Shown piece after piece: positions 1 to 62,841 of a stretch of 62,841 nt of DNA. Source of the DNA: Nitrospirota bacterium (GTDB lineage Bacteria; Nitrospirota; Thermodesulfovibrionia; Thermodesulfovibrionales; UBA9159); the NCBI GenBank assembly GCA_037441365.1, contig JBBISG010000004.1, positions 1 to 62,841 on the forward strand, read 5' to 3'. Within the stretch, counting starts at the first letter, position 1. The number at the start of each line of letters is the position of its first letter. Position numbers and translations under genes: made by a program. The notes beneath the pieces were generated by a model. That model worked only from the letters and a program-made list of their open reading frames with translations, did not search any database and was not told the origin of the DNA.

Positions 1-219
1 CGGCATAAAACAAGGGACAGGTGCGCCCATTTTTGCTGTTTTCAGCCGCAAAGGAAGGCATAGTAAGCTCAATATCGGCTTCCCCAAAGTAATTTCTGAT
101 CGAATTGGCCATCGTCATGACAAAATATCCTTGTTTTCCGATCTCAACATCAAATATAATTGTTTACACAGTGCTTATCGCTGGATTTGGGTATAAGTAA
201 AGGGGAATAAGAAAAAGGC

Positions 220-480
220 ATGTTTAAACTCCTCAGGAGGCTCGTATGCCTCATTGTTATCGCAGTAATTACCTTCGTTATGCTTTCACTCTGGAGTGGC
301 GGAGAAGGATTCAGGTGGTTCGGGAAAAGGCTTAAACAGCAGAGCGACCGGGTTGGAGAAAAGGCGGACATGCTGAAAGTCAAGGGTGAGAGGGCTTTGA
401 AGGCCATAGAGGATATGAGAGACAGAATCAGGGGCAAAAAAGAGGAAAAGAGCGGGGATAGGGGTGGAGAATCTCATTGA
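220..480 (+). CDS. small membrane-anchored hypothetical protein
   Basis: 86 aa ORF with an N-terminal hydrophobic helix and charged coiled tail; overlaps the next gene start. Confidence 0.65.
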   Translation: MFKLLRRLVCLIVIAVITFVMLSLWSGGEGFRWFGKRLKQQSDRVGEKADMLKVKGERALKAIEDMRDRIRGKKEEKSGDRGGESH

Positions 481-1165
481 AGTTCAGGGGGTCGGGAAAT
501 CCTTTTTCACTCCCGCAGGTGAGCTGAAGATACTCAAGGGCATCGATTTAACCATAAAGGCAGGCGAGGTCGTGGGCATAGTTGGTGCCTCCGGTGTAGG
601 CAAAAGCACATTTCTGCACATCCTCGGTGCGCTGGACAGACCGACATCAGGGAAGGTCTTCTATGAAGGGAGGGATATCTTTTCAATGGACAACGGCTCT
701 ATCGCTGCATTCAGGAATAAAACAGTAGGGTTTATCTTTCAGTTTCACCACCTGCTCCCTGAGTTCACAGCGCTTGAAAATGTGATGATGCCTGGGCTGA
801 TAAGCCTCGGGTCGAGGATTAAGCAGTTGAAGGCTCCGGGTTATGCTGAAGTAGCAGAAAAGGCAAAAGGGCTCCTCGATGAACTCGGCTTGTCTGAGAG
901 AAAGGACCATAGACCTGGAGAGTTATCAGGAGGGGAGCAGCAGAGGATTGCCGTGGCAAGGGCATTGATACTTGACCCAAAGGTTGTCCTTGCTGATGAG
1001 CCAACAGGGAATCTTGATACACAAACAGGAGAGGAGCTTTTTAACTTATTGATAAGATTGAACAGGGAGAGGGGGATTACCTTTGTCATCGTAACGCACA
1101 ATGAATCGCTCTCCAAACGGTGTGATAGGGTTTTAAGGATGGTTGATGGAAGGCTTATATCGTAG
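464..1165 (+). CDS. lolD: ABC transporter ATP-binding protein, LolD/MacB-N family
   Basis: Walker A GASGVGKS, FQFHHLL, LSGGEQQR, ADEPTGNLD, VTHN. Confidence 0.85.
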   Translation: MENLIEVQGVGKSFFTPAGELKILKGIDLTIKAGEVVGIVGASGVGKSTFLHILGALDRPTSGKVFYEGRDIFSMDNGSIAAFRNKTVGFIFQFHHLLPEFTALENVMMPGLISLGSRIKQLKAPGYAEVAEKAKGLLDELGLSERKDHRPGELSGGEQQRIAVARALILDPKVVLADEPTGNLDTQTGEELFNLLIRLNRERGITFVIVTHNESLSKRCDRVLRMVDGRLIS

Positions 1166-1816
1166 CTAACGCCCCCTTTTGGGGTGCCCCTTAGCCCCTA
1201 GCCCTTCGTCATCTATCTCTTTGATCAGGGCGTCCGCAAGGCCCTGGTCAATATTTTTAAGTTCATTGTATTCCTGTAATGCCTCTCTTTTATTCCCCTT
1301 CTTCAGATAAGCCATGCCGAGATTATACCGTGCAATGGCATACCGCGGTCTCAGCTTCATAGCCTTTTTAAGAGAAGCTATTTCATCATCTACAAGACCG
1401 AGCTTACCATAGGCAATAGCAAGATTGTTATAGGCAACCGCATAATCAGGCATGTACCTTATTGCCTTTTTGAATGCATCAATGGCCTCTTTGTGCTGTC
1501 CAAGCTGGTTATAAGCAGTCCCCATCTTAAGGTATGCATAGCCCTTATCCGGCCTCAGTTCCACCACCCTTTTAAGGGCCTCAATTTCATCTTTATACTG
1601 TGCATTGCGCTCATGCAGATCTGCAAGGTGATACCATAGATCAGGGTCCTTTGGGTTTTCCTGGATCTTCTTTTTAATCTCGCCATAAACCGACTCTGTC
1701 GTGTATGGGTTGGATACCTGGCCCGAGGGCACCTGCTCTTTCCTCTTGCATGATAGAAAAAGCAGTGTCAACATCATCAGGATGCAGATGCACAATGCTG
1801 ATCTCTTTGTTTTCAC
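1166..1816 (-). CDS. TPR-repeat lipoprotein
   Basis: Probable GTG start at 1816 (GTGA overlap with upstream stop); lipobox-like FLSC; several TPR motifs (AYLKMGTAY, AYNNLAIAY, ARYNLGMAY). Confidence 0.8.
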   Translation of the reverse strand: MKTKRSALCICILMMLTLLFLSCKRKEQVPSGQVSNPYTTESVYGEIKKKIQENPKDPDLWYHLADLHERNAQYKDEIEALKRVVELRPDKGYAYLKMGTAYNQLGQHKEAIDAFKKAIRYMPDYAVAYNNLAIAYGKLGLVDDEIASLKKAMKLRPRYAIARYNLGMAYLKKGNKREALQEYNELKNIDQGLADALIKEIDDEGLGAKGHPKRGR

Positions 1817-2214
1817 TTCCTGTCTGCCCTCCTTATAAGGGATAAGATAAAGCCTGCGGTCGAGACAGCAAGCACTGTCAGACCTTCGAGCCTCAGCGCG
1901 GGTATTGTCCCATAGTTGCACGGCATGCGGCTGCTCTGACAGTATCCGAGCACCACGGGTATGAGCATTATAGTGAGACCTCCTGTAAAGACGACAAGCA
2001 TCAGCCACCTGAGCGACTCATTCGTCTTTGAAAAAAAGGTCCCAACCGAGGCAGCTATAATTATCGCTCCGATGAACATCTCTGAAAGCCCTGTGTAGGA
2101 ACATGCCATCCTGGGGTGGCCCTGATACTCGCATACAGGCAATATAAAACGTGGGGTTAATACGATCATCGACCCTGCAAAAAAAAGGAGTATACCGGTA
2201 ATCCTGTATCTCAT
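1813..2214 (-). CDS. DUF4418-family membrane protein
   Basis: Four hydrophobic segments with PVC...MAC and C...MPC motifs typical of DUF4418; next to an FtsX-type permease. Confidence 0.7.
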   Translation of the reverse strand: MRYRITGILLFFAGSMIVLTPRFILPVCEYQGHPRMACSYTGLSEMFIGAIIIAASVGTFFSKTNESLRWLMLVVFTGGLTIMLIPVVLGYCQSSRMPCNYGTIPALRLEGLTVLAVSTAGFILSLIRRADRK

Positions 2215-2633
2215 TTCAAGAGCCTGAAGGCTTCCATAAACGGAGAAGGACTGCCGAATTTCTCCGCATTGGACTTATCTCTGAATGCGGCTATCCCCCA
2301 TGACATCGGGGTCTTGATCCCCTTAATTGAGATATAAAACGCCTTTTTCCCATCAATCCATTGTCCTGTTGTATAATCCCTCACACCTGCTGACCTTATC
2401 CTGTTTATATCGTTCTTATAGTGATTCAACATATCACCTATATCGCAGAAGAAGAGTTTTCCCCCTTTATCATCCAGGACCCATGCCGAAAACTTAGATG
2501 AGGGGTCAACGCCCATCCCGCACTCAGAACACTTTACATCTGGCGGAATCACATTATCCCCTGTATAGGCATGACATGGTAAAAACAGCAGCACAAATAA
2601 TCCAAGGGATAATACCCTTCCCATCTTATTCAC
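2211..2633 (-). CDS. NosL-family (copper-chaperone-like) exported protein
   Basis: Signal peptide, CxxCGM, FCDIGDM, TPMSWG-IAAF motifs. Confidence 0.8.
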   Translation of the reverse strand: MNKMGRVLSLGLFVLLFLPCHAYTGDNVIPPDVKCSECGMGVDPSSKFSAWVLDDKGGKLFFCDIGDMLNHYKNDINRIRSAGVRDYTTGQWIDGKKAFYISIKGIKTPMSWGIAAFRDKSNAEKFGSPSPFMEAFRLLK

Positions 2634-3837
2634 CTGTCCTTATGGCATTATAGGGTTCCATATTGCTTGCATTAACGGCAGGGAGTATGGATGAAAGGAG
2701 GCCTGTAAAAAGAGAAAATATTATTGCCCCAAGGATGAGCTCTAAAAGCACTGTTATTGGCGGCAGCAGATATGGGAGCCTGAGGCTGTGGAGAATGAGT
2801 TTCTTAAATGAGATGATCAATACAGCACCGCCTGTTAATCCTGCTATACCACCAATTGCCGATATTACTACGGCCTCTGCCACGATAAGTCTGAAGATAT
2901 GTCTTTTCTTTGCACCCATAGCCCTCAGCACGCCGATCTCCCTCTGTCTTTCATTGACTATCATATAAAAGGCGAAACCTATCATGAGGAGTGCCATTAT
3001 CCACAGAACGCCACTGATTGCAAAGACCCCCTTTAAGGTGCCGATCATCTGCCTCCTTACTGTGCTGATCACCTCATCAGAGGCGATCGCCTTAATGCCT
3101 GGTATGGCATATTGCAGCTTAATGGCTACCCTCTCAGGGGTGTATTCCCCTTTGATCTGAACAAGCACTGCTGAGATCCTGTCAGATGGTATATCGATGG
3201 GCTGCATAGATTTTGTCTTTGAATTCGCAGCCATCCTGTATGCGTCCTCTATATTCATAAATACAGAATTGTCAAAGAATTTCATACCTGTCGGTTCCAT
3301 CGTGCCAACCACCTTAAAGATGCTTCCAAAAAAGGGGATTGAGTCGCCAGCAATGACCGGGATGTCCGCACCTGTAATAATCTCATTGGTGCCGAGCGGC
3401 TTTCTCAGGTGTTTCTCAAGCCATGGTTTCACCGTAAAGTCTGTTGCAGGGTCAAAGGCAACGAGGAAGACATCGACACTGTAGCAGCACGTAAATGATG
3501 CAGGTTTTATGAATATCTGGGGAGAGGCCGCCCTAACACCCTCGACCATCCTTGCCTTTTCGAGCACATCCCTGCTCATATAAAAACTCGTCGGCTCCCC
3601 AGCAAGCAGGGCTGAACGGGCCTGTGCCTCGTATTTGTCGGGGACTATAAGGACATCAGCACCGAGCCTGTAAGTCCCGATCCTAAGGGCATTCTGCATG
3701 CTGCTGATAAAAATGGTAGCAGAAAAAAGGGTGCCTGTTACCACAGCCACAACGAGCATGAGCACAACCGTCCTGATGGGCCTTCGTCGCAGGTTTTTGA
3801 CCGCAAAGGCTGGGATGTTTATTGTCGTTTTCTCCAT
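2626..3837 (-). CDS. ABC transporter permease, FtsX/MacB family
   Basis: NLRRRPIRT N-terminus, periplasmic domain with TCC, ERQREIGVLRAMGA, C-terminal TM helices. Confidence 0.85.
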   Translation of the reverse strand: MEKTTINIPAFAVKNLRRRPIRTVVLMLVVAVVTGTLFSATIFISSMQNALRIGTYRLGADVLIVPDKYEAQARSALLAGEPTSFYMSRDVLEKARMVEGVRAASPQIFIKPASFTCCYSVDVFLVAFDPATDFTVKPWLEKHLRKPLGTNEIITGADIPVIAGDSIPFFGSIFKVVGTMEPTGMKFFDNSVFMNIEDAYRMAANSKTKSMQPIDIPSDRISAVLVQIKGEYTPERVAIKLQYAIPGIKAIASDEVISTVRRQMIGTLKGVFAISGVLWIMALLMIGFAFYMIVNERQREIGVLRAMGAKKRHIFRLIVAEAVVISAIGGIAGLTGGAVLIISFKKLILHSLRLPYLLPPITVLLELILGAIIFSLFTGLLSSILPAVNASNMEPYNAIRTGE

Positions 3838-3861
3838 AGAGATTAAATAAAGAATCTGTGT

Positions 3862-3894
3862 AAAATATGGGGAAGGCTATTCGCCTTCCCCATA
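3862..3894 (-). terminator. intra-operon hairpin/terminator
   Basis: 12-bp stem TATGGGGAAGGC/GCCTTCCCCATA followed by TTTT on the minus strand. Confidence 0.6.
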
Positions 3895-3917
3895 AAAACA
3901 TATCCGATAATCTCTGC

Positions 3918-4967
3918 TTATTTCTTCCAGTTAACAACCACACCACACAGCAGTGGTGAACCCTTATCCATCTTTACCTCAATGCCGTATTTGCTATGGC
4001 AGGAATAGCATGCTGAAACCTTCTGCACTATTTTCTTGGTCTTAAGATCCATCACTGCAAGAACACTATCGTTTTCGTATGTCCTCGCTGAAAGCAGGGC
4101 ATAATTCCCATCAGGGGTGAACTCAAAGTCGTGAGGCCTCACATCATCAGGAAGCACAATGTGGTCAACGACTTTATCGGTCTTTGTATCGATAACCACA
4201 ATCTGTGAGTCGTGTGTGCCGGGTTTCAGCCCGGGGTCAAATTCATTAGGCGCCGAAACCCAGAGATGCCTCATATCAGGAGCCATCTTGATCTGATGGA
4301 GGAATGTCATTTCAGGGTCCTTTATCTCCTTGATGGTCTTTTTGGTCTTCCAGTCGATGACATAGACTATGCCCTGCGGCATGTCTGAAACATATGCCTT
4401 TTCGAGATTCTTTGTCCATGCAATTCCGCACACGGCCTTACCAACAGGCATCTTATCAACAAGCTTCATGCCTTTAGGGTCGAATATATAGACATTCCCA
4501 TCGGCCATGTCCTGAAAATATATATTCCCATCAGGCCCAACGACTGCATCGCAGAATTTTTTACCTACAGGGATCGGTTTTGACTTTTGCCCTGTCTTGA
4601 GGTCATAGGACACTACATTCCCATTCAGTAGTCCAACGATAAGTTTCCTGTTGCCTTCAACAAGGGCGCTACCGTGGGTTCCACCTGCCTTTTTGACATC
4701 CTCAAATTTCATCCCTGCGATAACACCTTCCATCTCAGAGCCGGCCTCGCTAATGACAATCCTGTCCTTCTCTATGTCCGTTGGTGGCTTCATTGTAGAA
4801 AGGTCGATGATGGCGAGATGACCACCGTGGCCTGCAATGTAGGCGGTTCCGTTAAACGTCAGACTCTTGGCAGCATCAGCAGTATTCTGACCGGATGTTG
4901 AGACCATAATCAAATACCCGAAGGCTGCAATCGCAAGACATAATCCGATAACGATCTTCTTTTTCAT
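3918..4967 (-). CDS. exported YncE/YVTN-like beta-propeller protein with C-terminal CxxCH
   Basis: Signal peptide, repeated VYVID/IVVID blades, PHD/FTPDG motifs, CYSCH near the C-terminus. Confidence 0.75.
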   Translation of the reverse strand: MKKKIVIGLCLAIAAFGYLIMVSTSGQNTADAAKSLTFNGTAYIAGHGGHLAIIDLSTMKPPTDIEKDRIVISEAGSEMEGVIAGMKFEDVKKAGGTHGSALVEGNRKLIVGLLNGNVVSYDLKTGQKSKPIPVGKKFCDAVVGPDGNIYFQDMADGNVYIFDPKGMKLVDKMPVGKAVCGIAWTKNLEKAYVSDMPQGIVYVIDWKTKKTIKEIKDPEMTFLHQIKMAPDMRHLWVSAPNEFDPGLKPGTHDSQIVVIDTKTDKVVDHIVLPDDVRPHDFEFTPDGNYALLSARTYENDSVLAVMDLKTKKIVQKVSACYSCHSKYGIEVKMDKGSPLLCGVVVNWKK

Positions 4968-5129
4968 ATTCGTATCCCCCCGTTCGTTTTGTTTCTAAAA
5001 TTACATCTTTAGGTGTTCTACACCCTCTCTGAAAAACCTTCTCTAAATCACCACCTCCCTTTTCATAAGCAGATGCCTCGAGTTGCTATAAAAAATTTTG
5101 CTCAGCTCCTCGATTCATCTTACAAATAA

Positions 5130-5158
5130 AAGATACCTCAAAACATCAAGCCTGTCAA
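5130..5158 (-). promoter_or_regulatory. sigma70 promoter for the propeller operon
   Basis: TTGACA-17 bp-TATCTT on the minus strand. Confidence 0.55.
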
Positions 5159-5183
5159 GTTGAACTTATAACTTTAGAAGATC

Positions 5184-5354
5184 TTACTGACGACTTTCTA
5201 TTTCCTTGATACATGCGGTCTGTTCGACAGGAATAACGATCCATCCCGAATCTGTCTCGATATGGATCTCTGTCTCGCTAACCTCTACCAGTTTCCCTGT
5301 ATAGGTTATATCGTTTGCGATGACCTCAACGTATCTTCCAATAAGTGAGACCAT
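5184..5354 (-). CDS. small hypothetical protein (56 aa, Sm/LSm-like pattern)
   Basis: Manual translation MVSLIGRYVEVIANDITYTGKLVEVSETEIHIETDSGWIVIPVEQTACIKEIESRQ; GGGAGG RBS; below the ORF-track cutoff. Confidence 0.7.
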   Translation of the reverse strand: MVSLIGRYVEVIANDITYTGKLVEVSETEIHIETDSGWIVIPVEQTACIKEIESRQ

Positions 5355-5377
5355 ATCACCCTCCCCTTTGGGCTTCG

Positions 5378-5411
5378 GAGGGCAGAGGACAGATGTCTGT
5401 CCTCTGCCCTC
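5378..5411. repeat. 16-bp perfect inverted repeat at the der 3' end
   Basis: GAGGGCAGAGGACAGA-TG-TCTGTCCTCTGCCCTC. Confidence 0.8.
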
Positions 5412-6729
5412 ATCGCGATGCCTTATGCCTCGTATGAATTCTTATTGGCGTTCCGCTGAATGAAAACCGCTCCCTAAGGGCCCTCTCCATGTATCTCATA
5501 TAGGCATCCTTCAGACCATCAGGGTGGTTTGCGAACACCACAAACTCCGGGGGCCCTATCCCAGACTGGGTTATGTAGTAGAGTTTTATGTTTTTCCCCT
5601 TATACAAAGGCGGTGGGGCTTTGGACACGATCTCCTTCAAGAAGTCGTTAAGCTCAGCGGTATTTATCCTTTTTCTCCTTTCAGAGACCACGCCATCGAT
5701 CAGGGGAAAAACCTTTGTGACCCTCTTCCTCTCAAGGGCCGAGATTGTTAAAACAGGGGCGTGACTGAAAAACCAGAGCTTATCACGGAATTCTGCCATG
5801 AGTCTCTTATAGGCACTGTCGGGCTCATTCACCATGTCCCATTTATTAAATAGAAAGACTGCGCCCTTCCCGTATCTTTCGACGATGCCTGCTATCCTTT
5901 TGTCCTGCTCAACAATGCCCTCCGATGCGTCAAGGACTATAAGGGCAACATCAGAGCGCTCTATGCCCCTCACTGCCCTCACCATTGCATAGCGCTCGAC
6001 GGAATAACCGATCCTGCCTTTTCTCCTTATGCCTGCCGTATCTATGAGTAAGTATTTTCTGCCATAATATGTGCAGACAGAATCTATGGAATCCCTCGTC
6101 GTTCCTGCAATGGGGCTCACGATCATTCTCTTTTTGCCGATGAGGGTATTGACCAGTGTTGACTTGCCGACATTAGGTCTTCCCACAACAGCCACCTTTG
6201 GGTAATCAATCGCACCTTCTATCTCTTTTACCTCAGGCAGGAGCGATACAACCCTGTCCATAAACAGATCAAATTCATAACCGGTTGCAGCAGAGACGGG
6301 AAGTAACTCGTCAACACCGAGCCTGTAGAAATCGAAGAGTCTGTCCTCTTTTGAGGGGGCATCTATCTTGTTCACCACCCATAAGACCCTTTTCCCTGAT
6401 GCCCTGAGCATCTTTGAAAGTTCTATGTCATCTAAATTTAACCCCTCCTTCCCATCGAGGATGTGTATTATCACATCGGCCTCATCAATGGCAAACAATG
6501 CCTGCTCTTTCACCTGCTGGAATATCTCTTCAGCAGGCTCGGGATAAAAGCCACCCGTATCGACAACAATGAACGACTTCCCCTCCCATTCAGCATCCAT
6601 ATAATTCCTGTCCCTTGTCACACCAGGAAGGGCTTCAACGATAGCCGCCTGAGAACCGACCATCCTGTTAAAGAGGGTCGATTTCCCGACATTCGGTCTT
6701 CCTACTATCACAACTAATGGTTTTGGCAT
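5410..6729 (-). CDS. der: ribosome biogenesis GTPase Der
   Basis: Two GRPNVGKST G-domains, DTGG/DTAG, C-terminal KH-like domain. Confidence 0.97.
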   Translation of the reverse strand: MPKPLVVIVGRPNVGKSTLFNRMVGSQAAIVEALPGVTRDRNYMDAEWEGKSFIVVDTGGFYPEPAEEIFQQVKEQALFAIDEADVIIHILDGKEGLNLDDIELSKMLRASGKRVLWVVNKIDAPSKEDRLFDFYRLGVDELLPVSAATGYEFDLFMDRVVSLLPEVKEIEGAIDYPKVAVVGRPNVGKSTLVNTLIGKKRMIVSPIAGTTRDSIDSVCTYYGRKYLLIDTAGIRRKGRIGYSVERYAMVRAVRGIERSDVALIVLDASEGIVEQDKRIAGIVERYGKGAVFLFNKWDMVNEPDSAYKRLMAEFRDKLWFFSHAPVLTISALERKRVTKVFPLIDGVVSERRKRINTAELNDFLKEIVSKAPPPLYKGKNIKLYYITQSGIGPPEFVVFANHPDGLKDAYMRYMERALRERFSFSGTPIRIHTRHKASR

Positions 6730-6815
6730 ATATCACTGCAGCGGAAGTGCCTTGAACAGGTTCAGCATTGTCCGCGAATCGTGGATAGACCATTTGAGGG
6801 GTAAAGCGTCACTGT

Positions 6816-7289
6816 TCAGTGGCCATTTACTTCGAAGATAAAATCGATCTCGATTGGAGAATTCAGGGGAAGAACGGACACTCCAACAGCAACTCTCGCA
6901 TGTCTGCCATTTTCACCGAATATCTCGCAGAGAAGGTCTGATGCGGCATTTAAGACCTTTGGCTGCCCTGTGAATTCAGGCGCCGATGCCACATAGCCGT
7001 TTAACCTGACACATCTTACAACCCTATCGAGGCCTCCGAGATATGCCTTTAAGATGCTCAGGGCATTTATCACTACCTGCCGTGCCTCCTCTTCAGCCTC
7101 ATTTATCGATACAGATTCACCAACTCTGCCTGTTTTTAGAAGTTTACCCTCCCTCAAGGGCAGTATCCCGCTGAGAAAAAGGAGGTTCCCTGTCCGGATA
7201 CATGGCGTATAAGAGCCCAGAGGTGCTGGAGCGTCGGGGAGTTTAATCCCAGACTCTCTTAGTTTGTCTTCAGGTAATGCCTTTCCCAT
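6816..7289 (-). CDS. RidA/YjgF family protein
   Basis: LFLSG, NAASDL, GRHARVAVGV, LPLNSPIEID. Confidence 0.9.
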   Translation of the reverse strand: MGKALPEDKLRESGIKLPDAPAPLGSYTPCIRTGNLLFLSGILPLREGKLLKTGRVGESVSINEAEEEARQVVINALSILKAYLGGLDRVVRCVRLNGYVASAPEFTGQPKVLNAASDLLCEIFGENGRHARVAVGVSVLPLNSPIEIDFIFEVNGH

Positions 7290-7488
7290 GCGGGCATCCT
7301 CCTTGCCAAGCCCTTTCTCAAGGCCTCATAGACCTCTAATAGTTTACAGGCATCTTATACCTCGGACTTAAGCATCACGCCCTTTTTGCTAAATTCTATC
7401 ATAGATCCTCTGTTTTTGCAAAAATGGACGGATTGTGACCTTGACAAACAGTAGTTTAATATGTTATAAACTATTTAATTTAAAAACG

Positions 7489-8010
7489 ATGCGATACGCC
7501 CTATTCTTTTTAATCGTCCTTGCCCTTCCTCTTTTGAGGATCAGCCAACCAGTTGCAAGGGGAATTGATACCGCCCCTGATGTCGGCAAGTACGCCCCTG
7601 AATTTAATCTCAATAATATAAATGGGAAAAAGGTTGCACTTTCAGATCTCAGGGGGAAGGTAGTCCTCCTCAATTTCTGGGCTACCTGGTGTAGACCGTG
7701 CAGGGCAGAGATGCCTTCTCTGGGTAATCTCCATACAGCATTAAAAGACAGGGGGTTTACTGTCATAGCAATATCGGTCGATGCATCCGACAGGCCGGTC
7801 AAATCCTTTGTTTTAGAGAAAGGGATATCCTTCCCTGTGCTCATGGACAAAGACAAAGAGGTTGCCTTTGATCAGTACGGTGTTTTTGGCCTTCCCACAA
7901 GTTTTCTCATAGATAGGAAGGGGGTGGTTGTGGAGAAGTTCATGGGTGAGAGGGATTGGACGTCCTCTGATATAAAAAATAAGATTCGGAAGGCCATGGA
8001 GGGGAGGTAA
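7489..8010 (+). CDS. TlpA/ResA-family thiol-disulfide reductase
   Basis: LNFWATWCRPC; ATG at 7489 chosen because it lies downstream of a TTGACA promoter at 7441. Confidence 0.9.
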   Translation: MRYALFFLIVLALPLLRISQPVARGIDTAPDVGKYAPEFNLNNINGKKVALSDLRGKVVLLNFWATWCRPCRAEMPSLGNLHTALKDRGFTVIAISVDASDRPVKSFVLEKGISFPVLMDKDKEVAFDQYGVFGLPTSFLIDRKGVVVEKFMGERDWTSSDIKNKIRKAMEGR

Positions 8011-8140
8011 AAATGGTAACTATAGTCTGGAGGCCAATCTTCATGGTGTCCAGGCCTTAAAGAGGAGGTATGGGAGGCATGAAAAACTATATCCCATGGT
8101 TTGTGTTTATAAGCTTATTTTTTTCAAATAGGAGGGACGA

Positions 8141-8485
8141 GTGATGAAGGGTTTTGGAGGATTAATAGCCGCTGTGGCCGTTCTAACAATTGGTGCCTGC
8201 ACTTCCACCTTTCTTGTCAGCAAGGGTGGTAAGGGTTATTTCTGGGGCAGCGACTCAAATGCGATCTACAGGATGCTGTGCGACTCTGGAGACCTTAAAA
8301 AGATACTTTCGGATACAAGGTTTTCAGAGACGATGAAGAATGATCTTTACAGATACAACTGTTCTCCTGATCGGTCTGGCGACAGGGTAAAGCAAATATA
8401 CGCATCAATGACCCCTGAGCAGAGGAAGGAACTAAGGAATGCCTTCAAAAATAACGGCTATGATATAAACTATCTGCCCTGTTGA
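8141..8485 (+). CDS. hypothetical lipoprotein
   Basis: Signal with IGAC lipobox; GGAGG RBS. Confidence 0.7.
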   Translation: MMKGFGGLIAAVAVLTIGACTSTFLVSKGGKGYFWGSDSNAIYRMLCDSGDLKKILSDTRFSETMKNDLYRYNCSPDRSGDRVKQIYASMTPEQRKELRNAFKNNGYDINYLPC

Positions 8486-8674
8486 GACGTAATAAATGCG
8501 ACATCCGGTCGGATGTAAAGCAGCAACGAGTTGCGAGACAGCAGCAAGCAGTCAAGGTCAAGCAGCAAGGGTCAAGGAATTTGCTCCCTGCTACCTGCTG
8601 CTTGTCACTACATCTTCCACCCTTGTATCTCTCAAATAATCGGTTTATAATATCTAAAAGCTAAAATTAAGACC

Positions 8675-9064
8675 ATGCTTATCGGCTACAATACGAATGT
8701 GACTTACAAAGGGAAGATTTATCATATCCAGACAGAGGATAGCGGACTGAGTAATCCCGTAATAGTGACTCACCTATACCATCAGGGCGCAATCCTCAGC
8801 TCAAAGAAGACGAGTTATGATAACATTATCGGGCATCCTGATTTTAAGGAACAGCTCAGAGCAATGATGCAGCAGCAGCACAGGGAGATGATAAGGGAAT
8901 TGCTGGGCGGCAGATTAACAGCAGAAGGACAAACCTCAATCAGCAGAGGAGAACCCCTGATGCCGACAGATGATCAGCCAGCGGTGGACAGCGGCAGGGT
9001 TAAGGAGAGGAGCCTCGACGAGATACTTCTTGAACATATCGCCAGAAAGGCGAAAGCCAGATGA
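8675..9064 (+). CDS. conserved hypothetical protein
   Basis: GYNTNVTYKGKIYHIQTEDSG N-terminus; ATGA-coupled to transketolase. Confidence 0.75.
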   Translation: MLIGYNTNVTYKGKIYHIQTEDSGLSNPVIVTHLYHQGAILSSKKTSYDNIIGHPDFKEQLRAMMQQQHREMIRELLGGRLTAEGQTSISRGEPLMPTDDQPAVDSGRVKERSLDEILLEHIARKAKAR

Positions 9065-9903
9065 ATCAAGCAACAGCAATGAGGGATCTGAAGGCGTTAA
9101 AGGAGCATGCCAGACAGCTCAGGGTAGAGATCCTTAAGATGCTGACAGAGTCAGGCTCAGGGCATACAGGGGGCTCTCTTTCGGCTGCTGACATTGTGGC
9201 AGCCCTGTATTTTTACAAGATGAGGCACAGGCCAGATGACCCTAAATGGAGAGAGAGGGACAGATTTATCCTCTCAAAAGGCCATGCGGCCCCGCTGCTT
9301 TATGCTGCCCTTGCCCTGACAGGGTATTTTGATAAAGGTCTGCTTAGGACACTGAGGAAGATAGACAGCTCTTTGCAGGGACATCCAAGCTCAAAGATGC
9401 TGAAGGGGATTGAGGTATCAACAGGCTCTCTCGGACAGGGGTTATCCATCGCAAATGGCATTGCACTCGGTCTGAGAATGGACGGCCTTGAATCACGGGT
9501 ATACTGTCTTTTGGGCGATGGAGAGATAGAGGAGGGCCAGGTATGGGAGGCTGCAATGACAGCAGCTCATTACAGACTGGATAATCTCTGCGCGATAATC
9601 GACAATAATGGTTTGCAGATAGATGGGCTTTGCTGCGATGTGATGAACATCGAACCCATCACGGCAAAATGGGATGCATTTGGCTGGAATGTGATCGATA
9701 TAGACGGCCACGATATGGAACAGATAGTTAATGCCCTTGATGAGGCAGAGGGGATAAAGGGCAGACCAACGGTGATTGTTGCGAGGACGGTAAAAGGGAA
9801 GGGCGTTTCATTTTTTGAGGGGAAGGCAGAATATCACGGCATAGCGCCGACAGGGGAGGAACTTGAAAGGGCATTAAAGGAGCTTGGGGGAGATGGAAGG
9901 TAA
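9061..9903 (+). CDS. transketolase N-terminal subunit
   Basis: SGHTGGSLS, LSKGH, STGSLGQG, GDGE TPP-binding motif. Confidence 0.95.
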   Translation: MNQATAMRDLKALKEHARQLRVEILKMLTESGSGHTGGSLSAADIVAALYFYKMRHRPDDPKWRERDRFILSKGHAAPLLYAALALTGYFDKGLLRTLRKIDSSLQGHPSSKMLKGIEVSTGSLGQGLSIANGIALGLRMDGLESRVYCLLGDGEIEEGQVWEAAMTAAHYRLDNLCAIIDNNGLQIDGLCCDVMNIEPITAKWDAFGWNVIDIDGHDMEQIVNALDEAEGIKGRPTVIVARTVKGKGVSFFEGKAEYHGIAPTGEELERALKELGGDGR

Positions 9904-10873
9904 ACCGCTCTCTGCAGTTAAAGCCGCTCAGTCGATAGCAACAAGGGATGCCTATGGCAACGCACTTTTAGAACTCGGCAGGAGAAGGGACGATGTGGTC
10001 GTTCTCGATGCAGACCTCTCGGGCTCTACAAAGACCGGGAAGTTTGCCACTGCATTTCCAGAGAGGTTCTTCAATATAGGTATCTCTGAACAGGATATGA
10101 TAGGGACTGCAGGAGGGCTCTCCCTCACGGGAAAGCTTCCCTTTGCATCCACCTTTGCCATTTTCGAGACTGGAAGGGCATGGGAACAGATAAGACAGAC
10201 CATATGCTACTCAAGGCTAAATGTAAAACTCGTCGCAACCCATGGCGGCATTACTGTTGGCGAAGATGGCGCATCCCATCAGGCGCTTGAGGATATAGCG
10301 CTGATGAGAGTTATACCTGACATGACCGTAATAGTCCCTGCTGATGGCCTCGAGACAGAACAGGTGATAAATGCAGTCGCTGAATATAGCGGCCCTGTTT
10401 ATGTGAGACTCGGAAGGGCAAAGGTGCCAGTTGTTATGCCCGAAGATTACAGGTTCAGGATAGGAAAGGCATACACATTCCACACAGGCAGAGACGCCAA
10501 TATAATTGCCACAGGGATAATGGTGGCGGCGGCCCTGGAGGCCAGACAGGTGTTAGAGGCTGAAGGCCTTGATGTCGGTGTTATAAACATGTCAACCATC
10601 AAGCCTATCGATGAGGATGCAGTAATTACGGCAGCAGAGGCATCGGGGCTCATTGTTACTGCCGAAGAGCACTCTATCATAGGTGGGCTGGGGGGTGCGG
10701 TGTGTGAGGTTGTTTCCGAAAAAAGGCCTGCCATTGTAAAGAGGATTGGTGTGCGGGATGAGTTTGGCCGCTCGGGTAAACCCGATGAATTGCTCAGGTT
10801 TTATGGCCTTACGGCCTTTGATATTATAAAAGCTATTAAAGAGGCGCGTTGTCATCCTCCGCTGAAACTATGA
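9884..10873 (+). CDS. transketolase C-terminal subunit
   Basis: DADLSGST, GISEQ, GEDGASHQ, EEHSIIGGLG. Confidence 0.95.
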   Translation: MGEMEGKPLSAVKAAQSIATRDAYGNALLELGRRRDDVVVLDADLSGSTKTGKFATAFPERFFNIGISEQDMIGTAGGLSLTGKLPFASTFAIFETGRAWEQIRQTICYSRLNVKLVATHGGITVGEDGASHQALEDIALMRVIPDMTVIVPADGLETEQVINAVAEYSGPVYVRLGRAKVPVVMPEDYRFRIGKAYTFHTGRDANIIATGIMVAAALEARQVLEAEGLDVGVINMSTIKPIDEDAVITAAEASGLIVTAEEHSIIGGLGGAVCEVVSEKRPAIVKRIGVRDEFGRSGKPDELLRFYGLTAFDIIKAIKEARCHPPLKL

Positions 10874-11532
10874 TACACTTTCAGGATGTATCAAAATTCT
10901 ACGAGACGACCACGGCCCTGAGGAACATAAACCTTTCTATAGAAAAGGGCGAGATGGCCTTCATAACCGGACCGAGCGGCGCTGGCAAAACAACCCTCCT
11001 TAAGCTCATTTACGCTGCTGACTTTCCTGACAGGGGTGTAATATCTATAAACGAGTGGAGCACTGACAGGCTTGACGGCTCCAGCATCCCATTGCTGAGG
11101 AGAAGCATCGGGATAGTCTTTCAGGACTTCAGGCTCCTGCTGAATAAGAATGTGTTTGACAATGTGGCGCTGGCACTCAGGATAAGAAATATCTCCGAAA
11201 AAGAGGTGAAGGCACAATGCCTTGAGGCCCTCAGGATGGTGAATCTCCGCCATAAAACCGACAGCCTCCCCTCTACACTCTCAGGGGGTGAGCAGCAGAG
11301 GGTTGTGATAGCCAGGGCCATTGCGGCAGACCCTGTAATACTGCTTGCCGATGAGCCGACAGGCAATCTCGACCCTGACACGGCTCAAGGGATCATGAGG
11401 ATATTCAGGGAGATAAATGCCCGCGGGACAACAGTCCTGATTGCCACACACAATAGAGACCTGTTCAGGGAAACAGGCAAAAGGATAATCAGACTGGAAG
11501 GCGGCACTATAGTGGGAGAGGATAGGGGGTAG
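10870..11532 (+). CDS. ftsE: cell division ATP-binding protein FtsE
   Basis: GPSGAGKT, VFQDFRLL, upstream of ftsX; ATG 10870 overlaps the previous stop. Confidence 0.92.
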   Translation: MIHFQDVSKFYETTTALRNINLSIEKGEMAFITGPSGAGKTTLLKLIYAADFPDRGVISINEWSTDRLDGSSIPLLRRSIGIVFQDFRLLLNKNVFDNVALALRIRNISEKEVKAQCLEALRMVNLRHKTDSLPSTLSGGEQQRVVIARAIAADPVILLADEPTGNLDPDTAQGIMRIFREINARGTTVLIATHNRDLFRETGKRIIRLEGGTIVGEDRG

Positions 11533-11533
11533 C

Positions 11534-12403
11534 ATGCCATATTCCGTAAGGGTTGCATTGAAGAGTCTGTGGCATGAAAGGTGGGTCAATATCCTGTCCG
11601 CATTGACCATAGCGATTGCCCTGGTAGTGATGGCACTTATTGCATTGTCCATTTACAATATAGACCTCTTTTCGAGGAGGCTCCCTGAAAGATTCTCTGT
11701 AGTGGCATACCTGAACAATGGCCTATCTGAGAAGGATTCTCAAGATATAATAGACCTCATCAAAAAACACAGCAGCGTGGGGAAGGTAAGATACATATCA
11801 AGGGCAGATGCATGGAAAGAGCTAAAGACATCTCTGAGGGATGCCGACTACATCCTCGAGGGGCTGGATGAGAATCCGCTTCCTGCGTCCATAGAGATAA
11901 AGCTAAAAAGGGGAGCAGTCGGCCCGGACTCTGTAAAGGCATTTGTCGCCGATATTAGAAAGATAAACGGCATAGAGGACGTACAGTATGGCGAGGGTAT
12001 CGTCCGGTACATCTACTCCATAAAGACCGGCATCCAGACCATGGGTATTATCCTTACAGCGATAATGCTGGCAGGGATAATTTTTATATGCTATAGCACA
12101 GTCAAGATACTCTTTTATCGCCGCAATGAAGAGATAGAGACATTGAAGCTCCTTGGTGCAACAAGGGGGTTTATCAGGATGCCCTTTGTTATAGAGGGTG
12201 GTGCTGTCGGTGTGCTCGGGGGCATCATAAGCGCAACGCTACTGTTTGCCTTTTACAACAGCGTTTTTTACAGATTGAGTATGACAATGCCGATCTTCAG
12301 GTCAATAACCTTTCCATCTGAGGTCTATCTTTCTCTGCCTGTAGCCGGTCTCTTTCTCGGCATTACAGGTGCATTAGTAGCTATCGGGAGGATAAGGTAT
12401 TAG
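11534..12403 (+). CDS. ftsX: cell division permease FtsX
   Basis: ENPLPAS, EIETLKLLGAT..FIRMPFVIEG. Confidence 0.92.
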   Translation: MPYSVRVALKSLWHERWVNILSALTIAIALVVMALIALSIYNIDLFSRRLPERFSVVAYLNNGLSEKDSQDIIDLIKKHSSVGKVRYISRADAWKELKTSLRDADYILEGLDENPLPASIEIKLKRGAVGPDSVKAFVADIRKINGIEDVQYGEGIVRYIYSIKTGIQTMGIILTAIMLAGIIFICYSTVKILFYRRNEEIETLKLLGATRGFIRMPFVIEGGAVGVLGGIISATLLFAFYNSVFYRLSMTMPIFRSITFPSEVYLSLPVAGLFLGITGALVAIGRIRY

Positions 12404-12406
12404 AAA

Positions 12407-13582
12407 ATGCAAATTGCAAATTGCAAATTGCAAATTGCAAAATCGATCTGCATCTTAACCTTCTCGTTCTTTATTTATTGTTCACCTGCATTGCTTCTTT
12501 CTAATACCGTTTTCGCTGAGGACCCCAAAGAGAGGTATCAAAAGATACAGAAAGAGATAGAGGCCCACAAGGAAAGACTCGAACATGCAAAGAGGCGTGA
12601 GCATTCAGTTCTTGAGGACATCGACGATGTCAACAAAAGGCTGTCAGCGGCGGAAGCAGAGTTAGAGAAGCAGCAGAGGCGTATCGCACAGATAGAGTCT
12701 GAGATAAAAAAGGTTGAGGCCGAGATATCTGCTACACGACAATATCTGGATAAAAGGAAGGACTGGCTTAGAAGGAGACTCAGGGCCATGCAGAGATATG
12801 GGCACTCAGGAGACCTGCTCGTTCTGCTTTCAGAGACCGACGACATGGCAGGGCTTATGAGGAGGTGGAGATACCTTGAAAGGATTTCCATACACGAGCG
12901 AAGGGTAATTGAGGAATATGCCGAAAACCTCAAAAGGCTTAATGAAAAGGAAAAACAGCTTTCAGACCTTCGTGCAGAATTAAAGAGAGGGCAGGAGAGG
13001 GTCAGGCTTACAGAGGCTTCCCTCCTTGAGAAAAGGAGGGAGAAGGCCGTTCTTCTTGCGTCAGTCAGAAGAGAAAAACTGAACCATGAGAGGATGCTCA
13101 AAGAGCTACGGGAGGCATCAAAGCGGCTTCTCGATGTCATCAGGAAACTCGAGGAAAAGGAGACCTACGAAGCCAAGGGCTTCTCTGCTATGAAGGGAAG
13201 GCTCCCCTGGCCTGCCAATGGGAGTATCGCCATCCCTTACGGCAGCCACAGGGACCCAAGGTTTAACACACCTGTCTTCAGGAACGGCATATACATCAAG
13301 ACCAACGATAATACGGTAACGGCTGTTTATGGGGGAAAGGTTGTATTCGCTGACTGGTTCAAGGGCTATGGCAACCTCGTGATAATAAACCACGGCGAGG
13401 GATACCATACCCTGTATGCAAATCTATCAGAGACTTTTTTAAAGGTTGGAGATATAATAAAAGTAAAAGAGGCTGTTGGCAGGGTGGGAGATTCAGGACT
13501 CCTGAATGCTCCATCCCTTTATTTTGAGGTGAGATACAAGGGGAGACCCCTTGATCCAGCACAGTGGTTAAAGAGGAAATAA
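12407..13582 (+). CDS. envC: murein hydrolase activator EnvC (coiled coil + M23 domain)
   Basis: Long coiled coil, GRLPWP, GYGNLVIINHG, LYFEVR; follows ftsEX. Confidence 0.85.
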   Translation: MQIANCKLQIAKSICILTFSFFIYCSPALLLSNTVFAEDPKERYQKIQKEIEAHKERLEHAKRREHSVLEDIDDVNKRLSAAEAELEKQQRRIAQIESEIKKVEAEISATRQYLDKRKDWLRRRLRAMQRYGHSGDLLVLLSETDDMAGLMRRWRYLERISIHERRVIEEYAENLKRLNEKEKQLSDLRAELKRGQERVRLTEASLLEKRREKAVLLASVRREKLNHERMLKELREASKRLLDVIRKLEEKETYEAKGFSAMKGRLPWPANGSIAIPYGSHRDPRFNTPVFRNGIYIKTNDNTVTAVYGGKVVFADWFKGYGNLVIINHGEGYHTLYANLSETFLKVGDIIKVKEAVGRVGDSGLLNAPSLYFEVRYKGRPLDPAQWLKRK

Positions 13583-13598
13583 CGGAGGTTACAAAGAG

Positions 13599-14906
13599 AT
13601 GATGAGCAATAGGAAAAAGATACTTATCACATGGACACTTATCCTGTCTGTAGCCATTGCAGGAATTGTTATAGGCAGGTGGTCATTAGGTCCTGTAAAT
13701 GCCGAGGTCGAGGGGTATGAGAACCTCAAGGTGTTTACAGAGGTTCTGTCTATAGTGAAGAAGAATTATGTGGAAGACATAAAGACAAAGGACCTCATCT
13801 ATGGCGCTATCAAGGGGATGCTGAACTCTCTCGATCCCCATTCAGGGTTCATGACCCCTGAGGCGTATAAGGAGATGCAGGTCGACACAAAGGGTGAGTT
13901 TGGCGGCCTCGGCATACAGATAGGCATCAAGGATAGCATCCTCACCGTTATCGCACCGATCGAAGACACACCCGCTTACAAGGAAGGGATAAAGGCAGGG
14001 GACAGGATAATTAAGATCGACGGCCAGAGCACAAAGGACATGAGTCTTCAGGATGCCGTCAGCAAGATGAGAGGGCCAAAGGGGACCCCTGTAAAGATCA
14101 CCATCCTCAGGGAAGGATGGAAGGAGACTAAGGATTTTACGATTGTCAGGGATATCATAAAGATAAAGAGCGTGAAGCATAAGGTACTGGAGGACGGGAT
14201 CGGTTATATAAAGCTCACTCAGTTCCAGGAACAGACGGCTGCTGACCTATCAACAGCCATGGGCAAGCTCAGCAATGAGAAGATTAATGCCCTGATCCTC
14301 GACCTGAGGAATAACCCTGGCGGTCTTCTTAATAGCTCCGTTGATGTTGCAAGTCAATTCCTGCCGCCGGGCAAACTTGTTGTATATATAAAAGACAGGG
14401 CAGGAGAGAGGGTGGAATACCGCACAGGTGACGGCCATCCGCACTATGAAAACATTCCCATGGTTGTCCTTGTGAATCAGGGCAGCGCAAGCGCCTCAGA
14501 GATAGTGGCAGGTGCCCTTAAAGACTGGCACCGGGCCGTGATACTCGGTGTTCAGACCTTCGGGAAGGGTTCGGTCCAGAGTGTCATCCCCCTGAGTGAT
14601 GGCTCTGCACTCAGACTCACGACAGCCAGGTATTATACCCCAAGCGGGACATCGATACAGTCCACGGGTATTACCCCTGATATTGTCGTAAAGTTAGAGA
14701 CGAAAAACGGCGTGAAAGAACATACTGTTATGAGGGAAAAGGACCTCGAGAGGCACCTCAAGAACGAACAGAAGGAGGAGGGAACAGTTCCCGAGCAGGA
14801 GACAGCTCCACTTGAGGTTTCTGAAAAGGAAGACATCCAGCTTCAGAGGGCCATTGACCTGCTGAAGACATGGAAGGTCTTTAAGGAGCTGCCAAAGGCA
14901 GCGTAA
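13599..14906 (+). CDS. ctpA: carboxyl-terminal processing protease (S41)
   Basis: LDPHS, PDZ, DLRNNPGG, SASASEIV, TFGKGSVQ. Confidence 0.93.
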   Translation: MMSNRKKILITWTLILSVAIAGIVIGRWSLGPVNAEVEGYENLKVFTEVLSIVKKNYVEDIKTKDLIYGAIKGMLNSLDPHSGFMTPEAYKEMQVDTKGEFGGLGIQIGIKDSILTVIAPIEDTPAYKEGIKAGDRIIKIDGQSTKDMSLQDAVSKMRGPKGTPVKITILREGWKETKDFTIVRDIIKIKSVKHKVLEDGIGYIKLTQFQEQTAADLSTAMGKLSNEKINALILDLRNNPGGLLNSSVDVASQFLPPGKLVVYIKDRAGERVEYRTGDGHPHYENIPMVVLVNQGSASASEIVAGALKDWHRAVILGVQTFGKGSVQSVIPLSDGSALRLTTARYYTPSGTSIQSTGITPDIVVKLETKNGVKEHTVMREKDLERHLKNEQKEEGTVPEQETAPLEVSEKEDIQLQRAIDLLKTWKVFKELPKAA

Positions 14907-14931
14907 AGACAGGCTAAACAGGAATGAGGGC

Positions 14932-15615
14932 ATGTCACGGATCATCCTGGACATAGAGACGGTCGGCAGAGACTTCTCCTCCCTCGATAAAGAGGCCCAG
15001 AATTACCTCCTCAGATGGGCAGAAACAGAAGAGGATATAAGGGAGGTAAAGGAGAGCCTTTCACTTTATCCGCTCACGGGAGAGATTGCGGCCATAGGGA
15101 TGCTCAACCCCGATACCATGAGGGGTGCTGTGTATTTCCAGACGCCAGACGATTCCCTGCTGCCATTTGAAGAGGAAGGAATAAGTTTTCAGACAGGAAC
15201 AGAAAAGGAAATACTGCAGCGATTCTGGGATGCGATAAAGGGTTATGACCAGTTCATCACCTTTAATGGCAGGGGTTTTGACTGTCCGTTCATAATGATA
15301 AGGTCTGCCGTCCACAGGATAAAACCATCGAGGGACCTTATGCCTAACAGATATAATGGCACCCATATCGACCTCCTCGACCAGCTCACCTTTTATGGGG
15401 CATCGAGGAGAAGGTTCAGCCTTGATATGTGGTGCAGGACATTCGGTATAAAGAGCCCAAAGTCCGAGGGCATAACAGGATATGAGGTCAGGGAACTCTT
15501 TATGTCCGGGAGGTATGTTGATATAGCCCGCTACTGCCTTCGTGACCTCATAGCAACAAGGGAATTACTAACATACTGGGAAAACTATATCAGGTTCTCT
15601 CCTGATAGACCATAG
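14932..15615 (+). CDS. PolB-related 3'-5' exonuclease (RNase H-like)
   Basis: DIET, TFNGRGFD, YCLRD DEDDy motifs. Confidence 0.8.
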   Translation: MSRIILDIETVGRDFSSLDKEAQNYLLRWAETEEDIREVKESLSLYPLTGEIAAIGMLNPDTMRGAVYFQTPDDSLLPFEEEGISFQTGTEKEILQRFWDAIKGYDQFITFNGRGFDCPFIMIRSAVHRIKPSRDLMPNRYNGTHIDLLDQLTFYGASRRRFSLDMWCRTFGIKSPKSEGITGYEVRELFMSGRYVDIARYCLRDLIATRELLTYWENYIRFSPDRP

Positions 15616-15623
15616 GAGGGGTT

Positions 15624-15986
15624 ATGGGATGGAATAGGGCACCCCAAAAAGTCAGAGACTGTTTAGGGACCAGAGTGATGGCCTTGTGTCTTACATTGAC
15701 CGTAGCAGGCTGTGCTGCTGTTGTGACGCCTGAGGGGACATATATCGAGCCGATCGGAACTATTGTGGTAGGCCCGCCCGGTGTGATTATAGAGGCCCCT
15801 CCGCCCCACATAGTCGTGCCGCCGCCCCTGCCGCCGGTTGTCCTGATCCCCCGCAGGCATGTCTATTTCTACAGCGGCTTTTACTATTACTACTGGGATG
15901 GTGCGTGGTTTTACAGCGATAAAGACCGGGGGCCCTGGTACAGGCTTCCGAGGAGACATTACCCTCCGAGGTATTACAGGAGATGA
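15624..15986 (+). CDS. proline/tyrosine-rich hypothetical lipoprotein
   Basis: VAGC lipobox, Pro-rich stretch, YYYYWDGAW; the true start may be 15675 or 15678. Confidence 0.65.
15637..15671 (+). repeat. REP-like palindromic element copy (imperfect)
   Basis: GGGCACCCCAAAAAGTCAGAGACTGTTTAGGGACC. Confidence 0.8.
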
Positions 15987-17386
15987 TGTTTTACGACATC
16001 CACGAAGAGTGCGGCATATTCGGGGTCTATGGCCATGCCGAGGCCGCTAATCTGACATATCTCGGCCTTTATGCCTTACAGCATCGAGGCCAGGAAGGGG
16101 CCGGGATATGCTCATCAGACGGAAAGCAGCTACATATCGAAAAATCCATGGGCCTTGTTGCTGATATATTTACGGAAAAGAGGCTCAGGAGACTGCCAGG
16201 CTATATTGCCATCGGCCATAATCGCTACTCCACAGCAGGCAGCAGCGTATTGAAGAATGTGCAGCCCATAGTGGCCAACTTTGCCCTCGGTTCACTCGCC
16301 ATAGCCCACAACGGGAACCTCACCAATGCAGTCGAGCTGAGAAGGGAGCTTGAGGAAGAAGGCGCCATATTCCAGTCGACCTCTGACAGTGAGGTGATAG
16401 TCCACCTTATCGCCCATGCAAAGGGGGAAGACCCCCATGAGAGGATGATCCAGGCCCTCGCGAAGGTCAGTGGTGCCTTCAGTCTCCTTATACTCAGGGA
16501 GAAGGAGCTTATCGCTGTAAGGGATCCCTTCGGGATTCGGCCTCTCTGCATGGGTCAGGTTGACGGTGCTTATATAATAGCCTCGGAGACCTGTGCCCTC
16601 GACCTTATAGGTGCGAGTTATATCAGGGATATTGAGCCCGGGGAGATGGTGGTTATAAATGATAATGGCATAAGGTCGATAAAGGCTTTAACAAGTATAA
16701 GGAGGGCATACTGCATATTTGAGTTCATATATTTTTCCAGGCCTGACAGCTATATCTTCGGGTATCAGAATGTCAACGGGATGAGGAAGGAATTCGGTAA
16801 GCAGCTTGCGAGAGAATCATACATTGATGCCGACCTCGTCATACCTGTGCCTGATTCTGGTGTGCCTGCTGCATTAGGGTTTTCCGAGGAAAGCGGCATC
16901 CCCTTTGACTTCGGCCTTATCAGAAACCATTATGTCGGCAGGACATTTATCGAGCCAAAGCAGGCCATAAGACATTTCGGGGTGAAGATCAAACTCAATC
17001 CCGTAAGAAAGCTCCTCGAAGGCAAAAGGGTTATCGTGGTCGATGATTCTATAGTGAGAGGAACGACGAGCAAAAAGATTGTGAAGATGTTAAGGGAAGG
17101 CGGTGGTGCAAGAGAGGTCCATATGAGGATCAGCTCACCTCCTACCATCGGCCCATGTTTCTACGGCATCGATACACCCACAAGGCAGGAACTCATAGCG
17201 TCCACGCATATAATGGATGAGATAAGGAGATATATAACGGCAGACTCCCTCTCATACCTCAGCCTCGAAGGCATCAGGAGGATTGTGCCTGACCCTGAAG
17301 ATTACTGCACAGCCTGCTTTGACAATAATTACCCTATCAGCTTTCCAGGTGAACACCTCGAACAGATGGAGCTCGTCTTTCGATAG
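15983..17386 (+). CDS. purF: amidophosphoribosyltransferase
   Basis: [30 protein letters not shown]. Confidence 0.97.
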
Positions 17387-17434
17387 GGGTTGGTATCAGC
17401 CTTGGTGGGATTTTAAGGGGATTTAGGTTGAAAT

Positions 17435-18589
17435 ATGCTGGCTGAAGCAATCAGGGCGATATATACAAAAAACCTCGGCATTAAGAGGACAGAGAGCGTC
17501 CTCGTATTCACAGACAGGATCCGTGAAGGCGAGGTTCTGGATGTTACAGAGCAATGCAGGAGGGAGAGGCTCAGGGACATAGCGATTCTCACTGCCGAGG
17601 TCGGAAAGGCATTCACAAAGAGGGTATCATTTCACGAATATCCAGCAACCATGGCCCATGGAGCGGAGCCCCCTGAGGAACTATGGCGCCTCGCATTCGG
17701 TCAGAGGGCCGTGGATAGACTGATTAGAGAGGGCCTTTTAATGCCGCTCCTTACAAAAGAGATCACAGATGGGGAGATAAAAGGTGCAGAGGCGATCATA
17801 AGGAAATACAGGGATTTCTGCATCGATGCGGTAATAGCCCTCTCCAATTACTCCACAAGCCATACAAGATTCAGAGACCTTCTTACGAGGATGTGCGGCA
17901 CAAGATATGCGAGCATGCCCCTGTTTGATGTCTCGATGCTCGAAGGGGCTATGGATGTTGACTGGAGAGCGCTCTCGATGAGAACAAAGCAAATAGCACA
18001 GATGGTCAATAGGGCGGATTACATAGAGATGGAGACCTCCAATGGAAGCATACTGTCCTTTTCAAAGAGGGGTAGAAGGGCTGAGGCCGACACAGGGATA
18101 CTCACGAGACCTGGCTCTTTCGGTAATCTCCCTGCAGGTGAGGTGTATCTCGCACCCCTGGAAGGCACGGCGGAGGGGAGGCTCATCCTCGAATGGGCAC
18201 CCACAAGAGAGATGAGGTCACCGGTTACGCTTGCCATTAAGGATGGAATTGTTATAAAAGTTGAAGGCGATGAGCCATATGCAGAGCTCTTAAAAGCAAA
18301 GCTATCTGAAAGAAGGGAAAACGCAAACATAGCAGAATTCGGTATTGGCACAAACGATAAGGCAAGAAGGCCTGATAACATCCTCGAGTCAGAAAAGATC
18401 CTCGGTACAATACATATAGCACTGGGAGACAATAGCTCCTTTGGTGGTAAGGTGAAGACCCCCTTCCACCAGGATTTTGTATTTTTCAGACCCACTGTGA
18501 TGCTTACCGATAAAAACGGAAGAAGGACAACACTCATGAAGGACGGGAAATTTGTCGAGGACATTCTCAAAACGCAAAATTTGTATTAG
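17435..18589 (+). CDS. aminopeptidase (M29/thermophilic metalloprotease-like)
   Basis: GNLPAGEV, IAEFGIGTN, EKILGTIHIALG, H-D motif. Confidence 0.8.
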   Translation: MLAEAIRAIYTKNLGIKRTESVLVFTDRIREGEVLDVTEQCRRERLRDIAILTAEVGKAFTKRVSFHEYPATMAHGAEPPEELWRLAFGQRAVDRLIREGLLMPLLTKEITDGEIKGAEAIIRKYRDFCIDAVIALSNYSTSHTRFRDLLTRMCGTRYASMPLFDVSMLEGAMDVDWRALSMRTKQIAQMVNRADYIEMETSNGSILSFSKRGRRAEADTGILTRPGSFGNLPAGEVYLAPLEGTAEGRLILEWAPTREMRSPVTLAIKDGIVIKVEGDEPYAELLKAKLSERRENANIAEFGIGTNDKARRPDNILESEKILGTIHIALGDNSSFGGKVKTPFHQDFVFFRPTVMLTDKNGRRTTLMKDGKFVEDILKTQNLY

Positions 18590-18615
18590 CCACTGCAAAC
18601 CTGTATAATTCCACT

Positions 18616-19062
18616 ATGCGGACACATGATATAATCGAGACATTAAGATCAAAGCCTGGACATATTTTGATGCCCAATGATATAGCAGCAATATACCTTT
18701 ATGGCTCTGTTGTTAAGGGCAGACTTAGAGCAGATAGCGATATTGATATCGCCATGCTTCCCTTTTATGATGTCGATGCTTTCAGAAGGTTGGAGCTGAT
18801 CTCAAAGGTAGAGGGTATCTTTACATCGCTCCTGAGAGAAATCGGCATTGAGAGAGAAGTGAGCATTCTTGACCTGAGGGATAAATATGTATCTCTGCAA
18901 CTTCAATATAATATTATCACAAAGGGAGTGCTTGTATATGAAAAAGATACCTCTGAGAGACTTGAGTTCGAAAATGCTGTCAAGAGAGAATATTTTGACT
19001 TTGAGCCCTATCTGAGATTTTTAAGAGAGAAAAAGTATGGCGATATACCACAGAAAGCTTGA
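18616..19062 (+). CDS. mntA: MntA-type nucleotidyltransferase antitoxin (type VII TA)
   Basis: YLYGS..G....SDIDIA motif; upstream of a HEPN gene; TTGTAT-17-TATAAT promoter just upstream. Confidence 0.82.
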   Translation: MRTHDIIETLRSKPGHILMPNDIAAIYLYGSVVKGRLRADSDIDIAMLPFYDVDAFRRLELISKVEGIFTSLLREIGIEREVSILDLRDKYVSLQLQYNIITKGVLVYEKDTSERLEFENAVKREYFDFEPYLRFLREKKYGDIPQKA

Positions 19063-19465
19063 ATTAATAGATGATTGCATAAAAAAGCTATCGGAAATAA
19101 GAAAGGAAACCCCTTCCCTCGAAAGATACAGGAATGCATGGAAAGATAAAGATTCGGCAGAGAGGAACCTTCATAAAATAATAGAGGCAATTATTGATAT
19201 AGGTAAAATGCTTATCGCTGATAGAAAATTACGTGAGCCAGGGAATAACAGAGAGGTCTTTTTGATTCTTGAAGAAAAGGGTTTGTTCCCCTCTGAATTT
19301 ATATCCCTTATAGATAAAATGATAGGGATGAGAAATATCATTGTTCACTGCTATGACAGAATTGACGATGCCATTGTTTACGGGGTTCTTAAGAAAAATC
19401 TTGGTGATATCAGGAGATTGACTGATCATCTTAAGAAGGTCTGTGTAGTTAGAAAGGCAAAGTGA
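19037..19465 (+). CDS. hepT: HepT/DUF86 HEPN RNase toxin
   Basis: RNIIVHCY = RX4HXY motif; overlaps mntA. Confidence 0.85.
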   Translation: MAIYHRKLELIDDCIKKLSEIRKETPSLERYRNAWKDKDSAERNLHKIIEAIIDIGKMLIADRKLREPGNNREVFLILEEKGLFPSEFISLIDKMIGMRNIIVHCYDRIDDAIVYGVLKKNLGDIRRLTDHLKKVCVVRKAK

Positions 19466-19466
19466 C

Positions 19467-19781
19467 ATGGAAGACATAGTGGTTTTCATAACCGCACCTA
19501 ATGAGGATGAGGCCGCAAAGATCGCAAGGGCCATTGTTGAGGCCAGGCTTGCCGGCTGTGTGAACATTGTTAAAGGCATCCGCTCGATCTATAGCTGGCA
19601 GGGAAAGATAGAGGATGAGCCAGAGGTATTAATGGTCGTGAAGACACAGAGGCATCTCTTCGATGCCCTTTCGAGGGAAGTAAAAAGGCTCCACAGCTAC
19701 ACAGTCCCTGAGATTATCGCCATTCCGATAGTTGAGGGCTCCGTCGATTACATGAACTGGTTAAAAGAAGTTACAGGCTGA
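19467..19781 (+). CDS. cutA: divalent-cation tolerance protein CutA
   Basis: LAGCVNI, SIYSWQG, HSYTVPEI. Confidence 0.93.
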   Translation: MEDIVVFITAPNEDEAAKIARAIVEARLAGCVNIVKGIRSIYSWQGKIEDEPEVLMVVKTQRHLFDALSREVKRLHSYTVPEIIAIPIVEGSVDYMNWLKEVTG

Positions 19782-19790
19782 GGCGACCCT

Positions 19791-20111
19791 GTGAAGACGG
19801 ATCGATATACAGACATCATCTGCAGGGGTTTTTGCCGTTTTTACAAAGAAGGTAAAGAGGATCTTGCCTGCGAGACATATAATTTCCTCGCAAACAGATT
19901 TACCCCTGAGGCCCTTGGATTCGCAATTGATGGGATTAAGGCAAGACCTGACTTTTCATGCGATGAAGATATAAGATTGCTCATCTGTGGGATGTGCGAT
20001 TTCCTGGTAGATGGCTGTGACTTCAGGGATGGGCTGGATGCAGAGCCGTGTGGCGGCTATACAATAATCGAAGGGCTTATAAAGAATGGCATCATTAATC
20101 CAAATAAGTAA
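19791..20111 (+). CDS. cysteine-rich hypothetical protein
   Basis: CxxxC, CxxC and further Cys; operonic position. Confidence 0.6.
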   Translation: MKTDRYTDIICRGFCRFYKEGKEDLACETYNFLANRFTPEALGFAIDGIKARPDFSCDEDIRLLICGMCDFLVDGCDFRDGLDAEPCGGYTIIEGLIKNGIINPNK

Positions 20112-20187
20112 TTAACCACAGAGGGCACAGAGATAACAGAGATAATGGAGTATTGGATACTAAATAAACATTACTCCATACTCCAAC

Positions 20188-20535
20188 TCAACATGTGAGA
20201 TGAAGTGCAGCTACCGACTTTTTATCCTCATGCAGGCTGTTGAAGATTTCGATCGCCCTTTCTGTCCTCGCCACATGAACATCGATACCCCTTGCCCTGA
20301 TAAATTTAACTGTCTCCTCAGGCACATTCATCATTCCTGAATAACCTGTGCCTATTACAATGGCATCTGGCATCGCATCGATAATGTCGGTAAGGTCAGA
20401 CACATCGAGCGAGTGCCCCTCCTTCCTCCACCAGGAAGGGTCTACATGGTCAGGGTAGATAATCACATCAGAGGTGTAAGTTTTGCCATCGATGGTTATC
20501 CTTCCGAAGGAATAATGGCTGATTCTCATACCCAT
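20188..20535 (-). CDS. Mth938-like domain protein
   Basis: YSFGRITIDG, WWRKEGH, IGTG, AALHLTC. Confidence 0.88.
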   Translation of the reverse strand: MGMRISHYSFGRITIDGKTYTSDVIIYPDHVDPSWWRKEGHSLDVSDLTDIIDAMPDAIVIGTGYSGMMNVPEETVKFIRARGIDVHVARTERAIEIFNSLHEDKKSVAALHLTC

Positions 20536-20566
20536 CTCCGCTTTTTAGAGATACGATTCTTTGTAG

Positions 20567-20641
20567 CGTCCCCAGCGGGATTCGAACCCGCGTTACCGCC
20601 TTGAAAGGGCGATGTCCTGGGCCGGGCTAGACGATGGGGAC
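20567..20641 (-). tRNA. tRNA-Glu(TTC)
   Basis: Reverse complement GTCCCCATCGTCTAG...CTTTCAA...GTTCGAATC...TGGGGACG; CCA not encoded. Confidence 0.95.
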
Positions 20642-20647
20642 AACCTT

Positions 20648-20678
20648 CCCCAAAAAGTCTTTGACTTTTTGGGGACCC
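20648..20678. repeat. REP-like palindromic element copy between the tRNAs
   Basis: CCCCAAAAAGTC-TTT-GACTTTTTGGGG-ACCC. Confidence 0.85.
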
Positions 20679-20684
20679 TGGTTA

Positions 20685-20757
20685 TGAGCCGCGTTGGATT
20701 CGAACCAACGACCCACGCCTTAAAAGGGCGTTGCTCTACCAGCTGAGCTAGCGGCCC
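20685..20757 (-). tRNA. tRNA-Lys(TTT)
   Basis: Reverse complement GGGCCGCTAGCTCAGCTGGTAGAGC...CTTTTAA...GTTCGAATC...GCGGCTCA. Confidence 0.95.
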
Positions 20758-20851
20758 TGTGAATTATTAGAATACATGTAAAAACGAATTCTTGTCAATC
20801 CAATAAAGGCTCTGTTATGATTCTTATCGTTCTGTATATTGCATCCCTGAT

Positions 20852-21493
20852 GTGGAGGGCCGAATGTATATAAGGCTTAGTAGAGACAATACCGATAAGG
20901 CCATAAATGAGGCGATTGACGTCCTGAAGGGTGGAGGTTTAATCGCCTATCCAACAGAGACATTCTATGGCCTCGGTGTGAAATTCGATATGGGAGATTC
21001 CCAGAAAAGGCTCTATGAGTTGAAAAGGCGTCCAGAGGAAAAGGCGATGCCGCTTATAATCGGTGAAATAGGCCTGCTTTCATCCATAGTTTCACATGAA
21101 TGGCTCAGGGATATCCCCCTTTTAGCAAAAACGCTGATGGCCAGATTCTGGCCAGGCCCTCTAACATTGCTCCTTCCCGCAAGAGAGGGTCTGTCAGTGT
21201 ATCTCACATCCGGGACTGGGATGGTCGCAGTAAGGATTCCCGGGGAATCCTTTGCACTTCAGCTCGCAAGGAGGGCAAGTTTTCCGATCACCGCAACAAG
21301 CGCCAACCCATCAGGGATGCCTCCTGCAGATAGCGCAGAGATGGTTGTGAAATATTTCGGCGGCTCCATCGACCTCCTCATCGATGGGGGTCAAACACCA
21401 GGCGGTCTGCCTTCGACCATCGTTGATCTCTCGGAGGGCAGGATAAGGGTAGTCCGTGAAGGGGCTGTGAAGATTTTTAGTGCCATAACATAG
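20852..21493 (+). CDS. tsaC: L-threonylcarbamoyladenylate synthase (YrdC/Sua5)
   Basis: YPTETFYGL, KRRP, FWPGPLT, TSANPSG. Confidence 0.93.
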   Translation: MEGRMYIRLSRDNTDKAINEAIDVLKGGGLIAYPTETFYGLGVKFDMGDSQKRLYELKRRPEEKAMPLIIGEIGLLSSIVSHEWLRDIPLLAKTLMARFWPGPLTLLLPAREGLSVYLTSGTGMVAVRIPGESFALQLARRASFPITATSANPSGMPPADSAEMVVKYFGGSIDLLIDGGQTPGGLPSTIVDLSEGRIRVVREGAVKIFSAIT

Positions 21494-21579
21494 ACAGAGA
21501 GGGCTATAACCTGGTATTGTAATTTGCGGACACCGGGACTGCAGTGTGGGGTACAGGGAGAGGGAGGTATGAGGAATAA

Positions 21580-21633
21580 AAATATTTCTGAAATATTTCT
21601 TCTCTTTAATTTTCTGTTAATCCCAATTACACT
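21580..21633 (+). promoter_or_regulatory. palindromic operator 1 + sigma70 promoter of the CARF-wHTH gene
   Basis: AAATATTTC-T-GAAATATTT (21580-21598), 6 bp gap, TTTAAT-17-TACACT (21605-21633), ATG at 21640. Confidence 0.65.
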
Positions 21634-21639
21634 TAAGCA

Positions 21640-22842
21640 ATGAAAAAGTTTAAAGAAATACTTATCTTTGTTGCAGGCGCAACCCCGCAGATAATCACAG
21701 AGACCATTTATGCCCTTTCACAACAGGAGCCGCCTGTCTTTCCTGACGAGGTCTATATAATCACGACATCCATCGGCAGGAAAAGAATTGAAGACACCCT
21801 GATAGAAAAGGGTATCCTCAAGGAGCTTACAGCCGAATATGACCTACCACAGATAGAACTGTCGGAGAATTCTTTCATCACTGTCAAAGACGCAGAGGGC
21901 AATGAAATTGACGACATAAGAGAAGGGTCAGACACTGAGGCAATAGGCGATCTGATAACATCCTTTATCAGAGACAAGACAAAGGACTCCACGGCACGCC
22001 TTCATTGCTCCCTCGCAGGCGGCAGAAAGACCATGAGCTTTTATATGGGTTCTGCCCTACAACTCTTTGGAAGGCCCTGGGATAAGCTCTACCATGTCCT
22101 TGTAACGCCTGAATTTGAATCAAACCCTGGGTTTTTCTATAAGCCTAAAAAGGATAGGATGTTAACTCCCCCTATCCCCCTCATTAATAAAGAGGGTCGA
22201 GGGGAAATTAGCGGGAAAAGTGGTAAGGGGGAACATGGAGGTTTAAAGCCGCTCAACACAAAAGATGCAGAAATATATCTCGCAGAGTTGCCATTCATAA
22301 GGTTAAGCCAGAAACTGTCCCTCCATGGGAAGGGTTTCAAGGAATTAGTTGCCGAGGGGCAGAGGGAAATAGATACTGCAACAATGCAGCCACTTTTGAC
22401 TGTTAAACTAAGAGAAGGGACTGTCTATATCGGAGACATCCCCATTGATATGGTGCCAATTCAACTAATGGTTTACACAGCTTATCTGAGACAGAAGTTA
22501 GACCACTGCAAATATCCTGAGAATGTCTACTGTCTTAATTGTGTAGACTGCTTTCTTCCTATAGTAGACCTTTCGAGTAGACCAGCCCTTGAAAAGATGT
22601 CAAAAGACTACAGAACAATATACAGCATCCAACCTTCCCGTGCAGACGATCTACTCGACAAATGCAAAGAAGGACTCCGTATGGAGATTATAAGATCGAA
22701 CATAAGCAAGATCAACAGGGCGATAAAAGAGCAGTTAATGGATGACACCTTACTTCCATATTACACAATCACGACTGTGAAACAATACGCCAGTAGCAGA
22801 TACGGCGTGAGGGTGGAGAAGGGGAAGGTCCGAATTATCTGA
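21640..22842 (+). CDS. NE0113-family CARF protein (often annotated 'ring nuclease Csm6') with C-terminal winged-helix domain
   Basis: GATPQIITETIYAL, IITT, CSLAGGRKTMSFY, LYHVLV are NE0113 motifs; C-terminal IRSNISKINRAIK...ITTV..Y.SSRYGV is wHTH-like; no HEPN RxxxxH. Confidence 0.85.
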   Translation: MKKFKEILIFVAGATPQIITETIYALSQQEPPVFPDEVYIITTSIGRKRIEDTLIEKGILKELTAEYDLPQIELSENSFITVKDAEGNEIDDIREGSDTEAIGDLITSFIRDKTKDSTARLHCSLAGGRKTMSFYMGSALQLFGRPWDKLYHVLVTPEFESNPGFFYKPKKDRMLTPPIPLINKEGRGEISGKSGKGEHGGLKPLNTKDAEIYLAELPFIRLSQKLSLHGKGFKELVAEGQREIDTATMQPLLTVKLREGTVYIGDIPIDMVPIQLMVYTAYLRQKLDHCKYPENVYCLNCVDCFLPIVDLSSRPALEKMSKDYRTIYSIQPSRADDLLDKCKEGLRMEIIRSNISKINRAIKEQLMDDTLLPYYTITTVKQYASSRYGVRVEKGKVRII

Positions 22843-22903
22843 ACGTGGGGCCAAAATTTAAGATTTTTGATGTATGATGTAAAATGTAAAAAAAGGGGGC
22901 TGT

Positions 22904-23152
22904 ATGGAAGGAGCTAAGCATAGAACTCAGATATCTCTTGACGGTTGGCAGTATCAGATGCTTCTCGGAATATCAAGGAAGGAAAAAAAGAGCATATCGG
23001 CGATTATCAGGGAATTGCTGTCTGAGAAGCTCCTATGCCAGGCGTCTGACAAGGAGAAAGACCCCATATCAGAGTTGATCGGCATAGGTAGGGGTGATGG
23101 TTCTCCTGTGGCGAGAGAGCATGACAAATACCTATATGGCAGGACAAGATGA
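22904..23152 (+). CDS. RHH/CopG-type antitoxin
   Basis: RTQISL beta strand + SISAIIRE helix, C-terminal EHDKYLYG typical of VapB-like partners. Confidence 0.75.
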   Translation: MEGAKHRTQISLDGWQYQMLLGISRKEKKSISAIIRELLSEKLLCQASDKEKDPISELIGIGRGDGSPVAREHDKYLYGRTR

Positions 23153-23555
23153 AGCGGATATTTGTTGACACAGGTGAGTGGTATGCCTGATTGACGAAAA
23201 AGACCCTGATCACAGGAGTGCCAGAGAATTTTACAAAAACAACTCAATCCCGCTCCTGACAACAAATTTTATATTTGACGAAACGGTAACGCTTCTCGTG
23301 AGCCGATTGGGCTGGAAAGTGGCGTGCGAATTCGGAGAAAAACTGAAAAAGAGCAGATTTGCGAGCCTTGTGCAAATCACAGATGCCGATGAGGAAAGGG
23401 CATGGAAGATCCTCCTGACGCACAGAGATGCTGGATTCGGTTACACAGACTGCACCAGTTTCGCCTTAATGGAAAGGTTGAAGATAGATACGGCTTTCAC
23501 ATACGACAACCACTTTAAAGCCATGAGGTTTAGAACCGTGCAAGATTTCGGCTGA
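23149..23555 (+). pseudogene. vapC: VapC/PIN toxin, frameshifted
   Basis: ATG 23149 gives MKRIFVDTGEWYA then TGA at 23188; the PIN body (DPDH, DETVT, DCTSF, FTYDNHF) continues in another frame. Confidence 0.8.
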
Positions 23556-23609
23556 AAACATTTCAGAAATGTTTCTTTTGTTGAAAAAACTTTCAAATTT
23601 TGGAATAAT
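23556..23609 (+). promoter_or_regulatory. palindromic operator 2 + sigma70 promoter of the NTase-cas10 operon
   Basis: AAACATTTC-A-GAAATGTTT (23556-23574), 6 bp gap, TTGAAA-17-AATAAT (23581-23609). Confidence 0.7.
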
Positions 23610-23632
23610 GCTTTTATAAAAAAGGGGCTTGT

Positions 23633-24127
23633 ATGGATATTTTTAAAAGACTATTTGATTCTCTGGATAAAGGATCTGTTAAGTACCTTGTTGGAGGCGG
23701 AATTGCCGTTAATCTTTATGGCATTGAAAGAGCTACTGCTGATATAGACATTATTCTAAAGCTTGATAAAGAAAACCTTTTAAGGTTTATAGATGTTGCT
23801 AAAGAGCTCGGGCTGAAACCAAAAATCCCTGTCAAGGTTGAAGATCTTATGGATGAAGAGAAAAGGAAAGATTGGATTGTAAACAAGGGGATGACAGTCT
23901 TCAGTCTTTATGACCCAAAGAAACCATTTTTTCTTCTTGATATTTTTGTTGATGTGCCTTTTAATTTTGACGAGGTTTACAAAAAAAGAAAAAAGATAAA
24001 ATTTATGGATACGATCATCCATGTTGTTCCCATAGATGACTTAATAAAGATGAAAGAGAAATCAGACAGAGCGCAGGATAGGGCAGACATCTTTTACCTC
24101 AGAAAAATCCTGAAGGAGTGGAGGTAG
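23633..24127 (+). CDS. nucleotidyltransferase-fold protein (DUF6036/AbiEii-like)
   Basis: GGGIAV..YG..RATADIDI motif; C-terminal K...R.QD..D. Confidence 0.78.
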   Translation: MDIFKRLFDSLDKGSVKYLVGGGIAVNLYGIERATADIDIILKLDKENLLRFIDVAKELGLKPKIPVKVEDLMDEEKRKDWIVNKGMTVFSLYDPKKPFFLLDIFVDVPFNFDEVYKKRKKIKFMDTIIHVVPIDDLIKMKEKSDRAQDRADIFYLRKILKEWR

Positions 24128-24164
24128 GGCGCCCCAAAAAGTCAGAGACTTTTTGGGGACCCCC
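24127..24164 (+). repeat. REP-like palindromic element copy
   Basis: GGGCGCCCCAAAAAGTCAGAGACTTTTTGGGGACCCCC. Confidence 0.9.
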
Positions 24165-24167
24165 GTG

Positions 24168-24353
24168 ATGAAGAATAAAACTCTTAAAGAACCGCTTTTA
24201 TATTATAAGACAAAAGAAGGTATAGAGGCCTACAGGAAAAAGCCTGTAAGATTAAAGCTCCAGTGGCTTCAGGCACAGATGGAGTTCTTTCATAAGGCTA
24301 TGCCTGCGAAGGCAAAAAGGATAAGGGAAATGCTGGAAAAGGGGGAGCTATAA
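24168..24353 (+). CDS. small basic hypothetical protein, partner of the upstream NTase
   Basis: 61 aa from ATG 24168, ending 3 bp before cas10; its end supplies the cas10 RBS. Confidence 0.6.
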   Translation: MKNKTLKEPLLYYKTKEGIEAYRKKPVRLKLQWLQAQMEFFHKAMPAKAKRIREMLEKGEL

Positions 24354-24356
24354 CAG

Positions 24357-26789
24357 ATGGGCGGTTTTAATCAAAAAGAATACCAGACTGTAGTCCTTGC
24401 AGCCCTGCTGCATGATGCGGGGAAAATGCTTCAGAGAGGCAGTTTTGGCAACCTTGACACCGGCGGCAAACATCCTAAAGTCTCGTCGGTCTTTGTCGGG
24501 GCATTTAAAAAATTCTTCTCTGAATTTGTAGACTTTGAGCTTTTTCAGACCCTTGTGCAGCGTCATCACGAAGATCAGCGTAATTTTGATGAAGATTTGC
24601 TGTGCCAAAAAGCTCCTGAACAATATAGACCTCTTTCTTTTCTTGTTAGTCGCGCTGATAATTACTCATCATCTGAAAGAGGCAAAAAGGCCAATGCTTA
24701 TCAGGACTTCAAGAGGACTCCTCTGGTATCGGTATTAAGCCGCATAGAGTTGAACAAAGAACTTCCTGAACCTCAAAAATACAGACTTGCGCCATTGTCT
24801 CCCGAGAATGCTTTTCCGCAAAAATTTAAAGAATATGAGGCGGATGAATTTAATAAGCATTTGAAGTCCTTTGGCGAAGAGTTCAATGATCTGGTTAAAA
24901 ATCTCAAAAATACCGGTTTTGACACAATGTTTTCGCATATCGTGAGCCTTTTGATGAGGTATGCGTGGTGTATTCCCGCAAACACACAGGAAGATATTCC
25001 GGATGTCTCGCTTTTTGACCATTTGAAGACAACCGCAGCTATAGCCGCATGTCTTTATCAATATCATTCCCCTGAATTCGATTTGCAAGAAATAAAAAAC
25101 GATGCAACTGAAAAGTTTATCCTTCTATCTGGAGACCTCTCTGGCATTCAAAACTATATTTTCAACATTACGCATATTGGCGCAGGCGGCGTCGCAAAGA
25201 GGCTCCGCTCCCGTTCATTTCAGCTTGCCATGATTGCCGAGATCATCAGCCACAGAATTCTACATGAATTTAATCTGCCTATATGTAATATTCTGATGGT
25301 TTCCGGCGGCAAGTTTTATATCCTTCTGCCGAACAGAGATGATGCTCAAAATAAGCTAAGTGAATTACAGTGCGAGATTGACCAATGGTTCTATAAACAG
25401 TTCAATGCAGAAATAAATCTGAATATGGCCTATATTGTAGCATCAGGCAGGGATTTTAGTGGAAGCGATGAAACCTCCAAAGGATTTGAAGGGATTTTGA
25501 ATGAATTGAATTCAAAATTGCAGGTTGTAAAAAAGATGCCTCTTAAAAGTATTCTTGCCGATGGCGCGTGGTCTGCCGATATGATGGTTTTGGATGTTAA
25601 TTATGAAGCGGAAGAGAAACTCTGCAAGGCGTGCAAAAAATTTCCCGGCGAATTCGATGATAAATCGCATACGCATCTTTGCGACAGGTGCTCTGACGAT
25701 GAGAAGATTGGAAGACTACTGCCGGGCGCCGGGCATATAAGCTTTTATAAAGACAGCAGCGGCGAGTTTAAAGGCCCCTGCGGATATTCGTTCGATTTAA
25801 AGGGAAACCCGTCTTCAAATGCGTATCTGGTTATGTCACTCTGTAAATATACGCCAGATTACCGTCATCCTTATAGCTTCAGATATGTGGCTAACCATAT
25901 ACCGTTATTCAAGGACAAGACCGATTGTGATGTCTGCCGAAAAAATGACAATTGCACAAACACGGCTGATGTCCAGAAAGGCATGCCGAAATTTTTTGAC
26001 TGCATTGCGCAGTCTGCCGAAGGCCGTGCTTTGCTTGGCTATCTCAAAGCCGATGCTGATAATCTTGGACAGATTTTTACAAGAGGGTTTAGAGGAAACA
26101 AGACAGTTTCAAGAATTGCGACATTAAGCCGTATGCTGGATGTCTTTTTCAGCGGACATATGCAAAGACTTATAGAAGGCAAATATAAAGAACTTTATAC
26201 AGTCTATTCAGGCGGTGATGATGTTCTCGTCATCGGACCATGGAACAAGATCATAGACTTTGCAGAGGAGCTTAACAGAGAATTTGAGCGATTTTGCTCG
26301 GGCAATAAAAACCTTACCATATCGGCAGGCATTGGATTGGTTAAGCATAACTATCCTGTATTCAGGGCGGTTGAGATGGCTGACAATGCCCTTGATGAGG
26401 CAAAAGATTCGGGCAGAGACAGAGTAACGATATTCGGACACGTGATAACATGGAATGAACTTCCAGATATACTGGTAGAATCAATAAAGCTAAAACAATG
26501 GCTCGCTGATAAGAATGTTTCAACAGGCTTTGCGCGCAATCTGCTTTATTACGCTCAGATGTATCAAAAATACGATAAGGAAAAAAAGAACGATTACCTG
26601 AGATTTCTGCCGCTTATGACCTATGATATAGCGAGAAACCTGCCGCTTCCCGATGATAGAGATGCTGAAAAAAGGGCGGTCAGGCAATGGGCCGAGGGAC
26701 TGAAAGATTTGACAAACCCAAAACTGCATCAGCTTGACATAATAGCAAACTATGCGTTAACAGCAAATAGAGGAGGAAAGAATGAATGA
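24357..26789 (+). CDS. cas10: type III-A Cas10/Csm1
   Basis: N-terminal HD (LLHDAGK), DVSLFDH, GDLSGIQNYIF, LRSRSF, Zn finger, KADADNLG, YSGGDD cyclase motif. Confidence 0.97.
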   Translation: MGGFNQKEYQTVVLAALLHDAGKMLQRGSFGNLDTGGKHPKVSSVFVGAFKKFFSEFVDFELFQTLVQRHHEDQRNFDEDLLCQKAPEQYRPLSFLVSRADNYSSSERGKKANAYQDFKRTPLVSVLSRIELNKELPEPQKYRLAPLSPENAFPQKFKEYEADEFNKHLKSFGEEFNDLVKNLKNTGFDTMFSHIVSLLMRYAWCIPANTQEDIPDVSLFDHLKTTAAIAACLYQYHSPEFDLQEIKNDATEKFILLSGDLSGIQNYIFNITHIGAGGVAKRLRSRSFQLAMIAEIISHRILHEFNLPICNILMVSGGKFYILLPNRDDAQNKLSELQCEIDQWFYKQFNAEINLNMAYIVASGRDFSGSDETSKGFEGILNELNSKLQVVKKMPLKSILADGAWSADMMVLDVNYEAEEKLCKACKKFPGEFDDKSHTHLCDRCSDDEKIGRLLPGAGHISFYKDSSGEFKGPCGYSFDLKGNPSSNAYLVMSLCKYTPDYRHPYSFRYVANHIPLFKDKTDCDVCRKNDNCTNTADVQKGMPKFFDCIAQSAEGRALLGYLKADADNLGQIFTRGFRGNKTVSRIATLSRMLDVFFSGHMQRLIEGKYKELYTVYSGGDDVLVIGPWNKIIDFAEELNREFERFCSGNKNLTISAGIGLVKHNYPVFRAVEMADNALDEAKDSGRDRVTIFGHVITWNELPDILVESIKLKQWLADKNVSTGFARNLLYYAQMYQKYDKEKKNDYLRFLPLMTYDIARNLPLPDDRDAEKRAVRQWAEGLKDLTNPKLHQLDIIANYALTANRGGKNE

Positions 26790-27342
26790 CTGGAAAGATA
26801 AACTTAGCGAATTGCATAAAGGGGGTGGAGGCATGAAAAGAAAATGCACGGAGTGCGGCAAGGAATTTGTGCCTAAAGAGGAGCATCATAAAACATGTTT
26901 TGACTGCGCCAAAAAGAAGAAGGGAGGCGGCATTTTGAATGAAGGACTTCCCCCTCAATATTTAGAAAAACTTGCAAAGGGTTACTTTGATAATAATAAT
27001 TGCCTCAGAGAAGAGTTTTTAACCGAGATGGCATCGGATGTCGCAAAATCATTCGGGACGAAATTGAAAAACCACCAGCTGAGACGGTTTTATGGACATA
27101 TCAAAGCTGCAGATAATCGCCTAAAGATGACCGGGGACTGGCCATGTGTAAACCTTGATGTAAAGAAATTAAGCTCGCTTGTCGCTGAGGCGAAGGGCAA
27201 AGATAAAGTTCCGGACAGTTTTTATAAATTTATAGATGCCAATATTAAGAAGATTCACAATCAGAAAGATTTTGAGGCATTTGTAGAGCATTTTCAGGCT
27301 ATCGTTGCGTATTTTACATACCATTATCCTAAAAATAACTGA
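26782..27342 (+). CDS. csm2: type III-A Csm2 with N-terminal zinc ribbon
   Basis: QLRRFY and F..FVEHFQAIVAY; N-terminal CTEC...CFDC. Confidence 0.88.
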   Translation: MNDWKDKLSELHKGGGGMKRKCTECGKEFVPKEEHHKTCFDCAKKKKGGGILNEGLPPQYLEKLAKGYFDNNNCLREEFLTEMASDVAKSFGTKLKNHQLRRFYGHIKAADNRLKMTGDWPCVNLDVKKLSSLVAEAKGKDKVPDSFYKFIDANIKKIHNQKDFEAFVEHFQAIVAYFTYHYPKNN

Positions 27343-27350
27343 AGGAGGGA

Positions 27351-28013
27351 TTGAATATGAAACTCAATGGTTACAAGGTCATAAGTGGAACATTAAAGTG
27401 TGAGACAGGCCTTCATATCGGAGGGTCAGCAGACCAGATTGAAATCGGCGGGGTTGATTTGCCGATTATAAAGCATCCTGTTACTGGAGAACCATATATC
27501 CCCGGCTCATCTTTAAAAGGCAAGATGAGGTCTCAAATGGAGAAGAAGCTTGGAAAGTTTTCTCCGGATGGAAAACCCTGTGGTTGCGGACAACAGGACT
27601 GTTTAGTATGCAGGGTTTTCGGACCCCATATGAATCCAAAACATAATCTCGGCTCTACCCGCATACTTGTGAGAGATGCTTATTTCAATAAAACAACAAA
27701 AGAAGAATATGAAAAACTGGCAAAAGAAAAAGGGCTTTCATACATTGAAAAGAAGACAGAAAACCTTGTGCTTAGAACGACCGGTACAGCTAAAGACCCC
27801 CGCTCTCAGGAGCGTGTGCCTGCAGGAGCAGAATTTGATGTAGAAATTGTCCTGCAAGTTTATGATTCTGACAACGAAAATGCTTTGATAGATTTTGTGA
27901 AGGAAGGGCTAAGGCAGGTGCAAAGCACTTATCTTGGGGGCTTTGGCAGCAGGGGGTCGGGCAAGGTCAGTTTTTATGATATGAAGATTGACGGGACTCC
28001 GTTTTCATTATAG
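27351..28013 (+). CDS. csm3: type III-A Csm3 (Cas7)
   Basis: TGLHIGG, IGGVD catalytic Asp, PYIPGSSLKGKMRS, ERVPAG, LGGFGSRGSG. Confidence 0.95.
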   Translation: MNMKLNGYKVISGTLKCETGLHIGGSADQIEIGGVDLPIIKHPVTGEPYIPGSSLKGKMRSQMEKKLGKFSPDGKPCGCGQQDCLVCRVFGPHMNPKHNLGSTRILVRDAYFNKTTKEEYEKLAKEKGLSYIEKKTENLVLRTTGTAKDPRSQERVPAGAEFDVEIVLQVYDSDNENALIDFVKEGLRQVQSTYLGGFGSRGSGKVSFYDMKIDGTPFSL

Positions 28014-28021
28014 ATGCCGTT

Positions 28022-28939
28022 ATGAAAACCTATCGTCTGAAACTGAAACCTCAAAGCAGCTTTCTTACGCCGTGGCAGGCTGATACCATATTCGGCAGCC
28101 TGTGCTGGATAATAGCATGGCGTAAAGGAGCAGATGCGCTCGCTCAATTTCTAAACGAATATAAGAGCGGCAATCCCACTTTTATTCTATCGGACGGAAT
28201 GCCCGGGGATTTGCTTCCTGCACCTGTTCATCTTCCTTTGATTGTAAAGACAGATGATTATCAAAAGGTAAAAAGCCTGAAAAAGACCGCATGGTTAAAA
28301 CCCGATGAGTTTGAATTGCTCAGGAAAGGGCAGTTTGATTTGCAACATCATGAAACCATCAAGCCATTTAAACCTTTCACAACCCTGCATAGTTCCATAA
28401 ACAGACTGACAGGCACAACAGGAGATGAGGGTTCGTTGTTTGAACTTGAGGAGTATGCTCTTGATAAGAATGACACAAAAGCCGATTATCTTTCTGTTTA
28501 TCTGAAAATCAGGACTGGACATGAAGACGCTATTATGTCTTTATTCAAAGACCTTTCTTTGTCCGGCTACGGCGCTAAAAAGTCTGCTGGAAAGGGAAAC
28601 TTTGAGATTATAGGCGGACTGGAAGAGTTTAAAGGTTTTGATGTCTTTAACGAAGCGAATGCTTTTATTGCGCTCTCCAACTTCGTGCCTGCGCCGAAGG
28701 ATCCCACAGACGGCTATTATAAGACAATAGTTAAGTACGGAAAATTAGGCGGAGAATATACTTTTAGCGGCAATCCTTTTAAAAAGCCTCTTATGATGTT
28801 GACTACAGGTTCGGCATTTCGGACAAAAGAGAGCCCTAAACCATATTACGGCCGTATGGTTGCTGATATTGCTCCGGCAATGTCCGAAGTTGTTCATTAT
28901 GGATATGCCTTTGCCGTGCCAACAACGATTAATATATGA
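28022..28939 (+). CDS. csm4: type III-A Csm4 (Cas5)
   Basis: ADTIFGSLC, ILSDGMP, GYGAKKSAGKG, HYGYAF. Confidence 0.92.
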   Translation: MKTYRLKLKPQSSFLTPWQADTIFGSLCWIIAWRKGADALAQFLNEYKSGNPTFILSDGMPGDLLPAPVHLPLIVKTDDYQKVKSLKKTAWLKPDEFELLRKGQFDLQHHETIKPFKPFTTLHSSINRLTGTTGDEGSLFELEEYALDKNDTKADYLSVYLKIRTGHEDAIMSLFKDLSLSGYGAKKSAGKGNFEIIGGLEEFKGFDVFNEANAFIALSNFVPAPKDPTDGYYKTIVKYGKLGGEYTFSGNPFKKPLMMLTTGSAFRTKESPKPYYGRMVADIAPAMSEVVHYGYAFAVPTTINI

Positions 28940-28986
28940 CTCCTCCCCTCGGCTGGGCGGTGCTTGAGGTAATGAATGGATTTTAA
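28936..28986 (+). pseudogene. csm5: probable csm5 internal-deletion remnant (16-aa mini-ORF)
   Basis: MTPPLGWAVLEVMNGF at the csm5 position; PLGW.L resembles Csm5 C-termini; ATGA overlap with the csm4 stop. Confidence 0.6.
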
Positions 28987-29524
28987 AGCTGTCTTAAAAG
29001 AGCTTTTAACTGCCTTTTATGAGCACAACATCCGTTATGCACTTATGGGTGGGTTTGCCCTTGGAGCGTGGGGAATCCCAAGAGCAACGGTGGATATAGA
29101 TTTCCTTGTGAATAGGGATGATACTGAGAAGGTTCACGGGATTATGACCGGGATGGGATATGAATGTCGCTACCGTACTGAAAATGTCTCACAGTATATA
29201 TCACCGTTTAAGATTTTCGGCGAAGTGGATTTCTTGCATGCCTTTAGAAGTGCTTCTCTGAGAATGCTCCAGAGGGCAGAAGATAAGGAAATATTCAATG
29301 GAATAAACATCAGAGTATTAAAGCCAGAAGACCTGATAGGCTTGAAGGTTCAGGCAATCGCAAATGATGAAAGAAGGAAGAATATAGAACTCTCTGACAT
29401 TGAATCACTGATGGCAGAATTCGGTAAAGGGTTGGACTGGCCTTTGATTGAAGAGTATTTTGAATTATTCGGCTTTGACGAACTGCTGAAAGAGCTTAAG
29501 GAGAGGTATGGCTCTGCTAAATGA
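28976..29524 (+). CDS. nucleotidyltransferase-fold protein (DUF6036/AbiEii-like)
   Basis: GGFAL..WG..RATVDIDFL, VDFL, EDLIGLK. Confidence 0.78.
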   Translation: MDFKAVLKELLTAFYEHNIRYALMGGFALGAWGIPRATVDIDFLVNRDDTEKVHGIMTGMGYECRYRTENVSQYISPFKIFGEVDFLHAFRSASLRMLQRAEDKEIFNGINIRVLKPEDLIGLKVQAIANDERRKNIELSDIESLMAEFGKGLDWPLIEEYFELFGFDELLKELKERYGSAK

Positions 29525-29735
29525 AAGCGAAAAAGAAGAGTTGCTGAATCTTGCAAAGTCATCTTCGCTGAAAGAGGATATGAGGCATCTATCAGAAAAC
29601 AGGCATAACCCTGTAGTTGTCAACGGGAAGATAGATATGAACCGGCTGATTACCTTTCTTACAGAGTTCAACGAGTTCATCAACCACGAGCCAAAACCTT
29701 TTAAGCCCATGATTGACAGGGAGATGAGATTATGA
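29508..29735 (+). CDS. small hypothetical protein, partner of the upstream NTase
   Basis: 75 aa, overlaps both neighbours, GGAGAGG RBS. Confidence 0.65.
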   Translation: MALLNESEKEELLNLAKSSSLKEDMRHLSENRHNPVVVNGKIDMNRLITFLTEFNEFINHEPKPFKPMIDREMRL

Positions 29736-30901
29736 GCCATATCCATGTATGTCTTGTGTCTGAGCAGCCTATACCCAATCTGACAACTGTATTGCAGTTT
29801 AAACCTGATACAGTTGTATTGCTGAAGACAAAGGAAATGGTAGAGAAGGCATCTTTTCTGGAAAAGGTTATAAAAGAAAAAGGCTTTGATGTGCATTCTG
29901 AGACAATAGAGGCTTATGATATTAACAATGTAATCAATGTAAGCGAATCCATAATCAAGAGATACAGAGACTGTAGAGTAACGCTTAACATCACAGGAGG
30001 CACAAAGATCGGCACTCTTGGGACATTTCAGGCTTTTTATACAAATGATAAAGAAATTTTTTATGTCGATACAAAGGACAACAAGATATTAAGCCTATCA
30101 AAAGGCACAGAACAAACTGAAATTCCTATTGATGTTAAGATTTCAATAAGTGATTACCTTGCGGTGTATGGCTTTGAAATCACCTCATATGTAAAAGATG
30201 ATGGTTACATATATGCAAGAAAAGACCTAACACATTATTTTGCACAAACTATATCATCTATGCCAAATTTCATCCCTAAACTCAACTTTGAGCTTCATCC
30301 GTATGACGAGAACTCACCATTACCAATCAATGCAAGCGTTCCAACCGATAAGAACTTGCACAAGCTTATCGTCAAGCTTCCAGGTGTGGCACTAAATGGC
30401 AAAAATGGCATAGTCATTTCTGATCATAACAGTCTGATGTATCTCAAGGGTTTTTGGTTTGAGGAGTATGTCTATATGATAGCAAAAAGTCTCAATCCTG
30501 ATGAGTTAAAACTAAATGTGAAAGGCAACTGGGTCACAAAGGCAAGGCATACCCCTAAAAATGAGTTTGACATAATGCTTTCAAAGGGTAACAGACTGTT
30601 TTGTATTTCCTGCAAGACCGCAAATCCCGATAGAAAAGTTGGGTCTCAGAAAAATGACAGATTTTTTGGGGGTAGTAGTGACGAAGATACCGAGGAGGGC
30701 ATTGGAAGGCAATTTCTTTATGAGTTGGTCTCATTGAGTGATAGGGCGCTTGGGCTTTTTGGTAAAAGGATGCTTGCATCAGCAAGACAAATTAAGGACC
30801 CTGCTGTTAGAGAAAGGGCACGGATACTAAATGTTGAACTAGTAGATGGTAAAAATATTCACACACTAAAGGAGAACTTAAAACAATGGCTGAACAGATA
30901 A
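29732..30901 (+). CDS. DUF1887 CARF + PD-(D/E)xK nuclease (Card1/Can2-like effector)
   Basis: HVCLVSEQPIPN, NITGGTK CARF motifs; GFWFEEYV, NEFDI, ISCKT nuclease motifs. Confidence 0.85.
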   Translation: MSHIHVCLVSEQPIPNLTTVLQFKPDTVVLLKTKEMVEKASFLEKVIKEKGFDVHSETIEAYDINNVINVSESIIKRYRDCRVTLNITGGTKIGTLGTFQAFYTNDKEIFYVDTKDNKILSLSKGTEQTEIPIDVKISISDYLAVYGFEITSYVKDDGYIYARKDLTHYFAQTISSMPNFIPKLNFELHPYDENSPLPINASVPTDKNLHKLIVKLPGVALNGKNGIVISDHNSLMYLKGFWFEEYVYMIAKSLNPDELKLNVKGNWVTKARHTPKNEFDIMLSKGNRLFCISCKTANPDRKVGSQKNDRFFGGSSDEDTEEGIGRQFLYELVSLSDRALGLFGKRMLASARQIKDPAVRERARILNVELVDGKNIHTLKENLKQWLNR

Positions 30902-31140
30902 CAATTGATATTAGCAGTTTATACTCATCTACCGAAACAGCAAAACTTGCAAACTTGGGAGAATACATCGAAAAAGCCCGAACCCTCGCAGGGTTGGGAA
31001 ATGATATAATCCTGACAGGCGCTGCCCCTGTCTGGCTTTACCTCAAGATCGCCCATGCCCTGCATGGCAAGGCGAGGAAGCTGATTTACAGGTCTCCTGT
31101 TACAGGTGATGTTGTAATTTTCGACCACAGTCCTGACTGA
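30886..31140 (+). CDS. csx3: Csx3/Crn3 ring nuclease family protein
   Basis: LTGAAPVWLYLKIAHALH and YRSP motifs, 84 aa, next to a CARF effector. Confidence 0.8.
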   Translation: MAEQITIDISSLYSSTETAKLANLGEYIEKARTLAGLGNDIILTGAAPVWLYLKIAHALHGKARKLIYRSPVTGDVVIFDHSPD

Positions 31141-31181
31141 TCAATAGAAATGTCTCAGGATATAAGATTACTTTCCGCCAC

Positions 31182-31400
31182 CTATTTAAGGTTCTCTAAT
31201 ATCTTTGTCTTCATCCTGTTGTATTCGTCTTCTGATACGGCCCCGATACTCTTTAGTGCCTCTAACTCTTTTAGTTTGTCGATAATTAATGCGGGTTTTT
31301 CGAGTGATTTAATCGGTTTAAGCTCGATATTTACGAACTCCGGCACAAGGCGGTACTGTCCACCAGATGCAGCATCTATACCCCAGCCAATGAGACCACG
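31182..31400 (-). pseudogene. 3' fragment of a SHOCT-domain protein gene
   Basis: Minus frame RGLIGWGIDAASGGQYRLVPEFVNIEL...DKLKELEALKSIGAVSEDEYNRMKTKILENLK*; the 5' part is missing. Confidence 0.65.
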
Positions 31401-31587
31401 AGAGTTTACATCAAGGGATTTTGCGGAGGACGACGAAAGACCTGGCTGTTATCTTAAGAAGGGAAGCAGAAAGAGATTTTATCCCCTCTATGAAAACTGG
31501 GCAGGGACAATGAGGCCATTGTGGGTCGAAGAGGTGAGAAACCTCACAAGGAGGATTATGGATGGGAAAGACCCTCTATCTGAATGA
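31399..31587 (+). pseudogene. 3' fragment of a cas1-like gene
   Basis: REFTSRDF...GCYLKKGSRKRFYPLYENW resembles Cas1 C-terminal helices; overlaps the next cas1 start. Confidence 0.55.
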
Positions 31588-32383
31588 AAACAGAGGACTC
31601 AGGGTATTGAGAGACGGTCCATCTGTCTGGATAAAATGGATGGGCAGGGCAGGGCAACGTGTGCCTGTGAGGCTTATAAGCAGGGTTGTCATCATAGGTA
31701 ATGTAAAGCTCGATTCGGGTACAATTACACTATTCACCGAAAACAATGTACCTGTCATCTTTATGAATTTCTCAGGAGAAGAGCTTGCTGTGGCAATCCC
31801 ATATAACCACAGACTTGCCAGGCATTACGAGGAGCAAAGGGTCTTTATCGAGACAAAGGAAAATTCTGAGCGATACACAAATTGGGCCAATACAAAAAGA
31901 ATGGTCATTCAGGTCGGCATGCTCAGGAGACTATTTAATAAGAAGATTGCCCATAAAATAAGGTTTGGTTTGGGAGAGGGAAACTATCAGGAACTTATCT
32001 CTCAGATGAAGCCGCCAGATGAGGATAAATGGATGGTTGTAACAGGCATCGTAAGCAACCTTTTCAGAGGTCTGATAATAGAACATCTCCTTAGGACTGA
32101 CCTCGACCCCCATCTCGGCGTGATACACAGGAGGCACAATTTCGGCCTTGCCCTTGATATCTGTTACATCATGGGTGGAGAAAGCGATATGCAGGGCCTC
32201 CAGTTCTTCAGATGTGGCAAAGACAAACCTTATATGGAAAGAAGGGGCAATGGCTGGGCAGTAACAGACACAGGCATGAAGAATATTATCCAGAGATTCG
32301 AAAACAGGCGGGAAGCACTTACCAGCATGATCGAGGGTATCATCGATGAACTCTTTGACCTGATGAGGGAGCTAAGGACATGA
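31562..32383 (+). CDS. cas1: divergent short Cas1
   Basis: TLYL, RVPVRLISRVVIIGNV, NVPVIF, LDPHLGVIH, LALD; upstream of cas2. Confidence 0.8.
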   Translation: MGKTLYLNENRGLRVLRDGPSVWIKWMGRAGQRVPVRLISRVVIIGNVKLDSGTITLFTENNVPVIFMNFSGEELAVAIPYNHRLARHYEEQRVFIETKENSERYTNWANTKRMVIQVGMLRRLFNKKIAHKIRFGLGEGNYQELISQMKPPDEDKWMVVTGIVSNLFRGLIIEHLLRTDLDPHLGVIHRRHNFGLALDICYIMGGESDMQGLQFFRCGKDKPYMERRGNGWAVTDTGMKNIIQRFENRREALTSMIEGIIDELFDLMRELRT

Positions 32384-32658
32384 AGTCCCCATATCTTGTA
32401 TGCTATGATATTGCTGAACCGGGGAGGCTTGCGAGAGTATTACGGTTTATGAAAGGCAGAGGTATACACCTTCAGTATTCTGTCTTTCATTGCTCATTAA
32501 CATGGCCTGAACTCGTGAAATTGAAGGAAAGATTAAATGCCCTCATTAACCACAGGGAGGATGATGTGAGAATCTATCCATTGCCATCTGATTGTAAGGT
32601 AATCGTCATGGGCTGTGGCGACAGGGTGCCCGAGGGTGTAAATATTTACTTAGAGTGA
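32380..32658 (+). CDS. cas2: Cas2
   Basis: YLVCYDI, LQYSVF, DDVRIYPL. Confidence 0.95.
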   Translation: MKSPYLVCYDIAEPGRLARVLRFMKGRGIHLQYSVFHCSLTWPELVKLKERLNALINHREDDVRIYPLPSDCKVIVMGCGDRVPEGVNIYLE

Positions 32659-32661
32659 CAG

Positions 32662-33633
32662 ATGATTATCAGGTATCAGAGGTTAACTTTTCTTATCGAG
32701 GCAATAGAGCCGCTTATAATGCCTTACTATAAGGGTTCGACCTTCAGGGGCGGCTTTGGCAATGCCTTCAAGAGGGTTGTATGTGCATTGAAAAAAAAGG
32801 AATGCAAGGAATGTCTTTTGAGGCCTAAATGTGTATATGCCTATATCTTCGAGACTTCACCACCGATGGATGCGGATGTAATGAACATGAAGAAATATGA
32901 GTCAATCCCTCATCCATTCATCATTGAACCGCCTCTTGAGACTGACAGGGTATATAAGTCAGAAGAAAAGGCATCATTTAATCTCGTTCTTCTGGGAAGG
33001 GCGATTGATTATCTGCCTTACTTTATCTTTACCTTTGATGAACTCGGCAGGTCAGGCATCGGGAAAGGCAGGGGCAGGTACAGATTACTCGAAGTGACAG
33101 CCGATAGTAAAACAGTTTATTCGTCTGATGATAAAACCATCAGAAACTCTGATTCGGATGAACTTAACATCCCGGAGGACTTTGATTCTGGATCAGGCCC
33201 GGAGCGGCTGATAACTTTGAGGTTTCTCACACCTGCAAGGATTCAGTACAGAAGAGACCTCGTGGTTGACCTCGAATTCCATATCCTGATAAGGAGCCTT
33301 CTCCGAAGACTCTGCCTGCTAAATTATTTTCATTGTGAAAAAAGAGAACTCACATGGGACCACAAACGATTAATAAATGAAGCAGAAAAGGTAACAATTG
33401 AGGACAGCTCTCTGAAGTGGTGGGACTGGAAGAGGTATTCAGCAAGGCAGGGAGTGAGGATGAAAATGGGTGGACTGGTAGGCAGCATAACATATAGAGG
33501 AAATCTGGAGCCCTTTTTACCTATCCTTAAAGCTGGTGAAGTGTTGCACGTAGGAAAAGGTACAAGCTTTGGACTGGGGAAATATGAAAAGGGCACCCCA
33601 AAAAGTCAGAGACTTTTTGGGGACCCCGGTTAG
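32662..33633 (+). CDS. cas6: Cas6 crRNA-processing RAMP
   Basis: GSTFRGGFG, Cys4 insert, PHPFII, GIGKGRG, HVGKGTSFGLG G-loop. Confidence 0.92.
   Translation: MIIRYQRLTFLIEAIEPLIMPYYKGSTFRGGFGNAFKRVVCALKKKECKECLLRPKCVYAYIFETSPPMDADVMNMKKYESIPHPFIIEPPLETDRVYKSEEKASFNLVLLGRAIDYLPYFIFTFDELGRSGIGKGRGRYRLLEVTADSKTVYSSDDKTIRNSDSDELNIPEDFDSGSGPERLITLRFLTPARIQYRRDLVVDLEFHILIRSLLRRLCLLNYFHCEKRELTWDHKRLINEAEKVTIEDSSLKWWDWKRYSARQGVRMKMGGLVGSITYRGNLEPFLPILKAGEVLHVGKGTSFGLGKYEKGTPKSQRLFGDPG
33591..33627 (+). repeat. REP-like palindromic element copy forming the cas6 3' end
   Basis: GGGCACCCCAAAAAGTCAGAGACTTTTTGGGGACCCC encodes [12 protein letters not shown]. Confidence 0.9.
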
Positions 33634-33706
33634 GATAAGAAGCAGAAATTGACTTTGAGAGACATATGGCATATTATCTAATTAAGACGTGGCTCTGCAA
33701 ATGAAA

Positions 33707-34687
33707 CTATTGACTGGTATGAAAAATTAAAGAGGTTAGAAACTCCCTGTTCTCTATGTACCAGTTAACTGTATTCTTTATTCCCTCTTCGATGCTCACG
33801 GTGGGTGACCAGTTCAATAATTCCTTTGACTTCTCTATGTCTGCCCATGTGGCAGGGACATCGGCAGGATGACGCTCAAGCCATTCAATATCGGCCTTCT
33901 TTCCGAGGTTCTCCTCTATGAGGTTGATCACATACATAAGCTCTACGGGGTTGTCATTGCCCAGGTTGAAGATCTCATAGCCGAAGGGCTTGAGACACCT
34001 CAATGTCCCCTCTGCTATATCATCGATGTAGGTAAAGTCCCTCTTCTGTTTCCCATCACCATACACAGGGATTGTCCTACCTGCATCTATATTCTTAATG
34101 AATTTGAAGTAGCTCATATCCGGTCTTCCAGCCGGGCCATATACTGTGAAATACCTCGGTATGGTGATGTCTATACCATAAAGGTAATGGTATGTGTAGC
34201 ACAGGGTCTCAGCAGCCTTTTTTGTGGCCGAATAGGGGGCAAGGGGGTGGTCTGTATTGTCAGACTCTTTGAATGGCACAGCGTTGAGCCCGTATATGCT
34301 TGATGTAGAGGCAAGTACAAATTTATTTATTCCAAACTCCCTGCAGCACTCAAGGAGATTGAGCGTGCCCTTTACATTTGTATCGAGATAAACCCAGGGG
34401 TCTTCCACAGATGCCCTTACACCAGCCCTTGCAGCAAGGTTTATGACCGCATCTATCTTATAGTTGGCAAAGATCGTCCTGACCTCATTAAAATCGCCTA
34501 TATCAATATGGTGGAAAGTAAAATCATTGTTAACCATTAATTCTTTAAGTCTCCATTCCTTCAGACGGGGATCGTAATAGTCATTCATGTTGTCTATGCC
34601 GATGACAGAGATGCCAGAGTCGAAAAGCTTCCTTGACACCATCCAGCCGATAAAGCCTGCGCAACCTGTTACCAGAATAGTCTTCAT
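33707..34687 (-). CDS. NAD-dependent epimerase (UDP-glucuronate 4-epimerase-like)
   Basis: TGCAGFIG, LAARAGVR, YSATK, FTVYGPAGRPDM. Confidence 0.9.
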   Translation of the reverse strand: MKTILVTGCAGFIGWMVSRKLFDSGISVIGIDNMNDYYDPRLKEWRLKELMVNNDFTFHHIDIGDFNEVRTIFANYKIDAVINLAARAGVRASVEDPWVYLDTNVKGTLNLLECCREFGINKFVLASTSSIYGLNAVPFKESDNTDHPLAPYSATKKAAETLCYTYHYLYGIDITIPRYFTVYGPAGRPDMSYFKFIKNIDAGRTIPVYGDGKQKRDFTYIDDIAEGTLRCLKPFGYEIFNLGNDNPVELMYVINLIEENLGKKADIEWLERHPADVPATWADIEKSKELLNWSPTVSIEEGIKNTVNWYIENREFLTSLIFHTSQ

Positions 34688-34866
34688 TCATCCTCCATTC
34701 GTAGAGCAAAAATCCTTCAATGATTCCTGATGCAAGATGCGTGATGTTCAATAAATTAGAGCCCCTATCCTGTATCCTGCATCAGGCATCCAATCCCTTC
34801 ATTATTTTACGGTTTCCTTCTAAGTTTTGCTATAATAGAACGATTTTAGAAAAAGGGATTCAGGAG

Positions 34867-35961
34867 ATGAAGGCACTAATCTTAAGCGGCGGTAAAGGGA
34901 CAAGACTGAGACCTCTCACATACACAACAGCAAAACAGCTCGTCCCTGTTGCGAACAGGCCGATCCTTGGCTATGTCATCGAACACATAAGGGATGCCGG
35001 CATAAAGGATGTGGGTGTGATCATATCCCCTGAAACAGGCGATGAGGTGAAGGGTTTTATTGATGGAGGGAGGAGATGGGGGATAAGGGTCACATTTATA
35101 CAGCAGGCTGAGCCCCTCGGGCTTGCCCATGCTGTAATGACTGCCAGGGATTTTCTGAAGGATGAAGACTTCATAATGTATCTTGGAGACAACCTCCTGA
35201 GCCATGGGGTTAAGGATGCGGTGAGAAGATTCTCCGAGCTCAGGCAGGCTCAAAAAGGCAGAGGGAGGTCTTTGCAGGCACTGATATTCCTGAAAGAGGT
35301 CGATGACCCGAGGCAGTTCGGGGTTGCAGAGCTCGATTCGAGGGGCAATATCATGAGGTTAATCGAAAAACCTGAAAGGCCTCCTTCAAACCTTGCCCTT
35401 GTCGGCGTCTACATCTTTTCAATGGAGATACACGATGCAATCTCACGGATAAAGCCGTCCTTCAGGGGAGAGCTTGAGATAACGGATGCGATACAGGAGC
35501 TGATCAATATGGGATATAAGGTAAAGAGTGAAATACTCGATGGCTGGTGGCTCGATACAGGCAAAAAGGATGACCTCCTCCAGGCAAACACAGTCGTGCT
35601 CGATGAGTATATAAAACGTAATATCAAGGGCTCTGTGGATGCGAGGAGTCGGATAACAGGCAGGGTCACAGTCGAAGATGGAGCTGTTATAAGAGAGAGC
35701 ACCATAAGGGGGCCTGCCATCATAGGCAGAGATGCAGAGGTCGAAAACTCATTTATCGGCCCATTTACGAGCATCGGTGAAGGTGTCCATATCAAGGGTT
35801 CGGTTATAGAGCATTCCGTCATACTCAGCAATGCCTTCATCTCAGGCATCGAGAGGCTCGAGGACAGCCTTGTAGGGAAAAATACAAAGATCATCAGGAA
35901 TGACACGCACCACAAGGCCCTCAGGCTCATGGTCGGAGATGACTCTGTGGTAGAGGTGTAG
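34867..35961 (+). CDS. rfbA: glucose-1-phosphate thymidylyltransferase (long form)
   Basis: LSGGKGTRLRPLT, KQLVPVAN, RGELEITD; ATG 34867 after AGGAG. Confidence 0.92.
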   Translation: MKALILSGGKGTRLRPLTYTTAKQLVPVANRPILGYVIEHIRDAGIKDVGVIISPETGDEVKGFIDGGRRWGIRVTFIQQAEPLGLAHAVMTARDFLKDEDFIMYLGDNLLSHGVKDAVRRFSELRQAQKGRGRSLQALIFLKEVDDPRQFGVAELDSRGNIMRLIEKPERPPSNLALVGVYIFSMEIHDAISRIKPSFRGELEITDAIQELINMGYKVKSEILDGWWLDTGKKDDLLQANTVVLDEYIKRNIKGSVDARSRITGRVTVEDGAVIRESTIRGPAIIGRDAEVENSFIGPFTSIGEGVHIKGSVIEHSVILSNAFISGIERLEDSLVGKNTKIIRNDTHHKALRLMVGDDSVVEV

Positions 35962-36420
35962 ATGTTTAAAGGCGGAGAGATAGAGGGGGTATCGATAAAA
36001 AAACTAAAACAGCACCATGATAGTCGTGGATGGCTCTCCGAGGTCTTCAGGGCCGATGAGCTCGGCGATTACAGACCTGAGATGGGTTATATATCAGTCA
36101 CCTTCCCCGGCATCGCAAGGGGTCCTCACGAGCATAAAGACCAGACAGACTACTTCTGCTTCCTCGGCCCCTTCACCCTTTATCTATGGGACAACAGAGA
36201 GGATTCACCGACCTACCGAAACAGGATGGTCGTCTACAATGCTGATAAACTGATAGTGGTCGTTCCCCCCGGTGTTGTCCATGCCTATAAGAATTCAGGG
36301 GATTCGGACGGGATAGTCCTTAATTTTCCTGACAGACTGTACGCCGGCTGGGGAAGAAAGGAAAAGGTGGACGAGGTTAGGTATGAAAACGATCCTGAAA
36401 CACCATTCAGGGTGGAATGA
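35962..36420 (+). CDS. rfbC: dTDP-4-dehydrorhamnose 3,5-epimerase family
   Basis: DSRGWLSE, RGPHEH, PPGVVHAY; lies between rfbA and rfbB. Confidence 0.85.
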   Translation: MFKGGEIEGVSIKKLKQHHDSRGWLSEVFRADELGDYRPEMGYISVTFPGIARGPHEHKDQTDYFCFLGPFTLYLWDNREDSPTYRNRMVVYNADKLIVVVPPGVVHAYKNSGDSDGIVLNFPDRLYAGWGRKEKVDEVRYENDPETPFRVE

Positions 36421-37424
36421 TGAATGTTCTCGTTACAGGCGGCTGCGGTTTCATAGGCTCTAATTTCATCAGGCATATCCTGAAAAGATATCCTGACTGC
36501 AGGGTTATAAATCTCGATGACCTCACATATGCAGGGAATTTAGATAATCTGAGAGATATTAAAGAGGGCGACAGATACACCTTTGTGAAAGGAAGGGTAG
36601 AGAATGCAGCCCTCGTAAAAGATGTAATAAAGGGCATTGACGCTGTTGTCCACTTTGCGGCAGAAAGCCATGTTGACAGGTCTATTGTTGATGCACAGCC
36701 GTTTCTGATCACAAATGTTGTGGGGACTTATGTGATGCTCGAGGCATCGAGAAATGCATCAATCAAAAGATTTATCCATATCTCAACAGATGAGGTTTAT
36801 GGAAGCCTCGGAGATACAGGGAAATTTAAAGAAGACACACCACTCAGGCCAAACTCTCCCTACTCTGCATCAAAGGCATCGGCTGACATGCTCGTAAGGG
36901 CATATCATGAGACATACGGCTTCCCTGCGATAATTGTGAGGCCGTCCAACAATTACGGCCCTTATCAATTCCCCGAGAAGTTCATACCGCTTATGATCAC
37001 AAATCTCCTCGATGACAGACCGATCCCTGTCTATGGTGAAGGCAGAAATATCAGGGACTGGCTCTATGTCGAGGACAACTGCCGTGCAATTGACCTCGTC
37101 CTCCGCAAGGGCAGGGCAGGAGAGATATATAATGTCGGCGGTAATGCCGAGATGAGGAATATCGAGATAGCGAAGATGGTCATAGGGATCATGGGGAAGA
37201 GCGAGGATCTGATAGCCTTTGTTAAGGACAGGCCAGGGCATGATTACAGGTACGCTCTGGACAATTCAAAGATAGAAAGTGAACTTGGCTGGGGCCCCTC
37301 TTTAGACATAGAGGCAGGGATCAGGAAGACGATTGATTGGTATAAAGACCACCAGTGGTGGTGGAGACCGCTGAAAGAGAGGCTATCCTTCGAGACCAGG
37401 GGATTCTGGACAGACACAGGATAG
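36417..37424 (+). CDS. rfbB: dTDP-glucose 4,6-dehydratase
   Basis: FAAESHVDRSI, STDEVYG, YSASK, DRPGHD.RY. Confidence 0.96.
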   Translation: MMNVLVTGGCGFIGSNFIRHILKRYPDCRVINLDDLTYAGNLDNLRDIKEGDRYTFVKGRVENAALVKDVIKGIDAVVHFAAESHVDRSIVDAQPFLITNVVGTYVMLEASRNASIKRFIHISTDEVYGSLGDTGKFKEDTPLRPNSPYSASKASADMLVRAYHETYGFPAIIVRPSNNYGPYQFPEKFIPLMITNLLDDRPIPVYGEGRNIRDWLYVEDNCRAIDLVLRKGRAGEIYNVGGNAEMRNIEIAKMVIGIMGKSEDLIAFVKDRPGHDYRYALDNSKIESELGWGPSLDIEAGIRKTIDWYKDHQWWWRPLKERLSFETRGFWTDTG

Positions 37425-37503
37425 AGCCTGATTTCTCGCAAATCCTTTACCTTTTTATATACAATCTGCCATAATATGCAATATTTCATTGTTGGAGGAG
37501 CGA

Positions 37504-39162
37504 ATGTCAACTATTCAGAGGATCCCTGCCTCGCCATGGAGGGCAATGATAGAGAGCGCATTTTATGCCAATTCTGTCAGAAAGACTACCATGTCCGAGC
37601 TCTATCGGCTGTCCTTAGGGCAGCCGGAGGTGGTCACTACATCTCACCCCTTTTATAAACCTGAACAGTTTGACCTTCCAGAAGATGCAAGGGTTTTGGT
37701 ATCAAATGATGGTGGCATTGTAGGCCGCACAGCGAGGGCAAGAAAGCTCGTCAGGAAGATGGGAAAGGAGAGGGATAAGTATCTAAGGATACTCGGTGAG
37801 GCGATATATCAGTTTAACAGAAGAGAGGGGCTATGGCTCGAGGCTATTGTGGGTTTACACCCCGATTTTATGGTTAAGGCGCATCTCCTGAGTCCTGTAA
37901 CAGATTCGAAGAATATGCTCGATTGGGGATTTAACTTTACGCCCTGGATGGAGCCATGGATCAAGGTATACCAGAATTCGAGAAAATTAAACGAGCCTGA
38001 CATCCTCGTCCTCGCCGATCCTGAATGGTCGCATCCTGAGTTTCCTCACGGCCTTGTGATAATTGACGAGGAAGAAAACTCTATTGCTATACTCGGGCTT
38101 CGCTATTTCGGTGAGAGGAAAAAGGGAACACTTACCCTTGCCTGGACCATAGGTGTCAGACACAATATGGTTGCCTGTCATGGTGGGATAAAAAAGATCG
38201 GCACTCACCCCCCAATTGCTGTCTTTGGCCTCAGCGGCTCTGGGAAGTCCTCCATAACAAACAGTCACGATCACGCCGGGACATTGAAAGAGAACGAAAA
38301 GGTTACCGTTATTCATGATGATGCCTTTCTCATAGACCTCGAAAACGATGTTTCCGTTGCTCTTGAACCGAGCCTGTTTGATAAGACAGACGCCGTCGTG
38401 TTCCAGGACCCTGCAATCAGGTTTTTCTATTCTGCGCAGAATGTGGCAGTAACCGAGCTTGCTGGCAAAAGGCTGATCGTGGCTGAAGATATCAGAAACG
38501 ACAACGGCCGCTGCATTAAATCCCGCGACATGTTTAACCATGCTGATTATTGCGAGAGGCCAGGAAAGGTTATCTGGCTTCAGAAGGACCCTTCCCTGCC
38601 TCCAATCTGCAAGATTTCCGATATAGGCCTTGCTGTTGCGATGGGGGCATCCCTGAGTACGATGAGGGCAAAGGGTGTAGAAAATGTCCCGAGAGAAGAA
38701 CTCGAAAAGCTTGTAATAGAGCCATTTGCCAATCCTTTCCGGGTACATCCTTTAACTGTAGACTGCCAGCAATTCAGAAAACTCTTTAAGCTCGGGACAG
38801 AGTGTTACATAATGAACACCCATGCCTTCGGAATGCCCGGAAAGGAGATAGATATCCCCAAGGAACTATCCCTCTCCATTGTGACAGAAATGGTAAGGGG
38901 AGAGATACAATGGAGGGAATGGAAGGTCTTCCCCGGCCTGATGATCCCTAAAAATGGCAATGAGCTATTTGGGAATGACTATGACAGGAAATATAAACCA
39001 CCAAGAGACCCTGAATACCTCCAGTTTCTCAGAAACAGGATGCAGGACCGTATAACTTACCTCTCCAATAAGAGGGATATAGAGCATGACATGGAGAGTT
39101 CCTTCATCGATCCCCTTGTCGTGGCAAGAACGGTCATTGACAAGATACTACATCCCATCTAA
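37504..39162 (+). CDS. phosphoenolpyruvate carboxykinase (ATP)-like protein
   Basis: YFGERKKG, CHGG, FGLSGSGKS P-loop, IHDD; start probably ATG 37504 after GGAGGAG. Confidence 0.75.
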   Translation: MSTIQRIPASPWRAMIESAFYANSVRKTTMSELYRLSLGQPEVVTTSHPFYKPEQFDLPEDARVLVSNDGGIVGRTARARKLVRKMGKERDKYLRILGEAIYQFNRREGLWLEAIVGLHPDFMVKAHLLSPVTDSKNMLDWGFNFTPWMEPWIKVYQNSRKLNEPDILVLADPEWSHPEFPHGLVIIDEEENSIAILGLRYFGERKKGTLTLAWTIGVRHNMVACHGGIKKIGTHPPIAVFGLSGSGKSSITNSHDHAGTLKENEKVTVIHDDAFLIDLENDVSVALEPSLFDKTDAVVFQDPAIRFFYSAQNVAVTELAGKRLIVAEDIRNDNGRCIKSRDMFNHADYCERPGKVIWLQKDPSLPPICKISDIGLAVAMGASLSTMRAKGVENVPREELEKLVIEPFANPFRVHPLTVDCQQFRKLFKLGTECYIMNTHAFGMPGKEIDIPKELSLSIVTEMVRGEIQWREWKVFPGLMIPKNGNELFGNDYDRKYKPPRDPEYLQFLRNRMQDRITYLSNKRDIEHDMESSFIDPLVVARTVIDKILHPI

Positions 39163-39173
39163 GAGGAGCTGTT

Positions 39174-39842
39174 TTGGATACTGCAAATATTTTGAGGCAG
39201 TTAGCCCTTTCAGCACTTCCAGTACTGGTAGCTATAACATTTCACGAGGTGTCCCATGGATTCATAGCAAATAGGCTTGGCGATCCAACTGCAAGAATGA
39301 TGGGCAGGCTTACGTTGAATCCCCTTGCCCATATCGATCTCTTCGGCACCATACTAATGCCTCTTCTGCTTCTTGTATTCACAAATGGCCAGTTTGTCTT
39401 TGGGTATGCAAAGCCTGTTCCGATTAACCCCATGAACTTTAAGAACCCGAGGCGTGACATGGCCATATCCGCTGCAGCAGGCCCGATCACTAATATCATC
39501 CTTGCCATGGCGTGCATCCTGACCATAAAATTAATCATCATGCCTTTATCCACCATTCTGTCTGAACCCTTCACAGACAAGGTCTTATTGCCAGTAGCCC
39601 TTATGCTAAAGTCAGGCATTATAATCAATGTTGTCCTTGCATCCTTTAACATGATCCCGATCCCGCCCCTCGATGGCGGGAGGGTCCTCGTAGGGCTCTT
39701 GCCTAACAGGCAGGCCATTTCTTACAGCAGGATAGAAACATTCGGTTTCTTCATAGTTATCGTACTCATTGTCACAGGCATAGCAGGTTACTTTGTGATA
39801 CCAATGGTAAATTTTTTCTTGAGCATACTTGGGATGTTCTAA
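39174..39842 (+). CDS. site-2 protease (M50)
   Basis: HEVSH, AAGP, FNMIPIPPLDG. Confidence 0.92.
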   Translation: MDTANILRQLALSALPVLVAITFHEVSHGFIANRLGDPTARMMGRLTLNPLAHIDLFGTILMPLLLLVFTNGQFVFGYAKPVPINPMNFKNPRRDMAISAAAGPITNIILAMACILTIKLIIMPLSTILSEPFTDKVLLPVALMLKSGIIINVVLASFNMIPIPPLDGGRVLVGLLPNRQAISYSRIETFGFFIVIVLIVTGIAGYFVIPMVNFFLSILGMF

Positions 39843-40002
39843 CTCAAATGGATGTCGAAAGGGCAGGCGGGGACCTGTCCTACCTCTGGCTTTATTATAT
39901 AATAGTAGATGGTTATCGATGCTGTCCAGGAATACACACAAACTGCCTGCTGATAGGCAGAGGCTTTCTAACCCCCTTGGAGAGGACTGAAAGGAGATCA
40001 CA

Positions 40003-40989
40003 ATGGATAGAGTTCTGAGCGGAATGCAGGCAAGCGGGAAGCTCCACTTAGGCAATCTTGTCGGTGCGCTCCAGAACTGGGTGAGGCTTCAGGGGCAGTA
40101 CGAATGCTATTATTTTGTTGCTGACTGGCATGCTCTCACAACAGGCTATGCAAATCCCGAGGCGATAAAGGAGTCTACCCGGGACCTCCTCATAAATTTC
40201 CTCGCCGCAGGCCTTGACCCTGACAGATGCACAATATTCATCCAGTCCCTGATACCCGAGCATGCAGAACTACACCTTCTTCTGTCGATGATAACACCTG
40301 TTGGATGGCTTGAGCGTGTCCCGACATACAAGGAGAAACAACAGGAATTAAAAGACAGGGACCTGTCAAACTATGGATTCCTCGGCTATCCAGTGCTTCA
40401 GTCCGCGGATATACTTATCTACCGAGCAAGATATGTCCCTGTAGGCATAGACCAGTTCCCGCATCTTGAGATAACGCGGGAGATTGCGCGGAGGTTTAAT
40501 TACCTCTACAGAGAGATCTTCCCTGAGCCAGAGGGCCTCCTCACAGAATTTCCAAAGGTTCCAGGGATTGACGGAAGAAAGATGTCCAAGAGCTATGACA
40601 ATGCCATTTATCTCTCAGACCCCCCTGACATCGTTGAACAGAAATTAAGGGCGATGGTGACAGACCCTGCCCGGAAAAGGAGAACAGATCCCGGAGAGCC
40701 TGAACTATCTCCGGTATTCCAGCTCCATAAGATCTTTTCCTCGAAGGAAGAGCAGGATGAGGTCGCTCATGGCTGCAGGACTGCGGGCATAGGCTGTATT
40801 GACTGCAAGAAAGTCCTGATAAGGAATATCTTTAAGGTGATGAACCCACTATGGGAAAGACGGAAGGAGTTTCTCGACAACCCCGACATCCTGCATGATA
40901 TTGTCAGGGGAGGCACTGAAAAGGCAAAAGGGGTTGCACAGGAGACGATGGAGTTTGTGAGGGATGCCATGGGAGTGGGGAGATTCTGA
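40003..40989 (+). CDS. trpS: tryptophan--tRNA ligase
   Basis: HLGN, YPVLQSADI, VPVGIDQ, KMSKS. Confidence 0.97.
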   Translation: MDRVLSGMQASGKLHLGNLVGALQNWVRLQGQYECYYFVADWHALTTGYANPEAIKESTRDLLINFLAAGLDPDRCTIFIQSLIPEHAELHLLLSMITPVGWLERVPTYKEKQQELKDRDLSNYGFLGYPVLQSADILIYRARYVPVGIDQFPHLEITREIARRFNYLYREIFPEPEGLLTEFPKVPGIDGRKMSKSYDNAIYLSDPPDIVEQKLRAMVTDPARKRRTDPGEPELSPVFQLHKIFSSKEEQDEVAHGCRTAGIGCIDCKKVLIRNIFKVMNPLWERRKEFLDNPDILHDIVRGGTEKAKGVAQETMEFVRDAMGVGRF

Positions 40990-40998
40990 CCGTGAGAT

Positions 40999-41841
40999 TC
41001 ATTGTCCGAGGAACATCTCCTCTGCATTCATCGAGCTTCTTACAAGCGGGGCTGATGCAACCCCTCTGAAGCCCATACTTATAGCGATATCCCGATACCT
41101 GTCAAATATCTCTGGCACAATATACTCTACAACTGGTAGGTTCTCCTTCGATGGCCTAAGATACTGGCCTATCGTCAGAAAGTCACAGCCCGTCGAACGT
41201 ATATCTTCTATAACCTCAACAACCTCATCAAATGTCTCACCAAGGCCAACCATAATACCTGATTTTGTATTTATCTCAGGGGCTAAAACCCTGGCATTTC
41301 TCAGGATATATAAAGAACGCCTGTAGTCTGCCTGCGGCCTTACAACAGGATAAAGCCTTTGCACCGTCTCGATATTATGATTGAAGACATCAGGGTTAGA
41401 GTCCAGAACTATTTTTAAAGAAGTAACATCACCTTTGAAGTCAGGCGTCAGCACCTCAACCCTTGAATCAGGCAAAAGACGCCTTATGGCCCTGACCGTC
41501 CTGGCAAAATGCAGTGCTCCCCCATCTGGAAGGTCATCCCGTGTCACTGATGTGAGCACCACATATCTTAAACCCATCTCCTGAGCAGCCATGGCAATCC
41601 TTTCAGGTTCATTGCTGTCAGGCTGCTGTGGCATAGATGATTCAACAGAGCAGAAACCACAGCTCCGTGTGCATTTCGAACCGAGGAGCATAAAGGTGGC
41701 TGTGGGTTTGGAAAAACATAAACCGATGTTCGGACATCTTGCCTCTTCGCAGACCGTGGAGAGTCCATGGCTCCTCAGAAACTGCTTGGTGCTATGAAGT
41801 CCTGCAAAGCCCTTTGTCTTTATCCATTCAGGGAGTCTCAC
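40999..41841 (-). CDS. lipA: lipoyl synthase
   Basis: CEEARCPNIGLC and CTRSCGFC, NHNIET, VRSS; likely start GTG 41841 (alternative 41865). Confidence 0.95.
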   Translation of the reverse strand: MRLPEWIKTKGFAGLHSTKQFLRSHGLSTVCEEARCPNIGLCFSKPTATFMLLGSKCTRSCGFCSVESSMPQQPDSNEPERIAMAAQEMGLRYVVLTSVTRDDLPDGGALHFARTVRAIRRLLPDSRVEVLTPDFKGDVTSLKIVLDSNPDVFNHNIETVQRLYPVVRPQADYRRSLYILRNARVLAPEINTKSGIMVGLGETFDEVVEVIEDIRSTGCDFLTIGQYLRPSKENLPVVEYIVPEIFDRYRDIAISMGFRGVASAPLVRSSMNAEEMFLGQ

Positions 41842-41995
41842 GTATATCTTCTTTGCCCCCTGCACCCATCCCTTCTCTATCCTGCTGTCTGACCCCTTTA
41901 TTAAATCGTTTCTGCCTCTTGTCTTCCTGCCTTTTCAGTCGTGAGAGTTCTCTCTTCCTTTTCTCGCTCTTATATACCCCAGCTCGTTTTGACAA
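41828..41995 (-). CDS. small basic hypothetical protein (55 aa)
   Basis: TTG start after AGGAGGA; MSKRAGVYKSEKRKRELSRLKRQEDKRQKRFNKG... Confidence 0.6.
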   Translation of the reverse strand: MSKRAGVYKSEKRKRELSRLKRQEDKRQKRFNKGVRQQDREGMGAGGKEDIRETP

Positions 41996-42228
41996 TTATG
42001 TCCTCCTCTTGATTTGATAAGGCATTATATCATGGAGAGGATAGAGAATGCCAAATCCCTGCAAAAGTGGGTATTGACTTTTTATTATTAAATGTGCCAT
42101 TCTTAATACACAAGTTTCAGAAGTTTTTGTATCTGATAAGGGCCACAAAGACTTTTAGCTTTGTGGCCCTTTTTGTTAGGAGAAGGGTAATTCTGGAACT
42201 TCAGTCTTAGCGTAAGGAGGTAAATAGG

Positions 42229-42429
42229 ATGACCAACGGAACTGTAAAGTGGTTCAATGAATCCAAGGGCTTTGGCTTTATTACAGGCGAAGACGGCAGC
42301 GATGTATTTGTCCACTATTCATCCATTCAGGGCAACGGGTTTAAATCCCTTGCCGAGGGTGATTCGGTCAGCTTTGAAACCGAAAAGGGCCCAAAGGGCC
42401 CAAAGGCAATCAATGTTGTTAAACATTAA
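42229..42429 (+). CDS. csp: cold-shock protein
   Basis: [22 protein letters not shown]. Confidence 0.97.
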
Positions 42430-42440
42430 TTGACCGCACA

Positions 42441-42474
42441 CGGCCCCCTACAGTATGCAGGGGGCCGTGTATTT
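42441..42474 (+). terminator. hairpin after csp
   Basis: CGGCCCCCT/AGGGGGCCG stem followed by TGTATTT. Confidence 0.55.
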
Positions 42475-42483
42475 GAGGGGAAA

Positions 42484-42870
42484 ATGGCACACAAACAAAA
42501 TTATACAGCGAGGATGGAATTAAACAGACAGCACAGGCTATCTGCAGGGTTGCTTTCTGACCGTTTTCCTGATGTCTCAGCAGTGGTGATCCGTATGACA
42601 TACTACCAGAAAGGGATAAATCCTGTTCTTATGGAACGTACGGTTAATGTCCTTCCTTCAGATTCTGCCTATTTCAATATGGAATGCATGGTAAAGGATT
42701 GTGTGGACGGTGGTTTTGACCTCACCGCTGTGATTTCTGATATGGTAAAGGCCCATAAGAAGACAGAACGGGGAAAGCTCGTTTGTTCTGGCAAGGCAGA
42801 TACCATTGCCTCTGATCATGCAAGTATTGCATACGAAATCGGGATACAGTATAACAGACACCCTCGGTAG
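42484..42870 (+). CDS. hypothetical protein
   Basis: ATG 42484 after GAGGGG; C...C.DGGFDL and C motifs. Confidence 0.65.
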   Translation: MAHKQNYTARMELNRQHRLSAGLLSDRFPDVSAVVIRMTYYQKGINPVLMERTVNVLPSDSAYFNMECMVKDCVDGGFDLTAVISDMVKAHKKTERGKLVCSGKADTIASDHASIAYEIGIQYNRHPR

Positions 42871-42880
42871 GGCAATTCCA

Positions 42881-44068
42881 TTACCCTGCACCTTTTGATT
42901 TGCTTACCATCTCTATGACCTCTCGGAGAGGCATCTTAAATCTTTTAGCAATCCTTTTACAGTCTTCATATTCAGGACTGAATCTCACCGCACCATCATC
43001 CATCCTCGATAATTTCACCTTTACCTTTCCAAACCTCGTCTCCATCTCTCTGATCTCCCGCTTGAGGATTATTCTTGATGACTCATAAAATCTTACGCCG
43101 ATTGTTGTGGTCTCCCTGAACAGTATCCCGATAATATCTGTCTTTCTTCCCTCAGGGCACAATACTGTGAGCACGATACCAGGTCTGCCCTTTTTCATAA
43201 CTACCTGTGTGAGGTATACATCGAGGGCGCCTGCCTTGAAGAGCCTCTCCATAACATATTCGTATAACTGGGGGTTCATATCGTCTATATTTGTCTCAAT
43301 GATCAGGACACCTGGGGTCTCGATCGGGTCATGTTTCGATACATCATCTCCAAGGATTATTCTGAGTGTGTTAGGAAATCCCTTTATATCCCTCTGTCCA
43401 GCACCATAGCCTATATTCTTGATCTTCATCGAGGGTATATTATCAAAACCATCGGCAATCTCTTTCAATATGACAGCACCTGTTGGCGTTGTAAGTTCAT
43501 ATGGGATGCCTGAGAAGTAAACAGGCATATCCCTCAATATCTCTATAGTTGCAGGTGCTGGCACAGGCAGTCTGCCATGCTCTGTCTTCACAGAGCCACT
43601 GCCGAGATTGACTGCTGATGAGTAAACCCTATCAACCTCGAGGTGATCGAACCCTATCAGTGCGCCAAATATATCGACTATACAATCGACCGCCCCGAGC
43701 TCATGGAGATGGGTTTTACCAGGCGGCTCTCCATGAACCTTTCCCTCTGCCTCGAAAAGTCTTCTGAAGATCCTCAGCCCTCTTCGTTTCATCTCCTCAG
43801 AAAGCGTAGAGGCCTTTACAATCCCCCTGATATCCTTCCATGTCTTCTGCGAATGAACTGCACCGCCCCGACAGGTAATAATAACATCAACCTTTGTAGC
43901 GGTAATACCAGCCCTTTTAACCTCCTTTGCCTCGATCCTGTATCCCCTGAGCGGAAGGCCCCTCAGTCCTTTCTCGATCTTTCTCAAAGGGACGCCAGCA
44001 TCCACGAGGGCCCCGAGGCACATATCGCCGCTTATACCCGCCGAACAATCAAGATATGCTATTGTCAG
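42881..44068 (-). CDS. larC: nickel pincer cofactor biosynthesis protein LarC
   Basis: IAYLDCSAGISGDM, HLHELGAVD, ETNIDD, MKKGRPG, PEYEDC; start inferred at CTG 44068. Confidence 0.9.
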   Translation of the reverse strand: MTIAYLDCSAGISGDMCLGALVDAGVPLRKIEKGLRGLPLRGYRIEAKEVKRAGITATKVDVIITCRGGAVHSQKTWKDIRGIVKASTLSEEMKRRGLRIFRRLFEAEGKVHGEPPGKTHLHELGAVDCIVDIFGALIGFDHLEVDRVYSSAVNLGSGSVKTEHGRLPVPAPATIEILRDMPVYFSGIPYELTTPTGAVILKEIADGFDNIPSMKIKNIGYGAGQRDIKGFPNTLRIILGDDVSKHDPIETPGVLIIETNIDDMNPQLYEYVMERLFKAGALDVYLTQVVMKKGRPGIVLTVLCPEGRKTDIIGILFRETTTIGVRFYESSRIILKREIREMETRFGKVKVKLSRMDDGAVRFSPEYEDCKRIAKRFKMPLREVIEMVSKSKGAG

Positions 44069-44080
44069 GGCAACCCCCCT

Positions 44081-45007
44081 TTATAGGACAACAGTCCTTA
44101 CAGATAAACACCTTTTCCCCTGACGGGTATCCCTCAAGGCAAATCGTTGCTCTATATCCCTCAATATCTCCTGACGGCTCCTGCCCCATCTCGGTGCTAT
44201 AAGTATATCATCAGGCGCTGTAGCAAAGAGTCTCTGGAGGACTATATCCGGTGAGAGCCGCTCGATAAAGTCTACCACAAAGTCGAGATACTCCTCATAT
44301 CCAAAGACATGGAATGGCCTTTCCATATACATACCAGCGAGGGGCGTGTCTTTCACAACCTGAAGCTGATGGATCTTTAAGAAGCCTATTGGCAGCGTCG
44401 AGATCTCATCAGCCATTGATAGCATCTCCTCTGCCGTCTCTGTGGGAAATCCCACTATCACATGCGCCCCTATCTCAATTCCCCTGCCTGCTGTCATGTC
44501 CAGCGCATTAAGAAATGCCCTGTAGTCGTGACCCCTGTTAATGAAATCGAGGGATTTATCGTATATAGACTGGAGCCCATACTCTACAAGTATAAAGTGC
44601 CTTGATGCCATGGATTCAAGGAGGTCAAGTTTTTCCCGATCGATGCAGTCGGGCCTTGTGCCTATTGCAAGCCCTACAACCGATGTCTCCTTGATGGCCT
44701 CCGCATATAGCCGCTCAAGTTCTTCTACAGGTGCGTAAGTATTGGTGTATGGCTGAAAATAGACGATAAACCTCTCGGCCCTGTAGCGTTTCCTGAGATA
44801 GCTTATACCATTCTGGATCTGTTCTCTAACCGAAAGGGTTGGTCTGCAGGAGCTCGGCCTGAAACTGTCATTGTTGCAATAAATACAGCCAGAAACACCA
44901 AGCGTCCCATCCCTGTTAGGGCATGTAAAACCTGCATCCACATTAACCTTGTGGACTGATGTGCCGAACCTCTCCCTTACATAGTAACCGAAGGAGTAAT
45001 ACCGCAT
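44081..45007 (-). CDS. TIGR01212/YhcC radical SAM protein
   Basis: GFTCPNRDG..GCIYC, YFQPYTNTY, GTRPD. Confidence 0.9.
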   Translation of the reverse strand: MRYYSFGYYVRERFGTSVHKVNVDAGFTCPNRDGTLGVSGCIYCNNDSFRPSSCRPTLSVREQIQNGISYLRKRYRAERFIVYFQPYTNTYAPVEELERLYAEAIKETSVVGLAIGTRPDCIDREKLDLLESMASRHFILVEYGLQSIYDKSLDFINRGHDYRAFLNALDMTAGRGIEIGAHVIVGFPTETAEEMLSMADEISTLPIGFLKIHQLQVVKDTPLAGMYMERPFHVFGYEEYLDFVVDFIERLSPDIVLQRLFATAPDDILIAPRWGRSRQEILRDIEQRFALRDTRQGKRCLSVRTVVL

Positions 45008-45021
45008 GGCAAATTATCCTC

Positions 45022-45489
45022 TCAGAATATTCCCCCGTGTCCTGCAAACACGCCGAAAAAGACCGCCGCCAGGCTCGCACCGAGTATTATCCAGTGAAAT
45101 CGGGTCAGCATTGTAAAAATCTTTTCTGCGCCAAGCTTTTTAGTATCGCTGAAGACGATCTTGAATACTCTTTTCTCGAAGATGAGGACAAGGCTGTAAA
45201 AGGTCCATACGATAAGCATAATGGACACCCCGATGGTATACCTCGTAAATAGGAGTGTGTGCATGCCTTTAAGATAAAGGAGGAGAAAACCTGTAACGCC
45301 TGCTAACACCGCATAATACCGCGCATGCCTTGCAAATACGCTTTCCACGCGCTGAAACATCAGGACCTTCTCGAGCGATTCCTCCATCTTCAGAAGCATG
45401 GGGAAGATTACTATGGTCACAAAAGCAACCCCTCCTATCCATAAAACAACTATCGTGACATGTATAGCTGTCAACAAGGGTATCAACAT
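45022..45489 (-). CDS. four-helix membrane protein (CopD/DUF4149-like)
   Basis: H....LWIGG motif, 4 TM segments. Confidence 0.65.
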   Translation of the reverse strand: MLIPLLTAIHVTIVVLWIGGVAFVTIVIFPMLLKMEESLEKVLMFQRVESVFARHARYYAVLAGVTGFLLLYLKGMHTLLFTRYTIGVSIMLIVWTFYSLVLIFEKRVFKIVFSDTKKLGAEKIFTMLTRFHWIILGASLAAVFFGVFAGHGGIF

Positions 45490-45569
45490 CTTTGACTCCT
45501 TCTATTTGAATTTATTCATTATATCATGCATAGACATAATTAAGTTATGATTATCATCATGCGCTTCCA

Positions 45570-46304
45570 CTAATCAACAGCAGACCTTGCAAGGGTTGCC
45601 ACGACAACCTTTTCTGCCCCTGCCTTTATAAGGGTCTTCGAGCACTCCCTGACAGTTGCTCCGGTTGTCATAACATCATCCAGGAGGAGCAGCCGCATGC
45701 CTGTTAAATCTCCCCTTGCCCCAAAGGCATCCTTCAGATTGACAGCCCTTTCCATTGCCCTGAGACCTATCTGCGGTGCGGTATCTCTCTTTTTATACAG
45801 CACATCCATATAGAGGGGGATCTTAAGGTGCCTTGAAAGAAACCTTGAAAGCAGGAGTGTCTGGTTAAACCCCCGCTCCCTTAATGACTTTTTACTTAAA
45901 GGCACAGGAACTATGCCATCTACCTCGGGTACGGGAAGTTCATAAAGAAATCTTCCCAGCGGTGCTGCAAGTCGCCTGAGCCCTGAGAATTTCAAAAGAT
46001 GGATAGCCTCTCTGAGGCTGCCTGAATAAAGGCCGAAACTAAGGACATGCGAAAAAGGGGGGGTATGGGAAAGGCATTCTCCACACATCCCTGAATGTTC
46101 TGAGACGAGGGGGGCAGCGCAGACCCTGCAGGAGGGTCCTCTATATCTCTCTATCCCCTCCCAGCAGCCCATGCATATTGGTGCATACCTGACATCATCA
46201 GAGGGTTTGCTGCAGACAGGGCATATAGAGGGGTAAACCGTTGACAGAAGGGTAGATACTAACCTGTATCTGTTATATTTAAAGCTGCGCCACACCTTCC
46301 GCAC
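45570..46304 (-). CDS. comF: ComF family protein (double zinc ribbon + PRTase)
   Basis: Four CxxC, RGFNQ, LLDDVMTTGAT. Confidence 0.9.
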   Translation of the reverse strand: MRKVWRSFKYNRYRLVSTLLSTVYPSICPVCSKPSDDVRYAPICMGCWEGIERYRGPSCRVCAAPLVSEHSGMCGECLSHTPPFSHVLSFGLYSGSLREAIHLLKFSGLRRLAAPLGRFLYELPVPEVDGIVPVPLSKKSLRERGFNQTLLLSRFLSRHLKIPLYMDVLYKKRDTAPQIGLRAMERAVNLKDAFGARGDLTGMRLLLLDDVMTTGATVRECSKTLIKAGAEKVVVATLARSAVD

Positions 46305-46818
46305 TTCGGCCCTATTGAAAGCTTCTCTCTCATAACCCTGTTTTTAACATTACAACTCTGGCAGGTTATAATTATTGTTTCTGGTCCGCTATAGTATGCG
46401 CCTTCTGTCCTCTTTTCCCCATGGATCGGCCCCTGTTTTTCGTCTTCTGCCACTGAGCCAGAATTAGCGGCATCGGGTTCAAATGGCGTCTCTTCTGGTT
46501 TCTCAGAGCCGATAACAAACCTTCTCAGAAACTCAAGGTAGTTCTGGTCCCTCTCGATCAACTCTATCCCCATGCCATTCTTTAATGCTGTCAGGGGGGT
46601 CTTTATCGTCCTCCTAACTATGCCCTTAAGCCTGCACACCTTTTTTTCAGGCAGATATATCTCTATATCCAGAAAGCTGCCGGGGACAAGGCCGTGTTGG
46701 GTTCTTATAAAGAGGCCGCCATCCGAGAGGTCGCTGGTTATCCCCGTGAACCTCATCCCACCCGATGTAAATATGGTTTCAAGCCTCTTGGTAAATCTCT
46801 GGCATATCCTCTTTGCCA

Positions 46819-46819
<1 letters not shown>
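46259..46819 (-). CDS. PilZ-domain protein with C-terminal zinc finger
   Basis: RxxxR and DLSDGG PilZ motifs; CQSC..KNRV...PKCGRC. Confidence 0.8.
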
Positions 46820-48108
<1,289 letters not shown>

Positions 48109-48248
48109 TTAACTCCTTTTTATATGGATGCCATTCTGCGACAAACCCTTCAGACTACAGATTACTAACAAGGTCGAAAGTTTAAAGTTAAAAGTTTTAA
48201 AGTCGAGGACTTTTGACTTTCGACTTTTAACTGATCTGTAAACTGTCC

Positions 48249-49826
48249 TCAGAGATTGACCACCTTTACAGAAAGGATGTTGGGCATCTTCCTTATATCT
48301 TCTATCTGTGCCTCTGTCACAGGCGTATCGATACTAACCACAGATATGGCCCTCCCGCCTGCTGTCTCCCTCCCGAAGTGCATCCTCGCAATATTTATAT
48401 TACACTGACCGAGATAAGAACCGATATTGCCGATAACACCCGGTCTGTCATTATTGTAAATAAAGAGCATATTCCCCTCAGGTATAATCTCGACAGGGAA
48501 GCTGTTTATCCTGACTATCCTTGGGTCTTTCCTGCTGAATAACGTGCCTGACAGCTGGTTGTCCCTTCCGTCTGTCTTTAACCTGAAGACCATCATGCTC
48601 TGGTAATCACCTGCATCGGCACTCTTCGTCTCCTTGACCTCTATCCCTCTCTCCTTTGCAATGATGGGGGCGTTAACGAAATTGACTGTCTCCTCGAGGA
48701 TCGGTGTCAAAAACCCCTTCAGTGCTGCTATCGTGAGAGGTGCTGTATTCAGCTCAGATGCCTCGCCCCTGTACTCTATCGTTATCTCTGTAACTGCACC
48801 CTCAAAGACCTGCGATGCAAAACCTCCAAGCCTCTCTGCAAGGGTTAGATATGGCTGGAGTTTAGATACCTGCTCTGCAGGCACAGAGGGAAAGTTCACG
48901 GCATTCCTTATAATCCCGCGGACAAGGTAGTCTGCCACCTGCTCTGCTATGGCAATGGCAACGTTTTCCTGAGCCTCTTCTGTTGCTGCACCAAGGTGCG
49001 GGGTGCAGACAACATTGTCGAGGGTGAGCAGCGGGTTATCCCCGGGAGGCTCTTTCTCAAAGACATCGAGGGCAGCCCCTGCCACCTTCCCGCTCCTTAA
49101 TGCCTCATATATGTCAGCCTCATTTACTATGCCTCCCCTCGCACAGTTTATAATCCTGACGCCGTCCTTCATCATCTGGATGGTCTTCCTGTTAATGAGG
49201 TTCTTTGTCTCGGCTGTGAGGGGTGTATGGATCGTGATGAAATCAGATCGTTTAAAGAGTTCAGACAGTTCAACCTTTTCAATCCCCATCTCCTTCGCAT
49301 TGTCCTCGCTGAGATAGGGGTCATAACCAATAACGTTCATTCCCAATGCAAGTGCCCTCTTTGCGACCTGCCGCCCAATATTACCAATGCCTATTATCCC
49401 TATTGTTTTGTTATAAAGCTCAACGCCCATAAATCGCTTCTTTTCCCATCTGCCAGCCTTCATCGAGGCTGTCGCCTGGGGTATCTGCCTTGCGAGGGCA
49501 AACATGAGAGCAATGGTATGCTCTGCCGTTGTGATAGTATTGCCGCCTGGGGTATTCATTACGACTATACCCTTTTTAGTGGCAGCCGTCTTATCTACGT
49601 TGTCCAGGCCTGAACCAGCCCTTCCTATAACCTTCAGGTTTGTGGCTGCCTCTATGAGGTCGGCCGTCACCTTTGTTGCGCTCCTGATGATGAGACCGTG
49701 ATATTCGCCTATACATCTCTTCAGCCCTTCAGGATCCATCCCGGTCTTGACATCAACATCGAGACCTGCCATTTTGAGTATATCGAGCCCCTTCTTGGAT
49801 ATGCTATCACTTACAAGAACCCTCAT
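48249..49826 (-). CDS. serA: D-3-phosphoglycerate dehydrogenase
   Basis: GRAGSGLDNVD, NCARGG, TPHLGA, ASB + ACT domains. Confidence 0.96.
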   Translation of the reverse strand: MRVLVSDSISKKGLDILKMAGLDVDVKTGMDPEGLKRCIGEYHGLIIRSATKVTADLIEAATNLKVIGRAGSGLDNVDKTAATKKGIVVMNTPGGNTITTAEHTIALMFALARQIPQATASMKAGRWEKKRFMGVELYNKTIGIIGIGNIGRQVAKRALALGMNVIGYDPYLSEDNAKEMGIEKVELSELFKRSDFITIHTPLTAETKNLINRKTIQMMKDGVRIINCARGGIVNEADIYEALRSGKVAGAALDVFEKEPPGDNPLLTLDNVVCTPHLGAATEEAQENVAIAIAEQVADYLVRGIIRNAVNFPSVPAEQVSKLQPYLTLAERLGGFASQVFEGAVTEITIEYRGEASELNTAPLTIAALKGFLTPILEETVNFVNAPIIAKERGIEVKETKSADAGDYQSMMVFRLKTDGRDNQLSGTLFSRKDPRIVRINSFPVEIIPEGNMLFIYNNDRPGVIGNIGSYLGQCNINIARMHFGRETAGGRAISVVSIDTPVTEAQIEDIRKMPNILSVKVVNL

Positions 49827-49834
49827 CCACCCTC

Positions 49835-50977
49835 CTATTGAATCAAAAGTTCCTCAGCAACCGCAACACCTGTTCCGAGTTTAACAGGATAGCCCATCCC
49901 CTTCAACACCATCTCCACACCTGCAATTGCAGTTATGATATCAAAGGTGTCAGCATAACCGAGGTGTGCTATCCTGAATATCTTACCCTTAGCCTGTCCC
50001 TGGCCTCCAGCAGCGGTAATACCATATTTAACCCTGAGATTCTTGTATATCTCCTGGCCATCGAGACCCTTTGGGGCATTGATGGCTGTGACTGCATTGC
50101 TGTGAGACTCCTTTGAAAAAAGCTCCAGCCCTATTGACCTTACAGCCTCCCTTGTAGCATTGGCAAGCCTTCTGTGCCGCTCAAATGCATTGTCAAGACC
50201 CTCTTTCTGTAAGAGCTTCAGACATTCGTTCAATCCGATAATCAGTGTTACAGGGGATGTAAAATTCGTCTGGTTCTTTGATAGCGACTCCCTCTCCTTC
50301 TTGAAATTAAAGTAGAATCTCGGACACCTGGCACTATCTGAGAACCTCCATGCCTTTTCGCTTATTCCCACAAAGGCGAGACCAGGAGGCAGCATCAATC
50401 CCTTCTGCGAACCCCCTATTAATACATCTATGCCCCATTCATCCATCTTGAGATCATGGGCAACGAGGGCTGATATGGCATCGACAACAAGGATCGTCCC
50501 ATCGTATCTCCTGACTATGGAGGCTATCGCCTCTATGTCATGATAAACACCTGTGGATGTCTCCGATGCCTGGACAAAAACCCCTTTAATGGTAGGGTCT
50601 TCCTTTAATACCTTTTCCACATCCTCGGGCCTCACGGCGTACCCCCACTCAAGTTTTATCTCCCGGACCTCAAGACCATATGCCTTGCATATCTTTGTCC
50701 ACCTCTCACCGAAGTTTCCAGCGTTTATCACGAGGACCTTATCTTCCGGGCTGAAGAAGTTATTTACAGAGCCTACCATTCCGCCTGTCCCTGTTGAACA
50801 GAGGATGAGAACATCGTTTTTTGTCTGGTAGAGCCATTGAAGACCTTTCTTGGCTGCATCGAGCACAGGGATAAAGTCAGGAGACCTGTGATGGAGCACT
50901 GGCATCGCCATCGCAAGCAGTGCCTCCGATGGCACAGGCGTCGGTCCTGGGGCAAGCAGATATCTTTTCAACATCAA
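49835..50977 (-). CDS. class V aminotransferase (serine-pyruvate/AGAT-like, probably serC role)
   Basis: PGPTP, ETSTG, GSQKGLM; adjacent to serA. Confidence 0.88.
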   Translation of the reverse strand: MMLKRYLLAPGPTPVPSEALLAMAMPVLHHRSPDFIPVLDAAKKGLQWLYQTKNDVLILCSTGTGGMVGSVNNFFSPEDKVLVINAGNFGERWTKICKAYGLEVREIKLEWGYAVRPEDVEKVLKEDPTIKGVFVQASETSTGVYHDIEAIASIVRRYDGTILVVDAISALVAHDLKMDEWGIDVLIGGSQKGLMLPPGLAFVGISEKAWRFSDSARCPRFYFNFKKERESLSKNQTNFTSPVTLIIGLNECLKLLQKEGLDNAFERHRRLANATREAVRSIGLELFSKESHSNAVTAINAPKGLDGQEIYKNLRVKYGITAAGGQGQAKGKIFRIAHLGYADTFDIITAIAGVEMVLKGMGYPVKLGTGVAVAEELLIQ

Positions 50978-51003
50978 AACCTCCTTTAGTTCAGTTAGTG
51001 GAT

Positions 51004-51063
51004 GCCGTTCTGAGCACAGCGATGAATCCCTTAAAACGAGACCTTCACTCTGTTCAGGGTGAC
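51004..51063. repeat. degenerate bipartite REP-like element
   Basis: GCCGTTCTGAGCACAGCGATG...CTTCACTCTGTTCAGGGTGAC imperfect inverted repeat in an intergenic region. Confidence 0.6.
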
Positions 51064-51158
51064 AACCTCTCGACTTTTATGATTTTTAGCTTATCTTATG
51101 GAACGCCCTCTGGTCAAGGTCGCTTTACAATAATCTTGTTAGATTAGTATAATTGATT

Positions 51159-52628
51159 ATGAAGAAAAAAATCTTTATAATCAGCATAACTGTCCTCCTG
51201 ATAGGCTTTTTTCTCGGTGGGGTCTCCTTTTATATCCTCAGCAAGAATGTCACCCAGCCCTCTATCCGCCCTACATTTACCCCGAGGGTCCCGGGCCAGA
51301 TTCTGGAGACGAGCAAGGCATTTTCCGAGATAGCGAGTGCTGTTTCGCCAGCTGTTGTTAATATCTCGACCACAAAGGTCATCCGCCGTGATACCTCGCC
51401 ATTTTCAGAAGACCCATTTTTTGATTTTTTCAGGCCATTTCACGACTTCGGTCTTCCAAAGAAGTGGAAGGAACAGAGCCTCGGCTCAGGGGTTATCATA
51501 TCCAGTGACGGTTACATAATCACAAACAATCATGTTGTTGAGAAGTCAGAAGATATAAGGGTAACCCTGTTTGACAAGAGGAGTTTCAAAGGCAAGGTCG
51601 TTGGTGCAGATCCCAAAACAGACATAGCAGTAGTTAAGGTCTCGGCAAACAGGCTTCCGACAGCGCGATGGGGTGATTCAGACCAATTGCAGGTAGGGGA
51701 ATTTGTCCTCGCCATAGGTAATCCCTTCGGTCTGAGCCATACAGTAACGATGGGGATAATAAGTGCGGTTGGAAGGGCAAATGTGGGAATTGCCGATTAT
51801 GAGGACTTTATACAGACCGACGCTGCGATCAACCCCGGTAATTCAGGGGGGCCGCTCGTAAACATAAGGGGTGAACTCATAGGCATAAATACCGCCATAT
51901 TTTCGAGGAGTGGCGGCTATCAGGGTATAGGCTTTGCTGTGCCGAGCAATATGGCGCGTCTTGTAGTTGACCAGCTTATAAAGCAGGGCAAGATCGTAAG
52001 GGGTTGGCTTGGTGTTACTATCCAGGATGTCACACCCGAGCTTTCACAGAAGTTCGGCCTTAAAGATTCAAAGGGCGCCCTGGTCAGTGATATCTTAAAG
52101 GGCAGTCCTGCTGAAAAGGCAGGCATCATGAGAGGGGATGTGATCCTTGAGTTTAACGGAAAGGAGATCAAGAGTGTTGGAGGCCTCAGGAATATGGTCT
52201 CACAGAGCAAGGTGGGTTCTCAGGTAACGCTGAAAATCCTCAGGGGAGGCAGGGAATACAAACTGACAGCCGTGATCGTCGAGCTTCCCAGAGAGATGGC
52301 AGAGGCTCCTCAGGAACCGTCGCCAGAGGATATACAGAGGAATTCCTTCTCAGGGGTCACGGTAATGGACCTCACAAGGGATATTGCAAGGCAGTTAGGC
52401 CTCGGCAGCACTGAAAGAGGTGCGGTTGTTGTTAAGGTCGAGCCAGGCAGCGCAGCAGACGAGGCAGGCCTTCGGAAAGGCGATGTGATTCAAGAGATAG
52501 ACAAAAAGAGGATAACAGGGCTTGAGGACTTTAACAGGATTGCGGGGGCTATAGGACCTGGCGAGACCGCACTGCTCTTTATAAACAGGGGAGGGAGAAA
52601 ATTCTATATCACGATAAAGGGCTCATAA
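51159..52628 (+). CDS. DegP/DegQ (HtrA) serine protease
   Basis: TNNHV, TDIAV, INPGNSGG, two PDZ domains. Confidence 0.95.
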   Translation: MKKKIFIISITVLLIGFFLGGVSFYILSKNVTQPSIRPTFTPRVPGQILETSKAFSEIASAVSPAVVNISTTKVIRRDTSPFSEDPFFDFFRPFHDFGLPKKWKEQSLGSGVIISSDGYIITNNHVVEKSEDIRVTLFDKRSFKGKVVGADPKTDIAVVKVSANRLPTARWGDSDQLQVGEFVLAIGNPFGLSHTVTMGIISAVGRANVGIADYEDFIQTDAAINPGNSGGPLVNIRGELIGINTAIFSRSGGYQGIGFAVPSNMARLVVDQLIKQGKIVRGWLGVTIQDVTPELSQKFGLKDSKGALVSDILKGSPAEKAGIMRGDVILEFNGKEIKSVGGLRNMVSQSKVGSQVTLKILRGGREYKLTAVIVELPREMAEAPQEPSPEDIQRNSFSGVTVMDLTRDIARQLGLGSTERGAVVVKVEPGSAADEAGLRKGDVIQEIDKKRITGLEDFNRIAGAIGPGETALLFINRGGRKFYITIKGS

Positions 52629-52637
52629 AGAAAGGGG

Positions 52638-53648
52638 GTGAAATGGATGGTATTTGTTATAAGAATACTGATCTTACTGTCATTTGTATTATCAGGTTAT
52701 TTTCTGGGGTTAAGGTATAACGCATTCATCGAAGGAAGTGTCCTCGGTGCTATATGCGGGATGGTAGTCCTGCTGATAGAAAGGTTATTCAGAAACGCCC
52801 CAACTGGCAGAATCATCGGAGGCATTGCAGGGCTTGCTATTGGTCTCATCTTTGCAAACCTCCTCATTTTCCCCTTGAAGGGGATCATCCCTGACATCTC
52901 TATTGTGGCATTTGTCATGGATGCATTACTCGGCTATGGCGGACTCCTTGTCGGGATAAAGAGGGGAGAAAACCTTACAGTATCAGGCCTGTTCAGGGTC
53001 TTCAAGGGTCAGGGTACGGAAGAACACTTAAAGATCCTGGATACAAGTGTCATTATTGATGGCAGGATAGCCGATGTCTGTGAGGCAGGCTTCCTCGACG
53101 GTGTATTCCTTGTACCTCAGTTCATACTCCAGGAACTCCAGCATATAGCTGATTCGCCGGACCCTCTCAAAAGGGCCCGGGGTAGACGAGGGCTCGATAT
53201 ACTCCACAGGATTCAGAAGATGGCCCACATAACGGTCAGGATAACAGATGAGGACTTCCCGAAGATAAGGGAAGTGGATTCAAAGCTCGTTGCCCTCGCC
53301 CGCGTCCATGATGCCAAGGTGATCACCAATGACTTCAACCTCAACAAGGTAGCCGAGCTTCAGGGGGTTACTGTATTAAACATAAATGAACTCGCCAATG
53401 CCCTGAAGCCTGTTGTCCTGCCAGGCGAGACGCTAAAGATATTCGTTATCAAAGAAGGCAAGGAATATAATCAGGGGGTTGCCTATCTTGATGACGGGAC
53501 AATGGTCGTTGTGGAAAACGGCAGAAGACTTATCGGGAAGAATGCTGAGGTCACTGTCACAAGCGTTCTGCAGACAACGGCAGGCAGGATGATATTTTCC
53601 AAGGCGAGGGAAGAATACGAGAGGGAGGAATACAGGGCAGTGAAATGA
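52638..53648 (+). CDS. PIN/TRAM membrane protein (YacL-like)
   Basis: LDTSVIIDGRI, TNDFNLNK, GRMIF; upstream of ispD. Confidence 0.92.
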   Translation: MKWMVFVIRILILLSFVLSGYFLGLRYNAFIEGSVLGAICGMVVLLIERLFRNAPTGRIIGGIAGLAIGLIFANLLIFPLKGIIPDISIVAFVMDALLGYGGLLVGIKRGENLTVSGLFRVFKGQGTEEHLKILDTSVIIDGRIADVCEAGFLDGVFLVPQFILQELQHIADSPDPLKRARGRRGLDILHRIQKMAHITVRITDEDFPKIREVDSKLVALARVHDAKVITNDFNLNKVAELQGVTVLNINELANALKPVVLPGETLKIFVIKEGKEYNQGVAYLDDGTMVVVENGRRLIGKNAEVTVTSVLQTTAGRMIFSKAREEYEREEYRAVK

Positions 53649-53720
53649 CACTAAAGGGGCTTGCCCCTTTAAGACCCCGGAAATAAAATGCTTAAAGGGT
53701 TTGGGGGAGACTCTCCCGCA

Positions 53721-54434
53721 ATGAAAGGGAGTATCATAGCGATTGTGCCAGCGGCCGGCCTCGGAAAGAGGTTCGGCCCTGACACCACGAAGACCTTCCA
53801 CATGCTTCTTAATAAACCACTGATTATCTGGGCCCTCGAAACGCTTGAAGGGATAGGTGAGATAAAAGAGATCATTCCTGTCTTAAGAGAGGAAGATATG
53901 GAGATGGGGGTGGAGTTATTTGAGAGGCATAACCTGACAAAGATTAAGAGGGTCGCCCCTGGTGGAAGGGAGAGGCAGGACTCTGTTTATAGCGGGCTCA
54001 GGCTGTCCAGGGGAGAGGCCGATATAGTGCTCATCCATGATGGTGCGAGACCTCTCATCGAAAGGGAGACGGTGAGAGAGGCGATCAGTAATATAAAGGG
54101 TTGCGATGGTGTTGTGGTTGGAGTCCCTGTTAAGGATACAATAAAAGAGGTAGAAGGCAATACTGTAAAAAGGACATTGAGGCGCGATGAGATATGGGCG
54201 GTTCAGACGCCTCAGATCTTCATGTATGATTCTGTCATGAGGGCCTATGATGATGCAATGGCAGAGAGATTTTACTGCACCGATGATTCTGCACTTGTAG
54301 AGAGGACCGGTGGCAAGGTGAAGATCATCAGGGGCTCATATTCGAACATAAAGATCACCACACCAGAGGATATCCTTGTAGCAGAGGCATTGTTGAAAGA
54401 AAGGATGCGTGATGAGAATTGGTATAGGCTATGA
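53721..54434 (+). CDS. ispD: 2-C-methyl-D-erythritol 4-phosphate cytidylyltransferase
   Basis: PAAGLGKRF, IHDGARP, QTPQ, NIKIT. Confidence 0.95.
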   Translation: MKGSIIAIVPAAGLGKRFGPDTTKTFHMLLNKPLIIWALETLEGIGEIKEIIPVLREEDMEMGVELFERHNLTKIKRVAPGGRERQDSVYSGLRLSRGEADIVLIHDGARPLIERETVREAISNIKGCDGVVVGVPVKDTIKEVEGNTVKRTLRRDEIWAVQTPQIFMYDSVMRAYDDAMAERFYCTDDSALVERTGGKVKIIRGSYSNIKITTPEDILVAEALLKERMRDENWYRL

Positions 54435-54885
54435 TTCCCACAGACTGCTCAAGGGCAGAAGACTCATCATCGGTGGTGTTGAGATAGAATCCGAAAGGGG
54501 TCTCCTCGGCCATTCAGACGGTGATGTGCTCTGTCACGCCATTATTGATTCTGTAATAGGCGCCCTCGGTGTAGGTGACATAGGACGGCATTTCCCTGAT
54601 TCTGATCCAAAATGGAAGGATGCATCGAGCATAGAGATGCTAAAATATATAGCTGAACTCACCTCTGCGAATGGCTACGAAGTGGCATGGATCGACTCAA
54701 CTGTCATCGCAGAGGAGCCACGGCTGGCGCCGCATATAGAGCGGATGAAAGAGGTCATATCCAGCGCAGGAATCCCATCAGGCAATATAAATATAAAGGC
54801 AAAGACCGATGAGGGTATGGGATTTATTGGTCGCGGAGAGGGAATTGCGGCATACGCGGTATGTCTGCTAAAGAAGATCGGATAG
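54409..54885 (+). CDS. ispF: MECDP synthase
   Basis: GYDSH, GHSDGDV, DIGRHFP. Confidence 0.95.
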   Translation: MMRIGIGYDSHRLLKGRRLIIGGVEIESERGLLGHSDGDVLCHAIIDSVIGALGVGDIGRHFPDSDPKWKDASSIEMLKYIAELTSANGYEVAWIDSTVIAEEPRLAPHIERMKEVISSAGIPSGNINIKAKTDEGMGFIGRGEGIAAYAVCLLKKIG

Positions 54886-56759
54886 TGATAAAAGAGGCAG
54901 ATTACGATGTAATAGTCATAGGGGCAGGCCATGCAGGGTGTGAGGCTGCCCTTGCATCTGCGCGGATGGGCATGTCTACCTGTATATTTACGATGAACCT
55001 CGATACAATTGCGCAGATGTCATGCAATCCTGCTATAGGTGGTCTGGCAAAGGGACACCTCGTCAGAGAGATAGATGCCCTTGGCGGCGAAATGGCAAAA
55101 AATACAGACAGGGCAGGGATACAGTTCAGGATGCTCAATCAGTCTAAGGGCCCTGCTGTATGGTCATTAAGGGCACAGACAGACAGGGTGATTTACAGGC
55201 TTTCAATGAGGAAGGTCCTCGAATCCCAGGAAGGCCTCGACATAAAGCAGGCAACCGTTGAAAGAATTATTGTGGAAGGTAGAAAGGTGAAGGGGGTTTT
55301 AACATCCCTCGGAACCTGCTATGGAGCAAAGGCCGTCATAGTGACAGCAGGGACATTTCTTAATGGATTGATCCATATCGGACTCGACAGTTTCCCTTCG
55401 GGAAGGGCAGGGGAGTTTCCATCTCTGGGACTCTCTGATTCGTTGAGGACGCTCGGGCTAAAGATGGGCAGGCTCAAGACAGGGACTCCACCGAGGCTCG
55501 ATTCAAAGACCATTGATTTCTCAAAGACAGTGCCACAGCATGGGGATGCCCCTCCCCAGCCATTTTCTTACAGCACAGATGAGATTAAAAATCCACAACT
55601 CCCCTGCTATATAACCTATACAAATGTGGAAACTCACAGGATAATCCTTGGCAATCTCGATCGTTCACCACTTTACAGCGGCAGGATAAAGGGCACAGGT
55701 CCTCGATACTGCCCGTCCATAGAAGACAAGGTGGTCAGGTTTTCAGAAAGGGAGAGGCATCAGGTCTTCCTTGAACCCGAAGGTCTTGATACAAAGGAAT
55801 ATTATGCAAACGGAATCTCCACAAGTCTCCCCTATGACGTGCAGGTCAAGCTCGTCAGGACAATCCAGGGGCTCGAGGAAGCAGAAATAATGAGGCCTGG
55901 ATATGCCATTGAATATGACTTCGTCTTTCCAACCCAGTTAAAACACAGCCTTGAGACAAAATCCATAGAGGGACTATTCCTTGCAGGGCAGATCAATGGC
56001 ACATCAGGCTATGAGGAGGCCGCTGCACAGGGATTGATGGCTGGAATCAATGCCTCACTTAAGATTAAGGGGGGAAACCCACTCATCCTTGGAAGACATG
56101 AGGCCTACATAGGCGTTCTTATTGATGACCTTGTCACAAAGGGCACAAGCGAGCCATACCGGATGTTTACATCAAGGGCAGAGTACAGACTCCTCCTGAG
56201 ACACGACAATGCAGATTCAAGGTTAATGGAGAAGGGCAGCAGTATCGGACTTCTTCACGAATCTGTTTACAGAAGGTCCAGAGAGAAGCAGATACTCATA
56301 GAAGCTGAGATCTTAAGGCTTAAAAATACAAGGCTTAAACCATCTGTAATTAATGAGGGCTTGATCGCCTTACAGACATCGCCCATTAAAGAAGACACCA
56401 CACTGGATCAGATACTTAAAAGGCCTGAAATAGACTATGGTTTCATAAGGAGAGTCTCCCCACCAGAGAAACCCCTGTCAGAAGATATCAGTAGAGCGGT
56501 CGAGATCGAGATCAAATACAGTGGCTACATTACCAGGCAGAAGGAGATGGCAGAGAGGTTAAAGAGGATGGAGAAAAAGAGGATACCCGAGGATTTTGAT
56601 TACACCTCTCTGAGCGGGCTTTCAAAGGAAGTGGTCTCAAGGCTCGATGAGGTGAGGCCAGAAAGTATAGGCCAGGCAAGCAGGATCCCTGGGGTAACAC
56701 CTGCAGCGATTTCGCTCATACTGATCGCGATAGAGAAAGGGCGCCACAAAAGGATATAG
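54861..56759 (+). CDS. mnmG: tRNA uridine-5-carboxymethylaminomethyl modification enzyme
   Basis: GAGHAGCEAA, MSCNPAIGG, GPRYCPSIEDK, GQINGTSGYEEAA; start may be GTG 54885. Confidence 0.97.
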   Translation: MSAKEDRIVIKEADYDVIVIGAGHAGCEAALASARMGMSTCIFTMNLDTIAQMSCNPAIGGLAKGHLVREIDALGGEMAKNTDRAGIQFRMLNQSKGPAVWSLRAQTDRVIYRLSMRKVLESQEGLDIKQATVERIIVEGRKVKGVLTSLGTCYGAKAVIVTAGTFLNGLIHIGLDSFPSGRAGEFPSLGLSDSLRTLGLKMGRLKTGTPPRLDSKTIDFSKTVPQHGDAPPQPFSYSTDEIKNPQLPCYITYTNVETHRIILGNLDRSPLYSGRIKGTGPRYCPSIEDKVVRFSERERHQVFLEPEGLDTKEYYANGISTSLPYDVQVKLVRTIQGLEEAEIMRPGYAIEYDFVFPTQLKHSLETKSIEGLFLAGQINGTSGYEEAAAQGLMAGINASLKIKGGNPLILGRHEAYIGVLIDDLVTKGTSEPYRMFTSRAEYRLLLRHDNADSRLMEKGSSIGLLHESVYRRSREKQILIEAEILRLKNTRLKPSVINEGLIALQTSPIKEDTTLDQILKRPEIDYGFIRRVSPPEKPLSEDISRAVEIEIKYSGYITRQKEMAERLKRMEKKRIPEDFDYTSLSGLSKEVVSRLDEVRPESIGQASRIPGVTPAAISLILIAIEKGRHKRI

Positions 56760-57551
56760 ATGCATCCCCTATCATCTCCGGAATCAATCCTTATTAAGGG
56801 ATTAAAGGCACTCTCTCTCACCCATCTAACAGAACACCTCAATGCCTTTATGACCTATCTCTCTGAACTCAAGAAATGGAACAGGGCCTATAACCTCACC
56901 TCGCTTAAGACAGATGAGGACATTATCATCAAGCACTTTCTCGATTCTCTCCTTTACCTTAAGGCAATGCCTCATGGTGAGATAAGAGTCATGGATGTAG
57001 GCAGCGGTGCAGGCTTTCCCGGCATACCGATAAAAATAGTAAGACCCGAGATCGAGATGTATCTCGTGGAACCAAAACGGAAGAAGGCAGCATTCTTGAG
57101 GCACATGATCGGTACTCTCCGAATCAGTAATATCGAGGTTGTGGAAAAGCGGGTCGAGGACCTCGAGTCGATGGATGTTGATGTTGCTGTAACAAGGGCA
57201 CTCTTTGACATAAGAGACTTCTGTAAAAAACTCTCCCCTGTCCTTGAAAGGGGAGGCATTCTGATACTCAGCAAAGGCCCGAAGGTGACTGAGGAATTGG
57301 AGCAGCTCGGGAAGGCCGACCTGAACTACAGGGTGTTAACCATTGCAATACCGCTTACTGATATCAAACGGCATATTGTGGTAATTAAAAAGAGCACTTC
57401 GCACGGAAGCCATGCTGAAAAGGGCATCTCCTACAACGTCTGGCAGTCACCACAAAGATCATCCCCCATCTGTTTCAATCTTGAATGCCGCCTGAGAAGG
57501 GCAGGCTGCAGGGGGTTTGAAGGCTGTCCAGGGTTTAAGGCAAGACCCTGA
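56760..57551 (+). CDS. rsmG: 16S rRNA m7G527 methyltransferase with Cys-rich tail
   Basis: WNRAYNLT, HFLDSL, DVGSGAGFPGIP; follows mnmG. Confidence 0.92.
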   Translation: MHPLSSPESILIKGLKALSLTHLTEHLNAFMTYLSELKKWNRAYNLTSLKTDEDIIIKHFLDSLLYLKAMPHGEIRVMDVGSGAGFPGIPIKIVRPEIEMYLVEPKRKKAAFLRHMIGTLRISNIEVVEKRVEDLESMDVDVAVTRALFDIRDFCKKLSPVLERGGILILSKGPKVTEELEQLGKADLNYRVLTIAIPLTDIKRHIVVIKKSTSHGSHAEKGISYNVWQSPQRSSPICFNLECRLRRAGCRGFEGCPGFKARP

Positions 57552-57598
57552 GAAATGTATGGTTTGACTTATCTTCTCTATATAAGTTAATTTTCTAT

Positions 57599-57847
57599 AT
57601 GGAGTTTATCCCAAAAACTATGCTTATATTACTGATCTTTTTATTTACGGTATTTGTTAACCTCCCCTTCGGCTATCTCAGAAAAAGGGCAAGAAGGTTC
57701 TCATTCAAGTGGTTTCTCTACATCCACCTCCCCATACCAGTTATAATCCTCGTGAGGATACTCTCACAGATCGACTTTAGATATATCCCCATCTTTATCC
57801 TTGCCTCTGTCATAGGTCAGGCATGGGGGGGCAGGATGGAGTTTTAG
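57599..57847 (+). CDS. small membrane protein
   Basis: NLPFGYLR...WFLYIHLPIP; promoter TTGACT upstream. Confidence 0.7.
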   Translation: MEFIPKTMLILLIFLFTVFVNLPFGYLRKRARRFSFKWFLYIHLPIPVIILVRILSQIDFRYIPIFILASVIGQAWGGRMEF

Positions 57848-57849
57848 CC

Positions 57850-58863
57850 TTGCTTTCAGCCGTACTCGTTGAACCAAACAGGATAGAGCTGAGGGAGATA
57901 GAGACCCCAAGACCATCATACGGCGAGGTCCTTATAAAAATCAAGGCGGCCCTCACCTGCGGCACAGATTTAAAGGCATTTCTCAGGGGACATCCAATGA
58001 TACCAATGCCAGGCGTATTTGGACACGAATTCTCTGGCATTATAGCAGAAGTCGACATGGGGGTTAAAGGCTTTAAGGCAGGGGATGAAATAATGGCGGT
58101 TCATAGCGCACCATGCCTTAAATGCAGATACTGCAAAAAAAAGCTCTACAACCTCTGTGAAAATATAATGAACACAAAGGTCATGGGCGCATTTGCTGAA
58201 TATATACTGCTGCCTCCACATATAGTCAAACAAAATCTCTTTCATAAACCTGCAAATCTGGGCTTTGAAGAGGCGGCACTGCTTGAGCCGCTTTCATGCG
58301 TGGTTCATGGGATGCATGGATTGAACATTAAAAAAGGGGACAGGGTATTGATAATCGGCACAGGGCCAATCGGGCTTCTGCACCTTTCTCTGGCAAAACT
58401 AAAAGGATCTGAAGTCATTATTACAGGGTTAGAGCACGAAAGGCTCGATCTTGCCAGAAGCCTCGGAGCGGATGTAACAGTATTGCCGTCAGAGCTTGTA
58501 GGCGCCATAGATGAATTCACCGACGGCCTCGGTGTAGATTTTGTCTTTGAGTGCACAGGACAGATAGATGTCTGGACTGATTCGGTGAATTATCTAAGAA
58601 GGGGTGGAACGGTTGTCCTGTTCGGTGGTGTAAAAACAGGAACCGCGGTGACATATGATACATACAGGCTACACTATGATGAGATAACCGTGAAAGGGGC
58701 CTTCCATTTCACACCACAGGATGTGAAAAAGGCATATGACCTCCTCAATGGCGGTATCAATGTTTCACCGCTGATAAGCGGTTACTACCCTTTAAGTGAA
58801 CTCGGTATTGCGCTTGAAAGGCTGTCAAAAGGTGAGGGGATTAAATATGCAATCGTCCCGTGA
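57850..58863 (+). CDS. zinc-dependent MDR alcohol/polyol dehydrogenase
   Basis: CGTD, GHE, CxxCxxC...C, GTGPIG; likely TTG start 57850. Confidence 0.9.
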   Translation: MLSAVLVEPNRIELREIETPRPSYGEVLIKIKAALTCGTDLKAFLRGHPMIPMPGVFGHEFSGIIAEVDMGVKGFKAGDEIMAVHSAPCLKCRYCKKKLYNLCENIMNTKVMGAFAEYILLPPHIVKQNLFHKPANLGFEEAALLEPLSCVVHGMHGLNIKKGDRVLIIGTGPIGLLHLSLAKLKGSEVIITGLEHERLDLARSLGADVTVLPSELVGAIDEFTDGLGVDFVFECTGQIDVWTDSVNYLRRGGTVVLFGGVKTGTAVTYDTYRLHYDEITVKGAFHFTPQDVKKAYDLLNGGINVSPLISGYYPLSELGIALERLSKGEGIKYAIVP

Positions 58864-58917
58864 ATACATACCTGTTACAATCGACAAAAGCAACATAAAG
58901 GCGAGAAGTGGTTTAAG

Positions 58918-59976
58918 GTGAAAGTAGCAAGGCTTTACAGTTTTAACGATATACGCATAGAAGATGTCCCTGTTCCAAAAATAGGCCCCCGTGATGCACT
59001 GATAAAAACAAAGGCATGCGGAATATGCTCAGGGGATGTGATGCCATGGTATATCGAGAAAAAGGCGCCGCTGGTCCTTGGACATGAGCCTGTCGGAGAG
59101 ATAGTTGAGTTCGGTTCATCACTCCATCACTCCAATACTCCATTCTCTGTTGGCGACCCTGTGTTTGTCCATCACCATGCCCCCTGCATGAGCTGCAAAT
59201 ACTGCAAAAGGGGAGATCATGTGCAGTGTGATACATGGAGGATTACAAAGATAATACCGGGCGGCATCTCCGAATATATACTTATACCAGAAATAAATCT
59301 GAGGAATGATACATTGATTCTTCCAGAAAATATAAGCTATGAAGACGGCACACTAATAGAGCCGACGGCATGCGTTGTAAAGTCTCTAAAAAGGGCAAAT
59401 ATTAAAAAAGGAGACACCATACTCGTTATCGGCCTCGGTGTTATGGGGCAGATGCATATCCTTCTTGCGAGGGAGTTTGGCGCAGAAAGAATAATCGGTA
59501 CTGATGTAATACAATTCAGACTTGAGAGGTCACTTGAGTTTGGCGCTGATCATGTCATTGATGTCTCAAGAGAGGATATAATAGAAAGGGTCAGAGACCT
59601 GACAGGTGGATACATGGCTGATATTGTTATTGTCGGGCCAAACAGCGCAGATGCGATGACAACAGGCATACAGTCCGCCTCAAGAGGCGGGACTGTGGTG
59701 CTGTTTACCCCTGCAAAACCTGATGACCTTCTGACAATAAACCCTAATGAGATTTATTTCAGAGATATCAACCTGATAACGAGCTACTCCTGCGGCCCAG
59801 ATGACACCAGAGATGCATTGCGATTTATCCAGAGGGGCCTTATTAATGCAGATAAACTTATCACGCATAGGTTCCCTATAGAAGATACGGAGGCAGCATT
59901 CAGGCTCACGGCTGAGGCGAGGGGTTCACTAAAGGTGATTGTCACCTTCGAACAGGAGGGTACAGGTGGGAATTAA
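58918..59976 (+). CDS. zinc-dependent MDR alcohol/polyol dehydrogenase
   Basis: CGICSGD, GHE, CxxCxxC...C, GLGVMG. Confidence 0.9.
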   Translation: MKVARLYSFNDIRIEDVPVPKIGPRDALIKTKACGICSGDVMPWYIEKKAPLVLGHEPVGEIVEFGSSLHHSNTPFSVGDPVFVHHHAPCMSCKYCKRGDHVQCDTWRITKIIPGGISEYILIPEINLRNDTLILPENISYEDGTLIEPTACVVKSLKRANIKKGDTILVIGLGVMGQMHILLAREFGAERIIGTDVIQFRLERSLEFGADHVIDVSREDIIERVRDLTGGYMADIVIVGPNSADAMTTGIQSASRGGTVVLFTPAKPDDLLTINPNEIYFRDINLITSYSCGPDDTRDALRFIQRGLINADKLITHRFPIEDTEAAFRLTAEARGSLKVIVTFEQEGTGGN

Positions 59977-60424
59977 AAGAGACATCTCATTTTGCAGCAT
60001 AGGGTCTGTAACAGGTAGAAAAAGACCGAACAGGACAGGGTTTTATAAACACCTTGGAAACTTCAGGTGGAGGGGTGTAAGGACGGCTGAATACAAGAAG
60101 CACGCTGACGGCTGGGCAGATGTGGTAAGGATGGTTCTGGTTGGAGATCATAATGCAAGCACAAGGTTTCATCTCAGGTATTTCGAGATAGGGCCTGATG
60201 GATTCAGCAGCCTTGAAAGACACAGACATGAGCATGTTGTGACGTGCATCAGAGGAAATGGCGAAGTTGTTGTCGGCAGGAGAAAATATCGAATGGGGTT
60301 CCTCGACACATTATACATCCCTCCAGACACACCCCATCAGCTCAAAAATCCCTTCGATGAGCCCTTCGGTTTCTTCTGTATTGTGAATGCAAGAAGGGAT
60401 GATCCAGAGGTTTTGAAGTCATGA
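59939..60424 (+). CDS. cupin domain protein
   Basis: LRYFEI, ERHRHEH, PPDTPHQ; start uncertain. Confidence 0.8.
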   Translation: MSPSNRRVQVGIKRDISFCSIGSVTGRKRPNRTGFYKHLGNFRWRGVRTAEYKKHADGWADVVRMVLVGDHNASTRFHLRYFEIGPDGFSSLERHRHEHVVTCIRGNGEVVVGRRKYRMGFLDTLYIPPDTPHQLKNPFDEPFGFFCIVNARRDDPEVLKS

Positions 60425-61200
60425 TACAGTATCCGAACATCAACCCTGAGATTGTAAGAATCGGGCCATTTGCAGTCAGATGGTATGGAGTAATGTATCT
60501 CCTCGGGTTTGCATCATCCTACCTGTTAGTGAAATACCAGATAAAGAAGAAAGGGCTGAATCTCGGCAGGGATTTTGTAGCATCTCTTTATTCGTATATT
60601 ATACTCGGTCTATTAGCAGGTGCGAGATTGGGCTATGTGGTCTTTTACAATATCTCTTACTATATACAGCATCCCCTCGAGGTTTTTGCTGTCTGGCATG
60701 GAGGGATGTCCTTTCACGGAGGATTAATCGGGAGCATTGTTGCTGGTATTGTCTTTTGTAAAAAATACAGGATCGACTTCTGGTTGGTATCAGACCTCGT
60801 CATTGTCACCGCACCGATCGGCCTCGGTCTCGGAAGGATCGGAAATTTCATAAACAGCGAGCTCTACGGAAGGGCTACCAATGTCCCCTGGGGTATGATC
60901 TTCCCATCTGGAGGTCCTTTGCCAAGACATCCGTCGCAGAAATACGAATTTCTTCTTGAGGGTGTAACCCTTTTTGGTATCCTCTGGTCTCTCAAGAATA
61001 AAAATCTGAAGGCAGGCATTATAAGCTCACTGTTTCTTGTCTTATACGGCCTGTTCAGATTTATCGTTGAGTTTTTCCGGGAGCCTGACTTTCAGCTCGG
61101 ATTCATCCTCGGCCCTTTTACGATGGGCCAGATGCTGAGCGCTGGCATGATTGTCTCTGGCGCTGCGATTCTGCTTTATAAGAAATACACAGCTCCATAA
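60421..61200 (+). CDS. lgt: prolipoprotein diacylglyceryl transferase
   Basis: RWYG, GARLGY, GGMSFHGG, GRIGNFIN, HPSQ.YE, EFFREPD. Confidence 0.95.
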   Translation: MIQYPNINPEIVRIGPFAVRWYGVMYLLGFASSYLLVKYQIKKKGLNLGRDFVASLYSYIILGLLAGARLGYVVFYNISYYIQHPLEVFAVWHGGMSFHGGLIGSIVAGIVFCKKYRIDFWLVSDLVIVTAPIGLGLGRIGNFINSELYGRATNVPWGMIFPSGGPLPRHPSQKYEFLLEGVTLFGILWSLKNKNLKAGIISSLFLVLYGLFRFIVEFFREPDFQLGFILGPFTMGQMLSAGMIVSGAAILLYKKYTAP

Positions 61201-61238
61201 GATACAAACCAAAAAGTTTGATTATTTTTATTATTCCC

Positions 61239-62657
61239 CTATGTCGTCAGGGTCTTCAGCACCCTCAATCTTCTGGGATGTTTGAGTTTCCTCAATGCCT
61301 TCGCCTCTATCTGACGAACCCTTTCCCTCGTTATCGAGAGATACCTTCCCACCTCTTCGAGGGTGTGGTCTCTCTCAGCGCCGATCCCGAATCTCATTCT
61401 GATAACCTTTTCTTCTTTGGGGGTCAGCGTCCTTAAAACCCGCTGTATCTGCTCTGACATCTCGATCCTCTCAGCGTCTGAGTATGGTGAAGGGCTATTC
61501 TTATCTCCTATGAAATCTTCCAACTCCGTATCTTCATCTCCTACAGGGGTTTGAAGCGCAATAGGGTCCTGTATCGCCCTGAAGACCTCTTCTACCTTTC
61601 TGGTAGGAACACCCAGTTTCTGAGCAATCTCTTCATTGCTTGGTTCCCTGCCTATCTGCTGCGTCAATTCACGTGATGCCTTTGTCACCCTGTTATAAAA
61701 TTCCATCATATGAACAGGAACCCTGATCGTTTTTGTCTGGTCAATGAGGGCCCTTGTAATCGCCTGTCTTATCCACCAAGTGGCATAGGTAGAAAATTTG
61801 AAACCTTTTTCGTATTTGAATTTATCAACTGCCTTCATCAGGCCAATATTGCCTTCCTGAATAAGGTCAAGCAATGGAAGTCCCCTTCCCACATAGTTCT
61901 TTGCAATATTAACCACCAGTCTGAGATTGCGCGTTATAAGTTCATTCTTTGCCTCTGTAACAAGGGCCCTTGCCTTGGAGATACGCTCATACATACCCTT
62001 TAGTTCATTGATCTTTACACCAGCCTCTGCCTCTACCCTCTTATACACCTGCTGCACCTCTCTGGCCAGCGCCTCGAGCTTTTCCGTCTTATTACCCTTC
62101 TTTTTCTTTTCAGTGATGATATTCTTCAAATCTTTTATAGAACCAAACCGTCTGATACTCTTTTCAGCCTCTTCCACAGCCCTCATCAAATCTTCGAGCA
62201 TGGAGATAGCCTTCATAAGGGCTTCATCTGAGCGGTCCTCCTCACGTGAAATTTCCTCATCTCCGTCGAGACTCGCCTCAATCTTTTTATAAAGCGGCAG
62301 GCTTGTGATGATACCCTTTATTATCTCCTTTCCCTCCTCGAGTCTCTTGGCCAGCTCGGTTTCCTCATCTTTGGTCAATATGGATATATCCCCCATCGAA
62401 TGGAAATATGCCTGTACCAGATCCTCTGTCTTTTCATACTCCTCGATCTCCTCTTCTTCTATCTCTTCCTCAGGCGGCAAGGCTTCCTCATAATCAACTA
62501 CCTTTACACCCATATCCTGAAGAAGATCCATAAGATCTTCTATTTCATCAGGAGAGAAAAACTCAGAAGGAAGGGCGTCATTTATCTCATCATAAGTAAG
62601 AACTCCCCGTCTCTTACCCATGTCTATTATCTCTTCAAATATGTCTCTCTCTCTCAT
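61239..62657 (-). CDS. RpoD-like sigma70 factor
   Basis: Region 1.1, NLRLVV, DLIQEGNIGL, STYATWWIRQAI, TRERVRQIE. Confidence 0.93.
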   Translation of the reverse strand: MRERDIFEEIIDMGKRRGVLTYDEINDALPSEFFSPDEIEDLMDLLQDMGVKVVDYEEALPPEEEIEEEEIEEYEKTEDLVQAYFHSMGDISILTKDEETELAKRLEEGKEIIKGIITSLPLYKKIEASLDGDEEISREEDRSDEALMKAISMLEDLMRAVEEAEKSIRRFGSIKDLKNIITEKKKKGNKTEKLEALAREVQQVYKRVEAEAGVKINELKGMYERISKARALVTEAKNELITRNLRLVVNIAKNYVGRGLPLLDLIQEGNIGLMKAVDKFKYEKGFKFSTYATWWIRQAITRALIDQTKTIRVPVHMMEFYNRVTKASRELTQQIGREPSNEEIAQKLGVPTRKVEEVFRAIQDPIALQTPVGDEDTELEDFIGDKNSPSPYSDAERIEMSEQIQRVLRTLTPKEEKVIRMRFGIGAERDHTLEEVGRYLSITRERVRQIEAKALRKLKHPRRLRVLKTLTT

Positions 62658-62684
62658 CTTTACTCCTTAAACTCTAAAGCATAC

Positions 62685-62714
62685 AAAAAGGGCCTTATTC
62701 ATTTACAAGGCCCT
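62685..62714 (-). terminator. rho-independent terminator after 23S rRNA
   Basis: Minus strand AGGGCCTT...AAGGCCCT-TTTT. Confidence 0.6.
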
Positions 62715-62746
62715 GGTTCTTCCTTGACAACAGAAGGGAATAGATA

Positions 62747-62841
62747 AGGGTCAAGCCTCACGGTCTATTAGTACTGGTCAGCTCAATGCATTGCTGCACT
62801 TACACCTCCAGCCTATCGACGTGGTGGTCTACCACGGACCT
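62747..62841 (-). rRNA. rrl: 23S rRNA, 3' end (partial)
   Basis: GGTCAAGCCTCACGG...ATTAGTACTGGTCAGCTCAA...TTACACCTCCAGCCTATC is the reverse complement of the 23S 3' end. Confidence 0.93.

Follow-up and report, generated by a model that had tools for sequence, protein, structure and literature searches.

Conserved palindromic boxes at predicted type III-A CRISPR promoters and an adjacent CARF-winged-helix protein as their candidate reader

Introduction

How CRISPR expression rises on infection in bacteria is largely an open question. The type III-A locus in a 62,841-nt stretch of a Nitrospirota genome (the window; GenBank assembly GCA_037441365.1, contig JBBISG010000004.1) raises it in a specific form: two palindromic sites are present, one ahead of a gene for a CARF-winged-helix (wHTH) protein and one ahead of the operon that includes cas10. 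Are these sites regulatory elements, and is the CARF protein their reader? The original prediction was that each is a 19-bp operator through which the protein controls its own gene and the interference operon in response to cyclic oligoadenylate (cOA).

The protein is a member of the NE0113/PF09623/TIGR02584 family, for which the NCBI name is 'CRISPR-associated ring nuclease Csm6'. Papers identified below by PMC number are cited for the excerpts consulted. Csa3 and NE0113 were predicted to regulate transcription directly by Makarova et al. in 2014 (PMC4012209). Xia et al. (2022) describe type III loci as having no transcription factor of their own (PMC8844856), and a 2022 review treats Csa3 as the only characterised non-nuclease CARF effector (PMC9704534). 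Type III regulators were left to future work by Hoikkala et al. in 2024 (PMC11229360), and ring nucleases were capped at 250 aa in their 2025 survey (PMC12409355). The excerpts of the 2025 classification describe Crf5 as 'CARF or CARF+ADA' and give no regulator role (PMC12669027). In the literature searched, with subscription papers and preprint supplements outside its scope, we found no operator, regulon or OmpR-type fold described for the NE0113 family. A role in transcription regulation was thus predicted in 2014; the operator box and the regulon are new to the literature searched, as far as the excerpts extend.

Results

The two sites and their locus

The two 19-mers are perfect inverted repeats (arms of 9 nt around a single base), each is followed by CT, and each ends 6 bp before the -35 hexamer of a predicted promoter with a 17-bp spacer, just as first described (Table 1). 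A promoter consensus scan called promoter 2 and missed promoter 1. Perfect inverted repeats with arms of at least 9 nt and a 1-nt spacer occur 20 times in the genome (1,807,667 bases), so one on its own is not rare. The consensus common to both 19-mers has two exact matches in the same 1,807,667 bases, none at one or two mismatches and one at three. A matrix from 115 tandem sites (a training set that includes both window sites) scores the two at 31.8 and 30.7 bits, versus 11.3 for the next best match in the genome. Thus the genome-wide scan that had been suggested as a check finds a rare motif, with only these two exact copies.

Table 1. Coordinates of the boxes, predicted promoters and genes of the locus within the window.
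Feature	Position	Strand	Basis or remark
Site 1, two 10-bp boxes, 11-bp period	21579..21599	+	sequence
Site 1 distal box AAAATATTTC	21579-21588	+	predicted -61..-52
Site 1 proximal box GAAATATTTC	21590-21599	+	predicted -50..-41
Predicted sigma-70 promoter 1: -35 TTTAAT (21605-21610), 17-bp spacer, -10 TACACT (21628-21633)	21605..21633	+	transcription predicted to begin at the ATG (leaderless mRNA)
NE0113/TIGR02584 CARF-wHTH gene, candidate regulator, 400 aa	21640..22842	+	PF09623, TIGR02584, structure model
Inserted RHH + PIN pair (toxin-antitoxin)	22904..23555	+	sits between CARF gene and site 2
RHH antitoxin-like gene	22904-23152	+	RHH match below Pfam cut-off
PIN gene, frameshifted after codon 13	23149-23555	+	profile match and ORF reading
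Site 2, two 10-bp boxes	23555..23575	+	abuts PIN stop codon
Site 2 distal box AAAACATTTC	23555-23564	+	
Site 2 proximal box GAAATGTTTC	23566-23575	+	
Predicted sigma-70 promoter 2: -35 TTGAAA (23581-23586), 17-bp spacer, TG and -10 AATAAT (23604-23609)	23581..23609	+	
Nucleotidyltransferase-like gene	23633-24127	+	Pfam matches all sub-threshold
61-codon ORF	24168-24353	+	read by eye
cas10, csm2, csm3, csm4 (type III-A complex)	24357..28939	+	profile matches; cas10 HD and GGDD motifs present
Card1/Can2-type CARF nuclease	29732-30901	+	profile match
Crn3/Csx3-like ring nuclease	30886-31140	+	profile match
cas1-like, cas2, cas6	31562..33633	+	cas1-like Pfam match covers residues 11-101 only

The locus opens with the CARF gene, the RHH-like and PIN pair, site 2, a nucleotidyltransferase-like gene, cas10, csm2, csm3 and csm4, and continues 3' of csm4 with a second nucleotidyltransferase gene and those for Card1/Can2, a Crn3-like protein, a cas1-like protein, cas2 and cas6. 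Named relatives are mostly Nitrospirota/Thermodesulfovibrionales. Of 177 regulator loci, the window's own is the only one in which the RHH and PIN pair was matched; judged by this comparison, it is an insertion outside the conserved part of the circuit. The nucleotidyltransferase-like gene and the 61-codon ORF are likely passengers ahead of cas10, and the cas10-csm genes are both the predicted source of cOA and the predicted target operon. A matrix scan found no box ahead of the cas1-like, cas2 and cas6 genes in this genome. Neither csm5 nor a CRISPR array was found in the 91%-complete assembly, so this copy of the locus may be incomplete or decaying. CRISPR arrays are frequently missing from assemblies. 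Card1/Can2 and Crn3 are cA4-specific families (PMC12669027, Supplementary Table 2), and the presence of a Card1/Can2 gene and a Crn3-like gene points to cA4 as the local signal.

The CARF-winged-helix protein

The candidate regulator (400 aa) combines a CARF domain (about residues 1-227) with an OmpR/PhoB-type winged helix (250-394). It matches PF09623 (E 4.7e-39, 134.8 bits against a cut-off of 23) and TIGR02584 (E 1.8e-58, 198 bits against 80.65). In a structure model built from 127 sequences (pLDDT 89.8), residues 3-225 align to Cad1 (Z 14.7), Sso2081 (Z 14.1) and other CARF proteins. Residues 250-394, compared as part of the whole-chain model, align to VanR (Z 8.9, rmsd 2.4, 90 aligned), CadC (Z 8.9, rmsd 2.6, 99 aligned) and GlnR (Z 8.5, rmsd 3.0, 94 aligned), with many OmpR/PhoB members below these. 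Foldseek with the whole model returned only CARF-led matches, and an Atlas feature search returned nothing at 0.9 or above. We predict from the model that the C-terminal domain binds DNA and is of the OmpR/PhoB type. Its recognition helix and wing are conserved among homologs, and the fusion with CARF is full length across a large family (1,651 representatives at 50% identity and E up to 1e-30, counted by whole-profile scores that may include CARF-only relatives). The winged-helix domain also carries an insert with four cysteines (C290, C298, C301, C304), invariant in close homologs and shared by roughly half of the 136 diverse homologs compared, which may form a zinc site.

CARF residues G13, T/S15, E21, D92 and G128-R129-K130 are kept in 132-136 of the 136 diverse homologs. 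By motif and spacing, rather than by residue-level superposition, G13-A14-T15, E21, D92 and G128-R129-K130 correspond to G9-T10-S11, E17, D75 and G104-R105-K106 of Sso2081, which bind and cleave cA4 (PMC10018336). On this sequence evidence, the CARF domain retains the residues for cA4 binding and for ring-nuclease activity. Crn1/Sso2081 and Cad1 are the closest solved CARF folds, and their motif I (G-x-S/T) and motif II (G-R-K) residues are kept in the regulator. Unlike the stand-alone CARF of Crn1 (with its 250-aa cut-off) or the deaminase fusion of Cad1, the protein is 400 aa long and has a predicted C-terminal DNA-binding domain. In sequence as in fold, its best match is Cad1, and by this likeness we tentatively assign the NE0113 family to Crf5/CARF5, the CARF clade that includes Cad1. 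Csm6, a CARF-HEPN RNase, was rejected as an identity for the protein: Pfam gives no HEPN match, and residues 250-394 align to OmpR/PhoB winged helices.

The intact ring-nuclease motifs, along with the ring-nuclease name that NCBIfam gives the family, would also fit a regulator that binds constitutively (e.g., for dosage or timing after horizontal arrival) and not in response to cOA, the CARF domain being a separate ring nuclease. Csa3Sso binds its promoter irrespective of cA4 in vitro (PMC8844856), and autoregulation via the leaderless mRNA predicted below would need no ligand. However, a separate Crn3-like gene is already present in the locus, Crn3- or Csx16-like genes occur in 15 of 79 regulator loci of at least 10 kb (two queries only), more than one ring nuclease was present in only 10 of the 242 loci of a survey (PMC12409355), and the fusion is kept full length across the family. 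We consider this cOA-independent binding unlikely.

The basic unit is a 10-bp box

Tandem sites were collected from loci around the gene and from many, not all, of the genome-wide matches. The 115 distinct sites align to the consensus GAAAYRTTKC-N-GMAAYRTTKC. As read from these alignments, the basic unit is a palindrome of 10 bp, GMAANNTTKC, which occurs twice at an 11-bp period in this clade, and the C after each 19-mer of the window is the final base of the second box. Thus the element is not a single 19-bp operator, as was first proposed, but a tandem of two self-palindromic boxes. The compensatory arm differences described for the two window copies are real in those copies but do not extend to the family. 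In 47 of the 115 sites one half is an exact inverted repeat of the other (shuffled pairings give 40.1, p 0.08), and in 50 the two are exact direct repeats (against an expected 39.8, p 0.013). The halves therefore vary independently, and there is no stem-like co-variation.

This pairing count (47 versus 40.1) also argues against RNA hairpins, terminators or chance as the origin of the repeats. Site 2 does come after a stop codon and is followed by a T run, but the folding energies are trivial (-1.4 and -4.4 kcal/mol), a terminator scan calls neither site, and the sites are kept at fixed promoter offsets. An intrinsic terminator or RNA hairpin was rejected for its trivial folding energy, the lack of conserved pairing and the terminator scan, and we regard this whole class of explanations as extremely improbable.

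Other members of the family have other forms of the box. Nitrospira-type homologs have a single GCAACGTTKC box, other clades a single GCAAGCTTGC box, and Nitrospirota with a distant-clade regulator have AAGCTT or AACGTT boxes. At 75 distinct metagenomic loci of distant homologs (from the best 80 of 541), GMAAGCTTKC occurs 73 times versus 2.8 expected, and CAAGCTTG is close to the gene in 49 of them. None of 110 distant-clade boxes has a second box 11 bp upstream. Thus, the proximal box is family-wide and its doubling is particular to this clade. Eight plasmid-borne homolog loci have 0-2 boxes each, little above shuffles.

A tree of 153 regulators (FastTree, midpoint-rooted, with several weakly supported nodes) places the tandem box with 47 of 47 members of the cysteine-insert clade and AAGCTT with 68 of 69 outside it; the GC ranges of the two groups overlap. 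In 30 of the 153 loci no box was found within 3.5 kb. The match between box and clade amounts to one or two changes in the tree, and thus fits co-evolution without proving it.

The box follows the gene

Motif searches near NE0113-wHTH genes and cas10 in relatives show that the motif is kept alongside the gene, as the original prediction anticipated. Across 48 loci around homologs, the pattern AAYRTTKYNRMAAYRTT occurs 58-60 bases before the start codon, right after the stop codon, or 1-2.6 kb away; it was absent from three of these loci at up to one mismatch. In relatives, the counterpart of site 2 is often directly 3' of the regulator stop codon.

Across 401 genomes in the phylum, AAAYRTTKCNGMAAYRTTK, the strict pattern, occurs in 39 of the 51 Nitrospirota genomes whose homolog is close (E below 1e-100), in 3 of 26 with a distant or fragmentary homolog and in 5 of 324 without the gene, and a reversed-pattern control matched 8 of 401. 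Three of the 12 close-homolog genomes that lack the strict pattern have a looser match. Among genomes positive for the Cas10 palm, the strict motif is present in 29 of 38 with a close homolog versus 0 of 17 with no homolog. The 20 loci (309 kb) at Cas10-palm matches of these 17 genomes contain no site reaching the 5th percentile of true sites: the best matrix scores are 18.3 and 13.7 versus 21.1, both inside open frames. The same 20 loci contain three single 14-bp boxes, one of which is upstream of a gene pair before a 797-aa open frame. The genomes are kin, so these tallies overstate independence. The tandem motif is also found beside homologs in Syntrophorhabdus and Aminicenantes records. 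As the tandem box accompanies the gene in other phyla and distant-clade Nitrospirota carry other boxes, the box follows the gene. The proposed link between the sites and the CARF-wHTH gene holds to this extent: the sites are conserved, promoter-linked, and track the gene rather than type III CRISPR generally or host taxon.

Could another factor read the boxes, such as a host regulator or polymerase via an UP element, the CARF protein being no more than a ring nuclease inherited alongside? One island could carry both gene and box, the reader role of the CARF protein is one that we infer, and a few gene-negative genomes (the 5 of 324) have a strict match. Such a reader is nonetheless very unlikely, given the lack of the motif in all 17 gene-negative genomes with cas10, a box that follows the gene across phyla and changes with regulator clade, GC-rich box variants at the same offset, and the conserved recognition helix and wing; the sole further DNA-binding candidate between the sites (the RHH protein) is not conserved. 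A host-wide regulator was marked down as reader because the box tracks the NE0113-type gene and not host taxon. That the CARF-winged-helix protein is the reader of the box is, in our assessment, highly likely.

Viral contigs yielded no relative of the regulator. A 19-bp pattern had 42 viral matches, which a rough hand estimate places at chance level.

Promoter geometry and the sign of control

In 50% of the 115 tandem sites a TATAAT-like -10 hexamer (score above 4) follows the proximal AAYRTT at a distance of 30 bases (at most 11% at any other offset), with TTG 17 bases upstream of the hexamer; 5 bp separate the end of the proximal box from the -35 position. These sites were oriented by the T content of the next 10 bases, a rule that mis-orients several and inflates T at positions 18-27; the -35 'TT' is thus partly built in, and the -10 peak is unaffected. 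In the distant clade, for which the gene strand was read with no choice of orientation, the -10 peak falls at the same offset of 30 (36% of 110 boxes when the gene strand is read, versus 3% for the other strand), including for GC-rich box variants. The -35 positions there carry at most 0.37 bits, almost no -35 signal. In the tandem clade the -35 hexamers are of middling quality, with at least 4 of 6 positions matching in 33 of 56. Leader sites, 84-119 bp from arrays, have no -10 at offset 30. A single RNA run had 5% of words in common, covered neither promoter and was uninformative on expression.

Activator-dependent promoters typically have a box at an exact spacing outside the core promoter and are missing the -35. 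Thus, the base-exact spacing of the distant-clade box, together with almost no -35, points to activation; the fairly good -35 of the tandem clade and the leader sites without a -10 make the case weaker. The sites also cover the usual UP-element region. The same protein and boxes could then act in the opposite sense, as a repressor released by cA4 that occludes the -40 to -60 region used by the polymerase alpha subunits. The AT-rich sites here and the fairly good -35 hexamers of this clade would fit such a repressor, and Csa3b represses type I-A genes (PMC8844856). However, the boxes never overlap the -35 or -10, their spacing is base-exact across clades, and distant-clade promoters with a -10 and almost no -35 fit activator dependence. 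Repression is, on balance, quite unlikely.

Genes downstream of the box in relatives

The regulator's own gene is downstream of 29 of the 115 sites, and in 23 of these the ATG is 41-43 bases after the site end. This is the predicted transcription start, so a leaderless regulator mRNA is predicted. A profile scan of 63 other downstream proteins identified 14 with HD (the cas10 N-terminus), 6 RAMP proteins, 13 Cas1 or Cas2, one each of a Cas3-type helicase, Cas4 and Cas6, 3 TraT and 8 members of other families; 16 had no match. Overall, sites in relatives precede the regulator gene, cas10/cmr1, cas2-cas1, CRISPR leaders and traT. Leader sites are 84-85 or 119 bases from the first array repeat, and many arrays have no site within 400 bases. 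Six of the 10 loose matches in one complete genome are at array leaders, and the others at cas2, cas4, a PEGA-domain gene and a traT gene that lies upstream of the regulator. Both targets of the original prediction, the regulator gene and cas10, therefore recur, but the predicted regulon in relatives is wider (cas1/cas2, leaders, traT).

Discussion

By the sequence comparisons, the regulatory element is real and conserved, and there is a strong candidate for its reader. For the regulator itself, we infer DNA binding, the sign of control and cA4 dependence. The account we favour, and consider probable, is that the conserved boxes are bound by the adjacent CARF-winged-helix protein, which activates its own gene and cas10-csm and is likely tuned by cA4. 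In a CARF-linked dimer, both winged helices would sit on a single palindromic box (approximate family consensus YNGMAANNTTKCNR), and the tandem boxes of this clade may hold two dimers, or one dimer spanning both. On the proximal box, near the -35, the protein would be positioned to contact RNA polymerase. Upon infection, Cas10 would make cA4, which in the CARF pocket could change the DNA-binding domains and raise transcription. By raising expression of its own gene and the cas10 operon, the regulator would form a positive feedback loop, and the signal might be ended by its ring-nuclease residues and by Crn3.

The closest parallel in operation is Csa3. Csa3a and Csa3b also pair CARF with a winged helix and have palindromic sites at cas promoters and array leaders (PMC8844856, PMC9704534). 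The cA4 ligand is shown for Csa3 and predicted for the NE0113-type regulator. Csa3 belongs to archaeal type I-A cassettes, whereas the NE0113-type regulator is bacterial, occurs in type III loci and is beside cas10 in relatives; it also differs from Csa3 in its OmpR/PhoB-type winged helix, its retained ring-nuclease motifs and its sigma-70-type promoters. Assignment as a Csa3 was thus rejected despite the similar mode of action, given the bacterial type III-A locus and the lack of a match to the Csa3 profile TIGR01884 at E up to 0.05. With the OmpR/PhoB activators VanR, CadC and GlnR the regulator shares the C-terminal fold, the 11-bp site period (in this clade) and sites just upstream of the -35. 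Unlike OmpR/PhoB response regulators, it carries a CARF domain at the N-terminus instead of a phospho-receiver, and its boxes are palindromic and, in distant members, single. CalpL-CalpT-CalpS is likewise a bacterial transcriptional response to cA4 (PMC12669027, Supplementary Table 2), but is a multi-protein protease cascade with cA4-triggered release of a sigma factor, whereas a one-component regulator is predicted here.

We tentatively extend this to the family, at somewhat less than even confidence: the NE0113-type 'ring nuclease Csm6' proteins may be one-component, cA4-gated sigma-70 activators encoded by type III loci, with a built-in cA4 timer, in which one box switches on interference, acquisition and arrays, together with type I genes nearby and the lipoproteins of surface exclusion (traT). 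With a protein named, a DNA box defined, a promoter geometry described and a regulon predicted, the question of how CRISPR expression rises on infection becomes directly testable by gel shift and reporter. If the prediction is true, the database label 'ring nuclease Csm6' would need revision, and type III signalling could be followed with a genetic reporter built on a cA4-gated activator and its short operator.

Composition of the type III-A locus

Within the type III-A operon, csm5 was not detectable, and the Pfam match of the cas1-like gene covers residues 11-101 only. Two modules, each comprising a nucleotidyltransferase and a small ORF, are scattered through the operon. Upstream of the CRISPR locus is an MNT (Polbeta) and HepT toxin-antitoxin pair (18616-19465).

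The PIN gene that follows the CARF-wHTH regulator is frameshifted after codon 13. The tail of the 5' leader of the predicted cas10-csm promoter (23619-23638) is repeated at 22889-22908, as if duplicated upon insertion of the RHH-like and PIN pair. The REP-like palindrome pattern has 80 matches genome-wide (both strands counted) and appears to be mobile, because contigs of a related strain omit it at two places.

Features of the window and of related loci (L-numbers, other genomes)
Feature	Location	Context
Inserted RHH-like + PIN pair	window 22904-23555	between regulator and site 2 (tandem box)
Type III-A operon	window 24357-33633	
REP-like palindrome, CCCCAAAAAGTCAGAGACTTTTTGGGG	window 20642-20687, 24126-24171, 33590-33635	gene ends
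REP-like palindrome, weaker copy	window 30639-30684	gene end
Triple boxes, 11-bp period	L038 (3624/3635), L058 (4419/4430), L017 (1721/1732)	
Boxes	L053, L064, L098, L125	84-85 bp from first CRISPR repeat
Box	L049	119 bp from first CRISPR repeat
Boxes	L067:5319-6218, L053:4320-4835	upstream of cas3-type helicase and cas4-cas1 genes
TraT (surface-exclusion family), PEGA-domain and BamE-like lipoprotein genes	L021, L023:2865-3617, L118:4567-5319, L052:5521-6033, L128:20-379	behind same box, relatives

Boxes in other genomes

Triple copies of the palindromic box GMAANNTTKC are consistent with a binding unit that repeats. The array-proximal boxes keep a constant spacing to the first repeat, but they lack a -10 hexamer at the usual offset (30 bases after the proximal AAYRTT). 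These boxes may function in array transcription with a different geometry, or in spacer acquisition.

The boxes ahead of cas3-type helicase and cas4-cas1 genes suggest that non-type III modules are under cross-control. From their position behind the box, the TraT, PEGA-domain and BamE-like lipoprotein genes hint that the response has an envelope arm. In the source genome of L118 the regulator was not found.
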